The translations under genes were made by a program, and so were the position numbers. The notes below the pieces were generated by a model. That model did no database searches. It had not been told where the DNA came from and saw only the letters and a list, made by a program, of their open reading frames with translations. 64,000 nucleotides of DNA from a virus. The stretch lies in IMG/VR virus record IMGVR_UViG_3300031851_000013, positions 7,616 to 71,615 of that record. One strand, 5' to 3'. Shown here in pieces: positions 1-64,000 of this stretch; position 1 is the stretch's first letter; the number at the start of each line of letters is the position of its first letter.

Positions 1-3000
1 TCTTCGGGATCTGAATCAGTATCAAATTCTTCGTCAACGACGGTGCCGTCGTCAGAGATTGGAGCTTCTTTGTCAAGCTGTGAACTTGCATCAGGCTGCT
101 TTGGTGAAATTGAATTTATATATTCAAGAAACATTTCTGAATATTCACCCTCGTAGGATCTCATTTCTTCAATCATCTTCTTGATCATAAACTCAAGAAC
201 GTAATCATCAAGTGTCTCTTCAATAGAGAACGTAGTGAATGCAAAAACTCCACGAAGAAAATAATCTATAACATAAGCTCGGATGGTCATCTGTGCGACC
301 GACTTCAACATAGCTGCTCGCATAGGATCTTGCTTCTTGGCATCTGCGACACCTTCAATCAAAGAACAAAATCCTCCGCCACCTTGAAATTCATCCTTGG
401 CTTGTTTTTTATATTCTTCCACCGTTAAAGGGTGTGGGTCAATATTACAAGCTTTTTCAATCTTTGTGGGCTCTCTTAAAAACACCACCTTTTCTAAATA
501 AGGAGTTGATGTCGGAGTGTCCATACCCGGAACTGTAATATCATGTGACTGAAACAAGGTTGAATTCGCAATGCGCTTGGCAATCATAGATACTACATCA
601 TTGGTGACTTGTGGGTGCACGTATGATGCGTAGTATTTTCTAATTCTACCCAATAGTTCGTCGTCTGAAGTGTTAACACCAGATAAAGCCTCTGACCACA
701 TCTTTTCTGCTTGCCTACCAAACACTTCTGCTTGTGGTGGCATGTGCTTCACCGCACCGGCGTGAAAATACCCACTGATACAATCCCAGTTGTCCTCAAA
801 ACGGGTTCTAATTCTCTCATCTTCCACAAATTCTGTACCAAGCAAAGGAATAAGAATTTCACAAACTGCTTTTGGATCACCCGATGCGGCATCTAAGGAA
901 TTTAATATATCTTGCAAGTTTGTTGGCTTGTCTGGACAGGCTGCAAGTGTGAACATCGGGACGGTAGAAGTTGGGTTACAGGGATCCTCTATCTTTTGTT
1001 CTACAGTTGTAGTTCCACTTTCTTCGTCACAGACTGTCATAAAGTTTTGGAGAGCATATGCTGCATCAAATGGCACAGACGTAGGCTCTTCAAAGACACT
1101 GCCGGTCGCTTCTGGGTATAGTTCTTGGATATAAGCTCTTGCACTGTCATTGACGGGAGCACTAATCTCTCTTCTCAGGGATAAATCTGTAGCCTCCGGA
1201 TCTTCTCCGGGAAAGATTTCAATAACATATTCGTCGTCTACAAGTCTTCCCTTGTCTTCGGAAGTCTGGTATGGAATCTTATATCTAATTCTCCAATCAG
1301 GAATAGTCTGCATGAGACTTTCCCAATCAATGTCGTTTACTTGGACATCTCCCATTCCACCTATGTCACCAAGAGCAGCAAGCTGCTCCTTAAGTTGTTC
1401 TATCGCCATTCTTGTATCTGGATCTGGTGGGAGTACCATTTCATAATAAACCCCCTCGGTGTCAAGTTTTGTAACAAATGCACCTGTACCTTCAAGATTG
1501 TTTAATAGCTTCTGGGTTGTGGTGTTTACTTTTCTTACACCATCTTGGACTTGGATTTTATCTGTTAAATTATTAAATTCTGCGTCGCCGCCATCATAGA
1601 AATCAAATTGCACACCTTGAGCGTTTTGTCTCAATACTTCAGGGTGCCACATATAACCATCTTCCGGCGCAGGCTTTGCCGCTGCAACCTCGGTCGTAAC
1701 ATTTGTATTCGTAATCATCACGTCCTTATAAGATGAAACATCTCTATTGAATGCCATGAAAATTGGTTCAAATACGACATCCATAACCTTATCCATCATA
1801 AAGTCAATTGATTCGTGTTTAAGCTCTATAAGCCCCGGCTTTGGTGAACCGTCTGGGTTTGTGCCACAGAACAGTGGAGGCATTGCATCTTGGAATGGAT
1901 TTGCCCTACCTGATTGCAAATCTGCCAATTTTGTGAGAATATCAGCTAAATCATTAGCTCTTTTTTCTTTTCTCTTTCTCCCACGGTCAAGCTGCTCAAG
2001 GATCTGATCCTCTGTGATGTCGTCGCCCTTGGAGCGAATGCGCTCGGCTTCTGGTGTACCTAAGTCATCAATAGTCGTATCACACAGAGTTCCTACGCCG
2101 TATTTGGTCTGCGGTGCTTTAGCAAGCTGCTCACAGAAGCTACTATCAACCATACGTCCAATAAGAATCATAAAATCTTTGATAGAGGTTTTCGTTTTTA
2201 ATTTATTTTTAAAATTTGGATATTTTCTATTGACAAGTGACCGAACTATTGTTAAAGTTCTAGTAGAGGAGCGACCATACAATAACCTACACAGTTCCGA
2301 GGGTGAAACCAAAAGGGAAATATCTCCCAAGAGAAGACTCAAGTCGGACAACCTGTCAGCCTTATCCTCTTCAGATAAGGGAGCACTAAAAGGACCGCCC
2401 AAGAGACCTGCTGCTGCAAGAACATCTTTTTTCTTCTGATTTGCCAAGGCTATTGCCTCGTCTTGATTCATAGCTGCTGCTTCAGTAGCCTCCTCAATTG
2501 CATCGTTTATATTTGCGACTGTATCCTCGGATTCTTCCTTGCAAAGATCAAGCAAGGACACAACCAAGTCTTTAATCATCGCCACGAAAGCTTGAGTTAG
2601 GGCATCAACAATAGCATTAAAAATTTCCTTTGGGAGATCCGCCATGATGTCCATCGTTGGAAGATCATCAGGAAGCTTAATCGTTGGAATTGTTGGCAAC
2701 GTTAAACAATCTAACCTCAACGGTAGAGGAAGATTCAAATCAATGTCTAGTTTAAAATCTACATTGAAGCAAGCCATAATAGCACCGACTAAATCCATCA
2801 AGGAGATTTTATTTAATACTACCTCAAAGACATCATCCAACTCATTAATCTTAGACATTTGATTATTAATATCGGACAAGAGTGGCTCACCGACGAAATC
2901 AACAGTAGCCTTTGCCTCTTTACGAATGCTCTTTCTAATATCCGCAGACCCAAAAATTAAATCCTCTTTCAGCTTATCTTTGGCACTCTTAAGAGACTTT

Positions 3001-4826
3001 CCTTTGCGGATAATACCATTAGCCAGACCCTTAACACTGACGTTTTCAAAACAACTGTCTCCGGCTGTCTCGGGTGGGCTAACTTTCTTATCAACCTTGT
3101 CTGCTGCGGTCTGACCAGATGAAGAAGGGTTTTCCTCATTGCCCATTCCAGATACATCAGATACAGAATCGGCGGCGGAAGCCGACGGAAAAATTTCTAC
3201 CAATTCATAGTCTGTAAACCTGCCTACGAACTCAATCCAATCCATATTCTCGTCTACGGCTTGCTCCATATCCCACAGGTAGAACAAATATCTAATTGAT
3301 CTTTGTGAGTCAGCAGGCTCACTATCTTTAAACGCATCCCAACCAGCAGGCATTGCTTTATAAAAGCCCGATGCATTTTGAGATGCATATGTAGGGATAA
3401 AGTCTTGATTCATTCCAAGCTCAATTGAGTGTGCTCCTTCCTTCGGGGCACTATTGGCGGATAACAATGTGTTAAACGACTCAATGAACTTCTCAAAACG
3501 ATCTGCTTCTTTTCTAAAATCTAAATTCTTAACTTCTCCGTCAAAGTTATCTACCTGTGTAGCGTATGTTCGCATACCTTCAGAGACTCGTTTTACTCTA
3601 TCTTTATAGGAGGCAGAAGGATCAAGATATAAAATGGTTTGTCTTGTTGTTCCCTTTCTAACGTCGGACTTTTCACTGTATACTTCGCCAGTAAATACCT
3701 GTCCTTCTTCGGACTGGATGATAGGATTTTGAGCCTCCAGATGATTTACGTATTTGATTGGGAGAGTTACGAGAACTCTCATGTTCTCTCCGGGTCTATC
3801 AGACACATAATAATCTTCTGCTCTAATCGCAGCTACTGCTTCACAGATGGTGGATGCATATTCATCAGTGTTGTTTTTACCCAGTTCAGATAAAATAACT
3901 TTGGTCGCAGGGATGCGAACTTCTAGCATCCTATTATGTAATTCTGCTCCACCCGTAGATGCGTGTGAGGTTTCATAAGGAACGCACCATTTACCTACAC
4001 TCTTATCCTCGTAAGCTTTATTTAATTCTTTTGTTGTCCAATCAGGAGAAATATTAAATGGTGAATCATAAGGCGACTCACAGTCATACTCAAGATATAC
4101 TTCTTCACAATCTGGAACCTCTTCTGTAAATTTGTTGTACACATATCCAATAGAGGAGCCGTGTTTAATGTAATGCCACTCACACTGATATCCGACACCG
4201 GGATCTAAGACGGTGAAACCAGATGAGTTCTCAAGCATTTCAATAAGTTCACCTTTCTTATCCTCGTCTTGGGTCGCAATTTCAGATACAGACACAGAGC
4301 TTGGTTCCTTGCGGAATGCTAATCTACTTCCTGAAGTTTTAACCTTGTGCGTCGTGACTGTTGGTGGCTCTGGCAATTCAGGAGTCGTTGTCAAAGACTC
4401 TGTTGGCTCTGTTTCTTCTGGTTGCGGGGTTGCCGGAGGTTCCGAAGGTGTTTCGTCCGGAGTTGCCTCTGGCTCTACAGGTATTTCTTCTGGGGAGTGT
4501 GTTCCACCGTTTTTGATTTTTAATATTGCTGCGTCTCGCTGGCTACCTGTACGACAGACTTGTGGATATCGGGCACAATAAGCATCACGGTCTTCAGCAG
4601 AAACAATAAAATTAAAACCATTGACAGAATAGCTTCCGGGAGTTGGTGCCAACGACTTCTCACCGGAGAAAGATTCTATACCCAGTTCAACCTCACCGAG
4701 CACTACTTTGTGGATATTTTCCTGAACAACGCTGTTTGCGGAGTAATCATATCCATACTGTGAAGCCCAGTAATCTTTATAATTTGTGTCTTCGTATTGA
4801 AGATCTTGTTTAGTTAAATATGCCAT
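1..4826 (-). CDS. Large virion-type protein (>1600 aa, runs off the window) with N-terminal SH3b-like domain and Pro/Thr/Glu linker
   Basis: Absent from ORF track because its stop lies beyond position 1. ATG at 4826 (MAYLTKQDLQYEDTNY); same frame is open in segments spot-checked down to position 1. Segment THKVKTSGSRLAFRKEPS...ELIEMLENSSGFTVL...EWHYIKHGSSIGYV resembles bacterial SH3. Confidence 0.75.
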   Translation of the reverse strand, partial: MAYLTKQDLQYEDTNYKDYWASQYGYDYSANSVVQENIHKVVLGEVELGIESFSGEKSLAPTPGSYSVNGFNFIVSAEDRDAYCARYPQVCRTGSQRDAAILKIKNGGTHSPEEIPVEPEATPDETPSEPPATPQPEETEPTESLTTTPELPEPPTVTTHKVKTSGSRLAFRKEPSSVSVSEIATQDEDKKGELIEMLENSSGFTVLDPGVGYQCEWHYIKHGSSIGYVYNKFTEEVPDCEEVYLEYDCESPYDSPFNISPDWTTKELNKAYEDKSVGKWCVPYETSHASTGGAELHNRMLEVRIPATKVILSELGKNNTDEYASTICEAVAAIRAEDYYVSDRPGENMRVLVTLPIKYVNHLEAQNPIIQSEEGQVFTGEVYSEKSDVRKGTTRQTILYLDPSASYKDRVKRVSEGMRTYATQVDNFDGEVKNLDFRKEADRFEKFIESFNTLLSANSAPKEGAHSIELGMNQDFIPTYASQNASGFYKAMPAGWDAFKDSEPADSQRSIRYLFYLWDMEQAVDENMDWIEFVGRFTDYELVEIFPSASAADSVSDVSGMGNEENPSSSGQTAADKVDKKVSPPETAGDSCFENVSVKGLANGIIRKGKSLKSAKDKLKEDLIFGSADIRKSIRKEAKATVDFVGEPLLSDINNQMSKINELDDVFEVVLNKISLMDLVGAIMACFNVDFKLDIDLNLPLPLRLDCLTLPTIPTIKLPDDLPTMDIMADLPKEIFNAIVDALTQAFVAMIKDLVVSLLDLCKEESEDTVANINDAIEEATEAAAMNQDEAIALANQKKKDVLAAAGLLGGPFSAPLSEEDKADRLSDLSLLLGDISLLVSPSELCRLLYGRSSTRTLTIVRSLVNRKYPNFKNKLKTKTSIKDFMILIGRMVDSSFCEQLAKAPQTKYGVGTLCDTTIDDLGTPEAERIRSKGDDITEDQILEQLDRGRKRKEKRANDLADILTKLADLQSGRANPFQDAMPPLFCGTNPDGSPKPGLIELKHESIDFMMDKVMDVVFEPIFMAFNRDVSSYKDVMITNTNVTTEVAAAKPAPEDGYMWHPEVLRQNAQGVQFDFYDGGDAEFNNLTDKIQVQDGVRKVNTTTQKLLNNLEGTGAFVTKLDTEGVYYEMVLPPDPDTRMAIEQLKEQLAALGDIGGMGDVQVNDIDWESLMQTIPDWRIRYKIPYQTSEDKGRLVDDEYVIEIFPGEDPEATDLSLRREISAPVNDSARAYIQELYPEATGSVFEEPTSVPFDAAYALQNFMTVCDEESGTTTVEQKIEDPCNPTSTVPMFTLAACPDKPTNLQDILNSLDAASGDPKAVCEILIPLLGTEFVEDERIRTRFEDNWDCISGYFHAGAVKHMPPQAEVFGRQAEKMWSEALSGVNTSDDELLGRIRKYYASYVHPQVTNDVVSMIAKRIANSTLFQSHDITVPGMDTPTSTPYLEKVVFLREPTKIEKACNIDPHPLTVEEYKKQAKDEFQGGGGFCSLIEGVADAKKQDPMRAAMLKSVAQMTIRAYVIDYFLRGVFAFTTFSIEETLDDYVLEFMIKKMIEEMRSYEGEYSEMFLEYINSISPKQPDASSQLDKEAPISDDGTVVDEEFDTDSDPE

Positions 4827-4840
4827 ATGCCCTTTTCACC

Positions 4841-5788
4841 TTAATTCACATTATTATATCTTGAGCAAATCCAGTCCGGGCTGTGCCCTGCTGTTATATA
4901 ATTTGCCTTGAACGTTTGCAAGTTGATCTTGTTCATCACCAGAGAAACCTTTGTCTGCACCAGATGATTAATCATAGTTGAAATCCCTGTAGGGATTAAA
5001 GGTATTGATGGAGAAGTCGGTATACCAAAGAGTGGAGACTGATGGAAGTGAGTTGTGAGGACTGCATTAAACTGCATTTGAATCATCAGCATATTATCAA
5101 CAATGCCGTTGAGCTTATCAACATGGCTTACCAACTGCTGCATTGCAGCGACCATCTTCTTACCCTTAACGATTGGTTCAAGACCGGAATCATCATTACC
5201 AGCGATTAAATCAACCCCGTACACAGAAGCACTCTTGCTTCCTTGTGAGTTTTCTGGATCTGTTCTTGTTACTAATTTTATCCCTTCTCTACCGATAATT
5301 CTAACCGCATCAGCTTTAATACCAATTGCAGATTTTGCCTTTGATCTGGGGATTGAACCGGGAACTAAATTAAAATTCGTATCAATATCTGTTTTTTGAC
5401 TTAAATGGATTCTCGCTGAATCTCTCATGAAGTCAGGGTCGCACATCATACGAGTACCTTCTTCCGGATGCCCCTCCGGATATCTTTCTCCCGCTCTGCG
5501 TCCCATTCTGCCGACAACAAGATCAATAGATCCTGCGTGTGTATGACCCTTACCTCCGTACCCCGAGGCTCTACTGCCGGGTCTATCTCTGCCCAAGACC
5601 AACCAGTTGTTGTTGCCGCCCTTAATAACGTGTTCACACCCACCATTGATATATTGAGGCACACCTTCACGCATAGCTTCACACAAGATACCACTAGCAT
5701 CAGTTGCCGTTGGCTCCGCATTCTCAATTCTTTGACGTACAGCCGGATCAACCGTACTTATGTTTATGCCTTCTACTCTATCTGCCAT
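4841..5788 (-). CDS. Conserved phage protein, probably baseplate/spike associated
   Basis: 315 aa ORF, Gly-rich beta-strand repeats and C-terminal THFH; lies directly after the hydrolase-bearing hub gene. Confidence 0.55.
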   Translation of the reverse strand: MADRVEGINISTVDPAVRQRIENAEPTATDASGILCEAMREGVPQYINGGCEHVIKGGNNNWLVLGRDRPGSRASGYGGKGHTHAGSIDLVVGRMGRRAGERYPEGHPEEGTRMMCDPDFMRDSARIHLSQKTDIDTNFNLVPGSIPRSKAKSAIGIKADAVRIIGREGIKLVTRTDPENSQGSKSASVYGVDLIAGNDDSGLEPIVKGKKMVAAMQQLVSHVDKLNGIVDNMLMIQMQFNAVLTTHFHQSPLFGIPTSPSIPLIPTGISTMINHLVQTKVSLVMNKINLQTFKANYITAGHSPDWICSRYNNVN

Positions 5789-5798
5789 CTTTCATCTC

Positions 5799-8700
5799 CT
5801 AGCAAGGGCTCCAAGGTACATCTACACTTCTACCAGAGAAGCCTAAATTCCTATAAACCCTGCGCCTATGTTTTGCAACGGGAGAGCAATTAAAGGCTCG
5901 GTCGCTGTGTATTGATTTCATCGTTGCTTCCCAAGTATGACCTGCACTAATGTTACCGGAGTACTGAAAGTGCCACCATTCTGAACCCATCGTGTTTCTG
6001 GAACAGTTTTGAAAATAAGACGTTCTGCCGCCGATTGGTTTAAAGTTAAAAGCTCTCATAAGTTGGGTTAAGTTAATAAAGTTTCCTGTTGTTGGTCTAA
6101 CAACCGGTTGTCCGTTTGTACCTCTCGGACAAACTCTCGCATCCAATGTTAATCTTTCTACTCGGTGACCCTCAAATTCGGTTCCCGGCTCTTTATCTGA
6201 ACGTGCCCAAACCACCCACATTCTGTTTCCGGGGTATCCCCCTTCGGGGTCATATGTGATCACGAACTCACATTCATCGGGATTTGAGGTTGGATACAGA
6301 CTGCCTGCGTGTGTATAAATATCGTACGCTAAATATGTATAGTGAAACGAAGTAGTGCTTCTATTGGTGTTGCTAGGATCATAATTACCAAGACCACGAC
6401 CTGTACCACCATTTGGCAAAATGCCGCCCAGTTCATTAACGACTCTCTTCACTCCTATCATGTCATTCGCAGCATCTTCTCGCAAGGAAGCCTTGGTACC
6501 TCCGTTGCCAGCGCAAAAGTCTGTACGGATAGCATCAAATTGTATTCTAACCTTGTTTGCCTTTGGTTCTGTTAATGGAACGCCGTCGCCCTGATAAGCA
6601 GGGTTTGGTGTGGATGGACCGCCAGAGTGACCTCCTCCTCCACCGCCGCCTCCGGAACCTCCGGAGCCGCCACGACCGCCTGCGCCACGAGAGCCACCTG
6701 CGGAACACCCACCTCTTGCTGCTGGAGTTGGTCCACCTGTCCCAACTTGCCCAGTGGGTGGTGATGTATTTGGTTGGGCTGATGTGTTTCCTGATGACAC
6801 TGTTGTATCCGCTGGCTGTTCAGAAGGAGATGATTCACTCGGTGGCTGTGGGTGTACCGCCGTGGATCCTTCCGGTAGATTACCACCGGTTGTTGGAGCC
6901 GGTGAGGTTCCCTCTGTAGCTTCCTGCACAGCCTGCTGAATTCCGTCTTCTGCCGGTGCTGGTGTCGGTTGCGGGTTTGTTCTAACAACCTCTGTTGATG
7001 CTTCACCTGTTTCCGGGTTTATTGCTTCACTAATGTCTCCGCTCATAACGGGTGCAGATGAAATTGGTTCAGAACTAGAACCTTCTGCTGATGCCGATTC
7101 CACAGATTCGGTAGCTGCTTCGGTTTGTTCTGACCACCCCTCTGGCTGGAGTTGGGCATACAATGTTGGAGCGAGCTTTTTTGCAATATCCGGGGTCCAC
7201 GGAACTAATGGTCTTCCATTTGCGTGTGGGATGTTGTGCTGAACACATAAAGCCTCGCAAGACTCCCAAGCTCTTCTCATCTCTTCCGTCTCGTATAAAA
7301 AGACTCCATAATTGCCCCTAACACGAGAGTGCCACTCGTGGAACAATTTAGTTTTAACGCCGGAACTTCCAGACGCTTCTACGGTTCTTAGTAGCCCTCC
7401 CGGACCAGAAAAAATTGTAACAATATGAGTAGATGCATGTGGTTGACCGTGTGGTCTTCTTCTTGGAGTAACAGAAGATGTTGCACTTGGAATTTGTTTT
7501 GCTTCAGTGATGCTCGTCCTGCGACCCATTAATATTAAATCACCGGGCATGGCAGGAGCGTGTGACGAATCAGATCCCCATTCTATGTTTGGATCAGTCG
7601 TTTCATTATTAATCGTAACCAAGCACCTACCCAATCCTCTTCGGTAAGACGCATAAGCACTGTGCATTGGAGACCCAACCAAACCGTTTCCAAAATAATC
7701 ACGAGTCCAGCGACCAGAAATACCACGGTTCTTCATAGCCTCGCCCCAAAGGGCAGGACTGCCGTATTCAACTGCGTGCCACGGTAAATCAATTCGTGAG
7801 CCAGCAGGGATAACGTCGGCAGCGGTGTTGTTTCCCTCTGATTTAAACCCCTTACCAGTCCATCCTTGAAACCTGTTGTTCTGTAAACCATTAAGATTAG
7901 AATCTGAACTCATCATCAGTTCAACCATGCTTCTGGATAGGTGTGTGAACCCAGAACAGTCAATACCGCCACGCTCATGCATCCAATGTTTACAGCCCCA
8001 TCCATAAGGTCTTCCGACCTGATCTTCAGCTACAAGCCTCTGTGCTAATAGAATTCTCTCTAAATAATTCTCCATGTGGTTAACACAACCAATACCGATG
8101 CGTCCTGAAACGCTCACACTTCTACCGCCTCGTTCAACATACCTAACAAATTGTTCACGATACATATGTGGTCTTCCGTTGTCGGAACCAGAGCGAACTG
8201 GGTATGTTGGAGTTTGAGTCTGAAAACAGTTCTCACAATTTGCTGATGTTGACCCTCTAAAACTTCTCTGTGGGGGTATTGTTCTACTTCTCTTCGGATG
8301 AGAAATACAAACACGTTCTTGTTCTGATAACGGTGCATACGCTAAGTTTGGAAACTGCAAGTGAACAGATTCTGCGTTGGTTGCAGCAAGCTGTTGGTAT
8401 TCTCTATTAAATTCTAATGCTTCGCCAGATGCAGGGTTCGGACCTGTTGTGTTTCCACCAAAGACCGAAGCCACTGCACCACGTACAGCGTTAGCCACGG
8501 CTCCTAAGACACCGCCGACGGAACCAGTGGCTGCGTCACGAGCACATGTACTATCACCCGGTTGGGGGCTCGGTTCAGAGAAAACCTTTCCAATATAATA
8601 AGGATCTTCAAACGTCTCGTTATTTCCAAAATTTACCCAAACGAGGTCGCCAGCCTCGGCATCTTCAGTAGCCGAGTCACGAGCAATGAATGTTGGGTAC

Positions 8701-9125
8701 ATTCCTATTTTTTTATATTCAGGATCATCGCCGCCGCCATCAATGTATGGCAAATACTTCTCAACTCTGGGCAAGTCTATGTGTAATTCGGGAATATAAA
8801 CTTTAAATTGCTTTAGAGGATAAGGCATCTGTTCTTGGTTTTCACCTTCTGCCGTATCATAAAAATAACTACTCAACCACGAATCTCTTGGAAGCATTTC
8901 TGGTGCCTCTCCCGTGATTTCAGGGAGCTTCATTAAAACAATTCCACGATACGGACCTGTGCCGGACCTTGCGTTTGGGGTATAAGCCTTCATTGCCGCA
9001 TTTTTAATTGCACGCATAGAACCACCGACCGCAAGGTCTGGTGCTCCAGATGTCGGTGAAGGACGAACTCCGGGGTTCAATACCCCGTACCCTATCTTTT
9101 TAGCTTCTCCATCAGTTAAACTCAT
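5799..9125 (-). CDS. Baseplate hub-like protein with NlpC/P60 domain and C-terminal peptidase M15 domain
   Basis: PYGWG...GGIDCSGF (NlpC/P60 Cys motif); SFHYTYLAYD + SEWWHFQY (M15 SxH/D/ExxH); N-terminal GDLVWVNF...PYYIG resembles gp5 OB fold; long Pro/Ser/Thr/Gly linker. Confidence 0.75.
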   Translation of the reverse strand: MSLTDGEAKKIGYGVLNPGVRPSPTSGAPDLAVGGSMRAIKNAAMKAYTPNARSGTGPYRGIVLMKLPEITGEAPEMLPRDSWLSSYFYDTAEGENQEQMPYPLKQFKVYIPELHIDLPRVEKYLPYIDGGGDDPEYKKIGMYPTFIARDSATEDAEAGDLVWVNFGNNETFEDPYYIGKVFSEPSPQPGDSTCARDAATGSVGGVLGAVANAVRGAVASVFGGNTTGPNPASGEALEFNREYQQLAATNAESVHLQFPNLAYAPLSEQERVCISHPKRSRTIPPQRSFRGSTSANCENCFQTQTPTYPVRSGSDNGRPHMYREQFVRYVERGGRSVSVSGRIGIGCVNHMENYLERILLAQRLVAEDQVGRPYGWGCKHWMHERGGIDCSGFTHLSRSMVELMMSSDSNLNGLQNNRFQGWTGKGFKSEGNNTAADVIPAGSRIDLPWHAVEYGSPALWGEAMKNRGISGRWTRDYFGNGLVGSPMHSAYASYRRGLGRCLVTINNETTDPNIEWGSDSSHAPAMPGDLILMGRRTSITEAKQIPSATSSVTPRRRPHGQPHASTHIVTIFSGPGGLLRTVEASGSSGVKTKLFHEWHSRVRGNYGVFLYETEEMRRAWESCEALCVQHNIPHANGRPLVPWTPDIAKKLAPTLYAQLQPEGWSEQTEAATESVESASAEGSSSEPISSAPVMSGDISEAINPETGEASTEVVRTNPQPTPAPAEDGIQQAVQEATEGTSPAPTTGGNLPEGSTAVHPQPPSESSPSEQPADTTVSSGNTSAQPNTSPPTGQVGTGGPTPAARGGCSAGGSRGAGGRGGSGGSGGGGGGGGHSGGPSTPNPAYQGDGVPLTEPKANKVRIQFDAIRTDFCAGNGGTKASLREDAANDMIGVKRVVNELGGILPNGGTGRGLGNYDPSNTNRSTTSFHYTYLAYDIYTHAGSLYPTSNPDECEFVITYDPEGGYPGNRMWVVWARSDKEPGTEFEGHRVERLTLDARVCPRGTNGQPVVRPTTGNFINLTQLMRAFNFKPIGGRTSYFQNCSRNTMGSEWWHFQYSGNISAGHTWEATMKSIHSDRAFNCSPVAKHRRRVYRNLGFSGRSVDVPWSPC

Positions 9126-9135
9126 TCATTCTTTG

Positions 9136-9435
9136 TCAACCGTCCTTGGGCTGATCGCCTCCCTTGATAATGTCATAAATTTCTTCTTTAAGATCAGAAG
9201 AAATCTCTGCTTTTGAGTCACTATCACGGTTGACAATTGAGGTGATTTTAACTAACTGTTCATTAGAACGCTGAAGCGTTTCTAAATACTTAGCAGCAAT
9301 CAGACCAACCGATTGGTGGTCTGATTGCCCAGTCATATTAGTAATAAGATCTGTCAGAAGTTTAGAAGCGAGTGCACGATCATCACGAATGTTATTTGTC
9401 GCCTCATCAACATACGCTTTTAATTTTTTATCCAC
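9136..9435 (-). CDS. Hypothetical helical protein
   Basis: 99 aa ORF in operon with SD-like GGAG. Confidence 0.7.
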   Translation of the reverse strand: MDKKLKAYVDEATNNIRDDRALASKLLTDLITNMTGQSDHQSVGLIAAKYLETLQRSNEQLVKITSIVNRDSDSKAEISSDLKEEIYDIIKGGDQPKDG

Positions 9436-9453
9436 TCTCTTCTCCCCGCTGTT

Positions 9454-10188
9454 TTATAGGTTACCTTCATTCCAATCAGACATAAAGACTCTATATTTTA
9501 CTCTTAATTTGTTTAGATTGTTAACCACCTGTTTTGTATTCAACCCTGTTAACTCTCTTATGTACAAATAAATAGCTTTCTTGTTGAAAATTTCAATATC
9601 ATCTGGGTTTTCCATCAAAACACAAATTGCTTTATAGACCTTTTCTTCATTAGCCTTCATCGGCATCCTACCCCAGTCCTTTATTTCACCCCAAAGGGCG
9701 TTCCAGAACTCATTTTCTTCACGAGCTTTGAGATATGGGTTTAGGGTGGACATGTGCTTTTCTTCAATAGATTTTGGTAATTCATCAAAAGTAATTTCTT
9801 TTTTATTACGGTAAGAGTTTTTCTTAACCTTGTGAATAAACCAATTTTTTGTAATAACACTAAAATATGAAAAAGCTTTAGAGCCCTTATCGGGATTAAA
9901 CTTATCCAGAATAGTGGTTAACCACACTTTACACTCATCCTTTAGGTCGTCCACGTTTGGCAGAGTCGTAAATTTATAAGTGTAAACAATTTTGTCAACC
10001 ATTTCGTTGAAAACGGGCTGAATAAAGTCTCTATAGAGCACTTCCCTCTCTGCCTTATCCAATGCTTTTGTGTAAGCAACGATAGCGTCTTCATGTTCTT
10101 GCCTGAAATAGTGCTTCCCACTACCACGTCTTCTTCGTCTCCGAACTTTCTTTTTTGGGATTTCGGCTGCGACTGTTTTATCCGACAT
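9454..10188 (-). CDS. T4 gp55-like (late) RNA polymerase sigma factor
   Basis: HYF near N-terminus and KFNPDKGSKAFSYFSVITKN region-2 motif, similar to gp55-type phage sigmas. Confidence 0.7.
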   Translation of the reverse strand: MSDKTVAAEIPKKKVRRRRRRGSGKHYFRQEHEDAIVAYTKALDKAEREVLYRDFIQPVFNEMVDKIVYTYKFTTLPNVDDLKDECKVWLTTILDKFNPDKGSKAFSYFSVITKNWFIHKVKKNSYRNKKEITFDELPKSIEEKHMSTLNPYLKAREENEFWNALWGEIKDWGRMPMKANEEKVYKAICVLMENPDDIEIFNKKAIYLYIRELTGLNTKQVVNNLNKLRVKYRVFMSDWNEGNL

Positions 10189-10501
10189 TTTCTTGTTCCT
10201 CTTCTTCTAATATGTCTTCAATAAAGCTCACGCTGGATACTTTATCTTGTAGAGAATCTGATAAATTCCCTGTGTGTTCAAGAAGACCTCGGAGTGTCTC
10301 GTCACCATAAAACGTTTCCATTTCATAAACAGTCTTGAGATGTTCTGAAAACTCCTCAATTTCAGTTATTGTTTCTTTTTGTAGTTCTGTTAGTAAAGTC
10401 ATTTTAACCAACAATTTTCTAACGTACCACACCATCACGCCTGCGGTTGCTAATGAACCCAAGGCGAGCAGAACTAATGCAACATCTATAGCAATATTCA
10501 C
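10178..10501 (-). CDS. Membrane-anchored coiled-coil protein
   Basis: N-terminal hydrophobic helix followed by acidic coiled coil. Confidence 0.65.
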   Translation of the reverse strand: MNIAIDVALVLLALGSLATAGVMVWYVRKLLVKMTLLTELQKETITEIEEFSEHLKTVYEMETFYGDETLRGLLEHTGNLSDSLQDKVSSVSFIEDILEEEEQENVG

Positions 10502-10746
10502 GGTTTGTACTCCTTTGAAGTATTCTTCTTTTCTTCTTTAATTTCTCGCCTCGCCTCTTCTATTGATGCTTTAACAATAGAACCGGTTGCGGCTTTCTTT
10601 TCTTGATTGTCATAACGAACGTGAGGTAGAATACGAACCAAAGATTCTTCTCCGCACTCGGGACACTCTTCTACAGTGTGCCCCATTGAATGACGAACTT
10701 TATATTCGTATTTACACTCTTCACACTCGTAATGATACCTTGGCAT
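10498..10746 (-). CDS. FmdB-family zinc-ribbon protein
   Basis: MPRYHYECEEC...CPECG. Confidence 0.8.
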   Translation of the reverse strand: MPRYHYECEECKYEYKVRHSMGHTVEECPECGEESLVRILPHVRYDNQEKKAATGSIVKASIEEARREIKEEKKNTSKEYKP

Positions 10747-10944
10747 TTAATCTTCGTCCACTTCAGTAATAACTGTGCCGACCGATGATGTTCGGACGGA
10801 TGGTGGATTTGCGACTACCAACTCTGCCCCATCAGTAGGCTCAAACTTAAACGCTCGGAGCACAGGAACGATATCCGTTTGTTCCATAAGGCTGTTTTGT
10901 AACGCCATCATAATGGCACCCATAGCTTGATCTGACAATTTCAT
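10747..10944 (-). CDS. Hypothetical protein
   Basis: 65 aa ORF, translationally coupled to neighbours. Confidence 0.65.
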   Translation of the reverse strand: MKLSDQAMGAIMMALQNSLMEQTDIVPVLRAFKFEPTDGAELVVANPPSVRTSSVGTVITEVDED

Positions 10945-12155
10945 TATAATACCTCCTTGATTGAATCAATCATTAATTTATATTGTCTTTCTTCTGAAAA
11001 ATTATTCAGAATATGTTTTTGTAATTTTTTAGCTTGACTGTTATACTTCTTTGTGTCAGTATAAACAGAACGCATTTTAACCTTCAAATCTGCAACATCA
11101 GTGAAACACCAATTACTGCTCTTTTCAATAACTCCTGACCACACTGCTTCATCTTGTACGGGAGCAACTTTGTAATTTACTCCCACCAAGTGTGATTTGT
11201 TATTCTTAGAGCGTGTAGTTGGTTTGAATGTTGTATAATCAACATATCCGCCCCAATTAGGTGCGACGATTGGCAAGGCATGGCTTGCCGCCTCAAACAC
11301 CGGCAGTGCAAAACCCTCACCATGTGAAGCAGTCAAGTAGCAATCAATTTTATCACTGTTGTATAGACCGGACATTTCCTGTTCAGTAAAGTTGCCGTGA
11401 GTTAGATAAACCTTACACTTTCGTTCTGGGAAGTTTTGTAGTAAGCTTCCTAACGCTACCCGAGTGTTGTCTAAATCAACAATAGAGTTGTTTCTAATGT
11501 TGACCTTAAGAACATAACCAACATTATTTTCATTGTGGAACTCTTCCAGAAACGCAACTAAAGATGTCTCTAGGTTTTTCCTTGGGCTCATTTGAGCAAC
11601 TGATAAGAAATTAAATTCCGTATTGATTGATTCTTCTAAACGTGAAAGGTTGACAGGCGCAACTGGCTTATGTGGGAAAGAAACAACATCAATCGGCGTG
11701 TCAACTGTAATGTCCCTAGCTGCCCCAGACAATGGATCCTTGACACTTGTTTGGGCTCCGAGGAATCCGCTTTTAGAATGTTCTGACGGGACAATAATTT
11801 TATCAACCATGTGAGTACCTCGTACCCAAGCGTCTGAAACTCTATCAGATTCAATTCCCGCAGTAACTCCAATGTTTTTGTGACAAATGCGAACCCACTC
11901 GTTAGGTACGGTAACCTGCAAAGAAAAATCTGCTTGAAGGGTCGTTCCAGCATCAATTGTTTTTAGGAGAAGTGAATCAATCCACTCTCGTTCCTTGTTG
12001 TCTTCATACATCCAACTAGTGCCACCCCAAGGGGTGTTAATCAGATATGTATCAAACTCGTCTCCATACTCACGTAATGCACGTAACACAAAACGAGTGT
12101 GTTCTCCATATCCGGACCTAGACAAAGCTGGTCCTCTCACTAAGACTTTTTTCAT
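10944..12155 (-). CDS. Glycosyltransferase family 4 (GT-B)
   Basis: SGYG N-terminal motif, RKNL, SHGEGFALPVFEA. Confidence 0.88.
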   Translation of the reverse strand: MKKVLVRGPALSRSGYGEHTRFVLRALREYGDEFDTYLINTPWGGTSWMYEDNKEREWIDSLLLKTIDAGTTLQADFSLQVTVPNEWVRICHKNIGVTAGIESDRVSDAWVRGTHMVDKIIVPSEHSKSGFLGAQTSVKDPLSGAARDITVDTPIDVVSFPHKPVAPVNLSRLEESINTEFNFLSVAQMSPRKNLETSLVAFLEEFHNENNVGYVLKVNIRNNSIVDLDNTRVALGSLLQNFPERKCKVYLTHGNFTEQEMSGLYNSDKIDCYLTASHGEGFALPVFEAASHALPIVAPNWGGYVDYTTFKPTTRSKNNKSHLVGVNYKVAPVQDEAVWSGVIEKSSNWCFTDVADLKVKMRSVYTDTKKYNSQAKKLQKHILNNFSEERQYKLMIDSIKEVL

Positions 12156-13423
12156 AATTCTTCCACTCTCCAGCTACTATAGTTCTTTCTATTTTCCCAA
12201 GAACCATTTGTTTCATAAACTTCAGTTATAATTTTGTCCCATTGCTGACTGAACTTGTCAAAATTATAATTATTAAGGACATGTTCACGACCAGCACGAC
12301 CAAGGGCATCTCGGTCTTCTTGTGACATATTATAAATTTTCTCAAGACTGGAAACAAAGTCTTCCTTTGATACCCGGTCCTCGTAAATATAAGGAACACC
12401 TTGTGAACTATTGACAGATTTTGAAGAAGGTTCAACACCTATCCCAAACCATTGCGTACCATCAGTAACTTGTTCTTGCAAGCCCCCAGTCATGTTCACA
12501 ATAATCGGAGTCTCACAAGCTAACGACTCCAACGTAGACATACCGAAACCTTCAGCATCTGAAACATTGATTGTACAATCTGCCATACTATAAATCATAG
12601 CCAACTCGTTTGGTGGATATTTAGCGGTTGAAATCAAGACCTGACCATCTGTAGAGTCAGTTGCAGACAACAAGTGTGATAAATCAGCACCATACGGGTC
12701 ATTTGGATCAGTGTGCATAATCAGACAAACATTTTCCTTACCCACAGATTTGGCGAAGTCGCAAAACCACCACAGAACCGAAGCACTCATCTTGCGACGG
12801 GCGTTTCTGTTGTTCCAAAAGAAAACAAACTTGTTTTCATCTCCGAGAGAGTTCTTTTTAAATTCAATCATCTCATCAGTGCCGTGCTTCTTAAATACTT
12901 CGGTGTCAACCGTGTGTGGAAGATAATAATTCTTAACTTGGGGAGCAACGGTATTCACGACATCGTGAGTTAGCTTAGAAATTGACACGATAGCATCGTT
13001 TGATAAATAAGCGTTCTTATTAAAGTGCGGTACAGGGTAATTGTCCCAAACGTGATAATAAACAATTGGAGCTACGGGTCTAATTTCATCCTCTATCTGC
13101 CAAAGCCACTTATACCACTTGGGGTCAGTCATCAACCAAACAACATCTGGCTTTTCTGTTCTCAAGACAGAACGGACGATTTCAGGTGTTCCAAAATACT
13201 CTTCCGGTTTACCCTCGCCACCCACTGGGAAGATCTTCCAATCGTCACCCCATTGTTCTGTCACTACTGGGTTCTTATTAACGTGTTTAACTGCTCCGCC
13301 GAGGCTTACGACCGAATATTTACCTGTACGTAAAAGACCTTCAATCGTATATCTTGACTGAATACCAACGCCGGTTGGAGAAAACGGGTGGTCACCCAAT
13401 GTTAAAATTTTAATCTTACTCAT
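12152..13423 (-). CDS. Glycosyltransferase family 4 (GT-B)
   Basis: PTGVG, NNRNARRK, SDAEGFGMSTLESLACETP. Confidence 0.88.
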   Translation of the reverse strand: MSKIKILTLGDHPFSPTGVGIQSRYTIEGLLRTGKYSVVSLGGAVKHVNKNPVVTEQWGDDWKIFPVGGEGKPEEYFGTPEIVRSVLRTEKPDVVWLMTDPKWYKWLWQIEDEIRPVAPIVYYHVWDNYPVPHFNKNAYLSNDAIVSISKLTHDVVNTVAPQVKNYYLPHTVDTEVFKKHGTDEMIEFKKNSLGDENKFVFFWNNRNARRKMSASVLWWFCDFAKSVGKENVCLIMHTDPNDPYGADLSHLLSATDSTDGQVLISTAKYPPNELAMIYSMADCTINVSDAEGFGMSTLESLACETPIIVNMTGGLQEQVTDGTQWFGIGVEPSSKSVNSSQGVPYIYEDRVSKEDFVSSLEKIYNMSQEDRDALGRAGREHVLNNYNFDKFSQQWDKIITEVYETNGSWENRKNYSSWRVEEL

Positions 13424-13425
13424 CT

Positions 13426-14217
13426 CTAATTCCTTTTACAGTGTTCCGTGTTATAAAATTCGCACGTCCCATATTGACCATGACACGAAAGGCGATTTTT
13501 AACATAGTTTTTATTCTTTATATTATAAAGGGCTTTGTCCAAAAGGTTAAGGGCGTTGCTCATCTTTTTTGTACCAGAACTAACAACAAAAAATTCTACG
13601 TGATTCTTCTTGGCTGTTCTCTTTAATAGGGCAAAGTGTGTGTCAATCATTGATGGGTCAACGTTGTGTTTCTTCGCATAAAAGTTTTTATATAAAGTCA
13701 ACTGATATGTCGTCATAGGTTCGGAACGCCGACGGGCATCCCAACCCCACGAACAGGTTTTCCAGTCAATAATATGAACCCTACTATCAGGTGTCTTTAC
13801 AACTAAGTCAATAAACCCCTTAAACATATAATTTTCGTGCTCATCAATGTCAACCATCAAATCTTCTTCAGTTTTTAGAACTTCGTATCCATCCTGAAAA
13901 TATTGATCAAGTGCTGGGATGATCTTCGGTGATAAAGTCTTTCCCGAGACTCTCATATCTTCAACTCTTTTCCTATCTAATCCTTGGACGATCTCTTGAG
14001 GCAATTTCTTCAATTCTTCTAAAAAAGAATGTTCAAATAATTGAATTTCATCAATAGAAGGATCAAGAAGCTTTTGCTCGGCAACTTCATGAAGAGCAGT
14101 ACCAAAAGCAGTGTATTCATTACCCTTAAACAATTTAATCTTATCAAGATTAACTAGCTTGTGATAATGGGGGCAAGTGTTCCAATTTTTTAGCTCTGAA
14201 AAGGATATGTGGGGCAT
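13426..14217 (-). CDS. PD-(D/E)XK exonuclease, Cas4/AddB-like, probable Fe-S cluster
   Basis: SFS..CP, GTALH, GFIDLV...IIDWKT, QLTLY, three C-terminal Cys. Confidence 0.85.
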   Translation of the reverse strand: MPHISFSELKNWNTCPHYHKLVNLDKIKLFKGNEYTAFGTALHEVAEQKLLDPSIDEIQLFEHSFLEELKKLPQEIVQGLDRKRVEDMRVSGKTLSPKIIPALDQYFQDGYEVLKTEEDLMVDIDEHENYMFKGFIDLVVKTPDSRVHIIDWKTCSWGWDARRRSEPMTTYQLTLYKNFYAKKHNVDPSMIDTHFALLKRTAKKNHVEFFVVSSGTKKMSNALNLLDKALYNIKNKNYVKNRLSCHGQYGTCEFYNTEHCKRN

Positions 14218-14553
14218 TTATTCTCCCGTCTTTTCAGTTTTTGCTTTCTTGGTCTTTCTAGTTCTTTTTCTTTTATTAAGAACATCCATTGTGGAACCTT
14301 CAGGGTGCTTTGTTGGAATCTTAACCAACCACGTTCCAGTAACTTCCCCATAGCGATTACTAATAGAGTTACCAGAAACAACCTCTAAAACCTCGGCTCC
14401 GCCCAATTCGCCAATCTCCTTGACTTCCTTAAAACCAATCTTGGTGGGGTAATCTTTAACATTTCTAGAATATAAAGTTACTGTAATGTGTGCCTCGCCG
14501 ACATCTCGGTCAACAAGCACTTCTTTAGTTTTAATCATTCTCATGTATGACAT
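14218..14553 (-). CDS. Hypothetical protein with basic tail
   Basis: 111 aa ORF with GGAG SD. Confidence 0.65.
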   Translation of the reverse strand: MSYMRMIKTKEVLVDRDVGEAHITVTLYSRNVKDYPTKIGFKEVKEIGELGGAEVLEVVSGNSISNRYGEVTGTWLVKIPTKHPEGSTMDVLNKRKRTRKTKKAKTEKTGE

Positions 14554-14567
14554 AATTTCTCCAAGGG

Positions 14568-15254
14568 CTATGAACAGTGACTAATAATATCAGTTATTTT
14601 TTGATATAAGGTAGGGCTCACTGTTTCTAGTGATGCTCTATCCCCGTAGAGATATTCTTCAAAACCCACTGCAAAGTACTCTCTTAGAGATGTTGCAGAG
14701 TAAGGTGTTGGAAAAATATCAATACATAAAATAGCCATTTTGTCGTATCCCACTCCTTTATAAAAAAAATAATCCAATTCCTTAGAATACTCTGTATCAA
14801 GAAACTGTATTACATCTATATTATAACCCTGATTGTGCAATATGTCAAGTAGTTTTTTTCTTTTTTCTATGAATTCTCTCTCTAAAAACCCATCGGAGTA
14901 TATTTCCATACCCGCAAAAGATTCTACAGAGTGTGCAATTTCGTGAATAATGTCATCTATGATCTCCTCGTCGCTTTCTTGTTCGTTCGTCATATAAATT
15001 GTTGCGTCTTTATATACAGCCTTTACTTCACGATCTACGAGTTCTGGGAACTGTCCAATATAAACAGCTTCAAGTTCTTGCACCAAACCCGGCGGCACGA
15101 TTTGTTCCACCTGTGCAATTACCATAGTCATGTCTATTTCTTGAGGTAAGGGATCTTTTATGAAAACATGCACCGAACCAAACATTTGATATTCTTTCCT
15201 CTCGGAAAGGACTGTCTTCGCTCGGGCTGCGACATTGTTTCTAATCTTGTCCAT
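14568..15254 (-). CDS. Zincin-type metalloprotease-like protein
   Basis: IIHEIAH plus downstream EYFA; start reassigned to MDKIRNN after GGAG. Confidence 0.65.
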   Translation of the reverse strand: MDKIRNNVAARAKTVLSERKEYQMFGSVHVFIKDPLPQEIDMTMVIAQVEQIVPPGLVQELEAVYIGQFPELVDREVKAVYKDATIYMTNEQESDEEIIDDIIHEIAHSVESFAGMEIYSDGFLEREFIEKRKKLLDILHNQGYNIDVIQFLDTEYSKELDYFFYKGVGYDKMAILCIDIFPTPYSATSLREYFAVGFEEYLYGDRASLETVSPTLYQKITDIISHCS

Positions 15255-15489
15255 TTTGAACTCCAGTGGCATCGTCTAAACCTTGTTTATAACCACGGAC
15301 CCAATTTTCCTCTGCAACAACCATTAACATTTCTGGAAACTCTGACGCAACTATATCAATAATCATTTCAACTGTCACGTTTCCATCTTCCGGATTTTTT
15401 GTTTCCCCAACATAATCAACAATCATTGATTTTAGTTTTGTTTCGGGATTTATAACCTTAACCATTTCAGGGTTTACGATTTCGCTCAT
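15241..15489 (-). CDS. Hypothetical protein
   Basis: 82 aa ORF with AAGGAG SD. Confidence 0.7.
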   Translation of the reverse strand: MSEIVNPEMVKVINPETKLKSMIVDYVGETKNPEDGNVTVEMIIDIVASEFPEMLMVVAEENWVRGYKQGLDDATGVQNGQD

Positions 15490-15510
15490 TATTTTCTCCT
15501 TACTGAAAAT

Positions 15511-16869
15511 TTATAACACTTTAGCAGCTAAGGAGGCAACCTCTGAACGCTCACCCTTCAAGAGAGTTACGTGACCGGTAATTTGATATGATTTTAACTT
15601 TTCAACAGCATAAGTTAAGCCATTTGAAGTTTCATCAAGATAGATATTATCAATTTGTTCAATATCACCAGTCAAAACGATTTTGGTTCCTTCCCCAACT
15701 CTTGTTATTATAGTCTTTAATTCGTGTTTTGTTAAATTTTGTGCTTCATCAACAATAATATAAGCGTTTGCGATGGAACGACCACGAATATAGGTCAGTG
15801 CCTCAATCTCAATTGTACCAGCCTCCATATACATTTCTAAAGTAGCCTTATCGTCTCCGAGAAGGAACTGAAGGTTGTCTTGAACAGGCATCAACCAAGG
15901 AGCCATTTTTTCTTCTAAGGTTCCCGGAAGAAAGCCAATATCTTTACCCAGAGGTTGAACAGGTCTTGTCACGATCAAACGCTTGTAGAACGTCTCTGAA
16001 GCGTTTTCCTGTTTGCTCCTGCCTTTTCCCCGGCTAGGTTCTAGGACTTGCTGTAGCCCCGCTGCGAGCGCACAGAGGGTCTTTCCTGAACCGGCTTTAC
16101 CTATTAGAGAAACAATCGGTACTCTTTTATCAAGAAGAAGGTCTAAACCAAAATGTTGTTCCTTGTTTCTAGGTGTTACACCCCAAATTCCTCCAGTGCT
16201 TTCTGCATGAATTCTTTTTAACGGGAGTGTATAACTTATAAATCTAGCCAAGGCAGTCTTTTTATTGTTTGTACTTGACACCAACATTAAAAACTGATTA
16301 GGTTGAAGATGATAATCTTGATCAGAAATCATAATAGGCTCACCATCATAGAAGTCGTCAATTATATCATCATCAAGTAATAACTCGCCATAACCAGTAT
16401 AAATTTCTCCGGCGTTGCGGATAACCTTGCCAACAATATAGTCTTCGGCTGGAATTCCTAGTGCATCGCACTTTACTCTCATATTGATGTCACGAGATAC
16501 TATTGATACCTTCTTAGTCGGGTTTGCAATAGATTCTGTTAATGCCGTTGCAATAATTTGATTATCAGGATCTTCTCTTGGAAACTCCTCTGGTAATAGT
16601 TTTCCGTTATAACCTTTTACGGTCAGGACACCCTTACCTTTATCAATACGAACTCCAGACTCTAGTGAACCTTTTGAGCGCAAGTCATCAAGAATTTTAA
16701 TAATTCTCCTTGCGTTGGAACCAACAGAGTCCTGTCTTTTTTTATGCTTGTCAATCTCCTCAAGAACCTTGAGGGGGACAACGATGTCGTTGTTTTTAAA
16801 TGCGTAAACTGAATTAAAATCTGTCAAATATACGCTCGTGTCTAACACGTAAGTTTTTTTTCTTGCCAC
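15511..16869 (-). CDS. phoH: PIN-domain PhoH family ATPase (PhoH2-type)
   Basis: YVLDTSV PIN motif; GKAGSGKT; IGFLPG; YIRGRS; IIVDEAQN; GDIEQID. Confidence 0.93.
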   Translation of the reverse strand: MARKKTYVLDTSVYLTDFNSVYAFKNNDIVVPLKVLEEIDKHKKRQDSVGSNARRIIKILDDLRSKGSLESGVRIDKGKGVLTVKGYNGKLLPEEFPREDPDNQIIATALTESIANPTKKVSIVSRDINMRVKCDALGIPAEDYIVGKVIRNAGEIYTGYGELLLDDDIIDDFYDGEPIMISDQDYHLQPNQFLMLVSSTNNKKTALARFISYTLPLKRIHAESTGGIWGVTPRNKEQHFGLDLLLDKRVPIVSLIGKAGSGKTLCALAAGLQQVLEPSRGKGRSKQENASETFYKRLIVTRPVQPLGKDIGFLPGTLEEKMAPWLMPVQDNLQFLLGDDKATLEMYMEAGTIEIEALTYIRGRSIANAYIIVDEAQNLTKHELKTIITRVGEGTKIVLTGDIEQIDNIYLDETSNGLTYAVEKLKSYQITGHVTLLKGERSEVASLAAKVL

Positions 16870-16924
16870 TTGATACCACCTTTATATTATTTAGTTTAAG
16901 GGCTTTACTGTAATTAGTTAAACA

Positions 16925-16965
16925 AAAAATAAACAAAAAAAAACCCCCCTCACGAGGAGGGGGGC
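16925..16965 (-). terminator. Intrinsic terminator
   Basis: G/C-rich hairpin (CCCCCT..AGGGGG) followed by long U tract on minus strand. Confidence 0.75.
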
Positions 16966-17005
16966 TAAACATTAGTTAATGTTTATATTATTTTGTGCTT
17001 TAGCT

Positions 17006-19729
17006 TTAAATCATCCGAACAGTGAGTGTTGCAGAAACGCCGTCTGTACTTTCCCACCATAGGTTCTGATTTGGTATTTCAAGCTTATTGCCACCTTGCA
17101 GGTTATAGTCGCCAGCCCCCAAATTAAAGGATGTGTACGTACCATTGTCCGTCTCAACCTCGATATAGAGAGTGCCGCCACTAACTTCCATGTGATCTAC
17201 TGCTGTACTGCGATCCTGACCAGAATCAAACTTAATCGTAAGACCAGCTACACCGGCAGTATAATCATCGCCAGAATAACTTGCTGGTACTGAACCATTG
17301 TTACATTGAATTGACGCATAATTAGTATGCTTGGCTTTAAATTGATGCTGCGAATCATAAGTATCATACCCCGGATCCATACAACCAACAGAAGGCTCAT
17401 ATGTGGTAAAGAGCCCTAGTCGACCAGTCTGACCCGTTAATGGGTTGCTTGCTGTACCATTTACGGATGGATATGGAACCACCATACCCGGACTAACGAA
17501 ATCAAACGTAAGTGTTCTATTTCCTTCAGAGTCAATATCACTAATAGTCATATTATTTAATTCTCCTTCAGTCGTAGTCCACCACTGACTGTCGTGACCA
17601 TCTTCCCAGTTTTGGAAGTGGACATGTGTCACATCACCAGTGCCGGATCCACCTAGTCCATGAACCTCTATAGCTTGAGCACTAGGTAGTGTAACCACGA
17701 CCTGTGTTGCATACAACATAGGCATACTACCTGCGGGTACCTCTGTTATTGTAGAAGTAATTGCACTGTATAGCAAATCACCGTGAGAAGGCTGTTCAAA
17801 ACCATAAATACAACTGTTGTCGGACACATCAGCATTCACATCATAATTCATTGCTGTTGGATCCATACATCCTGTCTGGGGATATATACAACTTCCATCC
17901 TCCATCGTCGCATTGTAATCATAGTTAGATGCAGATGGATCAGTACAACCATAAATTTGAGATCCGCTGGATGAACCGCCGGATGAACCGCCGCCTGATT
18001 CGCCACTGCTGCCGGAACCCGAGCCGCTGCTTATGATGCATGAACCATCATCAACATTAGCCATTGAATTATAGTTAGATGCAGCCGGGTCAGTACAACC
18101 CAAAGAGAACTGCCCCTGTTCGCCAAGCGAGAAGCTCATTTCGTAGGTGAATCCGTACGATGTGGCTCCACTATAATCTACACGAGCTTGAATTCTATCG
18201 CCGACATTCAACGTACCAAGATTTAGCATTGCTGCTTTTCCAGTAAGAGCGTGTGATGATACACCATTAATTTGCAAAAGCGAACCATTGATAAAGATTT
18301 GAATGGTGATACCATCCCATCCATCACCATAATCGTCAAGAAGGAACATTTCAACCGTGCCTGACGGTGCGCCGTTAATAAAACCGGTAATCTCATACTC
18401 TCTCGGGAGCCAATCCTCGGTCAAATATCCATCTACTACATCTATCGTCGCACCATAAAATGGGGCACCAGCGAAGTCCACCTGTACAATTTGAGGTGGC
18501 TGGTTAAACGGGCTTAGGGTTGCCTTATAAACCGGAGCACCGGAGTCAGAGTCAGCCCATGGGTACTGTTCAATTCCATAAACCAAGCTAGTCCCATCTT
18601 CATTGTAGGTGTGACCCCTATAAGATGAGTACCGGTCGGTATGCGGTAACGTAAAACCTCTATCACCGACAAATGTACCACTGACAATTATTTCATCAGA
18701 TGATGTCATGGCACCACAATCAGCAACCTGAATATGAACCTGAAGCTGTGAAACGCCGTTGGGTTCGTCGTTTACAATCTTGGCATTGTTCCAAACCTCT
18801 TCCCCACGGATTTCCACTCCCTGACTACCAGTACGCTTAATAACTGTACGAATAATCCAGTTTGAAATGTCTCCCCTAGAGGCTGTATTACCACTCAAGT
18901 CTCCACTCACGCCGTAAGCCGAGAGTTGGTTCAGGTCGTGAGCAAGCTCAAATCCGTCTAGCTGATTCATGACTGCATTAGCAACAGTAGAATAATTAAG
19001 AACATGATGGAAATTATCCAACACGGACTCGGCTTGAACGTTGAACGCTTCTGCTGCGATATTTGTTTCCATTGTTGTAGCAATGTCATCATCAAGCATG
19101 TCAGCGTGTAAGCGAACAGCAAGTTCCATGCGGTCCAACGTAACCCGAAGATCAATAATCCACTCGCCGAGGGCACCTTCAAGCTCATCAACATCCTGTT
19201 GTCTAGCAGCTTCTTCAGCAGCTAACGCAACATCAATCATATCAGAAAGTTGATTAATCTGCTGCACAACTTCCGCTAGGGATTCAATAATACCGTCGTT
19301 ATCAATATGAGACTCAAGTCTATTGATCCCATCAGCTTCTTTGTATGTTAGGGAGCCGTCGGGTCTAGAAATTTTAAGCCAAGCTTTTCTCTCTAGAACA
19401 ACGCCATTTCCTGCATGGTAAGCACCGGGAACTGAGTTTCCGTCGCCGTCTATGTAATCATCGCCACCCTGTGAGACAAGTGAAGCATCAATAAATGCAC
19501 CAGATGGCTCTTGAAAGCGATATTCGAGATCTAAATCTTTAACAAGACTCTTACCAGCAGTGCCGTCTTGAAGAAAAATCTCCCCGCCGGGGGCTAATTG
19601 TAGATCCCCGCAGATTTTAACTCCTTTAGCTTCCATCGCATAAAGAAATTTCTTAATTGGTCCTTGAAGTTGACTCACGCTAGGATCGCTCAAGTCATTT
19701 TCAAAAGGTGTTTCATTATTTGTACTCAT
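17006..19729 (-). CDS. Virion surface protein with GCxDPxAxNY repeats; paralog of upstream gene
   Basis: 907 aa; four GC(T/M)DP repeats, DDYGDGWDG motif, Ser/Gly linker; N-terminus shares KKFLxAxEAKG...FLQDGTA with 19775..22132. Confidence 0.75.
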   Translation of the reverse strand: MSTNNETPFENDLSDPSVSQLQGPIKKFLYAMEAKGVKICGDLQLAPGGEIFLQDGTAGKSLVKDLDLEYRFQEPSGAFIDASLVSQGGDDYIDGDGNSVPGAYHAGNGVVLERKAWLKISRPDGSLTYKEADGINRLESHIDNDGIIESLAEVVQQINQLSDMIDVALAAEEAARQQDVDELEGALGEWIIDLRVTLDRMELAVRLHADMLDDDIATTMETNIAAEAFNVQAESVLDNFHHVLNYSTVANAVMNQLDGFELAHDLNQLSAYGVSGDLSGNTASRGDISNWIIRTVIKRTGSQGVEIRGEEVWNNAKIVNDEPNGVSQLQVHIQVADCGAMTSSDEIIVSGTFVGDRGFTLPHTDRYSSYRGHTYNEDGTSLVYGIEQYPWADSDSGAPVYKATLSPFNQPPQIVQVDFAGAPFYGATIDVVDGYLTEDWLPREYEITGFINGAPSGTVEMFLLDDYGDGWDGITIQIFINGSLLQINGVSSHALTGKAAMLNLGTLNVGDRIQARVDYSGATSYGFTYEMSFSLGEQGQFSLGCTDPAASNYNSMANVDDGSCIISSGSGSGSSGESGGGSSGGSSSGSQIYGCTDPSASNYDYNATMEDGSCIYPQTGCMDPTAMNYDVNADVSDNSCIYGFEQPSHGDLLYSAITSTITEVPAGSMPMLYATQVVVTLPSAQAIEVHGLGGSGTGDVTHVHFQNWEDGHDSQWWTTTEGELNNMTISDIDSEGNRTLTFDFVSPGMVVPYPSVNGTASNPLTGQTGRLGLFTTYEPSVGCMDPGYDTYDSQHQFKAKHTNYASIQCNNGSVPASYSGDDYTAGVAGLTIKFDSGQDRSTAVDHMEVSGGTLYIEVETDNGTYTSFNLGAGDYNLQGGNKLEIPNQNLWWESTDGVSATLTVRMI

Positions 19730-19774
19730 TTTTTATTCCTCCTTTTTGTTTAAAAATGATATAATAAACTTTCA

Positions 19775-22132
19775 TTATGGTTGTGCCACAATTCTAGTTT
19801 GAGCCGGTGCGCCATCAGAAACTAGCGAAGCTGCTACTGAAGAATCAGAATCTGCTCCATCTGGATCCAGTGGAAGTGGCTTTGCAACATAAGCAGGATT
19901 AGTAAAAACATCACCGTTTGCATTACTCTCAATCACAGGTTGAGCAGCACCAGTGTAAATTGCATTAAACACAAATTTAGCACCATCTAGCTCCGAAGAT
20001 TCGCATTCCATTGCATCAAGCTTGATCTTGCTCTCGGCTGGATGGATTGTGAACAACGCTTCAAGATCTTGTCTCATAACACCGTCAGAAGCAATAATAT
20101 CAACTCCCCACAACCACTGCTCTTCTGGTCTTGACGCAATGAACTTAGAAGCATCATATGTAAATTCAAGAACCGGGCATGGACCTGTTACACCATTGTT
20201 AAGGTTGGCAACGGTTGCTTCGGCGTGGAATCTTGTCTCAGAGTAAGCATCTTCCACTGAAAGAACCATTTCTGTCAATCTCGCTTCAACAAATGTCTTA
20301 ACAGCTAAATCACCTGCATCAATATGATCCTTAAGGGAACTTTCTAAGATGGTAAGATGTTGTGCAAGGTGAACAATTTCAAGATCTAATCTTGCTTCAA
20401 GAGCATCAACATCGTCTTTAGATGCAATAGCTTTGAGTTCCATTGCTGCGTGAACAGCGGCTTGAAGATCTTCAACTTCCTGCATTGCCTCAAGAATACT
20501 CTGAACACGACCGTCCATATTAGAGAAGGTTAGAAGGTTATTAACCGCTTCCATCTCTTTGAACGTGGCGGAGCCACTTGGACGAAGTAGTTTAAGGAAC
20601 CACTTACCTTCACCCTGTACTGCAACAGCAGCGGGTACTTCTACATTTTCAGAACCATATTCCGAATCACCAAGACCGGTGGTGGGCTCTGTTGCAATCG
20701 GATCGCCGGTTGGGGTAATGCCCAAGTCCTCTGGGTTCATAGCGATGAACTGTCCAACGACTAGTCCCAGTGGTTCTGAAAGAGCAGCATCTGCATCCGC
20801 TTCAGCTTGATCAACAAGGCGACCAAAACACATGGACACTTCCTTGATTAAACTGCTTGCAGCAGTTCCGTCTTGAAGAAAAAGTTCTCCATCTTGTAGT
20901 TTAACGTCGCCGCAAACTCTCATTCCTTTTGCTTCAACAGCACTTAGGAATTTTTTAACTCGGCAGTTGTTTTCTTCAAATCCAACTGTTGCCGTTCCTG
21001 CTTCAGTGACATCACCTGTGCAGCTAATTTCTGTTGGGTGTGTTCCACCCGACAAATCGTTTGTAAAACTGTAACTCATAATAATTTCCTCCATTGGTTG
21101 AGTTTCATTTGTATCTCCATTATTGGAGTTGCTATCGTCCTCATTGGACGTATCTGGGGCTTCTGGTGAAGACCCCTCTAAATCAGAATAAATTTCACCT
21201 TCTGCGTAAATTTCAAAAAAGGGCGAATTTTCGTAGCTATCATTAGAAAACGAAAAACCCACGTCATCTGCAACTTTGACACCAGTGGCTGTCCCAATGG
21301 CATCATATTCACCAATGAGTTGACCCATAACGGACATGATTCTTAGTTTATAAGTGTTTCCAACAATATCAACATCGCCACCGTTACCTATCAATTTAGC
21401 TGACGCTTGAATCTTTTCGTCTGGTGTGTGGGTTCTTGCCAATGCATTGCGACCGAGAGTGTCACCATACCAATTAACGGCGTTGTCATCATTAATATAA
21501 ATCCACCCATCTCCTGCTGTGTCATCAGGATCTAAGAAGTCAGCACCTTGTTTCTGACCGCTAACCCACCTGTGGCTTGCTACAACAAAGTCGTTGTCTA
21601 CAAACAACCTGTTTGAAAAGCCGTATACGTGCGTATATGGTACTTCCACTAACTCTAAAACTTCTTCTGCTGTCGCTGCACCTTCAAAAACTCTGAAGTT
21701 TGCGACATCCGGGGCTAAGTGGTGACCACCTCCGGACCACCCATTAATTGTCTCAATATCAGATGGTAAATTACTGTGCGTAATTGAACCATAATTGGTT
21801 CCATTGACATAATAGGTTAGCAAGTTTCCTACTCTCGTTATTGTAATCGTAGCCCACTCATCTTCACCTAATGCCTCTAATTCTGGTATTGGAAAATAAT
21901 CTTGTTGGAAAGCACCAAATACTCGTCCATGTGTAGGGTCAGTATCTGAATCAAAAATGTAATTTGCTCCATCTTGAAACAGATTTCCATATTGTGAACC
22001 ATCTAAAGTTCCTTTAACCTGAATGGATAAGGTCCAATCGTTATTTGGAAGAGTGAAATTGAGTATAGGCACCTCATTGTCCACATCTCCCGATAAATCA
22101 ACATTATATTGATTTGTAATTTCTGTTATCAT
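19775..22132 (-). CDS. Virion protein with N-terminal LamG/ConA-like domain and C-terminal module paralogous to 17006..19729
   Basis: Start moved to MITEI (GGAGG SD at 22140-22144); WATITITRVGNLLTYYVNG...VANFRVF is LamG-like. Confidence 0.7.
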   Translation of the reverse strand: MITEITNQYNVDLSGDVDNEVPILNFTLPNNDWTLSIQVKGTLDGSQYGNLFQDGANYIFDSDTDPTHGRVFGAFQQDYFPIPELEALGEDEWATITITRVGNLLTYYVNGTNYGSITHSNLPSDIETINGWSGGGHHLAPDVANFRVFEGAATAEEVLELVEVPYTHVYGFSNRLFVDNDFVVASHRWVSGQKQGADFLDPDDTAGDGWIYINDDNAVNWYGDTLGRNALARTHTPDEKIQASAKLIGNGGDVDIVGNTYKLRIMSVMGQLIGEYDAIGTATGVKVADDVGFSFSNDSYENSPFFEIYAEGEIYSDLEGSSPEAPDTSNEDDSNSNNGDTNETQPMEEIIMSYSFTNDLSGGTHPTEISCTGDVTEAGTATVGFEENNCRVKKFLSAVEAKGMRVCGDVKLQDGELFLQDGTAASSLIKEVSMCFGRLVDQAEADADAALSEPLGLVVGQFIAMNPEDLGITPTGDPIATEPTTGLGDSEYGSENVEVPAAVAVQGEGKWFLKLLRPSGSATFKEMEAVNNLLTFSNMDGRVQSILEAMQEVEDLQAAVHAAMELKAIASKDDVDALEARLDLEIVHLAQHLTILESSLKDHIDAGDLAVKTFVEARLTEMVLSVEDAYSETRFHAEATVANLNNGVTGPCPVLEFTYDASKFIASRPEEQWLWGVDIIASDGVMRQDLEALFTIHPAESKIKLDAMECESSELDGAKFVFNAIYTGAAQPVIESNANGDVFTNPAYVAKPLPLDPDGADSDSSVAASLVSDGAPAQTRIVAQP

Positions 22133-22339
22133 ATTATTTCCTCCTATATTGTATAACAATACATCCTGTTACAAGGCGCACTAACGCCTTGAACAAACAT
22201 GATATTTTTTGTGATGTTTGCTATCTGCGTTGCACGTTCTATAGGGAAGAAATGTGTGCGTTTTCTCTGCTATCCATCGTCGCTTATAAATAGTATGTGG
22301 AAAAATGTAGCTCCCGATCGGGAAGCAGAAACTTAACGA

Positions 22340-22894
22340 TCACCCCATCAGGATGACCCGATATTGCCCTTTAACATCACAGTGCGCCAAATATAAAGTT
22401 ATTTTTTCTTCAGAGATTTCTGTTGATACTCCAACGATCTCGTCATCATTGGATTCATCCACTACTTGGACGATTACATCGCTATCACTAAAAGGATTAT
22501 TGACTTCCCACACGTCCTGATCATTTTCATCAAGTGTATAAGAAATAATACCTTCACCGGATTCTTCTAGGAGGTACGAGAATTTGGTCAATGCTGTTTC
22601 AATAAGCCCGGTTATAGCAGCCTCAACTTCATCAAGTGCTGTCTGCAAACCATCAGTGATACCCTGAAACATTGTAATCTGTTGTACTATACCTGAAATA
22701 GTCACAGCAATAGAACCCAAACTTCCTTGTACAGCATTAACCTTGTTTGTTAACTCTTGCAAGTCACCCACGGCTCCACCGAGAGATACAGCAGAGATCT
22801 GTTTCTTCAACTTCTTCTCAATAAGTTGTCTGGTGATCGCCGAATGTACAATTCCGTGGTTTCTTGTTCCCATTTTTAATACTTCCTCTGTCAT
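22340..22894 (-). CDS. Coiled-coil structural protein
   Basis: Heptad region plus C-terminal DVIVQVVD beta domain; may start at MGTRN (22873). Confidence 0.65.
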   Translation of the reverse strand: MTEEVLKMGTRNHGIVHSAITRQLIEKKLKKQISAVSLGGAVGDLQELTNKVNAVQGSLGSIAVTISGIVQQITMFQGITDGLQTALDEVEAAITGLIETALTKFSYLLEESGEGIISYTLDENDQDVWEVNNPFSDSDVIVQVVDESNDDEIVGVSTEISEEKITLYLAHCDVKGQYRVILMG

Positions 22895-23001
22895 ATAATT
22901 AGTTGTACCTCCAAGTAAAAGAAAATTAATATTTTTCTTCTTTTTAATTTTCTGACAGATAGTTAATTTATAAGAGCTTGATTCAAGCAGGTGAATTATG
23001 A

Positions 23002-23925
23002 ATGGAGAGAAGACTTAGAAATACCATCAGCTTTTTAGCGATGGCGATGCTCGCAGCAAGTATGAATGTTGCTTGTGCCGGGATTAACAAACGAGTTGTT
23101 GCCCCAACGGATTCCTTCACCCTATTATCATCAAATCACATAGTTGAAATTTGTGCAAGTCAAGAGACTCAAGAAGATCCAGAGTTTCAATCTTCTGGAT
23201 TACCTGTTTGTGCTTCTTTTGAATCTAAGAGTCTTGCTAGTGGTTCTATAATTAGACATTACAGGGAACCTACGGAAAGAGAAGAAAGAAGTCTTGTACT
23301 AAGTGTGGCTCACTGGTGTCAACCTCCGACTGGTAATGATGTTTTACAAATGATTCCTCGGGGTGGACCTAGAGAAATGGTAATGGCTGGAATTTATACT
23401 ATTAGCAGGCACGCAGCTATTGAGTATGCAATTGATAATCTTGGCGTACAACATAATGTAACTAGGAAGGTTTCCATTGACAACGATGTTGATGTTTGTC
23501 TCATAGAAGTTGAGAGAATTGATATGCCAGCTTTAAGAATCTTACCGGAAAACCCAAACCACGGTGATCGGGTTTTAAATATGGCTGCGCCTTGGGGATA
23601 TTTCAATCCTCCAAACATTTTTATTGATGAAGGTTTATACCTCGGAGAGTGCAGAAACCCGGAGGTTTGTAGAATCGTCGGTGAGTTTAGCATTTCAGGA
23701 ATTTATGCTGGACAAGGTAGTTCAGGTTCACCAATATTAATTAGAAGAGGAGGACGTTGGCACATTGCTGGTATTATCCACGCAGTACGTGTCGCACCGT
23801 TCGGAGGTGCTTACTTACCGATGGGTGCATCAGTTGAACAAATCAACAATGTTATTCGTAGAGATTTTATTCCGTACCTTACAGGTCAGGGACAATCAAA
23901 CCCCAAGGAACCTAACATGAAGTGA
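23002..23925 (+). CDS. Secreted/lipoprotein trypsin-like serine protease
   Basis: Signal-like N-terminus with VAC; catalytic LSVAH, DVC, GSSGSP. Confidence 0.85.
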   Translation: MERRLRNTISFLAMAMLAASMNVACAGINKRVVAPTDSFTLLSSNHIVEICASQETQEDPEFQSSGLPVCASFESKSLASGSIIRHYREPTEREERSLVLSVAHWCQPPTGNDVLQMIPRGGPREMVMAGIYTISRHAAIEYAIDNLGVQHNVTRKVSIDNDVDVCLIEVERIDMPALRILPENPNHGDRVLNMAAPWGYFNPPNIFIDEGLYLGECRNPEVCRIVGEFSISGIYAGQGSSGSPILIRRGGRWHIAGIIHAVRVAPFGGAYLPMGASVEQINNVIRRDFIPYLTGQGQSNPKEPNMK

Positions 23926-24938
23926 ACAAATCCATAGCCAATGTCGCACTTTTAACCCTACTCTCTTTTACAGGGTGTGTGACTGACTATGGTATACACG
24001 CACCAAAAGAATATATTGAGGTCGTAGTCGAAGTAGAGGTGCCCGCCGAAGACGGATGGAGTGGTGATGTATGGGTTGATCACTTTTATCAATCAGCGAC
24101 CATGAATGGAATTGATATTTTGTGGGTTATTGATAGATCCGGTTCCATGAGCACTCACAACACACGTCTATTATTAGGCATTGAATCAATGCTTAACGTT
24201 TTAAATAGCTTACCCATGACAACACAGTGGAGATTGGCAATGATGAGTGCAGATGGTACCAAGAGTATCAACGAAGTCCAATTTCCCCTAACATATGGTG
24301 CTGACATTATTGATGCGACGAACATGTTCAACGCAACTCTTAAGGGTGGGTATGAGGAAGGCTTTGATGCATCATATGAATATATTACAAACAATGCATA
24401 TTCCAGCACTTGGATGAGGAATGATGCTGCACTATTAATTGTTTTTGTTTCTGATGAGCAAGAACAAAGTTCGGGCTTTACAGGAGCTTCAGATTATGTT
24501 AGTTGGTTAAGTTCTCTAGGAAGACCACAAGTTTACGTATCCAGTATTGTAAATATAAACCCAACGTATTCAATCTGCAACGGCTCCATGACCAATGTTG
24601 GAGCCGACTATATTGATGCAACGAACCTATTGGGCGGAGTGGTTGTTGATATTTGTTCCGAAGATTGGAGTGCCGGTATGACAGATGCCGCCAATCAATT
24701 AGAGCCAGTTATAGAATATGAGTTAACCCATGAACCAATACCAGAATCCATTGAAGTGTTTGTAAACGGTCAAGTTTATGACAATTCGTTGTGGTATTAT
24801 GAAGGTACAATCAACAGCGTCATATTTACTGAAACAGATGCGAGCGGTGCTATTGTCGGACCACCGGCAAGTACTTTAGTGGAAATCGGATATGTTTATG
24901 AATCAGATGAAGGAGATACGGGTGATACGGGTATTTAA
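23922..24938 (+). CDS. VWA-domain lipoprotein
   Basis: Lipobox FTGC; MIDAS DILWVIDRSGSM; VFVSDE; C-terminal DTGDTG. Confidence 0.85.
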   Translation: MNKSIANVALLTLLSFTGCVTDYGIHAPKEYIEVVVEVEVPAEDGWSGDVWVDHFYQSATMNGIDILWVIDRSGSMSTHNTRLLLGIESMLNVLNSLPMTTQWRLAMMSADGTKSINEVQFPLTYGADIIDATNMFNATLKGGYEEGFDASYEYITNNAYSSTWMRNDAALLIVFVSDEQEQSSGFTGASDYVSWLSSLGRPQVYVSSIVNINPTYSICNGSMTNVGADYIDATNLLGGVVVDICSEDWSAGMTDAANQLEPVIEYELTHEPIPESIEVFVNGQVYDNSLWYYEGTINSVIFTETDASGAIVGPPASTLVEIGYVYESDEGDTGDTGI

Positions 24939-25029
24939 AAAAATAGGAGCTTTTTCTGCGGGTATGTTTTGTGGAACAGTTTATGGTTCTGTAATTGCGA
25001 CCTTGACAGCATATATGTTATTAAGATAA
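24922..25029 (+). CDS. Small membrane peptide (35 aa)
   Basis: AAGGAG + GTG; MIRVFKKIGAFSAGMFCGTVYGSVIATLTAYMLLR. Confidence 0.45.
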   Translation: MIRVFKKIGAFSAGMFCGTVYGSVIATLTAYMLLR

Positions 25030-25031
25030 CA

Positions 25032-25107
25032 TGGAGCCGATGATAGGAATTGAACCTACAACCTACTGATTACAAATCAGTTGCTCTGCCAGTTGAGCTA
25101 CATCGGC
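25032..25107 (-). tRNA. trnT: tRNA-Thr(TGT)
   Basis: Cloverleaf GCCGATG...CATCGGC TCCA; anticodon arm ACTGA-TTTGTAA-TCAGT; GGTTCAA T-loop. Confidence 0.95.
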
Positions 25108-25629
25108 TTAGAGTTTATACCCAATAAGATATGGCAACCATTTTTCGTGAATCTTCTTTCTCTCTAGAACATGAAATGTTTCAGAAGAAGGTTGAACAGG
25201 TTGTCGTAAAGGTTGCATATTAACCTGAAATGGAAGTTTGTCTCCCTTTATTTGGTTACATCGCTTACAGCAGGTTACTATATTCTCCCAAGTCTTTGGT
25301 CCACCTCTACTCCTTGGAGTTACGTGATCCAAAGTAAGTAAATCAGTAGAAAATATGTTTCCACAATATTGGCAGGTATTACTATCTCTCCAAAATACAT
25401 TTTTTCTATTACACTTTAAAGTTAATTTGTCTCTTCTTATATATCTGTTTAGTGAAATAACACTAGGTACTGGAAATTTCTTATAAGCTGAACAAATAAA
25501 TTCCTTATCATAGGCTTCTACTAGATTAGCCCTTTTCATATAAATCATACAAAATGCTTCAAACGCTGTTATAATCTGCACTGGTCTATAAGACGAATCC
25601 AGCTTCAGCGTTCTACGCTCTTCTGACAA
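25108..25629 (-). CDS. HNH endonuclease (McrA-like)
   Basis: RD..CQYCG...TLDHVTPRSRGG...WENIVTCCKRCN. Confidence 0.92.
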   Translation of the reverse strand: MSEERRTLKLDSSYRPVQIITAFEAFCMIYMKRANLVEAYDKEFICSAYKKFPVPSVISLNRYIRRDKLTLKCNRKNVFWRDSNTCQYCGNIFSTDLLTLDHVTPRSRGGPKTWENIVTCCKRCNQIKGDKLPFQVNMQPLRQPVQPSSETFHVLERKKIHEKWLPYLIGYKL

Positions 25630-25630
25630 T

Positions 25631-25882
25631 TTATTCTCCTCTAACTATCAACTCTACATCAACTGATTCTGTATCTAGTTCAATCCAAACACGAGCACCA
25701 CAACTTAACGGCTTGTGTGTACTGTATATTACACGAGCTATTTCTTCCCCGTCTTTTTTAATTATTGCTTCATGAGCATAATTGTTTTCTTTGTATGTCT
25801 TGATGGTCAAAACAGGTTCGTCAGTGTTATTCTTTGTGTTTGAGCGAATCTTGTGTTGATTGACATGAATGATCTTCTTCAT
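25631..25882 (-). CDS. Conserved small phage protein
   Basis: MKKIIHVNQH...KPLSCGARVWIE; start moved because the upstream part of the track ORF is a tRNA. Confidence 0.75.
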   Translation of the reverse strand: MKKIIHVNQHKIRSNTKNNTDEPVLTIKTYKENNYAHEAIIKKDGEEIARVIYSTHKPLSCGARVWIELDTESVDVELIVRGE

Positions 25883-25904
25883 ATTTTTATTTTTTCTTAA
25901 AAGG

Positions 25905-25977
25905 CTGGGACGGCTGGATTTGAACCAACAACTTTCGGAGTAACAATCCGATGCTCTGCCAATTGAACTACATCCCA
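25905..25977 (-). tRNA. trnN: tRNA-Asn(GTT), CCA not encoded (CCT follows)
   Basis: TGGGATG/CGTCCCA acceptor; TCGGA-TTGTTAC-TCCGA anticodon arm; GGTTCAAAT. Confidence 0.9.
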
Positions 25978-25983
25978 ACTATA

Positions 25984-26265
25984 TTAAAGAGGCTTGTACC
26001 CCTTGTGATAATAATTTTCACCTTCTATTTTCATAAATGAATCATAATCCTCATGAAGATGAAAATAACCTAAAACCTCTGGAATGTCTTGACAATCTTC
26101 TGGTAATGGGTAAATCTTACCAAATGGTAGAGAAGAAGCTGGGTTGAAGAAGAAGGGGTCCACAGTTTCAAGTGAAGACCACCAAGCAATCATCTCCTTA
26201 CGAGATTTACTTGTTTCCCAAACCCAGTGGCGGTAGCCATATTCTTCATCTACTAAAAATTTCAT
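25984..26265 (-). CDS. Hypothetical protein
   Basis: 93 aa, coupled to clpP stop. Confidence 0.65.
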   Translation of the reverse strand: MKFLVDEEYGYRHWVWETSKSRKEMIAWWSSLETVDPFFFNPASSLPFGKIYPLPEDCQDIPEVLGYFHLHEDYDSFMKIEGENYYHKGYKPL

Positions 26266-26882
26266 TAAATGATCTCGTCAATCAAACCATACTTGAGACA
26301 CTTCTCTGCGTCCCACCATAGATCGTGTTTTAAAATCTTATCAAGTTCTTTTTTGGGAACTTGAGTGTGCTCTTCGTAAATCTCTTTAATAACTTTCATA
26401 AAGTTATCACAGTTCTCCATGTCATCTTGAAGTTCTTCATACTTCCCCCATAACCCAGAAGATAACTGGTGGATTAACATATAAGCATGACGATTCATCT
26501 GACGATGACTGGCAGTGACACTCATCATAGTTGCAGCACTAGCTGCACAACCATCAATTACAGAAACCACTGGGACTTTAGATTTAATAATATAGTCAAC
26601 AGAAGATAACCCAGCAAAAACACTACCACCATATGAATTAATATGAAGATAGATCTTACCGGGATCAGTATTCAGCGTGACCGAACGATTCTGAAGGTTA
26701 ATATCTAAATTAACCAAAGACTTATTTAGTTCTAAATTCTTGGTCCTTGAGACCTCTGAATAAAAGTAAATCCTGTTATTAACAGTCTCTACTTTATTGT
26801 TATCATCAGAAGAAGCTGCTTCTGAACCACATATGGCGGTAGGATCTTTCTTCTCACCTAACCAATAAATATCTTTTCTCAT
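26265..26882 (-). CDS. clpP: ClpP-like serine protease
   Basis: LHINSYGG, GCAASAA (Ser), MLIHQ (His), HDLW (Asp), YGLIDEI. Confidence 0.9.
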   Translation of the reverse strand: MRKDIYWLGEKKDPTAICGSEAASSDDNNKVETVNNRIYFYSEVSRTKNLELNKSLVNLDINLQNRSVTLNTDPGKIYLHINSYGGSVFAGLSSVDYIIKSKVPVVSVIDGCAASAATMMSVTASHRQMNRHAYMLIHQLSSGLWGKYEELQDDMENCDNFMKVIKEIYEEHTQVPKKELDKILKHDLWWDAEKCLKYGLIDEII

Positions 26883-26909
26883 TGTTTGTTACTCCTAATT
26901 TAAGATATA

Positions 26910-26986
26910 TGGCACGCCCGAGAGGACTTGAACCTCTAACCCTCCGCTTAGAAGGCGGATGCTCTATCCAGTTGAGCTACGGGCGC
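26910..26986 (-). tRNA. trnR: tRNA-Arg(TCT)
   Basis: GCGCCCG acceptor; TCCGC-CTTCTAA-GCGGA; CCA encoded. Confidence 0.95.
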
Positions 26987-27005
26987 ATAAAACTTTCACT
27001 ATACT

Positions 27006-27034
27006 AATATAACACAGCTTTACTGCTTTGTCAA
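27006..27034 (-). promoter_or_regulatory. sigma70-type promoter for tRNA-Arg/clpP unit
   Basis: TTGACA-17-TATATT with extended TG. Confidence 0.75.
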
Positions 27035-27076
27035 ATAAAAAAAGCCGGTACAAGTAAAAAAACTCATACCGGCTTT
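27035..27076 (-). terminator. Intrinsic terminator ending the tmRNA-containing unit
   Basis: AAAGCCGGTA...TACCGGCTTT hairpin plus U tract. Confidence 0.8.
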
Positions 27077-27094
27077 GAAACTTAATATGTTTAT

Positions 27095-27265
27095 TTATTT
27101 TTCTGAAACTGCGTCTTCAGCTTTTCCGAGTAGAGAAGCGAGCTTTACTCTAATTCTCTTTACAGGTGTGGTAACGTTTTCCACGATAAGACCTGTAGCT
27201 ACGCCAATACCCAGTGCGAGCGCATGTGTTCCTACGAACTGTACTATTTGTTGTAATGTTTCCAT
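27095..27265 (-). CDS. Small membrane protein (56 aa)
   Basis: AAGGAG SD; METLQQIVQFVGTHALALGIGVATGLIV...; below the track cutoff. Confidence 0.7.
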   Translation of the reverse strand: METLQQIVQFVGTHALALGIGVATGLIVENVTTPVKRIRVKLASLLGKAEDAVSEK

Positions 27266-27304
27266 TTTGTTTTTCTCCTTTTGGTGTTAAACACCTTGTT
27301 GAAA

Positions 27305-27666
27305 TGGTGGAGGTGGGGAGAGTCGAACTCCCGTCCACAATAGCTTTAATATTAAGTCATTCACAAGCTTGTTCGGTTTACTATCAGAAACCGACAAAGA
27401 TAGATAGACAACCCTGCGCTTACTATCCTGTTGCGCTCCACCTATAAATAGGGAACCATTGTGGTTTTGTTTATTTTAGTGGAACCAACCACTTATCCTA
27501 AATTGGTAAGATGGCTTTAGGAAACCACCCGATTAAGCTGCTAGAGCTAGTTCGTAATTGTTATTGTTATTGGCAATTAAAATTTTGTAACGCTGTCAAG
27601 CCATGTGTTACCGTTGGCTACTTGCACTCTCTACCTCTACTACCCTGTCGAATCCATTTCACCCCC
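27305..27666 (-). ncRNA. ssrA: tmRNA; tag (A)ANNNNNYELALAA at 27574-27533
   Basis: 5' GGGGGTGAAATGGATTCGAC; 3' GGACGGGAGTTCGACTCTCCCCACCTCCACCA; G3-U alanine pair; tag ORF ending ALAA*. Confidence 0.95.
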
Positions 27667-28008
27667 ATTAATATATTGTTCTGATTTGAACTTCTTATAT
27701 AGTTGTCTAAATGCTTTCGGAGTAATCCCCAAAAACCTACTTGCTTCACCTTTAGTTTTAGTTGCTGTTAATGCAAATGTAAAAATAGATTCTTTAATAA
27801 TATCTTGAAGTGAGAACCATAATGGTAAACCATATAATTTACCGCCTGCTGCTTTAGCAGCTAGTTCTAACTTTAATGAAATTATTTCCTCTAGTGTTAG
27901 ACTATTGAGAAGGACTTCTAAATCATATGACAGTCTCTTCTCTTTTTTTAGTCTTCTTAATAGTGAGAATTCTTTGTTACCTATTTTCTTCATTTGAATC
28001 TTTTGCAA
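27640..28008 (-). CDS. Fis-type helix-turn-helix protein; last 27 nt lie inside tmRNA
   Basis: ALTATKTKGEASRFLGITPKAFRQLYKKF matches the Fis/NtrC C-terminal HTH pattern. Confidence 0.7.
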   Translation of the reverse strand: MQKIQMKKIGNKEFSLLRRLKKEKRLSYDLEVLLNSLTLEEIISLKLELAAKAAGGKLYGLPLWFSLQDIIKESIFTFALTATKTKGEASRFLGITPKAFRQLYKKFKSEQYINGGEMDSTG

Positions 28009-28267
28009 CTCCTAAAATAGCATAACCACAAATATCTTTCCAAGGACTTTCTCCAAAAGCATCTTTGTTATTAGCTACTCTAAATAATTTATCAATGACT
28101 CTTACTAATGTTAACATATCTTGATATTGATCTACGCTAACACCATTAGGATAAAGTACTTGTAGGATTTTTTGAGCTTGTGAAAATGAATCACCATAAG
28201 CTTCGTTCTTAGATTGAACTAGCTTACCAATATCACTTCCAATTGTTTCAAAGATCTTGTTATTCAA
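27977..28267 (-). CDS. Nucleotide-modification-associated helical protein (DUF1599/MazG-like)
   Basis: KNEAYGDSF...DKLFR...DICGYAIL. Confidence 0.65.
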   Translation of the reverse strand: MNNKIFETIGSDIGKLVQSKNEAYGDSFSQAQKILQVLYPNGVSVDQYQDMLTLVRVIDKLFRVANNKDAFGESPWKDICGYAILGVAKDSNEENR

Positions 28268-28295
28268 TAGATTACTCTCTTTCAGATTTACCTAT

Positions 28296-28323
28296 ATAAT
28301 AACACATCTTACATATTTGTCAA
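28296..28323 (-). promoter_or_regulatory. sigma70-type promoter for DUF1599-like/Fis/tmRNA unit
   Basis: TTGACA-16-TATTAT with TGTG. Confidence 0.65.
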
Positions 28324-28326
28324 GTA

Positions 28327-28578
28327 CTATTCTTCAGATTCTTGACTTTTAGATGCTCGCTTAGATTTCTTCTTAGAACTAGTGCGTTTTGGTGCAGGCT
28401 TCTCTTCAGCCTCAACTTCCTCTGCAATTTCTTCTGTTTCTACAGACTCAACTACTTCGGGTGCTGATTCTTCTAATTGAATTTCAATCTTCTCTTCAAC
28501 TACCACAGGAGCACTACCTGCATTCTTTTTAGCTAATCTAGCAGCTTTCTTTTCTCTTCTTCTTCTTGGGCTTGGCAT
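28327..28578 (-). CDS. Low-complexity basic-acidic-basic protein
   Basis: 83 aa with AAGGAG SD; TTAACA-17-TACAAT promoter at 28628-28656. Confidence 0.65.
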   Translation of the reverse strand: MPSPRRRREKKAARLAKKNAGSAPVVVEEKIEIQLEESAPEVVESVETEEIAEEVEAEEKPAPKRTSSKKKSKRASKSQESEE

Positions 28579-28682
28579 TTTCTTTGTTCTCCTTGTTTAT
28601 TTGTTATTTACTTTGTTTTATATTAACATTGTATCATACTTTTTTTCAAATGTTAAGTAAAAAATGAAATTTTGACCATATT

Positions 28683-29522
28683 TTACAGTTCTAACTCATC
28701 TCCGCCTTCAGCATCATCTTCAAGATCTAGTGAATCACCCCCTTCATCAGATGCTGCTTCCTCACCGGCTTCGTTGTCTGCCTCTTGACTATCCTTTTCA
28801 TTTTCGTACTCTGCCGTAGTTGGCTCCGGTAAAACGTTCGCCAACTCATCCTCAAACTTATCAAAATAAAGCTTAAGGTTCGTTAGTAAGTAGTCATAAA
28901 ATAATTCTCTGTCCTCATCTGCGGAAAGAAGATTATATGCGTCTACAATACTCTTTTCAATTCTCTCAAAAGCTTGGAACGCCATGTTACGACCTGTTTC
29001 GTCACCATTGGCACCAATACCAAACTGTTCCTCATCACTAATCTCTTCTTCTTCGCTTGAACCGTCAATGTCAATGAAAGCTTCATCGTCTGGGGATTCT
29101 ACTGAATCTTCCTCTCCGACATTCATCTCAATATCTTCTTGTTCATAAATATCAATAGCACGTTCTTTCTCTTCGTCGCTCTCCGCTTCGTGAGAAGCCT
29201 TTGTCGGAGCGAGTGCGTTCTGAACAGCATTAACAATATGAGTTCTAAAAGACTCCCTCTGTTCTTCCGAGGTGGTCAACTTTTTATAAGCTGATTCAAG
29301 CTGTGGGACAATCTTTTTTAGTAAGTCCTCAAGTACGTTAATACCCGTTGAAGTATGAGGTGCTTTTTCAATATCGGATTCCAAGAGTTTCCTAACGATT
29401 CCTCGCAATTGATTTTCTTGGGCTTTTTCCCTTTCTTGAGATTCATAAACTTTTTTAATAGTTTTTCTGATTTCCATCCTCAAGCGATATTCTTCAATTA
29501 ATTCGTTTCTATCAATAATCAT
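28683..29522 (-). CDS. Acidic protein, probable head scaffold/internal protein
   Basis: 279 aa, very Glu/Asp-rich; LRxxxRKxLE repeats. Confidence 0.55.
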   Translation of the reverse strand: MIIDRNELIEEYRLRMEIRKTIKKVYESQEREKAQENQLRGIVRKLLESDIEKAPHTSTGINVLEDLLKKIVPQLESAYKKLTTSEEQRESFRTHIVNAVQNALAPTKASHEAESDEEKERAIDIYEQEDIEMNVGEEDSVESPDDEAFIDIDGSSEEEEISDEEQFGIGANGDETGRNMAFQAFERIEKSIVDAYNLLSADEDRELFYDYLLTNLKLYFDKFEDELANVLPEPTTAEYENEKDSQEADNEAGEEAASDEGGDSLDLEDDAEGGDELEL

Positions 29523-29525
29523 AAT

Positions 29526-32471
29526 TTACATTCCCACATTGTAAGTCTTCTGGCTTCCGCCGCCGAAGTTATCTGTTTTAAAATCATCTTTTCGCATCAC
29601 GGTGATGATTTTAATAGTGTCTGGTCCTTTCTGCATATCCAACGCTGCAATAACGTTGAGTGCTGGAACCTGTCGTGATTTACCTTTCATACGAATATGG
29701 AAAGCTTCACCGTTTTCAATTTCTCCGTTAGCATAGTCATTCATAATTAGTCCCAAAGAACGGTCAACAGCCGAAACGATAGCATCTTTTGAGATTTTAT
29801 GACCGCCACGCTTATCTGTATGTCTAAACCTTCTCTCTTCACCATGCTTTGAAGGCATTAATTCCATATCCTCAATGTCCAGCCTGACCGAGCCCACTTT
29901 GAGCATTTTTGTCTGACCGCCAAAATTTTCATATCCTTTTTCGTTTAGAATTTCGTCTAGAATTCTTGAAACTACACTCTCGTCAACCATTGATTTATAG
30001 CTGACCTTTGGATATTCACGAGCAATGCTTAAAAATTCCTCTAGAGGTAAATTTACACGAATTACACTAATTGAATTTTTTGGTTCATCAACGTATAGAG
30101 CAAACCATCGGTGGTGCCCGTCTACTAGAAAATTATCTGATGTAACTAACACAGGTTTGGAACTAGCCAACTCATCTATAGATTTCTTGGCAAGCATTCC
30201 CTTGACCTTGTTTGTATTGATTTTTTTCTGTGTAGGTTTTAAATCATCAACCATTATCTGCATCTGCTTTGAATCAATTTGCTTGTCCGACTTTAACCAC
30301 TGTACAAAATTTTGCATATCGGTGGATTTAATCTGTGGCATTTCTTCTCGTGGAATACCAACATCTGTTTCTAAGTCCATTTCAAAGCTTCCGTGGTCCG
30401 AGTCTTCTTTTTCGTAAAGCTCTTCTTCATCATCGTTCCAAGGATTGTATTTTTTAGTTTTACCGCAAGCTGATTTGTTCACAGCAACAGCAATACCACC
30501 AGCAGCAGCAGTGTTCTCTCTCATGCTTTCTTTGATGAGGTCGATAATTAAAGATGATGATTCGTTAACATCTTTCTTTTCAGGTGTCAAGTCTTTCATA
30601 AGTCTTTCTGCATCTGATTTAAGAGCATCGGGCAAATATTCAGTGAAAGTTTCTAAATCTCCCGAAGAAATAGCAGATCTCATTGTAGATGCACTAAGGG
30701 CTTCACCAGTTCTAGTATCAGTAAAAGCATCTCCAGAGACATTAACAGTATATTCAGGTCCAGCTAAAACTGTAACCCCTTCTGCTGCATATTTTTGAGC
30801 CTTGTCGCTAAATCTACTATCATCTCCACCCTTATTTGATACACCTAAAACCACTGATTCTCCGGGCTGTGCATAATCTGGCTCGTTTTCTTCGTTTGCA
30901 ACAAATTTAAATGTTGCACCGACAGGAGAGTTTACTGGGGATTCAAGAACTTTTACGTTGTTCAGCCCTGCTGATTTGAGATATGGTTGCCATAACTGGT
31001 AAGCCATGTCAAACCCCATTTCTCTACCATCGTCTAATTTTCTAGGGAGGGGGCTCATGAATACGATTACACGCTTTGCCATTTTAGAATATTCAGCAAC
31101 CATTGCAAGGTGACCTCTATGTGGAGGCTTGAATGCACCCGGAACAACTGCTACATCTACAGTTGCACCATCTTCACTAATAGTTCCAAAATATCTATCA
31201 GTGTCTCTCTGATCTACGTCTTCTTCTTTCATCATTGCCGGTATATCGCCTCTTCCATACTTAAATAGTCCCAAAATCTGATTTATTGGGGCAAAATTGC
31301 CGGTAAATTTGTAAGTCTGCCCATCATAATCAAATACAAAACCTTCAGAAGCTGTAGATACGTTTTCTAGGTCTTTTAGTTTCTCCATTTGCTTTTTCAG
31401 CATAGCTAGAGCACCTTCGTGGCTAGAACCGCCAATTGCATCAATTGCAGTCTTCACTTCACCACGAAGTCTTTGAATTTCTTTACTGTTATCTAAAATA
31501 AAAGCACTCTGCAAACCACGAAGCATTTCTACCGAAAAATCGTGCACAATAACCTCTAAAGGCTGAATCGCAGCTTTCATTAGGTTCTTTTCATCCTTAA
31601 TGAGTGCCCTGATCGTTTCTTTGTGTTCTTTTTCAAGACCCTTTACCACTTGGGTGAATTTAACGCCTGCTTTCATCAATCTTTTGAGAATAAGGTTGTG
31701 GACATCCTCTCCAACCTCCGGAACAGTGCTTTGTACGTGAGGCGCAAGCCTCGCAATCATATAGTCGTTTATAGTTGCCTTATCAGCGAGCCCTGTGGAC
31801 GCTAAGAGAGCGTCAAGCGAATCAAACGCATCTTGAAGCGCAACATCGTCTTCAAGAGCCTCTAGCCGCCTCACAGCGTTAATCTGGACAGTATAATCAT
31901 CTTCAGCCGTAGCTTGTTGCATGGATTCCAATGCTGACTGTAAAACCTTGGCATTTGCGGAGACATCTTTGTCTGTTTTGCTTCCCGTCGCCTTATCATA
32001 CTCTCCGTGACCGACTTGGTGGATTACAAGGCTTTTTGTGTCATAACTTACAACATTGGGAGAGCGAGGATCCATAATTTCTGCATTATAATAAACTTCT
32101 GCATCGTTTCCGAAGATTTCAATCTGTGTTTGTGGATCTAGTGAACGAACTGCCTTCTCAAATGTTTGGAATGATTCTACAAAAGCTTCAGTCAACCCTC
32201 CACGACCTTCAAACTTAGCTGCAAGTTCTTCAGCAGTTAAACCACCCTGTTTGATGTTTCCTTTGTTTCTAGCTGCACGAGCATTACCATTTTTAACAGA
32301 ATATGAAATAAAAAGGTTTTGCCCGTCGGTCTTCTCTGTGCCTTCAAGCTCACCATTAGATGCTGCGGAGAATATTTCTTTAATTTTGGAAAAAGTCAGT
32401 TCACCGTTATCATATAGATGTGCCATATGACCAGCGACTCCGCCTTCTGTCAATAGTAATCTCGTACCCAT
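29526..32471 (-). CDS. Fusion: ligase-like nucleotidyltransferase + HIGH cytidylyltransferase-like + ParB-like domain
   Basis: TEKTDG/EGFVF/YKF; PGAFKPPHRGH...SASTMR; LKPTQ...LVDGHHRW. Confidence 0.75.
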   Translation of the reverse strand: MGTRLLLTEGGVAGHMAHLYDNGELTFSKIKEIFSAASNGELEGTEKTDGQNLFISYSVKNGNARAARNKGNIKQGGLTAEELAAKFEGRGGLTEAFVESFQTFEKAVRSLDPQTQIEIFGNDAEVYYNAEIMDPRSPNVVSYDTKSLVIHQVGHGEYDKATGSKTDKDVSANAKVLQSALESMQQATAEDDYTVQINAVRRLEALEDDVALQDAFDSLDALLASTGLADKATINDYMIARLAPHVQSTVPEVGEDVHNLILKRLMKAGVKFTQVVKGLEKEHKETIRALIKDEKNLMKAAIQPLEVIVHDFSVEMLRGLQSAFILDNSKEIQRLRGEVKTAIDAIGGSSHEGALAMLKKQMEKLKDLENVSTASEGFVFDYDGQTYKFTGNFAPINQILGLFKYGRGDIPAMMKEEDVDQRDTDRYFGTISEDGATVDVAVVPGAFKPPHRGHLAMVAEYSKMAKRVIVFMSPLPRKLDDGREMGFDMAYQLWQPYLKSAGLNNVKVLESPVNSPVGATFKFVANEENEPDYAQPGESVVLGVSNKGGDDSRFSDKAQKYAAEGVTVLAGPEYTVNVSGDAFTDTRTGEALSASTMRSAISSGDLETFTEYLPDALKSDAERLMKDLTPEKKDVNESSSLIIDLIKESMRENTAAAGGIAVAVNKSACGKTKKYNPWNDDEEELYEKEDSDHGSFEMDLETDVGIPREEMPQIKSTDMQNFVQWLKSDKQIDSKQMQIMVDDLKPTQKKINTNKVKGMLAKKSIDELASSKPVLVTSDNFLVDGHHRWFALYVDEPKNSISVIRVNLPLEEFLSIAREYPKVSYKSMVDESVVSRILDEILNEKGYENFGGQTKMLKVGSVRLDIEDMELMPSKHGEERRFRHTDKRGGHKISKDAIVSAVDRSLGLIMNDYANGEIENGEAFHIRMKGKSRQVPALNVIAALDMQKGPDTIKIITVMRKDDFKTDNFGGGSQKTYNVGM

Positions 32472-32472
32472 A

Positions 32473-32718
32473 TTATCTACCGCCCTTAGATTCTAGAAGT
32501 TGTTCTTCAAGCATTTGAACTTTCTCTTCTAACTTTCTAACATGTTTTTTAACTTCACGCAAGTGATTTTTTGCAATTTCTACTCTGCGTCTCTCTGTTT
32601 GTGTCTTGGGAGATAAACTTAAAATAATTTCTTGGAGCGATTGAATATAGCTCGCCAAAGAAGGAGGGTTGTGCCCCTCGCTTAAAATAAATCTCCTTGT
32701 AATATCATTTAAATTCAT
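32473..32718 (-). CDS. Small coiled-coil protein
   Basis: 81 aa; upstream TTAAAC-17-TATAAT at 32736-32764. Confidence 0.7.
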   Translation of the reverse strand: MNLNDITRRFILSEGHNPPSLASYIQSLQEIILSLSPKTQTERRRVEIAKNHLREVKKHVRKLEEKVQMLEEQLLESKGGR

Positions 32719-32769
32719 AATTTCCTCATCTCCTTATTATAACACATAATAAAATATTGTTTAAGTTAT

Positions 32770-35700
32770 TCAGTCGCCGTCATTGCTATAGCCGTTGTTG
32801 CCGTTTGGATTCTGTTCAAAACTATAGCCACTACCGCTACCACTAGAACCATTTCCGCCACTGCTGTCCGTAAGGGCAAAGGAACCGCCGCCTAAGTCAA
32901 GGTTGTGAACCGGCATATCGGTATCATCATGGTTGTTGCCGCCGCAGACGTAACCCTCATCGTCAAGCGAATTCGCATTTCCACAATCATCAATACGAAT
33001 TTTACCTAGTTCTAGAAGAGTTTTTATGTATGGAGCCGTGGGAGCCCCTTCCGTCCCTTCCACCCAAGCATTAAATACAGTTACATCAAAAGTGTATCTT
33101 TGTTTTGGAGGATTACTAACAGCGTTAGGGTCACCTGAATTACACTTCAAGGCTGCCCACTGTGCATCTGTAGTGTTATCCACTGCAACGGTTTCTGCAA
33201 TGGTTTCTCCGTTTTCTTGGACAACATCTTGGACAACATAAATTTCAGGAACATGCCAGCAGGAGATGTCCTCATCATTGATAATACCATTTCCGTCGCT
33301 ATCTGTAACGGGGTTACGATAAACTGCTTTTGGCATAAGTTCAACCATTTTACCAGCAAGGTCAGTTATATCGCTCTCAAAATCAGCCATTTTTTGACTA
33401 TAAGATTCCAAAGTCGGGTCTGCACACCAATCAGAGAAGAGACCATCAAGTGCTCCCTTTAGTGTATAGTGTGAGGTCACATATTCTGAAAAAGAACCGT
33501 CGGACTTTCTAGCAGACTCGTTAGAAAGAAGAAGATCAAACCAGTTGCCTGAAAAGTTATTACCATTCCAGTTAGAACCACCGCTGACTGCATCTTCCTT
33601 AATAAGCTGACCAGCTTTTTCCGTAAACTTGGTATAACTCCAACAGTAAGCTGGCAGTACGCAACTATCATCATCAATTTGATATTCTGCGTTTTCATCG
33701 TAATTTATAGCTTCTTGGTTCATACACCCGACAAGATAATTGTGAGTTTCTAATCTAGATATAATTCCAAATTGTAGTTGATCATCACACCCATCAATAT
33801 CTACTGTGATGTCATAACGAACTTCTTCAAACTCTGCTATGTGGTTAGTATATGTATCGCCCAAATATTGATAAGTATCGTCAGGCGTTGACTCTAATTT
33901 TTGTCTACTGTCTGAATATTTGCCAAACCGAATATTCAAATATCCATCAGGCAGTGAAATATCTTGTTCACCTTCTGCTACTCTACTGTTACTGCCAATA
34001 TCACATGTTATTGTGTAAGACTGACCTTTTGAATCAATAATAGCGTCTAAATTAACCCTGATAATACCACCTGAATTTTGATTAGCGACTGCTCCGTTAC
34101 TATTGTTTGCTCTAGGGAATGTCAAGGAACCCGCAGGTATAGTAATAAGAAAATCGCCAGCACTATCTGTAACGCTTATGCCCCCATTCACAACATTGTT
34201 ATAAATAGAATATTGAACATCATCAATGTTCCCCTGTAGTTCACTTAGGGCATTTGACACACTAACTAATTCCGGTTCATAACAACAATCATCATTGGTA
34301 GGTGTGTTTACTGATGCATCGTAGTTAGATGCAGCCGGATCATTACAACCAGTAATTACCGGTATGCAGCTTTCGTCGTCGGTGTTTACATCAACATTGA
34401 CATCATTAATGGGGTTAATGTAGTTGAATGCCGTCGGATCCATACAACCTTCAATAACAGGGTAGCAGGTTCCGTCATCCACATTTGCCTGTGCATTATA
34501 ATTAAATGCTGCATTATCTGTACAACCTAAAACCACAGGTTGGCAATCTAAGTTGGCGGGTTGGATGTTCGCACCTGCGAAGTAATCAACAGTATCTGGT
34601 GTTACACAACCGGCAATTAATGGCACAGATACGGTAAATTCAACATTGCACCCTTCTGTCACAGCATCAGCGTACGTTAAAAATCGCTCTTTGTTCCAAG
34701 CACCGACCGTAGCAACGACAGTTTTTGTAAAACCTTTAGCTATAGAAGCACTGGAAGATATACGAAGAGTTCCCTCGCCGGGTAATGGACTTTCATCATT
34801 CAACACATTTACTTCAAAATCACTGACATCTCCGTTTGAAGATATAAGAGTATATTCATAGTCTCTTGTACTTTCTTCATCAAACTCAAGTTCAAGGAAC
34901 TGGTGGAGTTCAACATCTAAAATGTCACTTGCCACAGCTTGCGGCGTGTGTGTTATTTCATCACTATTAGTTCCTGACCAAGTAAGTGAAGAATTAAGTT
35001 CTGGGATTACACAAGGACAACCAGTTGGTTGACCATCGCCTTCTTGCCCCTCGGAAAGAACCCATTGACCGTCATGGCACTCTCTATAATCTGGAGAGTT
35101 TAGAGAAATCCAGCCTATTTTGGAATCGTATGGCAAACTTGCGTCATACGATAATTCATTGTCCGTTGCGGTAAGCCAAAGACCAATGAGTCCAATCTGC
35201 GGCGATGGATTTCCGCCTGATTGCACAGGATAATTAAATGTTTGTTCAAATGTTGCAGAAATGGTTCTAGTTGAATCATCCCAAGCATAATTTCCAACAA
35301 CGGTTGCAGCATCCCAAGCAGGGGATTGCGATCCATCTGGTTCATATCCACGATACCTAAAATCTACAAAAGGTGGGTTTGTTGGGTTGTCGGAAAATCC
35401 GCACTCTTCGTGAAGTAACCAAGAGGCATCAAACCTCATCGTTACAGGTACTCTGTCCGGGCTGTCGTCGTTTGCGACAGGAGCGTTTATAATAACCCAG
35501 CTATCCGCAGCCACAGTTAGGGAAATTAAATCGCAAGGATCATTCGCCACATCAAAACTAACATTAACTGGGTTTGTTTCCAATAACGTTCCATCTTGAG
35601 CAACGCTCTTCACATTCACAGGTTGTGTAATACTACCGTGAAAGTTTTGGCTAGGTATAAATTCTCCGTTTCCTGACGGAAGGGTAGAAATTGAGTTTAC

Positions 35701-38700
35701 TCCTACCTCCAAAGGGAGCACCGTTTCAAACTGAAGAGATCTTGTTCCATGATGTTTGCTGTTTTGGAATGGACCAATGGTATTAATTCCAGAAGATACT
35801 GTTTCATCTAAGTTTGGAATCGCTTCAAGAGAAACTGAATATGTAAAACCGTCTCCAATCATTGAAGGTGGTAGTTCCAAACTTAAGCTTGGTACCCTGC
35901 CCTTAACGTTGTAAGTGCTGGTGGTGACTAGTGCAGGTTCATCTACAGTAATTTGCTCACCTTGTGAACTCATAACGGTCCACCTAAAGGTATATTTATC
36001 ATCTTCCACAGCCAACCACTTCTCATCAGTTTCATCTGGGGTATGACTGGAATATATACTGTATGTTCCACCGTTGTTATCGGTTGTGATGCCTAAAGAA
36101 AACGGTGTCTGTGTGTTGTCACCATTGTTCTCACCAACAACTCCGGCGTGAGAATAATCATTAGCAACTACCGCACCGTATGTTGTAGACGAGAACCTGT
36201 TGTCAGAAAAATCGTGAGTAAGGTCTAATCTTGGGCACGAGGGTGTAGTAAATGTTTGACTAAAAACGCCCCCTGATACAGTCGGGTCTACAATACTCGT
36301 CCAAAGTAGGACAATTTGATAACCCATACCAGCGTTCAATGGTATTCCAATTTGACTTAAAGCTTCGGTACCAATTCCAGCCGAGATGCTCTGCGTGTTT
36401 CCGTTTCCTCCGAGTTCCTGTAATTCCCATCGCCACTGAACCTCACACTCATTTAGTTCGTTTGTATGAGATAAATCAACAATAGATATAGTGTCATTTT
36501 GAGGATCACATCCGTACGGTTCTAAATTTACAATTCCGCCTCGGGGTGAACAGGGGCAATTAATAAAAATTGCTCGCTCACAAACACAAATACTTTCTGG
36601 GGTGAAATGTTCAATCCAGAACTGCCCATTCCAGTCGTTAACTGCACTTTGTACATAATCGTCACAAGTTGCTGGATAAGAATACAACAATACACTTACT
36701 GGAGTTTCTCCGAATTCGTTCGGATTTCTAATTGCGCAAGCAACAGTTTCGTCGGGTAATTTACCTACTCCTCCATAATATGGGATTGGTGCTCCGATAC
36801 CTGTATCAACAGTCCATACCCAAGACATATCACAAACGTTTTCTTCAGAGGTGGGTTGTAAAACGACGCAGCAGCATTCTGAAGTTCCGGCATAAATACC
36901 GTATTGTATAACATCACTAACTACAGTGGATCTTATAACCATTAATACTTCAATTCCGCCCTTAGAATCATCTTCCGAAAATCTTGTCTCTGCGTCAGAA
37001 ATGCCGGAATATAAACCGCCTATATCATAGTCGTTTGGTAGACCGTTTACAACTGCGAGCGCATCAACCATTGCGGTATAAGCGGTAACTAAAACACTAG
37101 ATTGTGTAGGGGTTAAGTCATAAATATCATTTGTGTCCACCCAAGCAAGAAGGTTTTCAAGCTTTTGATTTACGTTTTCTATCGCATCTCCGAGGGCGGA
37201 GTCGGGCGCACCTTGTCTTTGACCTTCTGGGTTTTCTCCCCCAATTTCATCACACCAACCATATGCTTCTGCTTTTGCGGCATCTAAATCATCCCACAGG
37301 ACAATTTGAAATTCACACCCCGTGTTGAACTCAATACTATCAGAGACACACTGTGACAAAACATCATCGGAAATTGAACTTCTAGCTTCTAGGGTGAAGG
37401 ACCAGACATTTGGATTTGGCGTATCTTCGTCACACTGAACTGGTAAGAGTGGTAATGTTATTTCAGACCAAGGGGTAGTTGGAGTTTTACCGAAACTTTC
37501 TACCGAGACTGTGGCTAGTTCCGGAATATTAACATTTGTGGCTGTAAAAATCCATCTATAATCGCATAGGTTTGGTGTTGGTTGATCATCATATTGCAGA
37601 GCAACAGAAACCGCTGCGTCGCAACCGTCAGGCGAGCAGTTATAATTATTGCTTACGCTAAAATCACATGGCGGCACCTCGTTTTCACAATCAGGAGTGC
37701 ACCTAAACCAAATTTCACTAGACCCTTCCGAACCGGGAATTGGATTACAATCACCCGCACAAATATCTTTCAGAGCTTCATAACAGTGTTCACCACTAAG
37801 ACCTGTAACAATGTCACCTGTCAAATATGAGCAATCTCTATTCCATCGTCCACAAGATGATTCACAACAATCTTCAAAAGTATCAAGAATATCACAATCT
37901 GAATTTAAAACATCATCACAGCACTCAACACAATTCTCGTCGGTTGCAGGGTAACTAATTTCTGGAGAGTTGGAGTTTTTACCAACCATCCAATTTCCAA
38001 AGTTAAACTTTGTTCTTGAAGGACTTTCTTTCAAGAGTAGGGGAAGGACGTTTAGTTGTCTTGTCATATCTGACCAAGCACTAAATCCGTTTGAAACAAC
38101 CATAGGGGTTGAATTAAAATACCTTACAATTAAATCAATAATGGCTTTAGCAACTAAGATTTGCTCATCCATTGTGTAGCGCATCGGATCTCCGATGTAT
38201 CTCTTATCATAAGGAAGTTTGAGAATTAGATAATCTCGGTGCTCTTCGTACCAATCCCTAAACCATTGTGGGATTGTTACACCACCGCACTCACCAATGT
38301 CTAGACAATCGGGCAGATCTGGGTTTCTACAGCAAGCATCTTCTATACACTCTTCAGGCTCGCTATCATCACAGGGATCTCCCTGAAAGAATCGCCCGAT
38401 TGGATATGGTAAAACTTCGTGTCTTTTTAATTCATTTCTTAAATTGTTCGGATCACCCTCTAAAATACTATAGCCTTCTTGCATAACGTGGAATATTCTT
38501 TTATTTCCAACATACTTTGGGTGAATCAATAATGGCGACAAGTTGGGGTCAAACAAAGATACAAACGAAGTATTGGCGAGACCGCAAAGAGCGACCCTTG
38601 CAACTTTTACACCATCGGCGTAAATATCACCAGACTTATCAATAAGGAGATTATTCGGTTTTGAGGAAAGTGAGATTGTACCTGCACCGTATGCTGGTTT

Positions 38701-41211
38701 TGTCTCATCAATAATAATGTCGCCCTCATTTGAATAATCCCAACCAATCAAACATTCAGCGGTATATTCAGATGCATCAGTACCTTGTCTGATAATTTTC
38801 CAAGGTCCATTCGTGCAATCTTCACATTCGCAATCTTCAAGTTGCGCAAGTAAAACACTTTTCTCTAATACGGCTGCTGCTTTTTCCTCCTCATATTGTT
38901 CAAGAAATGCGCCTGCGTCAATGATCTGTGTTACAATACCTGCAATATCGGCTTCTAGTGTGGTCTTTTCTTGATAAAATTGCGAAACGTTCGCCGCCCA
39001 ATCAGATTCAATCTGTGCAATGTCGGCTTCTATAATTGGGCAATCATCTGTTGCATCTTGTGTACCACAAAAATTATCATCATAATCTTGCAGCAGTTGC
39101 GCCCTATCTGTCTGATACTGTGCCTCATCCGCAGCGTGCTGTTCTATAAGGACAGCTAAATCTTGTTCTAAGGCTCCTTTGACCTGCACTTTTGTTGCAA
39201 TGAATTCTGTTTGTATTGTAATTTGATCAGCTAGATCGGATATTGCGTCGTCAACTTGAGCAATTAACTGATTTATGTCATCAATCATGTCCGGAGTACA
39301 GCCCTGATTGCCACATTCGGCGCAATCAACAACACACAAAGATATTCCGGCTTCAGAACTGTGAGAAACAACTTCTTCTGTCTTTGCAAAGAGAATACCG
39401 GCTTCTTCGGCAGCATTGGTGCCTATCGTTGATTGCGAAAGCATTGTTACGATTGATTCTATACCATCTGGGCATTTTGCAGACCACTTCATTGAACTAC
39501 AATCAAATGTGCCACAAGATGATTCAATTTTAATCTTTACACAGTCTTCTTCCACCGTATTAAAGTAATCTGCGAACAATTGTTCAATATATGGTCCACA
39601 CATTGACTCTGGGTGTAGAAAACCTGCGAAATCAGATCCTTTTCTATTCATCCAACCAATTGACTGCAATGCAACATAGGCATCGTTAAAATCTGGCTGT
39701 AAATTGCGAGAATGCCAATCAATTAGATAATTTACACAATCGGTAAATGTATCATCTCCAGTATCCATAGCCCATCGCATAAAATCAGAGAAAGTCGGAC
39801 CAGAAGAAGCACCTTCTTTGGCAACTACTCTTCTTGCTCCGTCTGGAGCCCAATTTTGCGTCCAAGCGGGAGACTTATCAACATCTCCAGTGTCGTTGTA
39901 TATATCTGGCTGTGCGTCAGCACCAATTCTGATTTTTAAAATATAATCCGTTCCATAATCACCGTCAAGCAGTGCCGTATCTGGGACATCTAAAATTAAC
40001 TGAACCTTGTCATGTTCTGACGGATGAGCAGATACACTTATATTACAAACTGTTGTGCTTTCGGGATCTATGCGCTTTAGTGAAACATCATAAGCGGCTT
40101 GGTCGGACAGTGATGCGTGATTGAAATCAAATTCTGCGTTAGTGACCTCTTCATTAAACTGTACAATAACCGGTCCATATCCATCATTTTCAACATACAC
40201 ATTTTTAACGGAAAAGCCACTAAATGGACTTCTCGTGTCAAGAAATAAATGAGAAAAGTCTGAACTATCTGTATCTTTCAGTCCGAAGCTTGGTACCCAC
40301 TTTACAGAACCGTCGGTTTTCTTACCGAATTTACCTCGGGCACCCGAAATTAAGAAACTTCCAACAACGGCTAAAACAGTGTTTACAATAACCCACAAAA
40401 CACCGGGATAACTGGGGAACTTAACACCGTACTCGGTAGAACAATCATCCTTCTCTTCCGACTGGTTGAGACAACTTTGTAGGTTTGTTAACCCCCAAGA
40501 GACGAGTTCATATACGTTCTCTTCTGTGATGGAGATATTGGCTGTTTGTCCTTCTGTGAGTTCTTTGGTAAGAGTCTCATTAACACTTGCCAAAAAGCCC
40601 CTCCAATCATCTTGTTCAAGTGCAAATACATCTTTCACGAGGGAATTGAGTAAATCGTCTACACTATCTTCAGCAAGAAAACCTTCAGATGCTTTTAGCA
40701 TCAATACTGGGTCTCCAAAAACAATATATAATAATGAAGTTACTAGGGAGTAAGATAAAACTTGGGTGTTGTCGTTTGTAGGTTTATCCAATCTTAAAAC
40801 ATTTTCAAAAACCCAATCCACGACAGGTACAACATGTTCACCGATTAGTGCTCGTGACATATTGTTGTCAACAGAACCATACCATTCTTTAAATTTTGCA
40901 TTGGAGGGTATATTTGCAACACCAAGGTTTGACATATTGATGAGGAAGGAAACCTTTTCCAAAAGTTCTGGTGTGTTATACCCACTCGGGGCATCAAAAC
41001 AAATTTCCGCCTCACAAATGTCTTGACAACACCCATAATCACTGTTATTGTATGAGGTTAAGGAGTATTCTAAACTACTCAAGAGGGACGATAGTGCGCC
41101 TCTTTGGGCATCAGACAGTGTGCCCATTGTTGGTTCGGTATCGTTGAGTTCTGTTTTTAGTGTACCTAACCCTAAAAGTAAATTTTCTATATAATTGTTT
41201 GTGTCTGGCAT
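32770..41211 (-). CDS. Giant Cys/Asp-rich virion surface protein (2813 aa) with coiled coil and GCxDxxAxNY repeats
   Basis: Uninterrupted ORF; about five GC(T/M/N/V)x repeats near the C-terminus; central heptad region. Confidence 0.8.
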   Translation of the reverse strand: MPDTNNYIENLLLGLGTLKTELNDTEPTMGTLSDAQRGALSSLLSSLEYSLTSYNNSDYGCCQDICEAEICFDAPSGYNTPELLEKVSFLINMSNLGVANIPSNAKFKEWYGSVDNNMSRALIGEHVVPVVDWVFENVLRLDKPTNDNTQVLSYSLVTSLLYIVFGDPVLMLKASEGFLAEDSVDDLLNSLVKDVFALEQDDWRGFLASVNETLTKELTEGQTANISITEENVYELVSWGLTNLQSCLNQSEEKDDCSTEYGVKFPSYPGVLWVIVNTVLAVVGSFLISGARGKFGKKTDGSVKWVPSFGLKDTDSSDFSHLFLDTRSPFSGFSVKNVYVENDGYGPVIVQFNEEVTNAEFDFNHASLSDQAAYDVSLKRIDPESTTVCNISVSAHPSEHDKVQLILDVPDTALLDGDYGTDYILKIRIGADAQPDIYNDTGDVDKSPAWTQNWAPDGARRVVAKEGASSGPTFSDFMRWAMDTGDDTFTDCVNYLIDWHSRNLQPDFNDAYVALQSIGWMNRKGSDFAGFLHPESMCGPYIEQLFADYFNTVEEDCVKIKIESSCGTFDCSSMKWSAKCPDGIESIVTMLSQSTIGTNAAEEAGILFAKTEEVVSHSSEAGISLCVVDCAECGNQGCTPDMIDDINQLIAQVDDAISDLADQITIQTEFIATKVQVKGALEQDLAVLIEQHAADEAQYQTDRAQLLQDYDDNFCGTQDATDDCPIIEADIAQIESDWAANVSQFYQEKTTLEADIAGIVTQIIDAGAFLEQYEEEKAAAVLEKSVLLAQLEDCECEDCTNGPWKIIRQGTDASEYTAECLIGWDYSNEGDIIIDETKPAYGAGTISLSSKPNNLLIDKSGDIYADGVKVARVALCGLANTSFVSLFDPNLSPLLIHPKYVGNKRIFHVMQEGYSILEGDPNNLRNELKRHEVLPYPIGRFFQGDPCDDSEPEECIEDACCRNPDLPDCLDIGECGGVTIPQWFRDWYEEHRDYLILKLPYDKRYIGDPMRYTMDEQILVAKAIIDLIVRYFNSTPMVVSNGFSAWSDMTRQLNVLPLLLKESPSRTKFNFGNWMVGKNSNSPEISYPATDENCVECCDDVLNSDCDILDTFEDCCESSCGRWNRDCSYLTGDIVTGLSGEHCYEALKDICAGDCNPIPGSEGSSEIWFRCTPDCENEVPPCDFSVSNNYNCSPDGCDAAVSVALQYDDQPTPNLCDYRWIFTATNVNIPELATVSVESFGKTPTTPWSEITLPLLPVQCDEDTPNPNVWSFTLEARSSISDDVLSQCVSDSIEFNTGCEFQIVLWDDLDAAKAEAYGWCDEIGGENPEGQRQGAPDSALGDAIENVNQKLENLLAWVDTNDIYDLTPTQSSVLVTAYTAMVDALAVVNGLPNDYDIGGLYSGISDAETRFSEDDSKGGIEVLMVIRSTVVSDVIQYGIYAGTSECCCVVLQPTSEENVCDMSWVWTVDTGIGAPIPYYGGVGKLPDETVACAIRNPNEFGETPVSVLLYSYPATCDDYVQSAVNDWNGQFWIEHFTPESICVCERAIFINCPCSPRGGIVNLEPYGCDPQNDTISIVDLSHTNELNECEVQWRWELQELGGNGNTQSISAGIGTEALSQIGIPLNAGMGYQIVLLWTSIVDPTVSGGVFSQTFTTPSCPRLDLTHDFSDNRFSSTTYGAVVANDYSHAGVVGENNGDNTQTPFSLGITTDNNGGTYSIYSSHTPDETDEKWLAVEDDKYTFRWTVMSSQGEQITVDEPALVTTSTYNVKGRVPSLSLELPPSMIGDGFTYSVSLEAIPNLDETVSSGINTIGPFQNSKHHGTRSLQFETVLPLEVGVNSISTLPSGNGEFIPSQNFHGSITQPVNVKSVAQDGTLLETNPVNVSFDVANDPCDLISLTVAADSWVIINAPVANDDSPDRVPVTMRFDASWLLHEECGFSDNPTNPPFVDFRYRGYEPDGSQSPAWDAATVVGNYAWDDSTRTISATFEQTFNYPVQSGGNPSPQIGLIGLWLTATDNELSYDASLPYDSKIGWISLNSPDYRECHDGQWVLSEGQEGDGQPTGCPCVIPELNSSLTWSGTNSDEITHTPQAVASDILDVELHQFLELEFDEESTRDYEYTLISSNGDVSDFEVNVLNDESPLPGEGTLRISSSASIAKGFTKTVVATVGAWNKERFLTYADAVTEGCNVEFTVSVPLIAGCVTPDTVDYFAGANIQPANLDCQPVVLGCTDNAAFNYNAQANVDDGTCYPVIEGCMDPTAFNYINPINDVNVDVNTDDESCIPVITGCNDPAASNYDASVNTPTNDDCCYEPELVSVSNALSELQGNIDDVQYSIYNNVVNGGISVTDSAGDFLITIPAGSLTFPRANNSNGAVANQNSGGIIRVNLDAIIDSKGQSYTITCDIGSNSRVAEGEQDISLPDGYLNIRFGKYSDSRQKLESTPDDTYQYLGDTYTNHIAEFEEVRYDITVDIDGCDDQLQFGIISRLETHNYLVGCMNQEAINYDENAEYQIDDDSCVLPAYCWSYTKFTEKAGQLIKEDAVSGGSNWNGNNFSGNWFDLLLSNESARKSDGSFSEYVTSHYTLKGALDGLFSDWCADPTLESYSQKMADFESDITDLAGKMVELMPKAVYRNPVTDSDGNGIINDEDISCWHVPEIYVVQDVVQENGETIAETVAVDNTTDAQWAALKCNSGDPNAVSNPPKQRYTFDVTVFNAWVEGTEGAPTAPYIKTLLELGKIRIDDCGNANSLDDEGYVCGGNNHDDTDMPVHNLDLGGGSFALTDSSGGNGSSGSGSGYSFEQNPNGNNGYSNDGD

Positions 41212-41316
41212 GTCAATAAGTTCCCCTAAAATACTCTTTTAAAACTTTCTGCGTTTTTCTTCAAATATAAGTAGTAAGAATCACGCAATAAAACCTAGCA
41301 AAATAATCATTATTCA

Positions 41317-44300
41317 TTATTCTCCGCTTGTTTCGTTCAAAACTACATCGGCTACACTCTCACTAGTACCTCCAGTGTTGCAATCGGAAAATGACAGTGG
41401 GGTGGAACAGGTTAAAACAGTGCTCGGAATACTCTCGGATGAGACCACACCAACGCACGAATTGAATGATATATCTTCTTCACAAACAAGTGAGACTTCT
41501 GGTATAGTGATTGGTGTATCAAAATCATTAAACTTGACGAACAGACAACCTTCAGGTGGCAAGGCAAATACACTTGGATCAATTCCTTGTGTAATTGAGA
41601 ACGCACCGCATCTTTTTCTCAAAGATGGTACACCCTTGTTGTTAAGGGAAAAAGGAACTTGAGGAATGTTGCTCTCTTTTATTCTTGTTCCTTCAGCGTC
41701 TTGTTGATCTGTTAGGTAGGAGATTGCAGCATTGCAAATAATATAATCATCTTCCTTACAATATTCCTGTCCCTTTATTAGCAGTGTAACAATAGCTGTG
41801 TCTTTGTTCCCGCAAGAGTCTACAACTTCCCATTCAAAAGAAGCTTGACCATAAAAAAGAGATGCTGGGGTAAAATTGAACGAACCAGAGGTTTCCTCAA
41901 AGTTTGTTAAAGCTCCTGATAAAACATCAGGATGGCTTAACAGTGCATAGGAAATAATATCAGCGTCTTTGTCATACGCAAGAAGTTGTTTGGAGATTGG
42001 AAGCCCATCATTAATAATAAACGTTTGGTCTTTGGCTACTGGCTTGGTCTGACAACAATCAAACACTTCAGTTTTCACATTATCGCCAACGTTACCCTCT
42101 CCGGAAACAGTCACAGTTGTCACAGCATAGTCATATTGAATCTGGTGACATCCAGTACACCCCTTTATACTATCCTTAAATCTCATAAACCCATCAGGAT
42201 CTGGATCTCCAGAAAGTGACCCAATCAAATCCCACTCTGCCGGAACATCCCCGGTTGGATCATAGCCACCTTTTCTATAAATTCTGTAATTGTCATAATT
42301 TCCGAGGTCTCTCCAAAAAATAGTAACAACACCATCTTGTTGGCTCCCCGCTTCGTTACAAATATCAGCCTCTTTCCTGATAAAAATTTCAGGATTAGTA
42401 ATCGGTGGACAACAACTGATTGTAACTTTAAAATATTCTGTATTTGGGCTAAACTCCTGATTCTGATAAACAAACACAGACAACACTGCGTACTCATAAA
42501 CCGTGTCACTTTCACAGTCTTGAGACAGCGCAGCAACATCTTGATCAAAATACGATGTTTCAGATGGTTGAACTATAGCTATTTCCTCACCGTCTCTGAA
42601 AATTTTGTAATATGTTACGCCCGGAATTGAATCCCAACTAATGGTTGCCGTGCCTCTCGTCTCATCGTCAAAACAATCACCAGATTTGCCCCAAGCTTTC
42701 GGATTGGGAGGGTAAACAAAAATGTTGACGTATCCTTCGTCAGAACACCACGCTTTCCAATTTTTTGTCCTACCTGATTCCAGAACAGCAAAATATTTAA
42801 TTTTGTCGGGTCCAAAATATGATCTTGGGGGCGAATACTTGTACCACAAGGAGTTTGCATTGCCGTGTTCATTGTTAGACGAGAAGGGAGCCCCTGAACC
42901 GACGATAAACTTACCGTCTCTTTCAGTATAATCAACTCGGTTGGAAATGTTTGTATAAACATAAACGTTACCAGTGTCATCTTTTGTCTTGACATCAAAC
43001 TCTCCGGTATACGTTCTAATGGTTCCATCGCCTCTTGGTCCTTCAACAAGAAGGAATTCGTTTTCAGCCTTTGGAGCAAAATTACAACAAGGTGTTGAGA
43101 CTACGGAGACATCAGAAGATGTATCACCACACTCGTTTGTTGCAACTACAAAATAATCATAAGTCTGTTCAATTTCTTCGCATTCTTCGTCGTCGTCACA
43201 CCAATCACAACAAATGTCAACCTTTGGTGGTGGGAAGTCTATCCACACAGTGGAATCTACTTGTTCTGGGCTGTTAATAATGGTAGATTGTACGCTATTG
43301 TCTGTTGAATTTTTAAACTCGTCCCTGTTTGCAATAACACCAACCTTGGAACCAATAACTGGCACTGCATTTTGTTGAGAACCTGAAGGTTTGCGATAAA
43401 CAGTGTAATACTTTGCACCTTCCACCGGGGTCCATGCAATGACAACACCACCTTCGTAATTTCCGCCGCACCCAAAACTCTCAACGGAGATTTTCCGGTC
43501 TTTTAGCCACCCCGAGATCTTCTTAAGTTCCAAATCTCCAGATAAGAAGCTTGCTGTAGCTATTTTTGGCTTTCCGGGCTTCTCACATAGGCAGCAAGAG
43601 GTCGGAACAACTTCTGAATCGCTCATATTGAATTTTTCAGGATTTGCAATATGATAAGCTGTCTGAATGTCGGATAATGAAACTATACCGTCCCCATCCG
43701 CATCATACTCTTCTCTATATAATCCTTCTGAAAGGATGTCTACAGCAACGTTGTGACTAGAGTTTTCAATATCATAATTTGCTACGGGCTCTTCTAAAAC
43801 ACTGTTTGTCGTCATATCAAACGACTCTACCTTGATGCCAAACCTTTTATAAGCCAACATTTCAGACGTTCCTTGAAACGTAGCATATAAAGACTCCATT
43901 GGATGAGAAGAGGAAACTCCAATAATATCAACCGTTGGGGATTGTAGCACAGAATAAGAATTTGTGTGTGTCAGGGTCGTTAGCGACTCAGAAACCCCAA
44001 ACTCTCCTAAAATGGAATCTGGACTTAATCTTAAATAAGTTAAAACACCAGTCCCAGCCGGAATGTAATTATTCCCAGACGTTGCGTAGGCAACAATGGT
44101 GTTTTTTGTATTAGTTGAGCCGGAAGAAACAATGTGATAATCCCAATCATATTCCTTCAGCGCAGTTGGTGCACCGGTGCCGTTGACGCAAGATAAGATA
44201 CCATCACCAGTCAAGCCACTTAGGGAAAGCCGAGCACCGGAGAGACTGTCGTCCCCATCACAGTTTGCAGCATATGACACCTCAACAAGTATATCAGATA

Positions 44301-47300
44301 CTCCACCCTCTTTAGATTTAATCGGAATAACGTCAGAAACCCACAACTTTGCAAAACATCCGGGCTCAAGACAAAATTTTGAACATTCATCGGGAACATA
44401 GAATTCAAAGTCTAGAGCTTGTTTGATGGAACAAACTTCAGTGGGTACAATATCTTTTATTGTGCTGGCGATCTTTCTAGGGACACTAGTTCTGCCGAGC
44501 TTGAGAAACATATTTCTAATAGTGACCACATCGGAGATATCAGCAACCCCATCGCCGTTAGCATCAAAAAAGTCTAAAACATATTCTTGAAAATCGTCAT
44601 CGCCTCTTCCGATCCAAGTAGATGAATTATAACTAATGTTTGAGAGGTCATATGATGCCCCTCCGAAATATTTTGAACTGACCGTGTGACCATCTGGAAG
44701 GACAATGACTGTATCTGGGATCAAAAGGTCATCTTCGCCTCCTGTACACAAAATACAAGAAACCAAATAGTCCCTCACATTCACTTCTTGGGCTTGATCT
44801 ACATTGTACCAATCACCATTCCATTTTCGTGCTGGATTGGTTCTAATCTTGTTTGTGACGAGTTTTGCTTCCAGTGGTAGCGGCTCTACAGAGCTATTAT
44901 AGCTGAATATTCCGAACTGGTTTTTAACGACATCTAAGTCTGGTGGTGGACCGTCTCCCGACCACACAATCTGAAAACTTGTTAGCGTTGATGGAACATC
45001 TCTTCCCATTGTTGACAACAGAGATGCACCGTGAATCGGCTTACCCTCTAAGGAATAATCATAAACACATAAATATGCGCCGTTATCTCCCAACACTTGA
45101 AGATATTTATTATTTTTAGCATCACCCAAGAGACCATTTCTTACAATTGTATAATCATCCGGTATATTTACCTGAAACTGAACGCCTGCCACTTCACCAA
45201 TTGGAAATTCATACTTTATATCAACCTCATACGTACCGGGATTTTGTGTTCCTTCAATATTGAGGGCAATATAATTATCACACTGGGCTTGCCCTAAGCT
45301 GGCAATATTGTCTAGCTGTTTATTTATTTGTGCGCTTTTCGCAATTGAAATTGTGGAAAAAACACTAATCATTGCCATAAACAACTGAATTGAATAGCCG
45401 ATACTTACAACTTGTTCGGGTGTATATTCTTTAGATACTACAGGGTCGTTAATTTTGTCCAGAAAAGCCATATATGCTCTTCTCAAACATTCAACTAACT
45501 TTTTAAAACGTGGATCAATATTGTCTTCAATATTTTGCAACCCAGCGACAAGCATGTTTTCTTCGCTGCTTGAATATAGCATAGGTGCAACACTCGCCAG
45601 AGCAGCCGAAGTTTTCGCTTGTAACACATATGTTGAACCAGAGCTTTGTGACTGGACACTATTCTTGTTTTTACCATAGTTGTCTGCAATGGACTTCACA
45701 CTTTCCCACAAGCCACCAAGTTTTAGAAAAAACGGGAAAACACAAACACAGGCTGATGTGTCCTCATTCGGTTGTCTTGATTGATTATTTTTTATACGTA
45801 AAAGTGTTTCGTACCCTGACGAACTTATTGGGTTTGTTCCGTTGCCCATAACAACACTAATGCCGGGGGAAAGGTTTCTAAATGTAACGTTCCAGCCTGC
45901 ACTTACTGCCTGACCGATAATTGGGTCTATCTCTTCAATTTCTGTTTGAAAGTCTGTATTGAGGACAACTAAAAAGAAAGTGTCAAACTCGTCACGACTT
46001 AAACAGAAGTTGACATCATATGTTTTTAGATCAATTCCGGCTAACTTAATAAGATAGTCGCCATACCCCATGTCAATTTCATCTGTACATAGAGATAACG
46101 GTGGACCGAGTTGCCAAAGTTTGTTTAAAGCTTCTACATTTTGAGAATTAACGCTCCAATCATATATCTCATCATCCAGAAACAGATGACTTCCATCAGC
46201 ACCCGTCTCAACGTTACCCTCTAGCACAAACTCAATTCTTTTAGAACCAAGTGGCTTGTCAATCTTTATTTTACATAGTGTTCCAAAAGACGGCTTTGCT
46301 GTCACCCAGTTGGAATCTGGCGAAATCACCCATTCGTTCTTGGTTACCCCAAATGAGAAGTCGTCGGTTACCGTGCATCCGTTATCTGCATCAATAATTT
46401 GAAAACCATCTGGAAGCTTTAATCTTAAACTAAAATCAGTTACCCCGAAAGCACACTGTTGTTCTATACAATAGTTAATTTCAAATGATGCATGTGGGTT
46501 GTCGCTGAAAGGATCTTCCGTGTAATTCTCCATCCATACAACAATTTCAGGATTTGTGTTTTTACGAATCCAACATTTTGTCTTACAGTCTGTATCGCTG
46601 TCATCATCGCAGATGCATTCAACTATTTCGTGTGAAATTATATTGCTTGTAATAGTTTCTATCACCTCATCTGTGGATAGCGAATTAATCACTGCTTCAA
46701 CGCTGTACTCGTGAGTGAGATTAGACCCTTCATGTGAGACATTCTCATCCAGATAGGTTCTTATATCAACGTCAACAGCATCATAAGCTGTGTCTTTGTA
46801 AACCTTAAGGGAAGATAAATATGTGTTCGGTGGAAGAGTAATATTCCAAGATAATTCTAGCTCTCCGTATCTCTCTGTCCAACACGCACCATCAAATGTT
46901 TTTTCTAGTACAATTTCAGCCCCATCACAAGAGGGTATTCCATATGTGTTAAACCCTGAAGGTAGCTTTGTTATTTCTGCCTCGGGGCTTGCAGTGCCTT
47001 CATCTGCCATCCAAGAAATAAAATACTTTGGATATCCCTGAACTCCTGTTTCAAGTTCGGATAAATCATCCTCGTAAGAAAAACTATCTTGCCCCTCGTT
47101 TAAAACTTCTGCCAACTGTATAGCATCTTCACCTTCAGATCTGATAGAAGTAATCGTATAACTGTGAACAGTGAGATCCATATTTGCTGGTGTTACAGGT
47201 GACCATACAATGTTTGTGGAAAACCCTGTATCGCCCTCACAATCGCCCTGAAGGGTGGCTGTAGCGTCTTGTAAAGAAGAAAGCGATTCTTCCCCCACTG

Positions 47301-48036
47301 CATAACTAAAAAGTGCGAGAACATCAATTCTATCACCCATCGCCCGATTGTCTACCTCATCAGATAAATTATATTCATCATTGATGGCAATCCTTAGATC
47401 GTGATATTGGATGTCTTGGAAAGTCTTTTCAATCCCACCGTTCCATTGTCCGTCAGAATACTGTTCTTCTGGAATGTTTACAAAATTATCTTCCAAAAAG
47501 ACATTTTCAAAAAATTTCCAACCATAGACAGACTCTAAAATGCTTCTTAGTTCATCACTGATCCACCATCCACGGAATTTGCCATCTTCATCTAAAGTGG
47601 GTGCGTAGTGGTGGTGAGGCTTATCACCTGTTGGTGCCTGTGGTTCTTCCAGCCCTTTGGTCATTCTGTCTTGAACAAGAACATATACATTTCGTGGAAT
47701 ATTGTTTTCTTCAGGTTTGTCTATAGATAAAAACTCTTCATAGCCCGTGATCTCTTCCTGATAACAGACCCCATCCCAGTATTTTCTTATTTTTGGGTGT
47801 AAAGCGGTAGACCAATCTTCACAACCGAGCGTCTTGTTTATGACTGCATCAAAATTGTATACGTTGAGATAACTACCAAGCTTGTATCCCGGTGCTGTTG
47901 ATTCATTGACATGATATTGGTTATCAGGTCCGGGCTCTGGCAAAGCATAATCTAACCTCTGCGTTGGAGCGTGTCCAAAATACATGTCTGGACCGACAAC
48001 TAATAAATTATAAAACTTGTGTTTGTTACTTGCCAC
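41317..48036 (-). CDS. Giant surface protein (2239 aa) with cohesin-like, dockerin/EF-hand-like, FN3 and Ig/cadherin-like domains
   Basis: EVAGVQFQV; DANGDGVADISDVV and DADGDGIVSLSDI; W..V.GAKYYTVYRK...YDYFVVA; PVAKDQ...FNFTPASLFYGQASF. Confidence 0.75.
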   Translation of the reverse strand: MASNKHKFYNLLVVGPDMYFGHAPTQRLDYALPEPGPDNQYHVNESTAPGYKLGSYLNVYNFDAVINKTLGCEDWSTALHPKIRKYWDGVCYQEEITGYEEFLSIDKPEENNIPRNVYVLVQDRMTKGLEEPQAPTGDKPHHHYAPTLDEDGKFRGWWISDELRSILESVYGWKFFENVFLEDNFVNIPEEQYSDGQWNGGIEKTFQDIQYHDLRIAINDEYNLSDEVDNRAMGDRIDVLALFSYAVGEESLSSLQDATATLQGDCEGDTGFSTNIVWSPVTPANMDLTVHSYTITSIRSEGEDAIQLAEVLNEGQDSFSYEDDLSELETGVQGYPKYFISWMADEGTASPEAEITKLPSGFNTYGIPSCDGAEIVLEKTFDGACWTERYGELELSWNITLPPNTYLSSLKVYKDTAYDAVDVDIRTYLDENVSHEGSNLTHEYSVEAVINSLSTDEVIETITSNIISHEIVECICDDDSDTDCKTKCWIRKNTNPEIVVWMENYTEDPFSDNPHASFEINYCIEQQCAFGVTDFSLRLKLPDGFQIIDADNGCTVTDDFSFGVTKNEWVISPDSNWVTAKPSFGTLCKIKIDKPLGSKRIEFVLEGNVETGADGSHLFLDDEIYDWSVNSQNVEALNKLWQLGPPLSLCTDEIDMGYGDYLIKLAGIDLKTYDVNFCLSRDEFDTFFLVVLNTDFQTEIEEIDPIIGQAVSAGWNVTFRNLSPGISVVMGNGTNPISSSGYETLLRIKNNQSRQPNEDTSACVCVFPFFLKLGGLWESVKSIADNYGKNKNSVQSQSSGSTYVLQAKTSAALASVAPMLYSSSEENMLVAGLQNIEDNIDPRFKKLVECLRRAYMAFLDKINDPVVSKEYTPEQVVSIGYSIQLFMAMISVFSTISIAKSAQINKQLDNIASLGQAQCDNYIALNIEGTQNPGTYEVDIKYEFPIGEVAGVQFQVNIPDDYTIVRNGLLGDAKNNKYLQVLGDNGAYLCVYDYSLEGKPIHGASLLSTMGRDVPSTLTSFQIVWSGDGPPPDLDVVKNQFGIFSYNSSVEPLPLEAKLVTNKIRTNPARKWNGDWYNVDQAQEVNVRDYLVSCILCTGGEDDLLIPDTVIVLPDGHTVSSKYFGGASYDLSNISYNSSTWIGRGDDDFQEYVLDFFDANGDGVADISDVVTIRNMFLKLGRTSVPRKIASTIKDIVPTEVCSIKQALDFEFYVPDECSKFCLEPGCFAKLWVSDVIPIKSKEGGVSDILVEVSYAANCDGDDSLSGARLSLSGLTGDGILSCVNGTGAPTALKEYDWDYHIVSSGSTNTKNTIVAYATSGNNYIPAGTGVLTYLRLSPDSILGEFGVSESLTTLTHTNSYSVLQSPTVDIIGVSSSHPMESLYATFQGTSEMLAYKRFGIKVESFDMTTNSVLEEPVANYDIENSSHNVAVDILSEGLYREEYDADGDGIVSLSDIQTAYHIANPEKFNMSDSEVVPTSCCLCEKPGKPKIATASFLSGDLELKKISGWLKDRKISVESFGCGGNYEGGVVIAWTPVEGAKYYTVYRKPSGSQQNAVPVIGSKVGVIANRDEFKNSTDNSVQSTIINSPEQVDSTVWIDFPPPKVDICCDWCDDDEECEEIEQTYDYFVVATNECGDTSSDVSVVSTPCCNFAPKAENEFLLVEGPRGDGTIRTYTGEFDVKTKDDTGNVYVYTNISNRVDYTERDGKFIVGSGAPFSSNNEHGNANSLWYKYSPPRSYFGPDKIKYFAVLESGRTKNWKAWCSDEGYVNIFVYPPNPKAWGKSGDCFDDETRGTATISWDSIPGVTYYKIFRDGEEIAIVQPSETSYFDQDVAALSQDCESDTVYEYAVLSVFVYQNQEFSPNTEYFKVTISCCPPITNPEIFIRKEADICNEAGSQQDGVVTIFWRDLGNYDNYRIYRKGGYDPTGDVPAEWDLIGSLSGDPDPDGFMRFKDSIKGCTGCHQIQYDYAVTTVTVSGEGNVGDNVKTEVFDCCQTKPVAKDQTFIINDGLPISKQLLAYDKDADIISYALLSHPDVLSGALTNFEETSGSFNFTPASLFYGQASFEWEVVDSCGNKDTAIVTLLIKGQEYCKEDDYIICNAAISYLTDQQDAEGTRIKESNIPQVPFSLNNKGVPSLRKRCGAFSITQGIDPSVFALPPEGCLFVKFNDFDTPITIPEVSLVCEEDISFNSCVGVVSSESIPSTVLTCSTPLSFSDCNTGGTSESVADVVLNETSGE

Positions 48037-48041
48037 GATTG

Positions 48042-48320
48042 CTATTTCCTCTTATCGCAAATTTGCTTTCCGATACCATTAACCCTAACAACCTTACTAA
48101 TGTTTGTGTTATCTTTTTTTTCACTATCTTCTTCCACTTTGGCTGCTTCACAACTTACGCTGGTCTTGTGTGTTAAGCAGGAACAACGGCTTTCAATAAC
48201 TAAATAGTCATTTTTTAGGTTCTTGCTGTTATTAGTGTGAGCAAGAAATCCTAAAAAACTCAAAAAGCCAAACAAACCAATTACTATTGCGCTGATGGCG
48301 ACTATTTCAATACCACTCAT
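48042..48320 (-). CDS. Small membrane protein
   Basis: N-terminal hydrophobic helix. Confidence 0.55.
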   Translation of the reverse strand: MSGIEIVAISAIVIGLFGFLSFLGFLAHTNNSKNLKNDYLVIESRCSCLTHKTSVSCEAAKVEEDSEKKDNTNISKVVRVNGIGKQICDKRK

Positions 48321-48339
48321 AATATAATTATCATTTTTA

Positions 48340-48370
48340 AAAGAAAAAAGGCACCTTGACGGTGCCTTTT
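48340..48370. terminator. Intrinsic terminator, potentially bidirectional
   Basis: AAAAGGCACC-TTGAC-GGTGCCTTTT. Confidence 0.8.
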
Positions 48371-48402
48371 AAGAAAAATCCAATGGAGGTTGGTTTTCTT
48401 TC

Positions 48403-51400
48403 TTATTTAATAGCCCACTTCATCAGTGTTTCATTTAATCTTGTGTTTCTCTTGTTAGAGTGGAAGCGATCAAAAGACTCTTCTTTTTTCTCGTCATCTT
48501 CTTCGCCCGAAGCTTTCTTGATGGCTTTATCTTTTTTAGCCATGTAATCATCTGAGTCTACGTCACCGTCACCGTCTTCGTCGTTGCTCTCTGCCATCCG
48601 TGGTTGGTATGAACCGTCGTAATCTTCTTCTGCACCAACGTGGTCTTGAACATCCGCACCGGCATAGACAATTTTACCAGCAACATCAGTAATATTTTCA
48701 TCTGATCCAAGCTCGCCATATAACCAACTGTCTAATTCATCGTTCTGTTGACACTGTTTAACGTCTGCTGCGATATCGCCTGTGAATTGAACGCCGGGTA
48801 AGATGTGCAGAGCACCATACTCGTCTTGAGTCGTTTTAATCCCTATGTGTGCATACTCGCCATCATCTTCTTTCATAACGGTCGCTCGTCTTGCTGGAAT
48901 TTCTTCTTCTTCGTCTTCAACACCGCCGAACTCATCATCCATTTGTCTTTGGATGTCTGCTGGAGCCTCCTCGTCTGAAGCAGCACCTTTATCTAGACCG
49001 TATTGTCTCAAGAGAGCTTCAATATCTTCATCTTCGGCACTGGAACCCAGTCCGTATTCTTCTTCATAATCGTCGTCTAATGTAGGGTCCATCGGGTCGT
49101 CAAAGAGACTGCCAGCGTCATAACCTCTTTCTTTGAGATTATTAACAACACCCTCTGCAAGCCGCTCGCCCATATTGCCGGTAATTCTAGTTGACATCTG
49201 TTTCAACCCAGCAGCATCCAGACCGAGAGCTTTCGCCATCTCTCCCATAAACTCTGCTACCTCTACTTGGTCGCCTTTTATCTTCGCAAGAGCATTTCCC
49301 GTTTCCGGACTCTTAAACATATGCTTTAACAAGGCAACAACATCGGTCTTTTTGCCGCCCTCTTTAGCACGGTCTGCCACACCTTTTTCTTTTTCTTGTC
49401 CGGCAGCAGCATCGTCAATGCGATCCTGAACACCCTCTGTAGTTCTCGTCTTCATATCTTTGTTCTCCATTAATGTTTTAACACCGAGTTTGATGTTGTT
49501 GATAAATTCTTTATTCTCTGCAAGTTGCGGATGTTTCGCAAACACTTCTGATAGCTTTGCCTTAAGTGCAGCTTGTAGTTTAGCTTCTGGGAGAATATCA
49601 CTCATTTCCTCATCACTAACAGGCATGTCGTTCATTACGTCTAGCCAAGTTCCTTCTTTCTTGTTGTACGCAAGAACACGACCGCCCCTGTAGGACTGTG
49701 CTGGCTCCCAAGTCATCTGCCGCATGTGATGATCACCCGCATTCTTATCGTTTAGCCAGTTATTAAAGGACTCAATTGCGTTAATCTCATCAGGAGACAT
49801 TTCTCTTTTACCACGATCCTGTGTTACATATTTGTAGTGATCGCTGGCTGACATCTTGGACATCATTTGCTCTTCCTCGTCAGAACCCATAAAGTCAGGG
49901 CGAGCTTCACTCACGCTTCTTTTTGAAAAGTCGTTAGATAGATTGCCACTCTGTAGTGCATCAATATAAGCCTGATCGGGTTGCACGATGGGCAGTGGTT
50001 CTTCACCTCTTGCTACGAGTACCGCATTATAAGACTCCATGTATTCTGGTGTTCCGTGACCAATCTTTGATGGAGGATTTCCATCTTCGGCATCAATCTT
50101 TCCATATTCAGCCATTGAACCTTCTCTCAAACCTCGCCGTTCGTCAATGTCGTAAAGCTCTGAACCGTCAAATGTGCCACCTGACCGAATCTTGCTTGCA
50201 CCAGCGATAACTTCATCGCCCTGCTTTCCGAAAACCTTTTTGTCGGCATCTGAATAAAGATGAATAACATAACCTTGTTCGCCTGTAACAAGAGTTGTTG
50301 GTTCTGCAATCTTGCCTGTGGCACCACGAAGACCGCCGTCAATAATGTAGACGAATTCGCCGACCTGAAAATCTCCACCCATTGGCATTTCGTTCAGTCC
50401 CTTTTGTTGTCTGTTGCGATTACCAATTTCAGATTCTACAGCCGTTTGATAAAACTCGTCGTGCTTCATTCTCTCCTGATCTACCGTTCCGTTGGTAACA
50501 TGTTCTTCTGCATCTTTAACACACTGTCTCCAATGCTGGTCTACTTCATTTTGGTAAGGGTCGTTGTAATCGTCAAAATAGTTGTCTTCACCTCGGCGGT
50601 ATTTGCCCCTATTGTATCCTTCCTGCATCACTCCACTATAGTCTGACAGGCTTTCATCATCATACATAGCCCTTCTTTCTTCGTCACTCATATCGTGACC
50701 GGACTGAATACCGCCAGCCTTCTGTCTTTGTTGATCATTGATCTGTAGCAGTAATTCATTGGCTTCTGACATACCAAGCCCAGCATCTCGGAGGGACATA
50801 AAAAACTTACCCTCATTGTCATACGAGTTCATCAATCCGTTGGTGTGCCTCCAGAAGTAATAGCCTCTTTTAAAACCTACGGATGCGACCTGACCGCTGC
50901 TTACAGGGATTTCCCCTTCACCCACGTAGGCTTCTTCTTTTAATTTATATCCAAAGCTCTCCATAAGCCTCTGGTTTAGTTTAACATCTCTTCTATCGAA
51001 CATATTTAATTCCTCTTTGTGTTCCTGCATAGCAGCACGTCCCATACCGGACTGTTTTGGTAATTTATCATATTGAACATCATATTCATTTGGCATAAGA
51101 GAGGCGATAAGTTCTTGGTTTTTTCTATACTCTTCCTCGGCTTGCGCATCAAGCTTTTGTTGTTCAACGGCGGCTTCCATTTCTCCATCAAGGCGATCAA
51201 TTGCAGCCTCAACTTCTTCAATTGAAGCAAAAGACCTGCGAGGTCTTACGTTATGAATTGATTTGAACATATCACTATATGTTCCAGTTAGGATTTCAAT
51301 CGCTAACTCTTCGCCGGTTCTAACTCCGACCTTCTCCCAATATGCCTGATCTGTATTCAGACGAATACCGGCTTGAGAATTGATTTTCTGTGCCTCTTCG

Positions 51401-51870
51401 CTGGCTGTTGCTGCGAACCGTGACTCTTTTAAATTTCTTTTTAGTGACTCGTACATGTTTGGATTCTCCGATTTAATTCCATCTTCCCAATCACGGAAAC
51501 AGAGGTTTCCACGTTCGTAGGCTTCACGTTCCATTTCACGAAGGTGTTCGTTGTTCTGTGCGTACCCCTGTTCTCCAACGCCCTGTGTGCCAGCAAGATC
51601 ACCCCGACCGTTTTGGGCGTGGTGTACAAGTTCATGAGATATAGATCTCATAATATCCTTGGGGTGGCGACCATCAATATAAATTGTAATACGACTGTGG
51701 TCTGGTTCGTAGTAACCAGTTTTACCTAGAGGGTTCTTGGCATTGTCTGGATCTTTAGCAAACCTGATGGTTGGTGTCTGTTCGTACCCGTATTGCTCTT
51801 TAGCATAGGGTAAAAAGTCGTCTAAGAGATCTTCTAGAATTCTTAAACTTGATGGGTTAATAATACTCAT
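48403..51870 (-). CDS. Mosaic acidic protein with N-terminal zincin (HExxH) domain, probable head-internal protein
   Basis: SHELVHHAQ...EREAYE; internal KOW motif (FQVGEFVYIIDGGLRGATGKI); DEDGDGDVDSDDY; many (L/M)xE motifs. Confidence 0.7.
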   Translation of the reverse strand: MSIINPSSLRILEDLLDDFLPYAKEQYGYEQTPTIRFAKDPDNAKNPLGKTGYYEPDHSRITIYIDGRHPKDIMRSISHELVHHAQNGRGDLAGTQGVGEQGYAQNNEHLREMEREAYERGNLCFRDWEDGIKSENPNMYESLKRNLKESRFAATASEEAQKINSQAGIRLNTDQAYWEKVGVRTGEELAIEILTGTYSDMFKSIHNVRPRRSFASIEEVEAAIDRLDGEMEAAVEQQKLDAQAEEEYRKNQELIASLMPNEYDVQYDKLPKQSGMGRAAMQEHKEELNMFDRRDVKLNQRLMESFGYKLKEEAYVGEGEIPVSSGQVASVGFKRGYYFWRHTNGLMNSYDNEGKFFMSLRDAGLGMSEANELLLQINDQQRQKAGGIQSGHDMSDEERRAMYDDESLSDYSGVMQEGYNRGKYRRGEDNYFDDYNDPYQNEVDQHWRQCVKDAEEHVTNGTVDQERMKHDEFYQTAVESEIGNRNRQQKGLNEMPMGGDFQVGEFVYIIDGGLRGATGKIAEPTTLVTGEQGYVIHLYSDADKKVFGKQGDEVIAGASKIRSGGTFDGSELYDIDERRGLREGSMAEYGKIDAEDGNPPSKIGHGTPEYMESYNAVLVARGEEPLPIVQPDQAYIDALQSGNLSNDFSKRSVSEARPDFMGSDEEEQMMSKMSASDHYKYVTQDRGKREMSPDEINAIESFNNWLNDKNAGDHHMRQMTWEPAQSYRGGRVLAYNKKEGTWLDVMNDMPVSDEEMSDILPEAKLQAALKAKLSEVFAKHPQLAENKEFINNIKLGVKTLMENKDMKTRTTEGVQDRIDDAAAGQEKEKGVADRAKEGGKKTDVVALLKHMFKSPETGNALAKIKGDQVEVAEFMGEMAKALGLDAAGLKQMSTRITGNMGERLAEGVVNNLKERGYDAGSLFDDPMDPTLDDDYEEEYGLGSSAEDEDIEALLRQYGLDKGAASDEEAPADIQRQMDDEFGGVEDEEEEIPARRATVMKEDDGEYAHIGIKTTQDEYGALHILPGVQFTGDIAADVKQCQQNDELDSWLYGELGSDENITDVAGKIVYAGADVQDHVGAEEDYDGSYQPRMAESNDEDGDGDVDSDDYMAKKDKAIKKASGEEDDEKKEESFDRFHSNKRNTRLNETLMKWAIK

Positions 51871-52098
51871 TTAAAAACTTCCTTCTCCGGAAATGGGGTG
51901 AACTTTTAAAGCTTTCGCTACGTCGTGTTCCGTTGTGTTTGGATTGTCCTTTAAAAAAGACGTTACAGCCTGACTTAGATCAGATTCACTTTCTAGCCTT
52001 TTAATAATATCTGACGAGATATACCCGTAATCAACTTCACCCTCTTCTCTCAAGGATTCCCGAATTGCTTTTTTAATTTCTCTGATTGTAACTTTCAT
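51871..52098 (-). CDS. Small protein with IKKAIRESLREE leader
   Basis: 75 aa; ACTATTTAT motif upstream. Confidence 0.65.
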   Translation of the reverse strand: MKVTIREIKKAIRESLREEGEVDYGYISSDIIKRLESESDLSQAVTSFLKDNPNTTEHDVAKALKVHPISGEGSF

Positions 52099-52160
52099 GA
52101 CGTACCAATAGTGCTCCTATCAACAAATAAATAGTATATTGAAGCTTAAAAATACTTTTT

Positions 52161-52460
52161 TTAAGACAAAAACAAATAAAAACCAACCATAAGCGCAAGG
52201 TATGATATAAACGCAGTATACGTACCTACCAGTGCGAGTGGATTATTGCGATGAGACCACAAAACATAAACCCCCGTACTTACGACGAGGGTTTTTAAAA
52301 TTACGAACGGGACATCGCCGAAACTCATTAAAAATTCGGCAATTGGGTTTGCCTCTTCAAGTACGGCGAGATGTTTGATAAAGACGAGGGAAGCTATAGC
52401 GTCTACTGCATTCATACACAGGACGGAACCAAGGATACATTTTATAATTTTGTCCCTCAT
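52161..52460 (-). CDS. Membrane protein (DUF5658-like)
   Basis: D..S...EEANP motif and three hydrophobic helices. Confidence 0.7.
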   Translation of the reverse strand: MRDKIIKCILGSVLCMNAVDAIASLVFIKHLAVLEEANPIAEFLMSFGDVPFVILKTLVVSTGVYVLWSHRNNPLALVGTYTAFISYLALMVGFYLFLS

Positions 52461-52471
52461 CCAAAAAGCCT

Positions 52472-52705
52472 CTAGATGTCAATGATGACGACACCTCTTT
52501 GTTCTTCATTCTCCTCTTTTGGTTCATCGTATACACTTGGTGGAGGTGGAGGCGGCTCTAACGGGATTTGAATTTGAGGTCGCTCCTGTTCTCTTCTTTG
52601 ACGTTCCTCTTCCTTCATTCTTTCATGAATTATAAGATTGTTTAACTCTTCTTCCGTGAACAAGTCACGAATTCTTTCCCAAAGTTGCTCTAAAGCTCCC
52701 ATCAC
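52472..52705 (-). CDS. Hypothetical protein with poly-Pro
   Basis: ERPQIQIPLEPPPPPP...RGVVIIDI. Confidence 0.65.
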   Translation of the reverse strand: MMGALEQLWERIRDLFTEEELNNLIIHERMKEEERQRREQERPQIQIPLEPPPPPPSVYDEPKEENEEQRGVVIIDI

Positions 52706-53534
52706 AAATCTCCTCTAGACTTTTGATTGTCTCCTTGCTACACCCTTTATGTAAAACTCCGAAACCACCGTGCTCGTTAAATGGGTCTACCTTTCTGGGG
52801 TAGTCGTCAATCAGTACTGACGGTTCATCATTAAATTTAGCGAACTCGTATTTGTTGTGAGAGAAATTAATTCTTTCATCCCACCTAATATTATCTAGTA
52901 GATTCAAGTTCTTTTTCACCCATAAAATCTTACCCTTAGCGGATGCAGTCCCTCCGTTATGATCCATTGGTGAAGTAAGGAGCCTCGGCGACGGTTCAAT
53001 TTTAGATATGACAGACCACAGTTTTCTACCCTCTGGCAAGAAAGGTAAATCAGCCCACCATTGCATATCGTTCTCAAATAATTCACCTATGAGGATTTTC
53101 AACTCGTGAGGTCTTCTCTGCTTACCAACCTTGATGTCAACAAGGTCCACAGAATCTCCATAGAAGGCTCTCACAGCCTCACAGAGAGCTTCTGTCCCTT
53201 CAGGTGGGTTAGACAGTGCCTCATTGATAGATTTTGTGGCTGCTCCTTCAAAATCAACCAAGACTCCATCCATATCACAAAATATCTGATATGGAAAATA
53301 TTTTATTTTTCCTAACGACATAAGCCTCTCCTTATTCTCTGGGGATCTTCTAACTAACTGTAAATCTGATAGACGGTGCTTCTGGACGAAGCCATCAGTG
53401 GCTACCTCGGCGGTGCCCATTAGGGAATCAAACGTGATAAGAATTCCCACTTTGTTAAAGGTGTCGTGTAATTCTCCGTTGGGCTTGTATCCCAACCTGA
53501 AGTCTCTTATTCTAACTAAATCGCCAACATTCAT
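52665..53534 (-). CDS. HAD 5'(3')-deoxyribonucleotidase-like protein with N-terminal KOW/SH3-like domain
   Basis: FCDMDGVLVDF, LLTSP, LIDD; N-terminus MNVGDLVRI. Confidence 0.8.
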   Translation of the reverse strand: MNVGDLVRIRDFRLGYKPNGELHDTFNKVGILITFDSLMGTAEVATDGFVQKHRLSDLQLVRRSPENKERLMSLGKIKYFPYQIFCDMDGVLVDFEGAATKSINEALSNPPEGTEALCEAVRAFYGDSVDLVDIKVGKQRRPHELKILIGELFENDMQWWADLPFLPEGRKLWSVISKIEPSPRLLTSPMDHNGGTASAKGKILWVKKNLNLLDNIRWDERINFSHNKYEFAKFNDEPSVLIDDYPRKVDPFNEHGGFGVLHKGCSKETIKSLEEICDGSFRATLGKNS

Positions 53535-53767
53535 CCGCCACCTATACCACAGACTACTTCAAGCCTATTTGAAACAACGATTTCACACTGGTTTCTCCCC
53601 TTCCCGAAAGAAATTTCGCTTGAGGGTTGCCACATAACTTTTGCGAAGTCATCGCCGAATTCGTCCGGCTGTGGCATCACTATTCCGTACCTATAAATAT
53701 CTTTAGGTTCGGCAACTCCAGTATTTACTGTAAAGAGTTTTAGCTTAACAAGTGTACCTGTCTGCAT
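53531..53767 (-). CDS. KOW/SH3-like small protein
   Basis: MQTGTLVK...GIV...KVMW...LEVV. Confidence 0.65.
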   Translation of the reverse strand: MQTGTLVKLKLFTVNTGVAEPKDIYRYGIVMPQPDEFGDDFAKVMWQPSSEISFGKGRNQCEIVVSNRLEVVCGIGGG

Positions 53768-53945
53768 CTGTGAGACCTCCTGCGGTTACAAGCCCTTCTT
53801 CAATCAGAGCTTCCGCTGTTCTTCCGTAGTGACCTTGCAGTGACCAAGCAAGACCGGTGTTAACAAGACCCTGAAAGAAGACAATCTCTTCTTCTTCTGT
53901 CATGTCTCCATTCTCATAACGAATAATTTCATCAACCAATGTCAT
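53745..53945 (-). CDS. Conserved small phage protein
   Basis: IIRYENG...GLAWSLQGHYGRTA; AAGGAG SD; promoter TTGACA-17-TATGTT at 53968-53996. Confidence 0.7.
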   Translation of the reverse strand: MTLVDEIIRYENGDMTEEEEIVFFQGLVNTGLAWSLQGHYGRTAEALIEEGLVTAGGLTDADRYTC

Positions 53946-53992
53946 AGTTCTATCTCCTTGTGTATACAACATAACACACTAGGTTCTGTTTG

Positions 53993-54241
53993 TCAACACG
54001 TTGGCATAATTTTATTTAATAATTTTTCACCCAACAGTGTGCATAAAACTGCAAAGCTTTGTTCGGTACAAGAGAACATAAGTTCCGTCATTATCTCTCT
54101 CTGTGCGTGCACAGATTTGCTACCTTTAATCACAGCCGCAGCCGTTTTTAGTTCTATACTGGTGAGTTCTAGTGGTTCAATATTCTCGTATTTGCGTATG
54201 TCAATCTTTTTCCATGTCATCGTATTGTAACTAGGAGTCAT
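53993..54241 (-). CDS. Hypothetical protein
   Basis: ORF coupled to exonuclease stop; start uncertain. Confidence 0.45.
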   Translation of the reverse strand: MTPSYNTMTWKKIDIRKYENIEPLELTSIELKTAAAVIKGSKSVHAQREIMTELMFSCTEQSFAVLCTLLGEKLLNKIMPTC

Positions 54242-54827
54242 ATCTTGGATCGTACGGACTTTCGTAAGAATAAATTTCATAGTCCCCACATTCCTTGGTT
54301 AATTCATCAAAAACGGACATTGTGCGCTCACAGTCAGTCAAGGCTGTGTGAGCTTTCCCTGTAAAAGTTACATTATAGTGTTCGCAAAGATAATCCATCC
54401 CGCTCTTTTCAATAATCTTTTTCTTTCTCAACACATCAGCCATAGCCTTTGTATCAATATAGGGTGGAAAAGAAACTGTGTCCTCATCTCCATATAACTT
54501 CTCACAAGCTTTACTGATAAACTGCAAATCAAAGATTAGATTTTGTCCAATAAGAAGATTGGAGTTTTCAATAATCTTTCTTACTTCTGGAAGAACTTCT
54601 CTGTGCGAGGGTGCATCAATATAATCCTCTTCACAATAGTGGTTGATTTCTAACGCCACCGGACTAGCAGTTTCAATGTGCACCGGCTTGATTTTTGAAT
54701 TATATTTCTTTACGACAAACCGCTGTCCATCTTCAGAAATAACATATGATATTAGAGCAATATCAATAATTTCGTGTACTTCTTTTGAAAGACCAGTTGT
54801 TTCTGTATCAATAACTGTTAAGATCAT
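54231..54827 (-). CDS. DEDDh 3'-5' exonuclease (DnaQ-like)
   Basis: IDTETTG, GQNLIFD, HTALTD; start after AGGAG; promoter TTGACA-17-TACTAT at 54857-54885. Confidence 0.9.
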   Translation of the reverse strand: MILTVIDTETTGLSKEVHEIIDIALISYVISEDGQRFVVKKYNSKIKPVHIETASPVALEINHYCEEDYIDAPSHREVLPEVRKIIENSNLLIGQNLIFDLQFISKACEKLYGDEDTVSFPPYIDTKAMADVLRKKKIIEKSGMDYLCEHYNVTFTGKAHTALTDCERTMSVFDELTKECGDYEIYSYESPYDPRYDS

Positions 54828-54886
54828 TTTTTCTCCTGTTAAGTAAAACCTTGAATATAGTAACATATTCACAGGCTGTTGTCAAG

Positions 54887-55126
54887 CTATTTCGGAAGTT
54901 TTAAATAGCACTCGTGTTCGTTTGTATATTTATCTTTACCCCACCAGACTTTATAAATAAAATTGGTAGGTTGATTTCCGGAAAGACTAGTGTTGTAATT
55001 ATATTTTGCTGATATCACTACACCAGCGTTCATATAATGATTGTTCCTCATCTTAAAATGTGAGCCACCAAAAGCTTCTGCCATATCAAACATTACCAAA
55101 TCACCTTTTTTAAACTTCGGGATCAA
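54887..55126 (-). CDS. KOW/SH3-like small protein
   Basis: KFKKGDLV...GVV...YKVWW. Confidence 0.65.
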   Translation of the reverse strand: MIPKFKKGDLVMFDMAEAFGGSHFKMRNNHYMNAGVVISAKYNYNTSLSGNQPTNFIYKVWWGKDKYTNEHECYLKLPK

Positions 55127-55671
55127 ATCTCACCCCCGCCAATTGCTGCCCACTCAATGTAGGTCATCACGTTCTCGCTAATAGCTTTGTCAAACTTCTC
55201 ATTGTCTATGAAGTGACCGAGCTTGTTAGAGAGCCTACGCCCTCGCTTCCAAGCTTCTATCTCTTCCGCTACTATTGACACCTTATATGCCCTGCTCTTT
55301 GCGACTCTCTTGTCGCAGGAGGATGCATACATGGGGTTATCTCTATCAAAGGCACGCCAATGCTTGTCAATTAGCAGGTGACCACACTCATGAAGCAAGG
55401 TATAATACCTTGATTCTGGACCAAGCCGTGAATTGATATAGATTGTCTTTTCACTGGGCTCATACCGGTCTTCAAATCCGGGTCCAAGCTCCACATCTAC
55501 ATTATACTTTGTAGCCCATCCTACGATATCTTCAAATTGTACGGAAAACTTTTTCAAACGATTCTCTCTTTCACTAAAACCACCCGATACAAGAAGGGCA
55601 GCAGAAACTATATTATAAACATAACATAGCATAAGCTCATTGTCAACAGTTAAATCGTCTTTTTTACTCAT
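55123..55671 (-). CDS. ImmA/IrrE-like zinc metallopeptidase
   Basis: TIYINS...TLLHECGH...EEIEAW. Confidence 0.75.
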   Translation of the reverse strand: MSKKDDLTVDNELMLCYVYNIVSAALLVSGGFSERENRLKKFSVQFEDIVGWATKYNVDVELGPGFEDRYEPSEKTIYINSRLGPESRYYTLLHECGHLLIDKHWRAFDRDNPMYASSCDKRVAKSRAYKVSIVAEEIEAWKRGRRLSNKLGHFIDNEKFDKAISENVMTYIEWAAIGGGEI

Positions 55672-55718
55672 TTACACACCAACAAAAACAGGTAGTTACA
55701 GTAGTTTGACGCATTGTG

Positions 55719-55937
55719 TCACCCGTACCACGACCAAAGAGTTCCAATAATTGCTCCGATCATAAAAGATCCCGACATAAATAGGAACAAGGTGAATGGG
55801 TATTCTATATTATCCCCACCTGTTATCTCTATTTCTTCTGCTTTTTGTTGTGATTCCTCATATTTCCGCTGGGCTTCTTTGGAAACACTTACCCTATCAC
55901 CCAAAGCAAGGTGTGGTGGAATTCGTCCATAATACAT
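55719..55937 (-). CDS. Small membrane protein
   Basis: C-terminal TM helix; AGGAG upstream. Confidence 0.55.
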   Translation of the reverse strand: MYYGRIPPHLALGDRVSVSKEAQRKYEESQQKAEEIEITGGDNIEYPFTLFLFMSGSFMIGAIIGTLWSWYG

Positions 55938-56215
55938 TCATCTCTCCTGTGCCGGTCTTCTAGAAAAAAACGAGGAGGCAATCTCTTGATCATGCCGTTC
56001 AAAGCCACTCTTCAAATTACACCCACAAAAGAATCCCTCCTTTTGGGTGGGGTTAAGGGTTCGTTATGGCGTGGAACCCAACCTCTATAAATATAACGTA
56101 TATTACCCTCGTTTATTATTTTTCACACCTTCAACCTAACTCAATCTAATCTCCTTATCTTGACCCTTGGAATAGAGGCTACTAGTATAACTATGCCCTA
56201 ACCCAAAGAAAAGAC

Positions 56216-56428
56216 TCAACTTTGTTGATAATAGTCTTGATTAAGTTCCCCACACGCACAGCACTTGAAGATCGGAATGGGAACAACTGCTGGTTTTTTG
56301 GTTGGAGACACATTTGCCGGGACTCTTTTGAGAGTCACGACTGTTTCAAAAACATTCGCACCACACTTCTTACATGGTACATCTTCAGCTTTTGTAAAAT
56401 CAAAGTTTTGTAAATATTGGCTGTTCAT
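56216..56428 (-). CDS. Zinc-ribbon protein
   Basis: CKKCG...FKCCACG; promoter TTAACA-17-TATTAT at 56448-56476. Confidence 0.75.
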   Translation of the reverse strand: MNSQYLQNFDFTKAEDVPCKKCGANVFETVVTLKRVPANVSPTKKPAVVPIPIFKCCACGELNQDYYQQS

Positions 56429-56479
56429 CGCAATTCCTTATTTAATAATAATAACACAAAGACAGTCTTGTGTTAAGCC

Positions 56480-56755
56480 CTAACACCCTTTTATTACAGC
56501 GGGTATTTCTTTCAAGAGGAGGGATTTTTGTTTCTCAAATGCGTGCTCACGGGAAGAATATTCTTTTTCGTGTCGCCTACCTTCAACAACCCACACCACT
56601 TTACAAATCGGACCACTGGGGTAATCATAGTCATAAACGTCTTGAGGGTCATAGGTATATTCCCACTCCTTGGAATCATAATTCCACTCGTTCTCTGAAC
56701 CGGTGCTGGATATGTTTAAATCTTTCTCCGCCTGACTGGGCTTCTTAGGATTCAT
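56480..56755 (-). CDS. Hypothetical protein
   Basis: Start moved to MNPKK after AAGGA. Confidence 0.55.
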   Translation of the reverse strand: MNPKKPSQAEKDLNISSTGSENEWNYDSKEWEYTYDPQDVYDYDYPSGPICKVVWVVEGRRHEKEYSSREHAFEKQKSLLLKEIPAVIKGC

Positions 56756-56954
56756 CTTCTTCCTTGTTTTTCGTTTCGGTTTGAGGTTTTTGGATACCAC
56801 TGAACATTTCCATGACAGCACCTAACGCATCGTTAAAACCTGACCAGTTAGATTTTAAAAGTTTGGCTTGTAGTTCCATTTGTCGTTGCATCAACTCTTG
56901 CATCTCTGCCACGATTTCTTCTGCACTCTGTTCGTTATTGTTCTCATCGCTCAT
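56745..56954 (-). CDS. Small coiled-coil protein
   Basis: 69 aa; AGGAG SD; preceded by sigma54 motif. Confidence 0.7.
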   Translation of the reverse strand: MSDENNNEQSAEEIVAEMQELMQRQMELQAKLLKSNWSGFNDALGAVMEMFSGIQKPQTETKNKEEDES

Positions 56955-56985
56955 TTAGGTTCTCCTGTTTTTACCTTACCCGTAC

Positions 56986-57001
56986 GCAAAAAGTGTGCCA
57001 A
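56986..57001 (-). promoter_or_regulatory. sigma54 (-24/-12) promoter
   Basis: TTGGCACACTTTTTGC, exact GG-N10-GC, intergenic, about 30 nt before ATG. Confidence 0.65.
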
Positions 57002-57063
57002 CTTCTTGACACATAAAGAATTAACTCTTACCATAAATAGTCATTGTTGACTAAAATCGCCAC

Positions 57064-57213
57064 TTAGCTTTTAATAAATTCTTTCACTACACGACGTTTG
57101 TAGCGACCAAGCTCTGTCTCGCCAAGTTCATATCCCTCAATCCACACTGGGTCGCTAACATTGGTGACTAAAACTATCCTGCTCATATACCTTACCAAGT
57201 CACCTACCTTCAA
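57064..57213 (-). CDS. KOW/SH3-like miniprotein (49 aa)
   Basis: TTG start after AAGGAG; MKVGDLVRY. Confidence 0.65.
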   Translation of the reverse strand: MKVGDLVRYMSRIVLVTNVSDPVWIEGYELGETELGRYKRRVVKEFIKS

Positions 57214-57413
57214 ACCGCACTCCTTACGACTACATGCCTGTCGCCGACTTCGGTCGGACCCCAAGGAAGGCAAACTACAAGCTCACGCCTCGGACCAGTC
57301 TTGAGTGTCATGTGATATACTTTTTCGGAGAGGACTATTCCGACGAGCCCAGAGCCTTCGTTAATTGGCGTGAGCATCTCTACTAGGTCACCTACTTTTG
57401 CAACTTGTTTCAT
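57210..57413 (-). CDS. KOW/SH3-like miniprotein
   Basis: KVGDLVE...GIV. Confidence 0.7.
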   Translation of the reverse strand: MKQVAKVGDLVEMLTPINEGSGLVGIVLSEKVYHMTLKTGPRRELVVCLPWGPTEVGDRHVVVRSAV

Positions 57414-57661
57414 GCTACCGCCTCAAAACATCCTTGTAGGTAGTTGCCACAGCGAACACGTTCGCCGTCTACGGTCAAGACAACATCAACGTATACGTCG
57501 CCTTTGCCATCTTTGTCGTACGACGCATTTAAGGTTGTCTGCCTTACCCCAGTGACAACGCCAATGTGACCAGCACTTACAGGCTCCCACCCACGAGACT
57601 CATTCACTACGGGGTTAGTTCGGACGGATAAAACATTTCTTACAAGATCACCGATTTTCAT
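57410..57661 (-). CDS. KOW/SH3-like miniprotein
   Basis: MKIGDLVR...GVV. Confidence 0.7.
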   Translation of the reverse strand: MKIGDLVRNVLSVRTNPVVNESRGWEPVSAGHIGVVTGVRQTTLNASYDKDGKGDVYVDVVLTVDGERVRCGNYLQGCFEAVA

Positions 57662-58046
57662 TTAACGTCTCCAACGATTGCCATCCGACCCATTCGGATG
57701 TTCCGGCTCCACAAGATTCCAGAGACAAGCCGGTTGTCTGCCACTGGCATTTGTAAGATTTACTGTCTCCCGAAACCTCAATCACAACACCAATCTTTTC
57801 TGTCAAGAATTCTTGAACAAGATCTCCAACACTTAATTTATATGTCTCATCCACGATTGACTCCGTAACCTCTGAAATTATTTCTCGGGAAAATCCCATT
57901 TTTTTAAGTTTATTAATTGATGTGCCTTGGTTGATCAGACAGTGGGCATAAATCTTTCTTGACATTGGTGTTCCACACTCTCCGGGGAGTGCACGAAGAT
58001 CATCAATCCAACCAAGACCATCACGGACATAATCATCTTTGTTCAC
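57648..58046 (-). CDS. Protein with C-terminal KOW/SH3-like domain
   Basis: GTG after GGAGG; LSVGDLVQ...IGVVIE...YKCQW. Confidence 0.65.
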   Translation of the reverse strand: MNKDDYVRDGLGWIDDLRALPGECGTPMSRKIYAHCLINQGTSINKLKKMGFSREIISEVTESIVDETYKLSVGDLVQEFLTEKIGVVIEVSGDSKSYKCQWQTTGLSLESCGAGTSEWVGWQSLETLNENR

Positions 58047-58209
58047 TGATGACCTCCATATCAACGGGCGAGCAGATGACCCTACGACCGGGCGTGGTGG
58101 GCTGAACTGTCCACTCTATTCCAAAATTAGAAAAATACTTTTCAACGACGACACCGATGATTTTGCCATTATTTTTTGTCTGGACTTTAACAAGGTCACC
58201 GATTTTCAC
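58033..58209 (-). CDS. KOW/SH3-like miniprotein (58 aa)
   Basis: Below track cutoff; MKIGDLVKVQTKNNGKIIGVVVEK... Confidence 0.7.
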   Translation of the reverse strand: MKIGDLVKVQTKNNGKIIGVVVEKYFSNFGIEWTVQPTTPGRRVICSPVDMEVISEQR

Positions 58210-58369
58210 TAATCAACTCCATCTCTTCTGGTTCAACCAATAAGCAATGGTTGTCAGATTTTGCGGCAATGTGTACCATCCAATATGGCTCAATTTCGTA
58301 CTTTTTTAAAACGACCGCAACATAAGGTTTGTTAAACTTACTGATCTTAACTAAATCGCCAGCTTTCAT
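58196..58369 (-). CDS. KOW/SH3-like miniprotein (57 aa)
   Basis: Below track cutoff; MKAGDLVKISKFNKPYVAVVLKK... Confidence 0.7.
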   Translation of the reverse strand: MKAGDLVKISKFNKPYVAVVLKKYEIEPYWMVHIAAKSDNHCLLVEPEEMELISENR

Positions 58370-58645
58370 TTAGCGATCTTCCCAGACACGCCAACCAGCT
58401 TGAGTAAGAGCACCTTCACCCTGACCCTTCTGCTTTTTGTGAGAAGCGAAAATCTCTTGACCATTGGGAAGCCGAAGAACGTATTGTGAACCTCGCACAT
58501 GCTCAATGACGAGGGCACCTTGGAAGCCTTCTTGAGTTAAGAGTTTTCCAACAATGTTCCTGCGCTCTTTTACGAACTGCGCTCTTTGCTCGGCTGTCAT
58601 ACCTTGACGACCTGTTCTTTTTTGTCTTGGTTTTCTGTGTCCCAT
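58370..58645 (-). CDS. Basic hypothetical protein
   Basis: 91 aa with AAGGAG SD. Confidence 0.7.
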   Translation of the reverse strand: MGHRKPRQKRTGRQGMTAEQRAQFVKERRNIVGKLLTQEGFQGALVIEHVRGSQYVLRLPNGQEIFASHKKQKGQGEGALTQAGWRVWEDR

Positions 58646-58668
58646 AATATTCTCCTTTTTAAGTTTCT

Positions 58669-59139
58669 TTATGCCGCAGCAGAGACAAGTTCAAGGTCAC
58701 GTTCTGGGTAACCATAATTGTATCGTGGTGGGTATTCCTCACCAAGCCACTGAATCTTGGGATAGGTGCTGGCTTCCATGACCAAACCGGTCTTACCAGC
58801 GTAGCCTTGGCGAGTCGCTCGCTTGTTGCCCTTGCCACGAACAAGAGTTCCTACGGGAAACTTTGCTGCTGGTGGTTTGAACCAGTGAAGCATCTGAGAT
58901 GCATTGTCATGGAAAGAGCCAGCGAAGTAATCCGTCATAATGTCGGAATGATCATCAACACGGCGAGAGTGAAAACCAGAAGCCTCAAAGACACCGGGCT
59001 TGTCCCACTTTTCCTGTTTACGGAAAGAGCCGATTTGACCTTCATACTGAAACCAGTACTTGCCATTAGGGTCTTCAAGACCGTGAATCTCAACACCGAG
59101 ATGGGATTTAACTTTTTTAATGAATGTTTCAAATTTCAT
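58669..59139 (-). CDS. Early protein with C-terminal KOW/SH3-like domain
   Basis: Start MKFETF after AAGGAG; KFPVGTLVR...GLV. Confidence 0.7.
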   Translation of the reverse strand: MKFETFIKKVKSHLGVEIHGLEDPNGKYWFQYEGQIGSFRKQEKWDKPGVFEASGFHSRRVDDHSDIMTDYFAGSFHDNASQMLHWFKPPAAKFPVGTLVRGKGNKRATRQGYAGKTGLVMEASTYPKIQWLGEEYPPRYNYGYPERDLELVSAAA

Positions 59140-59198
59140 TTTTTTCTCCTTGGGGAAGGTTAACTGCGAAATGATCCGAACGACCATCTTACATATAC

Positions 59199-59227
59199 AT
59201 TATACTAACAATTGGAACAGAAGTCAA
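59199..59227 (-). promoter_or_regulatory. Early sigma70 promoter cassette 1
   Basis: TTGACT-17-TATAAT-GTATATGTAAG. Confidence 0.8.
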
Positions 59228-59248
59228 GTACTTTTTTCATTGAACCGG

Positions 59249-59362
59249 TCATTTTTTGACCGCATGGGGAACATCATCTATAAATATTTCATAATTTTCT
59301 TGCCTACCTGCCCCATAAAGAATGGCAACAGCGGCGAAAGCGATAAGAAATACATGCTTCAA
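59249..59362 (-). CDS. Small signal/membrane peptide (37 aa)
   Basis: AAGGAG + TTG; MKHVFLIAFAAVAILYGAG... Confidence 0.55.
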   Translation of the reverse strand: MKHVFLIAFAAVAILYGAGRQENYEIFIDDVPHAVKK

Positions 59363-59401
59363 ACTTAACTCCTTTGGTTGGGAACCCCCAACCACATACA
59401 C

Positions 59402-59430
59402 ATTAGACCATAAATGATGGTCAAAGTCAA
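59402..59430 (-). promoter_or_regulatory. Early sigma70 promoter cassette 2
   Basis: TTGACT-17-TCTAAT-GTGTATGTGG with extended TG. Confidence 0.75.
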
Positions 59431-59577
59431 GTACTTTTTTTATTTTTTTAAAATAAATGATAGGGCTCCCAAACTTCCCTATCTGTCCACACCCTACAAC
59501 AGCAAGACGATACTTCCTGTCACGCTTACGCAGCCACGCTATTTCTAGCTCTGGCGTGTGGACCCCACATAAAATCA

Positions 59578-59787
59578 CTAGAAGTGCCTATCTTGGCATT
59601 TCTCACACAGACCTGATATCTCGTACTCACGAGCGTTCAAGTCGGTTCTAAAGCCCTCTACGGGCTTCCCACAGCCCATAGGAGCAGCCACACAGACTTC
59701 GTTGAGGATAGCTTCCTCACGGTTCACACCGAAAAGGTTTGTGAGCATACGCTCAACAGCAGGGGCTTTTTCAGATGGCATCAACAT
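59578..59787 (-). CDS. Small Cys (zinc-finger) protein
   Basis: CV....GC...SGLCEKCQD. Confidence 0.7.
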   Translation of the reverse strand: MLMPSEKAPAVERMLTNLFGVNREEAILNEVCVAAPMGCGKPVEGFRTDLNAREYEISGLCEKCQDRHF

Positions 59788-59978
59788 TATAATCTCCAGT
59801 CTTCTGTAATATCTCTTGTAAAATCAATAACTTGTATCCGAGGCTTTGTAACCCCGTGTTCCACAACCAAGGTTCTAACAACCTTTTCAGCTTCCCTCAT
59901 TGTTGTGGCTTTTGTATAAAGCACGGTTTCTTCTGTTGCCATTGGCGGCACTCCCCAGATTACAAACTCTTTTTCCAT
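59787..59978 (-). CDS. Hypothetical protein
   Basis: 63 aa with AAGGAGG SD. Confidence 0.7.
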   Translation of the reverse strand: MEKEFVIWGVPPMATEETVLYTKATTMREAEKVVRTLVVEHGVTKPRIQVIDFTRDITEDWRL

Positions 59979-60027
59979 GATATGCCCTCCTTGGCAAAAA
60001 ACGATCCCTCAACCAACTTACATACAC

Positions 60028-60056
60028 ATTAGACCACATATCGTAACAAAAGTCAA
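60028..60056 (-). promoter_or_regulatory. Early sigma70 promoter cassette 3
   Basis: TTGACT-17-TCTAAT-GTGTATGTAAG. Confidence 0.75.
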
Positions 60057-60140
60057 GTAAAAAAAGCACGGAATCGGAAAAAAATTTAGCTGATTTTACG
60101 CTTATTTAGCCACTTTTGACGCAGTGCGAAAACGGAGTTT

Positions 60141-60461
60141 CTAACCCCAGAATCCGCCCCACCACTGAAGAGCCACAATCAACGGAATGTCAATAATGAC
60201 AGCAACCCCAAGATATTTAACTCTCTCGCCATGATTAATCAGGGCAAAGACACAGTTGAGTGTCGTAAGAATAATGTGGATTATTTGGGGAGCAGCAATC
60301 ACTTCCCAGTAGCCACCAGCCCAGAGGACTGTAACCATCAGAGGAAGAGAAAACAATATTGTGTGCAATGCGTTCTTGGTATAGTACTCACCGTTCTTGA
60401 GCAGGTTAGTGGCACCAGCAATGGCGAGAAGAACAATCATAATGGTTTGTGGAGTAGTCAT
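60141..60461 (-). CDS. Four-TM membrane protein with internal duplication
   Basis: PQTI..IVL...KNGE...WAGGYW / PQII.IIL...NHGE...WWGGFW. Confidence 0.75.
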   Translation of the reverse strand: MTTPQTIMIVLLAIAGATNLLKNGEYYTKNALHTILFSLPLMVTVLWAGGYWEVIAAPQIIHIILTTLNCVFALINHGERVKYLGVAVIIDIPLIVALQWWGGFWG

Positions 60462-60522
60462 TTCAAATCCTTTAGTTGGGGAAGGAAAGTACCGGAGGAC
60501 TGCCCCCCGACCTTACATATAT

Positions 60523-60551
60523 ATTATACTTCTTGAGGCAGGAGAAGTCAA
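60523..60551 (-). promoter_or_regulatory. Early sigma70 promoter cassette 4
   Basis: TTGACT-17-TATAAT-ATATATGTAAG. Confidence 0.8.
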
Positions 60552-60607
60552 CAGTTATTCAAAGGTATGTTTGTTTTTGTGAGGTATAATACAGAAAAAA
60601 AGATCTT

Positions 60608-60847
60608 TTAATAATCCATGTGATCCTGCACACCAAAGTATTGTAAGACAGCCTTCCTAATCATAAATTCACTTGGATTATCCACGGGTATGATTGAGGT
60701 GGGTGCAATGTACATCGTACCGTATGGGGCATCACAGATACCGGCTGTGATAGAGGTAAAGCCTACACCGATTTCGCCAGAAAAAATATTTTCGTCAGGT
60801 ACATCAGTATTCACCACATATACGAAATAATTAATGTTGTCGTTCAT
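60608..60847 (-). CDS. Hypothetical protein
   Basis: 79 aa ORF. Confidence 0.55.
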   Translation of the reverse strand: MNDNINYFVYVVNTDVPDENIFSGEIGVGFTSITAGICDAPYGTMYIAPTSIIPVDNPSEFMIRKAVLQYFGVQDHMDY

Positions 60848-60869
60848 ATAGTAATTATAACCGAGCGGT

Positions 60870-60904
60870 AAAAAAAAGAAAAGCCCGGTATTTCTACCGA
60901 GCTT
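60870..60904 (-). terminator. Intrinsic terminator
   Basis: AAGCTCGGTA-GAAA-TACCGGGCTT plus U tract. Confidence 0.8.
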
Positions 60905-61209
60905 CTCAAAGTTTTAGATTAACGTGCCATTTTCAATTTATGGTGTATACCGTGTTCGTGTACCAAAGCTTTGCAGAGGATACAATACTAGCCTAACCTT
61001 TACAACCCCAATTGGGCTCACTCGTTATTAGACATGGAGCGAGGGATAAGATCACCACAATCTTATCCTAACAACCCACTCATTACCCTCTTGTTCTTCC
61101 CTTAAATTGGTGGTCACAGTCTTCAGATAAATCAGTTGCTTTTTCCCAGTAGCCACACGGCGGCACGAAACCTTAATCATATAGTATTAATGGCATAAAA
61201 ATAAACCTC

Positions 61210-61437
61210 CTAAATCCGGCTATCCAAAAGCGCACCACATTCTAACAGAATGCTAAGTTGCGGTTCGGTCATATTGCGAAATACCCGATACTCTTCTTTG
61301 TCAAGCTCACGCCTAGCTTCCATAAATAAACTAAGCATTTGCTCCGGACCTTTCGCTGTTCTAACCAGATGCACAAACTCACCTACTGTGCGCTTGTGCT
61401 CCCAAGGGTCTATCTTTACATTATCACCAATGATCAT
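61210..61437 (-). CDS. Hypothetical protein
   Basis: 75 aa with GAGGAG SD. Confidence 0.6.
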   Translation of the reverse strand: MIIGDNVKIDPWEHKRTVGEFVHLVRTAKGPEQMLSLFMEARRELDKEEYRVFRNMTEPQLSILLECGALLDSRI

Positions 61438-61464
61438 AGTGTCTCCTCTTTTCCTCTTCTCTTC

Positions 61465-61656
61465 TTATCGTCTTGCCATCAGAGCAACCTTTTTAAAACG
61501 CCAGTCCCATGTGTTACCGGCGAGTTGCACTCGCCATACATAGGCACGAGAAACCGCTTCTTCAAAACAAGTTGCTTCAAATACACGGGTTCGTTCCATT
61601 AAAGGATCATCTGATTTATAAATTTTTGCTTCGTACTTCTTTGTCATTCTAAACAC
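61465..61656 (-). CDS. Hypothetical protein
   Basis: 63 aa with AAGGAG SD. Confidence 0.6.
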   Translation of the reverse strand: MFRMTKKYEAKIYKSDDPLMERTRVFEATCFEEAVSRAYVWRVQLAGNTWDWRFKKVALMARR

Positions 61657-61668
61657 ATCACTCCTTGG

Positions 61669-62304
61669 TTATGATAATAAAGCCTTATCTTTCCAATACA
61701 TAAAGCTGTGCCTAAGCATAGCACAGAACTCTTCGTCTGTTAAGTTTGTTTTTGTCCCACCAGAAGAACCAAAATGATTGTGCATCAAGGTTTGGGGATG
61801 GATGGGAGTTCCTCCCTCCCAAGCAGAAGCGTTGATTGAAACCACTTCCCAGTTCCCCGTCTCTGATGGTAATTCATTTGAGCCATCTTCAGCTAGGACA
61901 GGAGAATTATAAAGGACGACCTCTACAAGCCTCGCTGAAAGCTTTTCGCCGTCAGCTATGCCAAGAGTCTTCCGAGGGTCTTCGCCTTCCCTACGGGGCT
62001 TGTACGACCCCTGAAGGGTATCTCCCGGCTGAAGGCGACAAACGGATGAGTAGAATCCTTCTGGGGGGATTGTTACAAGGACTACGCCTGTCCTGTATCC
62101 CGGCTTACATGAATACCAGTTCTCCGCAATTAAGTCTAACAGTTCTGTGTTTGTACCAGTGAAATGTGAATACTTACTCTCTGCTGTTTGTCTGTTACAA
62201 AAAGAGTTTACTGTTAGTATTGTGGACTCTTCTCCTGAATATCCATCAGCTTGCGAATTGTTGTCAAAAATAATAATTGGTTGTTCGCTTGTTTCATTCT
62301 TCAT
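61669..62304 (-). CDS. DUF3228-like protein
   Basis: FCNRQ, PGYR, PRREGE.P, VVLY, PIHPQTLMHN..GG pattern. Confidence 0.5.
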   Translation of the reverse strand: MKNETSEQPIIIFDNNSQADGYSGEESTILTVNSFCNRQTAESKYSHFTGTNTELLDLIAENWYSCKPGYRTGVVLVTIPPEGFYSSVCRLQPGDTLQGSYKPRREGEDPRKTLGIADGEKLSARLVEVVLYNSPVLAEDGSNELPSETGNWEVVSINASAWEGGTPIHPQTLMHNHFGSSGGTKTNLTDEEFCAMLRHSFMYWKDKALLS

Positions 62305-62600
62305 GCATCACCTTGATTGTTCTTCATTGTTGCCATCTCTGCAAACCAGCCGTCAAGCCTGTTCTGCAAGATCTCTTTATTGTTGCTTTGCTTCGCCCAA
62401 TTTTCCATATCAGATTTTTTAATTTCTTCTAACATAAACCATAGGCTTTCATTCTCATCTTTTAAAGCTTTAATAACTTCAAGCTGCCCTCTCACAGCAT
62501 TTCTTAATTCTTCCACTAGCTCTTCTATCTTACTGTCCACACCATTGATTGCTGTCAGCAGCGTGTCTATTTCTTTTAACTCTATTTTATCGTTCGCCAT
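62301..62600 (-). CDS. Coiled-coil protein
   Basis: 99 aa heptads; AAGGAGG SD. Confidence 0.7.
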   Translation of the reverse strand: MANDKIELKEIDTLLTAINGVDSKIEELVEELRNAVRGQLEVIKALKDENESLWFMLEEIKKSDMENWAKQSNNKEILQNRLDGWFAEMATMKNNQGDA

Positions 62601-63003
62601 CTGGAACCTCCTTAACCTTTAATACTACATCTAGGTCTGCGGGGTGCTCTACGTAGCTTTCGCCACTTGTCCAAACAACTCTTACTAAGTAATCTTCATC
62701 TTTGATTTCCATATCCTCTACAGACATTCCTTTGCGTAGCATTTTCTCTAGCATTTCTTGGCGTTGTTGTGGATATTGGTCTGGCTTTTTCTCTACGCCC
62801 TTCAGCGCATGGAACATTTTAAGTTCCTCAAGGAAGCCTTTGGCGTACTCTGGATTTGTATCCTCCTCTAGTTTACGCCACTCCTCTTTAAGATTTAAAA
62901 TCTCCACAACCACGCCTACGCTACTTGAATGCATTGCAAACGGAAGGTTATCGGAATACTCTACTAAATCTCCTATTGAAAATTTCTTTTTTGATTGTTG
63001 CAC
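62587..63003 (-). CDS. KOW/SH3-like protein with insertion
   Basis: FSIGDLVE...GVVVE...VRVVW...DLDVV. Confidence 0.65.
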   Translation of the reverse strand: MQQSKKKFSIGDLVEYSDNLPFAMHSSSVGVVVEILNLKEEWRKLEEDTNPEYAKGFLEELKMFHALKGVEKKPDQYPQQRQEMLEKMLRKGMSVEDMEIKDEDYLVRVVWTSGESYVEHPADLDVVLKVKEVPDGER

Positions 63004-63056
63004 ATATGACCCTCTGACCTATTATAAATAGTTGGATCATATGATTAACCTAAACC

Positions 63057-63368
63057 TTAATCATCTACCTCGGTAAACTTGTTCATGAACAAACCATTCG
63101 GCAACCCGCCTGAGATCAAGCCACCATGCTTGGCTATGATATAGGTTACGAACTGCCGTGGGACATACCCATAAACCGTTTCAGTAGGGCGTTCGGGATC
63201 CTCACAGTACGGCATGATGCACTCCTCCCTCTCCGAAGGGTAACCGATCTCAACCTCGGAATAGGGACCGTTATCATCACGGGGTGTACAGTACATACCC
63301 TCACCCGCCTGAACTGACATTTGAAAACCGTCTGCACATGTCACCGCTTTGTTTTTAGATAATTTCAT
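63057..63368 (-). CDS. Conserved phage protein
   Basis: CADGFQMSVQA...YCTPR...EVEIGYPS...VYGYVP. Confidence 0.75.
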   Translation of the reverse strand: MKLSKNKAVTCADGFQMSVQAGEGMYCTPRDDNGPYSEVEIGYPSEREECIMPYCEDPERPTETVYGYVPRQFVTYIIAKHGGLISGGLPNGLFMNKFTEVDD

Positions 63369-63390
63369 TTTCTCTCTCCAATTAAGTTAG

Positions 63391-63467
63391 TGGTGGTCCG
63401 ACCGAGACTTGAACTCGGAACCTACCCGTTATGAGCGGGGTGCTCTGACCAATTGAGCTATCAGACC
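63391..63467 (-). tRNA. tRNA with CAT anticodon (Ile2-lysidine or elongator Met)
   Basis: GGTCTGA/TCGGACC ACCA; CCCG-CTCATAA-CGGG; G1-C72 paired, so not initiator. Confidence 0.9.
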
Positions 63468-63491
63468 TTATACCTTTCCAAGTATGGATAC

Positions 63492-63520
63492 ATTATACCA
63501 TATAAAATAAGACAATGCAA
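63492..63520 (-). promoter_or_regulatory. sigma70-type promoter for tRNA-CAT
   Basis: TTGCAT-17-TATAAT with extended TG. Confidence 0.7.
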
Positions 63521-63605
63521 GCGAAATAAAGGCATATTTCCAATTTATTTTTTGCGGCATTTTTTAATTCTCCAATTTTTGCTGCGCTATTAAACATGTA
63601 CTAGG

Positions 63606-63621
63606 GCAAGATCCGTGCCAG
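63606..63621 (-). promoter_or_regulatory. sigma54 (-24/-12) promoter
   Basis: CTGGCACGGATCTTGC equals consensus TGGCACG-N4-TTGC; intergenic. Confidence 0.65.
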
Positions 63622-63698
63622 TAGTAGGGGGGTGGGACTTACCTTCCGGTACCCGGTGGGGGCGTGGGGGTGGTACCCCTACCCCTACCCTTCACACC

Positions 63699-63977
63699 TT
63701 AGAACACTGCCTGTGCTGTGTGCTTACACTGCCTGCGGAACTGATAGCCCTTGCATGTGCAGGTGAGGTTACCGTTGGCATAGCGTGTCACTGTGTACTC
63801 ACCTACCGTGGCTGTCTTCCTAGCCTTAGCACGTCGTGCTATCTGTCGGTTGGCACAGTCAACACAACCATTGAAGTCGTGCTCGGCTTGACCACCACAC
63901 GCACCACAGTATTTATAATGGTAGCCTTCATCGTTGTCTACCCACTGTCCCTTGCGTTGCCATTTAATCCATTCCAT
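63699..63977 (-). CDS. SWIM zinc-finger protein
   Basis: CTCKGYQFRRQCKH plus CGAC/CVDC. Confidence 0.8.
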   Translation of the reverse strand: MEWIKWQRKGQWVDNDEGYHYKYCGACGGQAEHDFNGCVDCANRQIARRAKARKTATVGEYTVTRYANGNLTCTCKGYQFRRQCKHTAQAVF

Positions 63978-64000
63978 TATCTTACTCTCTCTTACTCTAT

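What the first reader, a model, noticed from the sequence alone, without database searches (positions are those of the whole stretch)
26265..28323. Self-tagging circuit: tmRNA starts in frame inside the Fis-like gene, so its maturation should create a non-stop mRNA; ClpP lies nearby
Seen: the last 9 codons of the Fis-HTH ORF (GGG GGT GAA ATG GAT TCG ACA GGG TAG, 27666-27640) are the first 27 nt of the tmRNA, and tmRNA G1 falls exactly on a codon boundary. A sigma70 promoter (28296-28323) and a terminator (27035-27076) bracket DUF1599-like, Fis-like, tmRNA and a small membrane gene; clpP is in the next unit. Established: RNase P cuts pre-tmRNA at G1, non-stop mRNAs are trans-translated, and ALAA-type tags direct ClpXP/ClpAP degradation. 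Inference: each tmRNA matured from this transcript leaves a stop-less Fis mRNA (...QYIN) whose product gets ANNNNNYELALAA and is degraded, whereas unprocessed transcript gives stable protein ending GGEMDSTG. This could be a sensor or timer coupling a phage regulator to trans-translation capacity.
Basis: partly seen in the sequence, partly recalled or inferred. Interest (0 to 1): 0.88.

Follow-up and report, generated by a model that had tools for sequence, protein, structure and literature searches.

The report
Phage regulator gene ending inside tmRNA
In this uncultured marine phage a small DNA-binding-type gene has no stop codon of its own and borrows its last eight codons and its stop from the phage's ribosome-rescue RNA (tmRNA), a real and conserved layout that most likely comes from tight gene packing and has a published precedent in an insect symbiont.

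Summary
ORF 27640-28008(-) ends ...QYIN-GGEMDSTG-TAG, and its last 27 nt are the first 27 nt of an intact tmRNA (27305-27666, Rfam 111.8 bits); G1 sits on a codon boundary. It is no assembly error: 10 other distinct loci carry an overlap of 12-30 nt in the same frame.

In the window's subclade (8 of 8 loci) I found no sigma70-like site within 400 nt before G1. A conserved strong promoter lies 657-693 nt upstream, and a conserved small membrane gene and a terminator follow the tmRNA. Co-transcription is therefore likely, and RNase P cutting at G1 would leave a stop-less message. That step is inferred.

Nothing shows an evolved sensor. Sister loci keep a perfect tmRNA promoter inside the ORF. 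Three unrelated upstream gene families also run into the tmRNA, in all three frames. ORF stops touch tRNA 5' ends elsewhere in the window. The "ClpP" looks more like a head-maturation protease.

The idea is in print for Carsonella smpB-ssrA (PMC4131195). This scan has already noted the same layout on related phage DNA. Verdict: a real feature and a new member of a known kind; the circuit is untested.

The parts
28296..28323 (-). sigma70-like promoter (TTGACA-16-TATTAT, TG-extended), the likely start of the transcription unit
   Evidence: 11 of 12. A promoter-like site at 10 of 12 or better sits at the equivalent place (-657 to -693 from G1) in 8 of 8 loci of the window's subclade.
27977..28267 (-). 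96-aa ORF of unknown function, first gene of the unit; its end overlaps the start of the HTH gene
   Evidence: PHROG 1485 (unknown function) at 4.9e-8. No Pfam or NCBIfam hit.
27640..28008 (-). HTH-type (Fis-fold-like) gene. It is 122 aa from the TTG at 28008; the ATG at 27993 is the more likely start by comparison with homologs. It has no stop of its own, and its last 8 codons plus TAG lie in the tmRNA.
   Evidence: 113 homologs. Alignment A1. AF2 model with pLDDT 76 and a disordered tail at about residues 113-122. Fis chains are the top structural matches at Z 7.2.
27640..27666 (-). 27-nt overlap: the tmRNA acceptor-stem 5' strand and the start of helix 2 are read as GGEMDSTG plus a stop
27305..27666 (-). 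one-piece tmRNA with tag ANNNNNYELALAA, G3-U pair and encoded CCA
   Evidence: Acceptor stem with compensatory changes across loci.
27095..27265 (-). 56-aa small membrane-type ORF with an AAGGAG ribosome-binding site, starting 40 nt after the tmRNA 3' end
   Evidence: Conserved after the tmRNA in WIN, L082, L083, L001, L085, L087 and L086, with a similar small ORF in L090.
27041..27076 (-). intrinsic terminator closing the unit
   Evidence: 15 pairs plus a T run. (-23.8 kcal/mol, z -7.4).
27006..27034 (-). next sigma70-like promoter (TTGACA-17-TATATT), the start of the following unit
   Evidence: Found at about +632 from G1 in 6 of 8 subclade loci, with weaker or shifted sites in L086 and L090.
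26910..26986 (-). tRNA-Arg(TCT), first gene of the next unit
26265..26882 (-). ClpP-fold serine protease, more likely the phage head-maturation protease than a ClpXP partner; not shown to belong to the feature
   Evidence: Pfam PF00574 at 4.5e-27. PHROG 94 head maturation protease at 1.4e-40. NCBIfam NF045542 at 105.4 bits (cut-off 120), against ClpP equivalogs at 51-59 bits with cut-offs of 251-361.

Best explanation
This is a tightly packed early-type operon of an uncultured marine phage: promoter, 96-aa ORF, HTH gene, tmRNA, small membrane gene, terminator. In the ancestor the HTH gene ended at or in the -35 box of a strong promoter that drove the tmRNA. In the window's lineage that promoter and the gene's own tail and stop were deleted. 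The tmRNA is now made by read-through from the operon promoter, and the gene ends at the first in-frame stop inside the tmRNA (UAG at tmRNA positions 25-27). When host RNase P releases the tmRNA 5' end, the upstream message is left ending ...AAU with no stop. Ribosomes on it would stall and be rescued by trans-translation, so that product would be tagged AANNNNNYELALAA and degraded. Only protein made before processing would end in GGEMDSTG. I read this as a tolerated by-product of packing and tRNA-style punctuation of a polycistronic transcript, not as an evolved sensor. Shown here: the overlap and its conservation, the intact tmRNA, the lack of an own promoter in this subclade, and the operon frame. 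Inferred: co-transcription, the RNase P cut, the stop-less mRNA, tagging and degradation.
For: Overlap and tmRNA.

Conservation. The overlap has the same frame in 10 other distinct loci: -27 or -30 nt in L082, L083, L087, L001, L085, L086, L090, L002 and L109, and -12 nt in L021. In addition, 12 of 113 database homologs (P0001-P0012) carry tmRNA-type tails.

The tmRNA is under RNA constraint. Acceptor positions 5 and 6 change together with their partners, and G3-U is kept.

A continuum of spacing in the family. The gap from the HTH stop to G1 runs -30, -27, -12, 0, 10, 37, 42-58, then 116 to about 1600 nt.

An ancestral promoter at the gene end. The TTGACA box is read as the codons L-D-(K/N) in the gap-37 loci, in L027 and in L158. 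In L002, L093 and L109 a perfect TTGACA-17-TATATT lies inside the extended ORF, 15-18 nt before G1.

The window's subclade. None of 8 loci has a site at 10 of 12 or better within 400 nt before G1, and 8 of 8 have one at -657 to -693. The small ORF and terminator after the tmRNA are conserved.

Packing is general. Of 76 distinct tmRNA 5' contexts, 26 are crossed by a frame of 70 codons or more. These frames belong to 4 unrelated families (11, 12, 3 and 1 contexts, counting one 69-codon case), with overlaps of 8 to 41 nt and G1 at codon position 1, 2 or 3. Of the 26, 24 lack a promoter-like site in the last 80 nt, whereas 10 of 15 ORFs that stop 0-60 nt before G1 have one (Fisher p 1.3e-4, rows not phylogenetically independent).

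tRNAs in the same loci. Of 48 with an adjacent ORF, 7 are overlapped, 5 abut and 15 lie 1-10 nt away. In the window the HNH gene's TAA abuts tRNA-Thr.

The frame-0 stop at tmRNA 25-27 (TAA or TAG) is also present in tmRNAs that nothing overlaps. The tail is predicted disordered.

One 151-nt contig from an rRNA-depleted RNA library matches 27625-27775 without a mismatch and so bridges G1. This is weak, because DNA carry-over is not excluded.

RNase P processing of the tmRNA 5' end is stated in the start of the abstract of PMC3985003 (listing).
Against: In the HTH family every junction keeps G1 at codon position 1 despite indels next to it. Examples are N versus ND before G1, a 3-nt longer leader in L109 than in L002, and an 8-codon shorter form, P0011, seen as protein only. 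This could mean that the frame is selected.

No member of the overlap group has acquired a stop before G1, at 55-97% protein identity.

The overlap recurs with four gene families, and ORFs cross tmRNA 5' ends more often (26 crossing versus 15 stopping 0-60 nt before) than they cross tRNA 5' ends (7 of 48). Selection could produce this pattern as well as packing could.

My promoter scan covers only sigma70-type sites, so a phage-specific promoter inside the gene would be missed.

There are no raw RNA reads, so no 5' end at 27666 was seen (one search gave contigs only).
Confidence: 0.6

Rival explanations
1. Selected self-limiting circuit. The phage keeps the gene before its promoter-less tmRNA stop-less on purpose. 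Each tmRNA matured destroys one regulator message and marks its product for degradation, so regulator level reports trans-translation capacity or times an early-to-middle switch.
For: The stop-less consequence follows from the anatomy. The frame is kept through junction indels in the HTH family. No stop was gained before G1 in 11 distinct contexts. ORF-into-tmRNA overlap recurs in 4 gene families and is more frequent than at tRNAs. The logic has a proven precedent in arfA, where RNase III makes a non-stop mRNA whose product is SsrA-tagged unless trans-translation is saturated (PMC3989581 section 11). The same feedback was proposed for Carsonella smpB-ssrA (PMC4131195 section 14).
Against: The second gene family uses all three frames and six overlap lengths, so no particular tail or frame is kept there. 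The sister loci L002 and L109 have a full tmRNA promoter inside the ORF, so most of their tmRNA need not come from the regulator message. Most of the family has an ordinary stop. The zero-gap ORF-tRNA junctions point to packing. The neighbouring protease is probably a prohead protease. No SmpB gene was found in the 71.6-kb record, which is only a fragment. No functional data exist.
Confidence: 0.17
2. The tmRNA is made mainly from an unrecognised promoter inside the HTH gene, for example the weak TATATA/TATAAG motif near 27696-27704 or a phage-specific promoter, or the upstream transcript mostly ends before it. The regulator message would then rarely be cut, and the overlap would be a plain shared-sequence overlap without consequence.
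For: The sister loci do carry a promoter inside the ORF. Weak 9-of-12 sites exist at the equivalent place in L085 and L087. The scan covers only sigma70-type promoters.
Against: The window, L082, L083, L001, L086 and L090 have no site at 9 of 12 or better within 120 nt of G1, and none of the 8 subclade loci has one at 10 of 12 or better within 400 nt. The DNA conservation there is explained by the conserved residues FRQLYKKF, and synonymous sites vary in the more distant members. No terminator-like site lies between the operon promoter and the tmRNA. One RNA-library contig bridges G1. Even with an internal promoter, transcripts from the upstream promoter would still run into the tmRNA.
Confidence: 0.15
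3. Artefact: an assembly error or a recent stop-codon loss in one contig.
For: None found.
Against: The same junction occurs in independent assemblies at 55-97% protein identity, with differing tmRNA tags.
Confidence: 0.01

Closest known systems
smpB-ssrA overlap in Candidatus Carsonella ruddii (Mao et al. 2009 as cited in Hudson, Lau and Williams 2014, PMC4131195; passages of the abstract and of sections 14 and 17 read)
   Same: A same-strand protein gene extends into the 5' end of the tmRNA gene, so tmRNA maturation is expected to leave a non-stop mRNA that is then a substrate of trans-translation. The authors call this a feedback situation. The extension is described as an apparently random sequence that depends on how far the gene intrudes.
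   Different: Here the setting is a phage, not a reduced symbiont. The gene is an HTH-type protein, not SmpB. The layout recurs with at least four upstream gene families in one phage group, whereas that paper found the tmRNA case 'nowhere else but in Carsonella'. Neither case has experimental data.
arfA regulation in E. coli (review PMC3989581, section 11 passages read)
   Same: An endonuclease cut inside the ORF makes a programmed non-stop mRNA. The product is SsrA-tagged and degraded while trans-translation is active.
   Different: In arfA the cut is made by RNase III at a hairpin, not by RNase P at a tmRNA. The truncated ArfA is the active form and the system is proven. Here nothing shows that the truncated HTH protein has a role.
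tRNA punctuation of polycistronic transcripts (mitochondria; start of the abstract of PMC8601606 seen in the listing) and bacterial CDS/t(m)RNA overlaps (Table 4 of PMC4131195)
   Same: RNase P excision of tRNA-like units defines mRNA 3' ends. ORF stops lie at, next to or inside the RNA gene.
   Different: In bacteria such overlaps are rare, about 1 in 15,000 mRNAs in that survey. In these phage loci 27 of 48 tRNA contexts with an adjacent ORF have it within 10 nt or overlapping.
Fis / NtrC-type HTH_8 DNA-binding proteins
   Same: The predicted fold aligns over 77-82 residues with nearly the whole Fis chain (Z 7.1-7.2, rmsd 3.2-3.9 A). The top 10 rows are all Fis chains, and rows 1-19 are Fis or sigma54-activator DNA-binding domains. 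Two database homologs were named Fis or NtrC by their source.
   Different: No Pfam HTH_8 hit reaches threshold. Z is in the range that the tool's own note calls common for helical models. The N-terminal part differs. DNA binding is untested.
Phage-encoded tmRNAs (for example the OM43 phage Melnitz, PMC9004378, passages read)
   Same: A marine phage carries its own ssrA in an early operon next to a regulatory gene.
   Different: Melnitz has a two-piece tmRNA behind a glutamine riboswitch. In the passages I read, no ORF is reported to end inside the tmRNA.

Membership tests
tmRNA (Rfam RF00023) | Covariance-model score above the gathering threshold over the full model | tested here: met
   111.8 bits against 47, model positions 1-374. 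ARAGORN gives the same coordinates.
tmRNA (Rfam RF00023) | tRNA-Ala-like acceptor stem with a G3-U pair and a 3' CCA | tested here: met
   GGGGGTG pairs with CACCTCC, with G3-U, followed by ACCA. Compensatory changes at positions 5 and 6 across loci.
tmRNA (Rfam RF00023) | Internal tag reading frame ending in a hydrophobic (L)AA plus a stop | tested here: met
   ANNNNNYELALAA*.
tmRNA (Rfam RF00023) | Alanylation, SmpB binding and trans-translation activity | not testable with these tools
   No SmpB gene in the 71.6-kb record, which is an estimated 39% of the genome. Host factors are presumed.
CDS-ssrA overlap that yields a non-stop mRNA (Carsonella type) | A same-strand CDS whose stop codon lies inside the tmRNA gene | tested here: met
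CDS-ssrA overlap that yields a non-stop mRNA (Carsonella type) | CDS and tmRNA lie on one transcript | tested here: inconclusive
   No own sigma70-like promoter, a conserved upstream promoter, and a downstream ORF plus terminator. One RNA-library contig bridges G1. No raw reads.
CDS-ssrA overlap that yields a non-stop mRNA (Carsonella type) | RNase P cut at G1 and a tagged product | not testable with these tools
   Needs RNA end mapping and proteomics.
ArfA-like regulated non-stop gene | The truncated product is functional and accumulates when trans-translation is limiting | not testable with these tools
   No data. The conserved core of the family ends at the Y-F/I motif, just before G1, so the truncated protein would keep the whole core.
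Fis family HTH (Pfam PF02954 HTH_8) | Pfam model hit at the gathering threshold | tested here: not met
   No hit for the window protein at E<=0.1. 7 of 30 relatives hit below threshold, best E 0.024; HTH_28 hits 13 of 30, best E 0.0011.
Fis family HTH (Pfam PF02954 HTH_8) | Fis-like fold: a long helix pair plus a C-terminal helix-turn-helix | tested here: inconclusive
   Foldseek's top hits are Fis at E 0.7-1.5. VIA-align gives Z 7.2 over 77-82 residues, a middling value for a helical model.
ClpP (ATP-dependent Clp protease proteolytic subunit) | Clp_protease domain present | tested here: met
   PF00574 at 95.5 bits against a cut-off of 20.2, residues 73-205.
ClpP (ATP-dependent Clp protease proteolytic subunit) | Scores as a ClpP equivalog rather than as a phage prohead protease | tested here: not met
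   TIGR00493 at 55.7 bits against 308.6. The best match is NF045542, head maturation protease ClpP-related, at 105.4 bits against 120. PHROG 94 head maturation protease at 1.4e-40.

The most novel reading that the evidence does not exclude
In this group of uncultured marine phages, leaving the gene in front of a promoter-less tmRNA without a stop codon is a selected device and not an accident. Whatever early gene sits there (the HTH regulator here, three other families elsewhere) is made only from unprocessed transcript. Its message is turned into a ribosome-stalling, self-tagging substrate each time a tmRNA is released. That would couple early-gene shut-off, or a measure of the host's rescue capacity, to phage tmRNA production, with ArfA-like logic driven by RNase P.
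Probability: 0.17. Interest if true: 0.8.

Novelty: new member of a known kind. Interest (0 to 1): 0.42.

Why it matters
If the cut and the tagging occur, these phages give a compact and easily cloned natural system in which maturation of a ribosome-rescue RNA makes its own substrate. The only published case (Carsonella smpB-ssrA) is in an unculturable symbiont and was said to be unique. A phage group in which at least four different genes end inside the tmRNA, beside relatives with ordinary stops and separate promoters, allows a direct comparison of stop-less and stop-bearing layouts. Even if it is only packing, it shows tRNA-style punctuation of phage messages. It also warns annotators that the tmRNA-derived tails (GGEMDSTG and the like) are not protein features.

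Tried and rejected
Assembly error or a recent stop loss: rejected, because the same junction occurs in independent assemblies.

A special meaning for 'G1 on a codon boundary': weakened. It holds in all 11 HTH-family contexts, but the second gene family enters the tmRNA with G1 at codon position 1, 2 or 3. A gap-0 ancestor like L033 and L048 would give frame 0 by a simple stop loss.

The stop at tmRNA 25-27 as an adaptation: rejected, because tmRNAs that nothing overlaps also carry TAA or TAG there.

Own promoter in the window: none at 9 of 12 or better within 120 nt of G1. The motif near 27696-27704 has no -35 partner by my reading.

Cultured relatives: blastn of 3 kb hit only the tRNA-Arg, and tblastn of the HTH protein found no match in 50,697 phage records.

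Rfam on 18 related loci found only tmRNA and tRNA. The overlapping 'tmRNA_permuted' rows lie on or beside the one-piece tmRNAs, and I take them as echoes.

Number of origins: a 72-sequence tree put all -27/-30 loci in one clade with support 0.94, with L158 nested inside. A 121-sequence tree gave support 0.68, and there the clade also holds the non-overlapping L091-L097, with L021 a weakly supported sister at 0.30. One to three origins; unresolved for a 120-aa protein.

RNA evidence: 6 runs hold small shares, 0.04-0.23 of the sampled words. Four were laid, and they are contigs only, at depth 2-6. No starts or ends can be read from them, and parts without cover mean nothing.

SmpB: not found in the 71.6-kb record, which is a fragment; no conclusion.

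Literature. Only 3 papers hold both 'tmRNA maturation' and 'non-stop', and only PMC4131195 among them describes such an overlap. I found no paper that describes it in phages. LacI self-tagging (Abo et al. 2000) and integration-dependent immunity with ssrA-like tags (PMC4557955, listing only) are recalled parallels that I did not read.


Full report
WHAT IS THERE. The window is 64 kb of a 71.6-kb viral record, estimated 39% complete. On the minus strand, ARAGORN and Rfam (RF00023, 111.8 bits against a gathering score of 47, full model) place a one-piece tmRNA at 27305-27666. Its tag is ANNNNNYELALAA. It has a G3-U acceptor pair and an encoded CCA. The ORF 27640-28008 reads ...TAT ATT AAT | GGG GGT GAA ATG GAT TCG ACA GGG TAG. 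By homolog alignment its likely start is the ATG at 27993. So its last eight sense codons and its stop are tmRNA positions 1-27, and G1 is a first codon position.

THE UNIT. A near-consensus promoter-like site lies at 28323-28296 (11 of 12, TG-extended). It precedes a 96-aa ORF whose end overlaps the start of the HTH gene. No other minus-strand promoter-like site lies between 28086 and G1, and no terminator-like site lies before the tmRNA. Forty nucleotides after the tmRNA 3' end, a 56-aa membrane-type ORF with an AAGGAG site begins. A strong terminator follows at 27076-27041 (-23.8 kcal/mol, z -7.4). The next promoter-like site (27034-27006) opens a new unit with tRNA-Arg and a ClpP-fold protease.

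THE PROTEIN. Pfam, PHROGs and NCBIfam give no hit for the window protein. Among 30 aligned relatives only sub-threshold HTH models appear: HTH_28 in 13 of 30 and HTH_8 in 7 of 30, best E 0.024. An AlphaFold model (pLDDT 76) is all-helical, with a low-confidence tail from about residue 113. Foldseek's top hits are Fis chains, at a non-significant E of 0.7-1.5. VIA-align gives Z 7.1-7.2 over 77-82 residues, covering nearly the whole Fis chain. 'Fis-like' is therefore a reasonable fold-level label, not a shown membership.

RELATIVES. The protein has 113 database homologs among 130 candidates. The 12 closest (57-96% identity) end in tmRNA-type tails such as GGEMDSTG(Q), GGDLDSTG, GDDLDSTR and GGETDSTG; one, P0009, ends in a shorter ...GGD. 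The other 101 end a few variable residues after a conserved Y-F motif.

I fetched 80 viral loci and 80 metagenome loci and located ORF ends and tmRNAs by script.
- Viral loci: 4 of the 80 gave no tblastn hit in my script and were dropped. Of the remaining 76, 48 have a tmRNA downstream on the same strand.
- Metagenome loci: 43 of the 80 have one, 1 ORF runs off its contig, and 36 have none, many of them with little downstream DNA.
- The gap from the HTH stop to G1 forms a continuum: -30/-27, -12, 0, 10, 37, 42-58, then 116 to about 1600 nt.
- The -27/-30 state is found in the window and in L082, L083, L087 (same as L088), L001 (same as L084), L085, L086, L090, L002 (same as L093) and L109. L021 overlaps by 12 nt. 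All have G1 at codon position 1.

The overlap is thus conserved and real.

HOW IT AROSE. In many family members the tmRNA has its own strong promoter, whose -35 box TTGACA is read as the last codons L-D-(K/N) of the HTH gene. This holds for the gap-37 loci, L027 and L158. In L002, L093 and L109 the ORF has lost its stop. It reads through a perfect TTGACA-17-TATATT and a 15-18-nt leader into the tmRNA, and no other promoter-like site lies within 1.2 kb upstream. In the window's subclade these roughly 20 codons are absent and G1 follows the Y-I/F motif by one or two codons. None of the 8 loci has a site at 10 of 12 or better within 400 nt before G1, while all 8 have one at -657 to -693, in front of the 96-aa ORF homolog. 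The small membrane ORF and a hairpin plus T-run after the tmRNA are conserved as well. The simplest history is a deletion that removed tail, stop, promoter and leader, which left the tmRNA dependent on the operon promoter. Trees of this short protein put the overlappers in one clade (support 0.94 with 72 sequences, 0.68 with 121). The larger tree also places non-overlapping members (L091-L097) inside that clade, so one to three origins remain possible.

THE WIDER PATTERN. The same thing happens with other genes. Among 76 distinct tmRNA 5' contexts in all fetched loci, 26 are crossed by an open frame of 70 codons or more. Counting one 69-codon case, these frames fall into four unrelated families:
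- the HTH family, 11 contexts;
- a second family, 12 contexts, with overlaps of 10, 12, 27, 28, 40 or 41 nt and G1 at codon position 1, 2 or 3;
- a third family, 3 contexts, which overlaps by 8 nt and uses the UGA at tmRNA positions 6-8;
- a singleton.

The second family is a real gene: its conserved motif is kept through synonymous differences between loci. Crossing goes with the absence of a promoter. Of the 26 crossed contexts, 24 have no site at 10 of 12 or better in the last 80 nt, whereas 10 of 15 ORFs that stop 0-60 nt before G1 have one (Fisher p 1.3e-4, not corrected for relatedness).

tRNAs in the same loci are packed in the same way. Of 48 with an adjacent ORF of 80 aa or more, 7 are overlapped, 5 abut and 15 lie 1-10 nt away. 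In the window itself the HNH gene's TAA touches the first base of tRNA-Thr, and another ORF stops 6 nt before tRNA-Asn. The picture is a phage group whose tRNA/tmRNA region is transcribed as long messages punctuated by RNase P sites.

MECHANISM. That RNase P makes the tmRNA 5' end is textbook knowledge, and I saw it in the start of the abstract of PMC3985003 (listing). Non-stop messages are rescued by tmRNA-SmpB and their products are tagged for proteolysis (PMC4131195 introduction). Given co-transcription, each cut at 27666 leaves an HTH message ending ...AAU without a stop. The product would be ...QYIN plus the charged alanine plus ANNNNNYELALAA. Ribosomes that pass before the acceptor stem can form would terminate normally at the UAG; the 3' strand of that stem is transcribed 360 nt later. 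The conserved core of the family ends just before G1, so both forms carry the whole core.

All of this is inference. The only RNA evidence is a 151-nt contig from an rRNA-depleted library that matches 27625-27775 without a mismatch and so bridges G1, plus low-depth contigs over the tmRNA and both flanking ORFs. These are contigs, DNA carry-over cannot be excluded, and no ends can be read from them.

SENSOR OR BY-PRODUCT. For selection:
- The HTH family keeps frame 0 through indels beside the junction.
- No member has gained a stop before G1.
- ORFs cross tmRNA 5' ends more often than tRNA 5' ends.

Against selection:
- The second family shows no preferred frame or overlap length.
- A gap-0 ancestor like L033 and L048 yields frame 0 by a single stop loss.
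- The in-frame stop at tmRNA 25-27 exists in tmRNAs that nothing overlaps.
- Sister loci have a promoter inside the ORF.
- Most of the family has an ordinary stop.
- The protease next door is best matched by 'head maturation protease, ClpP-related' (105.4 bits) and only weakly by true ClpP models: 72.8 bits for the best subfamily model against a cut-off of 249, and 29-59 bits for the equivalog models against cut-offs of 251-361 (PHROG 94). It gives the proposed circuit no support.

I put about 0.6 on packing with a tolerated non-stop by-product, about 0.17 on a selected circuit, and about 0.15 on an unseen internal promoter that makes the overlap inconsequential.

WHAT IS KNOWN. The exact idea is in print. 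Hudson, Lau and Williams 2014 (PMC4131195; passages read) report, following Mao et al. 2009, that smpB runs into ssrA in Carsonella. [quoted passage not shown] In their survey, same-orientation CDS/t(m)RNA overlaps affect about 1 in 15,000 bacterial mRNAs. The proven relative in logic is arfA, whose RNase III-cut non-stop message gives a product that is tagged unless trans-translation is saturated (PMC3989581 section 11). Phage tmRNAs are known (PMC9004378; list in PMC4131195). My searches found no paper that describes a phage ORF ending inside a tmRNA. That statement is limited to the held library, and supplements were closed.

This scan has already noted the same layout on related phage DNA: e1-5982400, e1-5982386, e1-6074522, and e1-5858202 for a membrane-protein gene. 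Those notes led me to the Carsonella paper, which I then read myself.

VERDICT. This is a new member of a known kind (CDS-ssrA overlap predicted to make non-stop mRNA). It is made more interesting by its recurrence with several genes in one phage group and by being easy to test in a cloned operon, but there is no evidence that it is a regulatory device.

Noticed in passing
window 25107-25110 and 25977-25986 (minus strand): The stop codon TAA of the HNH endonuclease gene (25108-25629) directly abuts the first base of tRNA-Thr (25107). The ORF 25984-26265 stops 6 nt before tRNA-Asn (25977). RNase P cuts would leave these messages with essentially no 3' untranslated region.
   Followed up: partly
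L004, L012, L015, L058, L102, L110, L115, L131, L151, L154, L155, L156 (just upstream of each tmRNA): A second, unrelated small gene family with a conserved W-L-D-x-E-x-G-x-P-x-G motif and a lysine-rich end always runs into the tmRNA. The overlaps are 10-41 nt, in all three frames. In several of these loci a TAA sits out of frame directly before G1, after an A-rich run.
   Followed up: partly
L121, L135, L146 (upstream of tmRNA): A third gene family of about 126 codons ends at the UGA of tmRNA positions 6-8, an 8-nt overlap.
   Followed up: no
L007, L036, L003, L006, L026, L032, L141, L159 and others, between the HTH gene and the tmRNA: Loci with a gap of about 250 nt share a conserved, structured-looking element and a conserved AT-rich leader of about 15 nt right before G1. 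The same leader lies downstream of the -10 box in the gap-37 loci. Rfam names nothing there at gathering thresholds.
   Followed up: partly
L035, L040, L047, L150, L027, L158, L002, L109 (end of the HTH gene): The -35 box TTGACA of the tmRNA promoter is embedded in the last codons (L-D-K/N) of the HTH gene, so the gene end and the promoter share sequence in several lineages.
   Followed up: yes
window 26265-26882 (minus strand): The 205-aa ClpP-fold protein scores best as a ClpP-related head-maturation protease (NCBIfam NF045542 at 105 bits, PHROG 94 at 1.4e-40). It sits next to an acidic 279-aa protein and giant ORFs, so this may be a head-assembly region.
   Followed up: partly
L059, L060, L062 (tmRNA calls of about 470 nt); L002 5004-5098 and 5685-5782: ARAGORN calls unusually long tmRNAs with an odd tag (…KLNEL) in three loci. 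It also-98-nt tRNA-Ile(tat) and tRNA-Asp genes, which may hold insertions or introns.
   Followed up: no
A Fis/NtrC-type HTH protein in the same phage might be connected. I did not check this.
   Followed up: no
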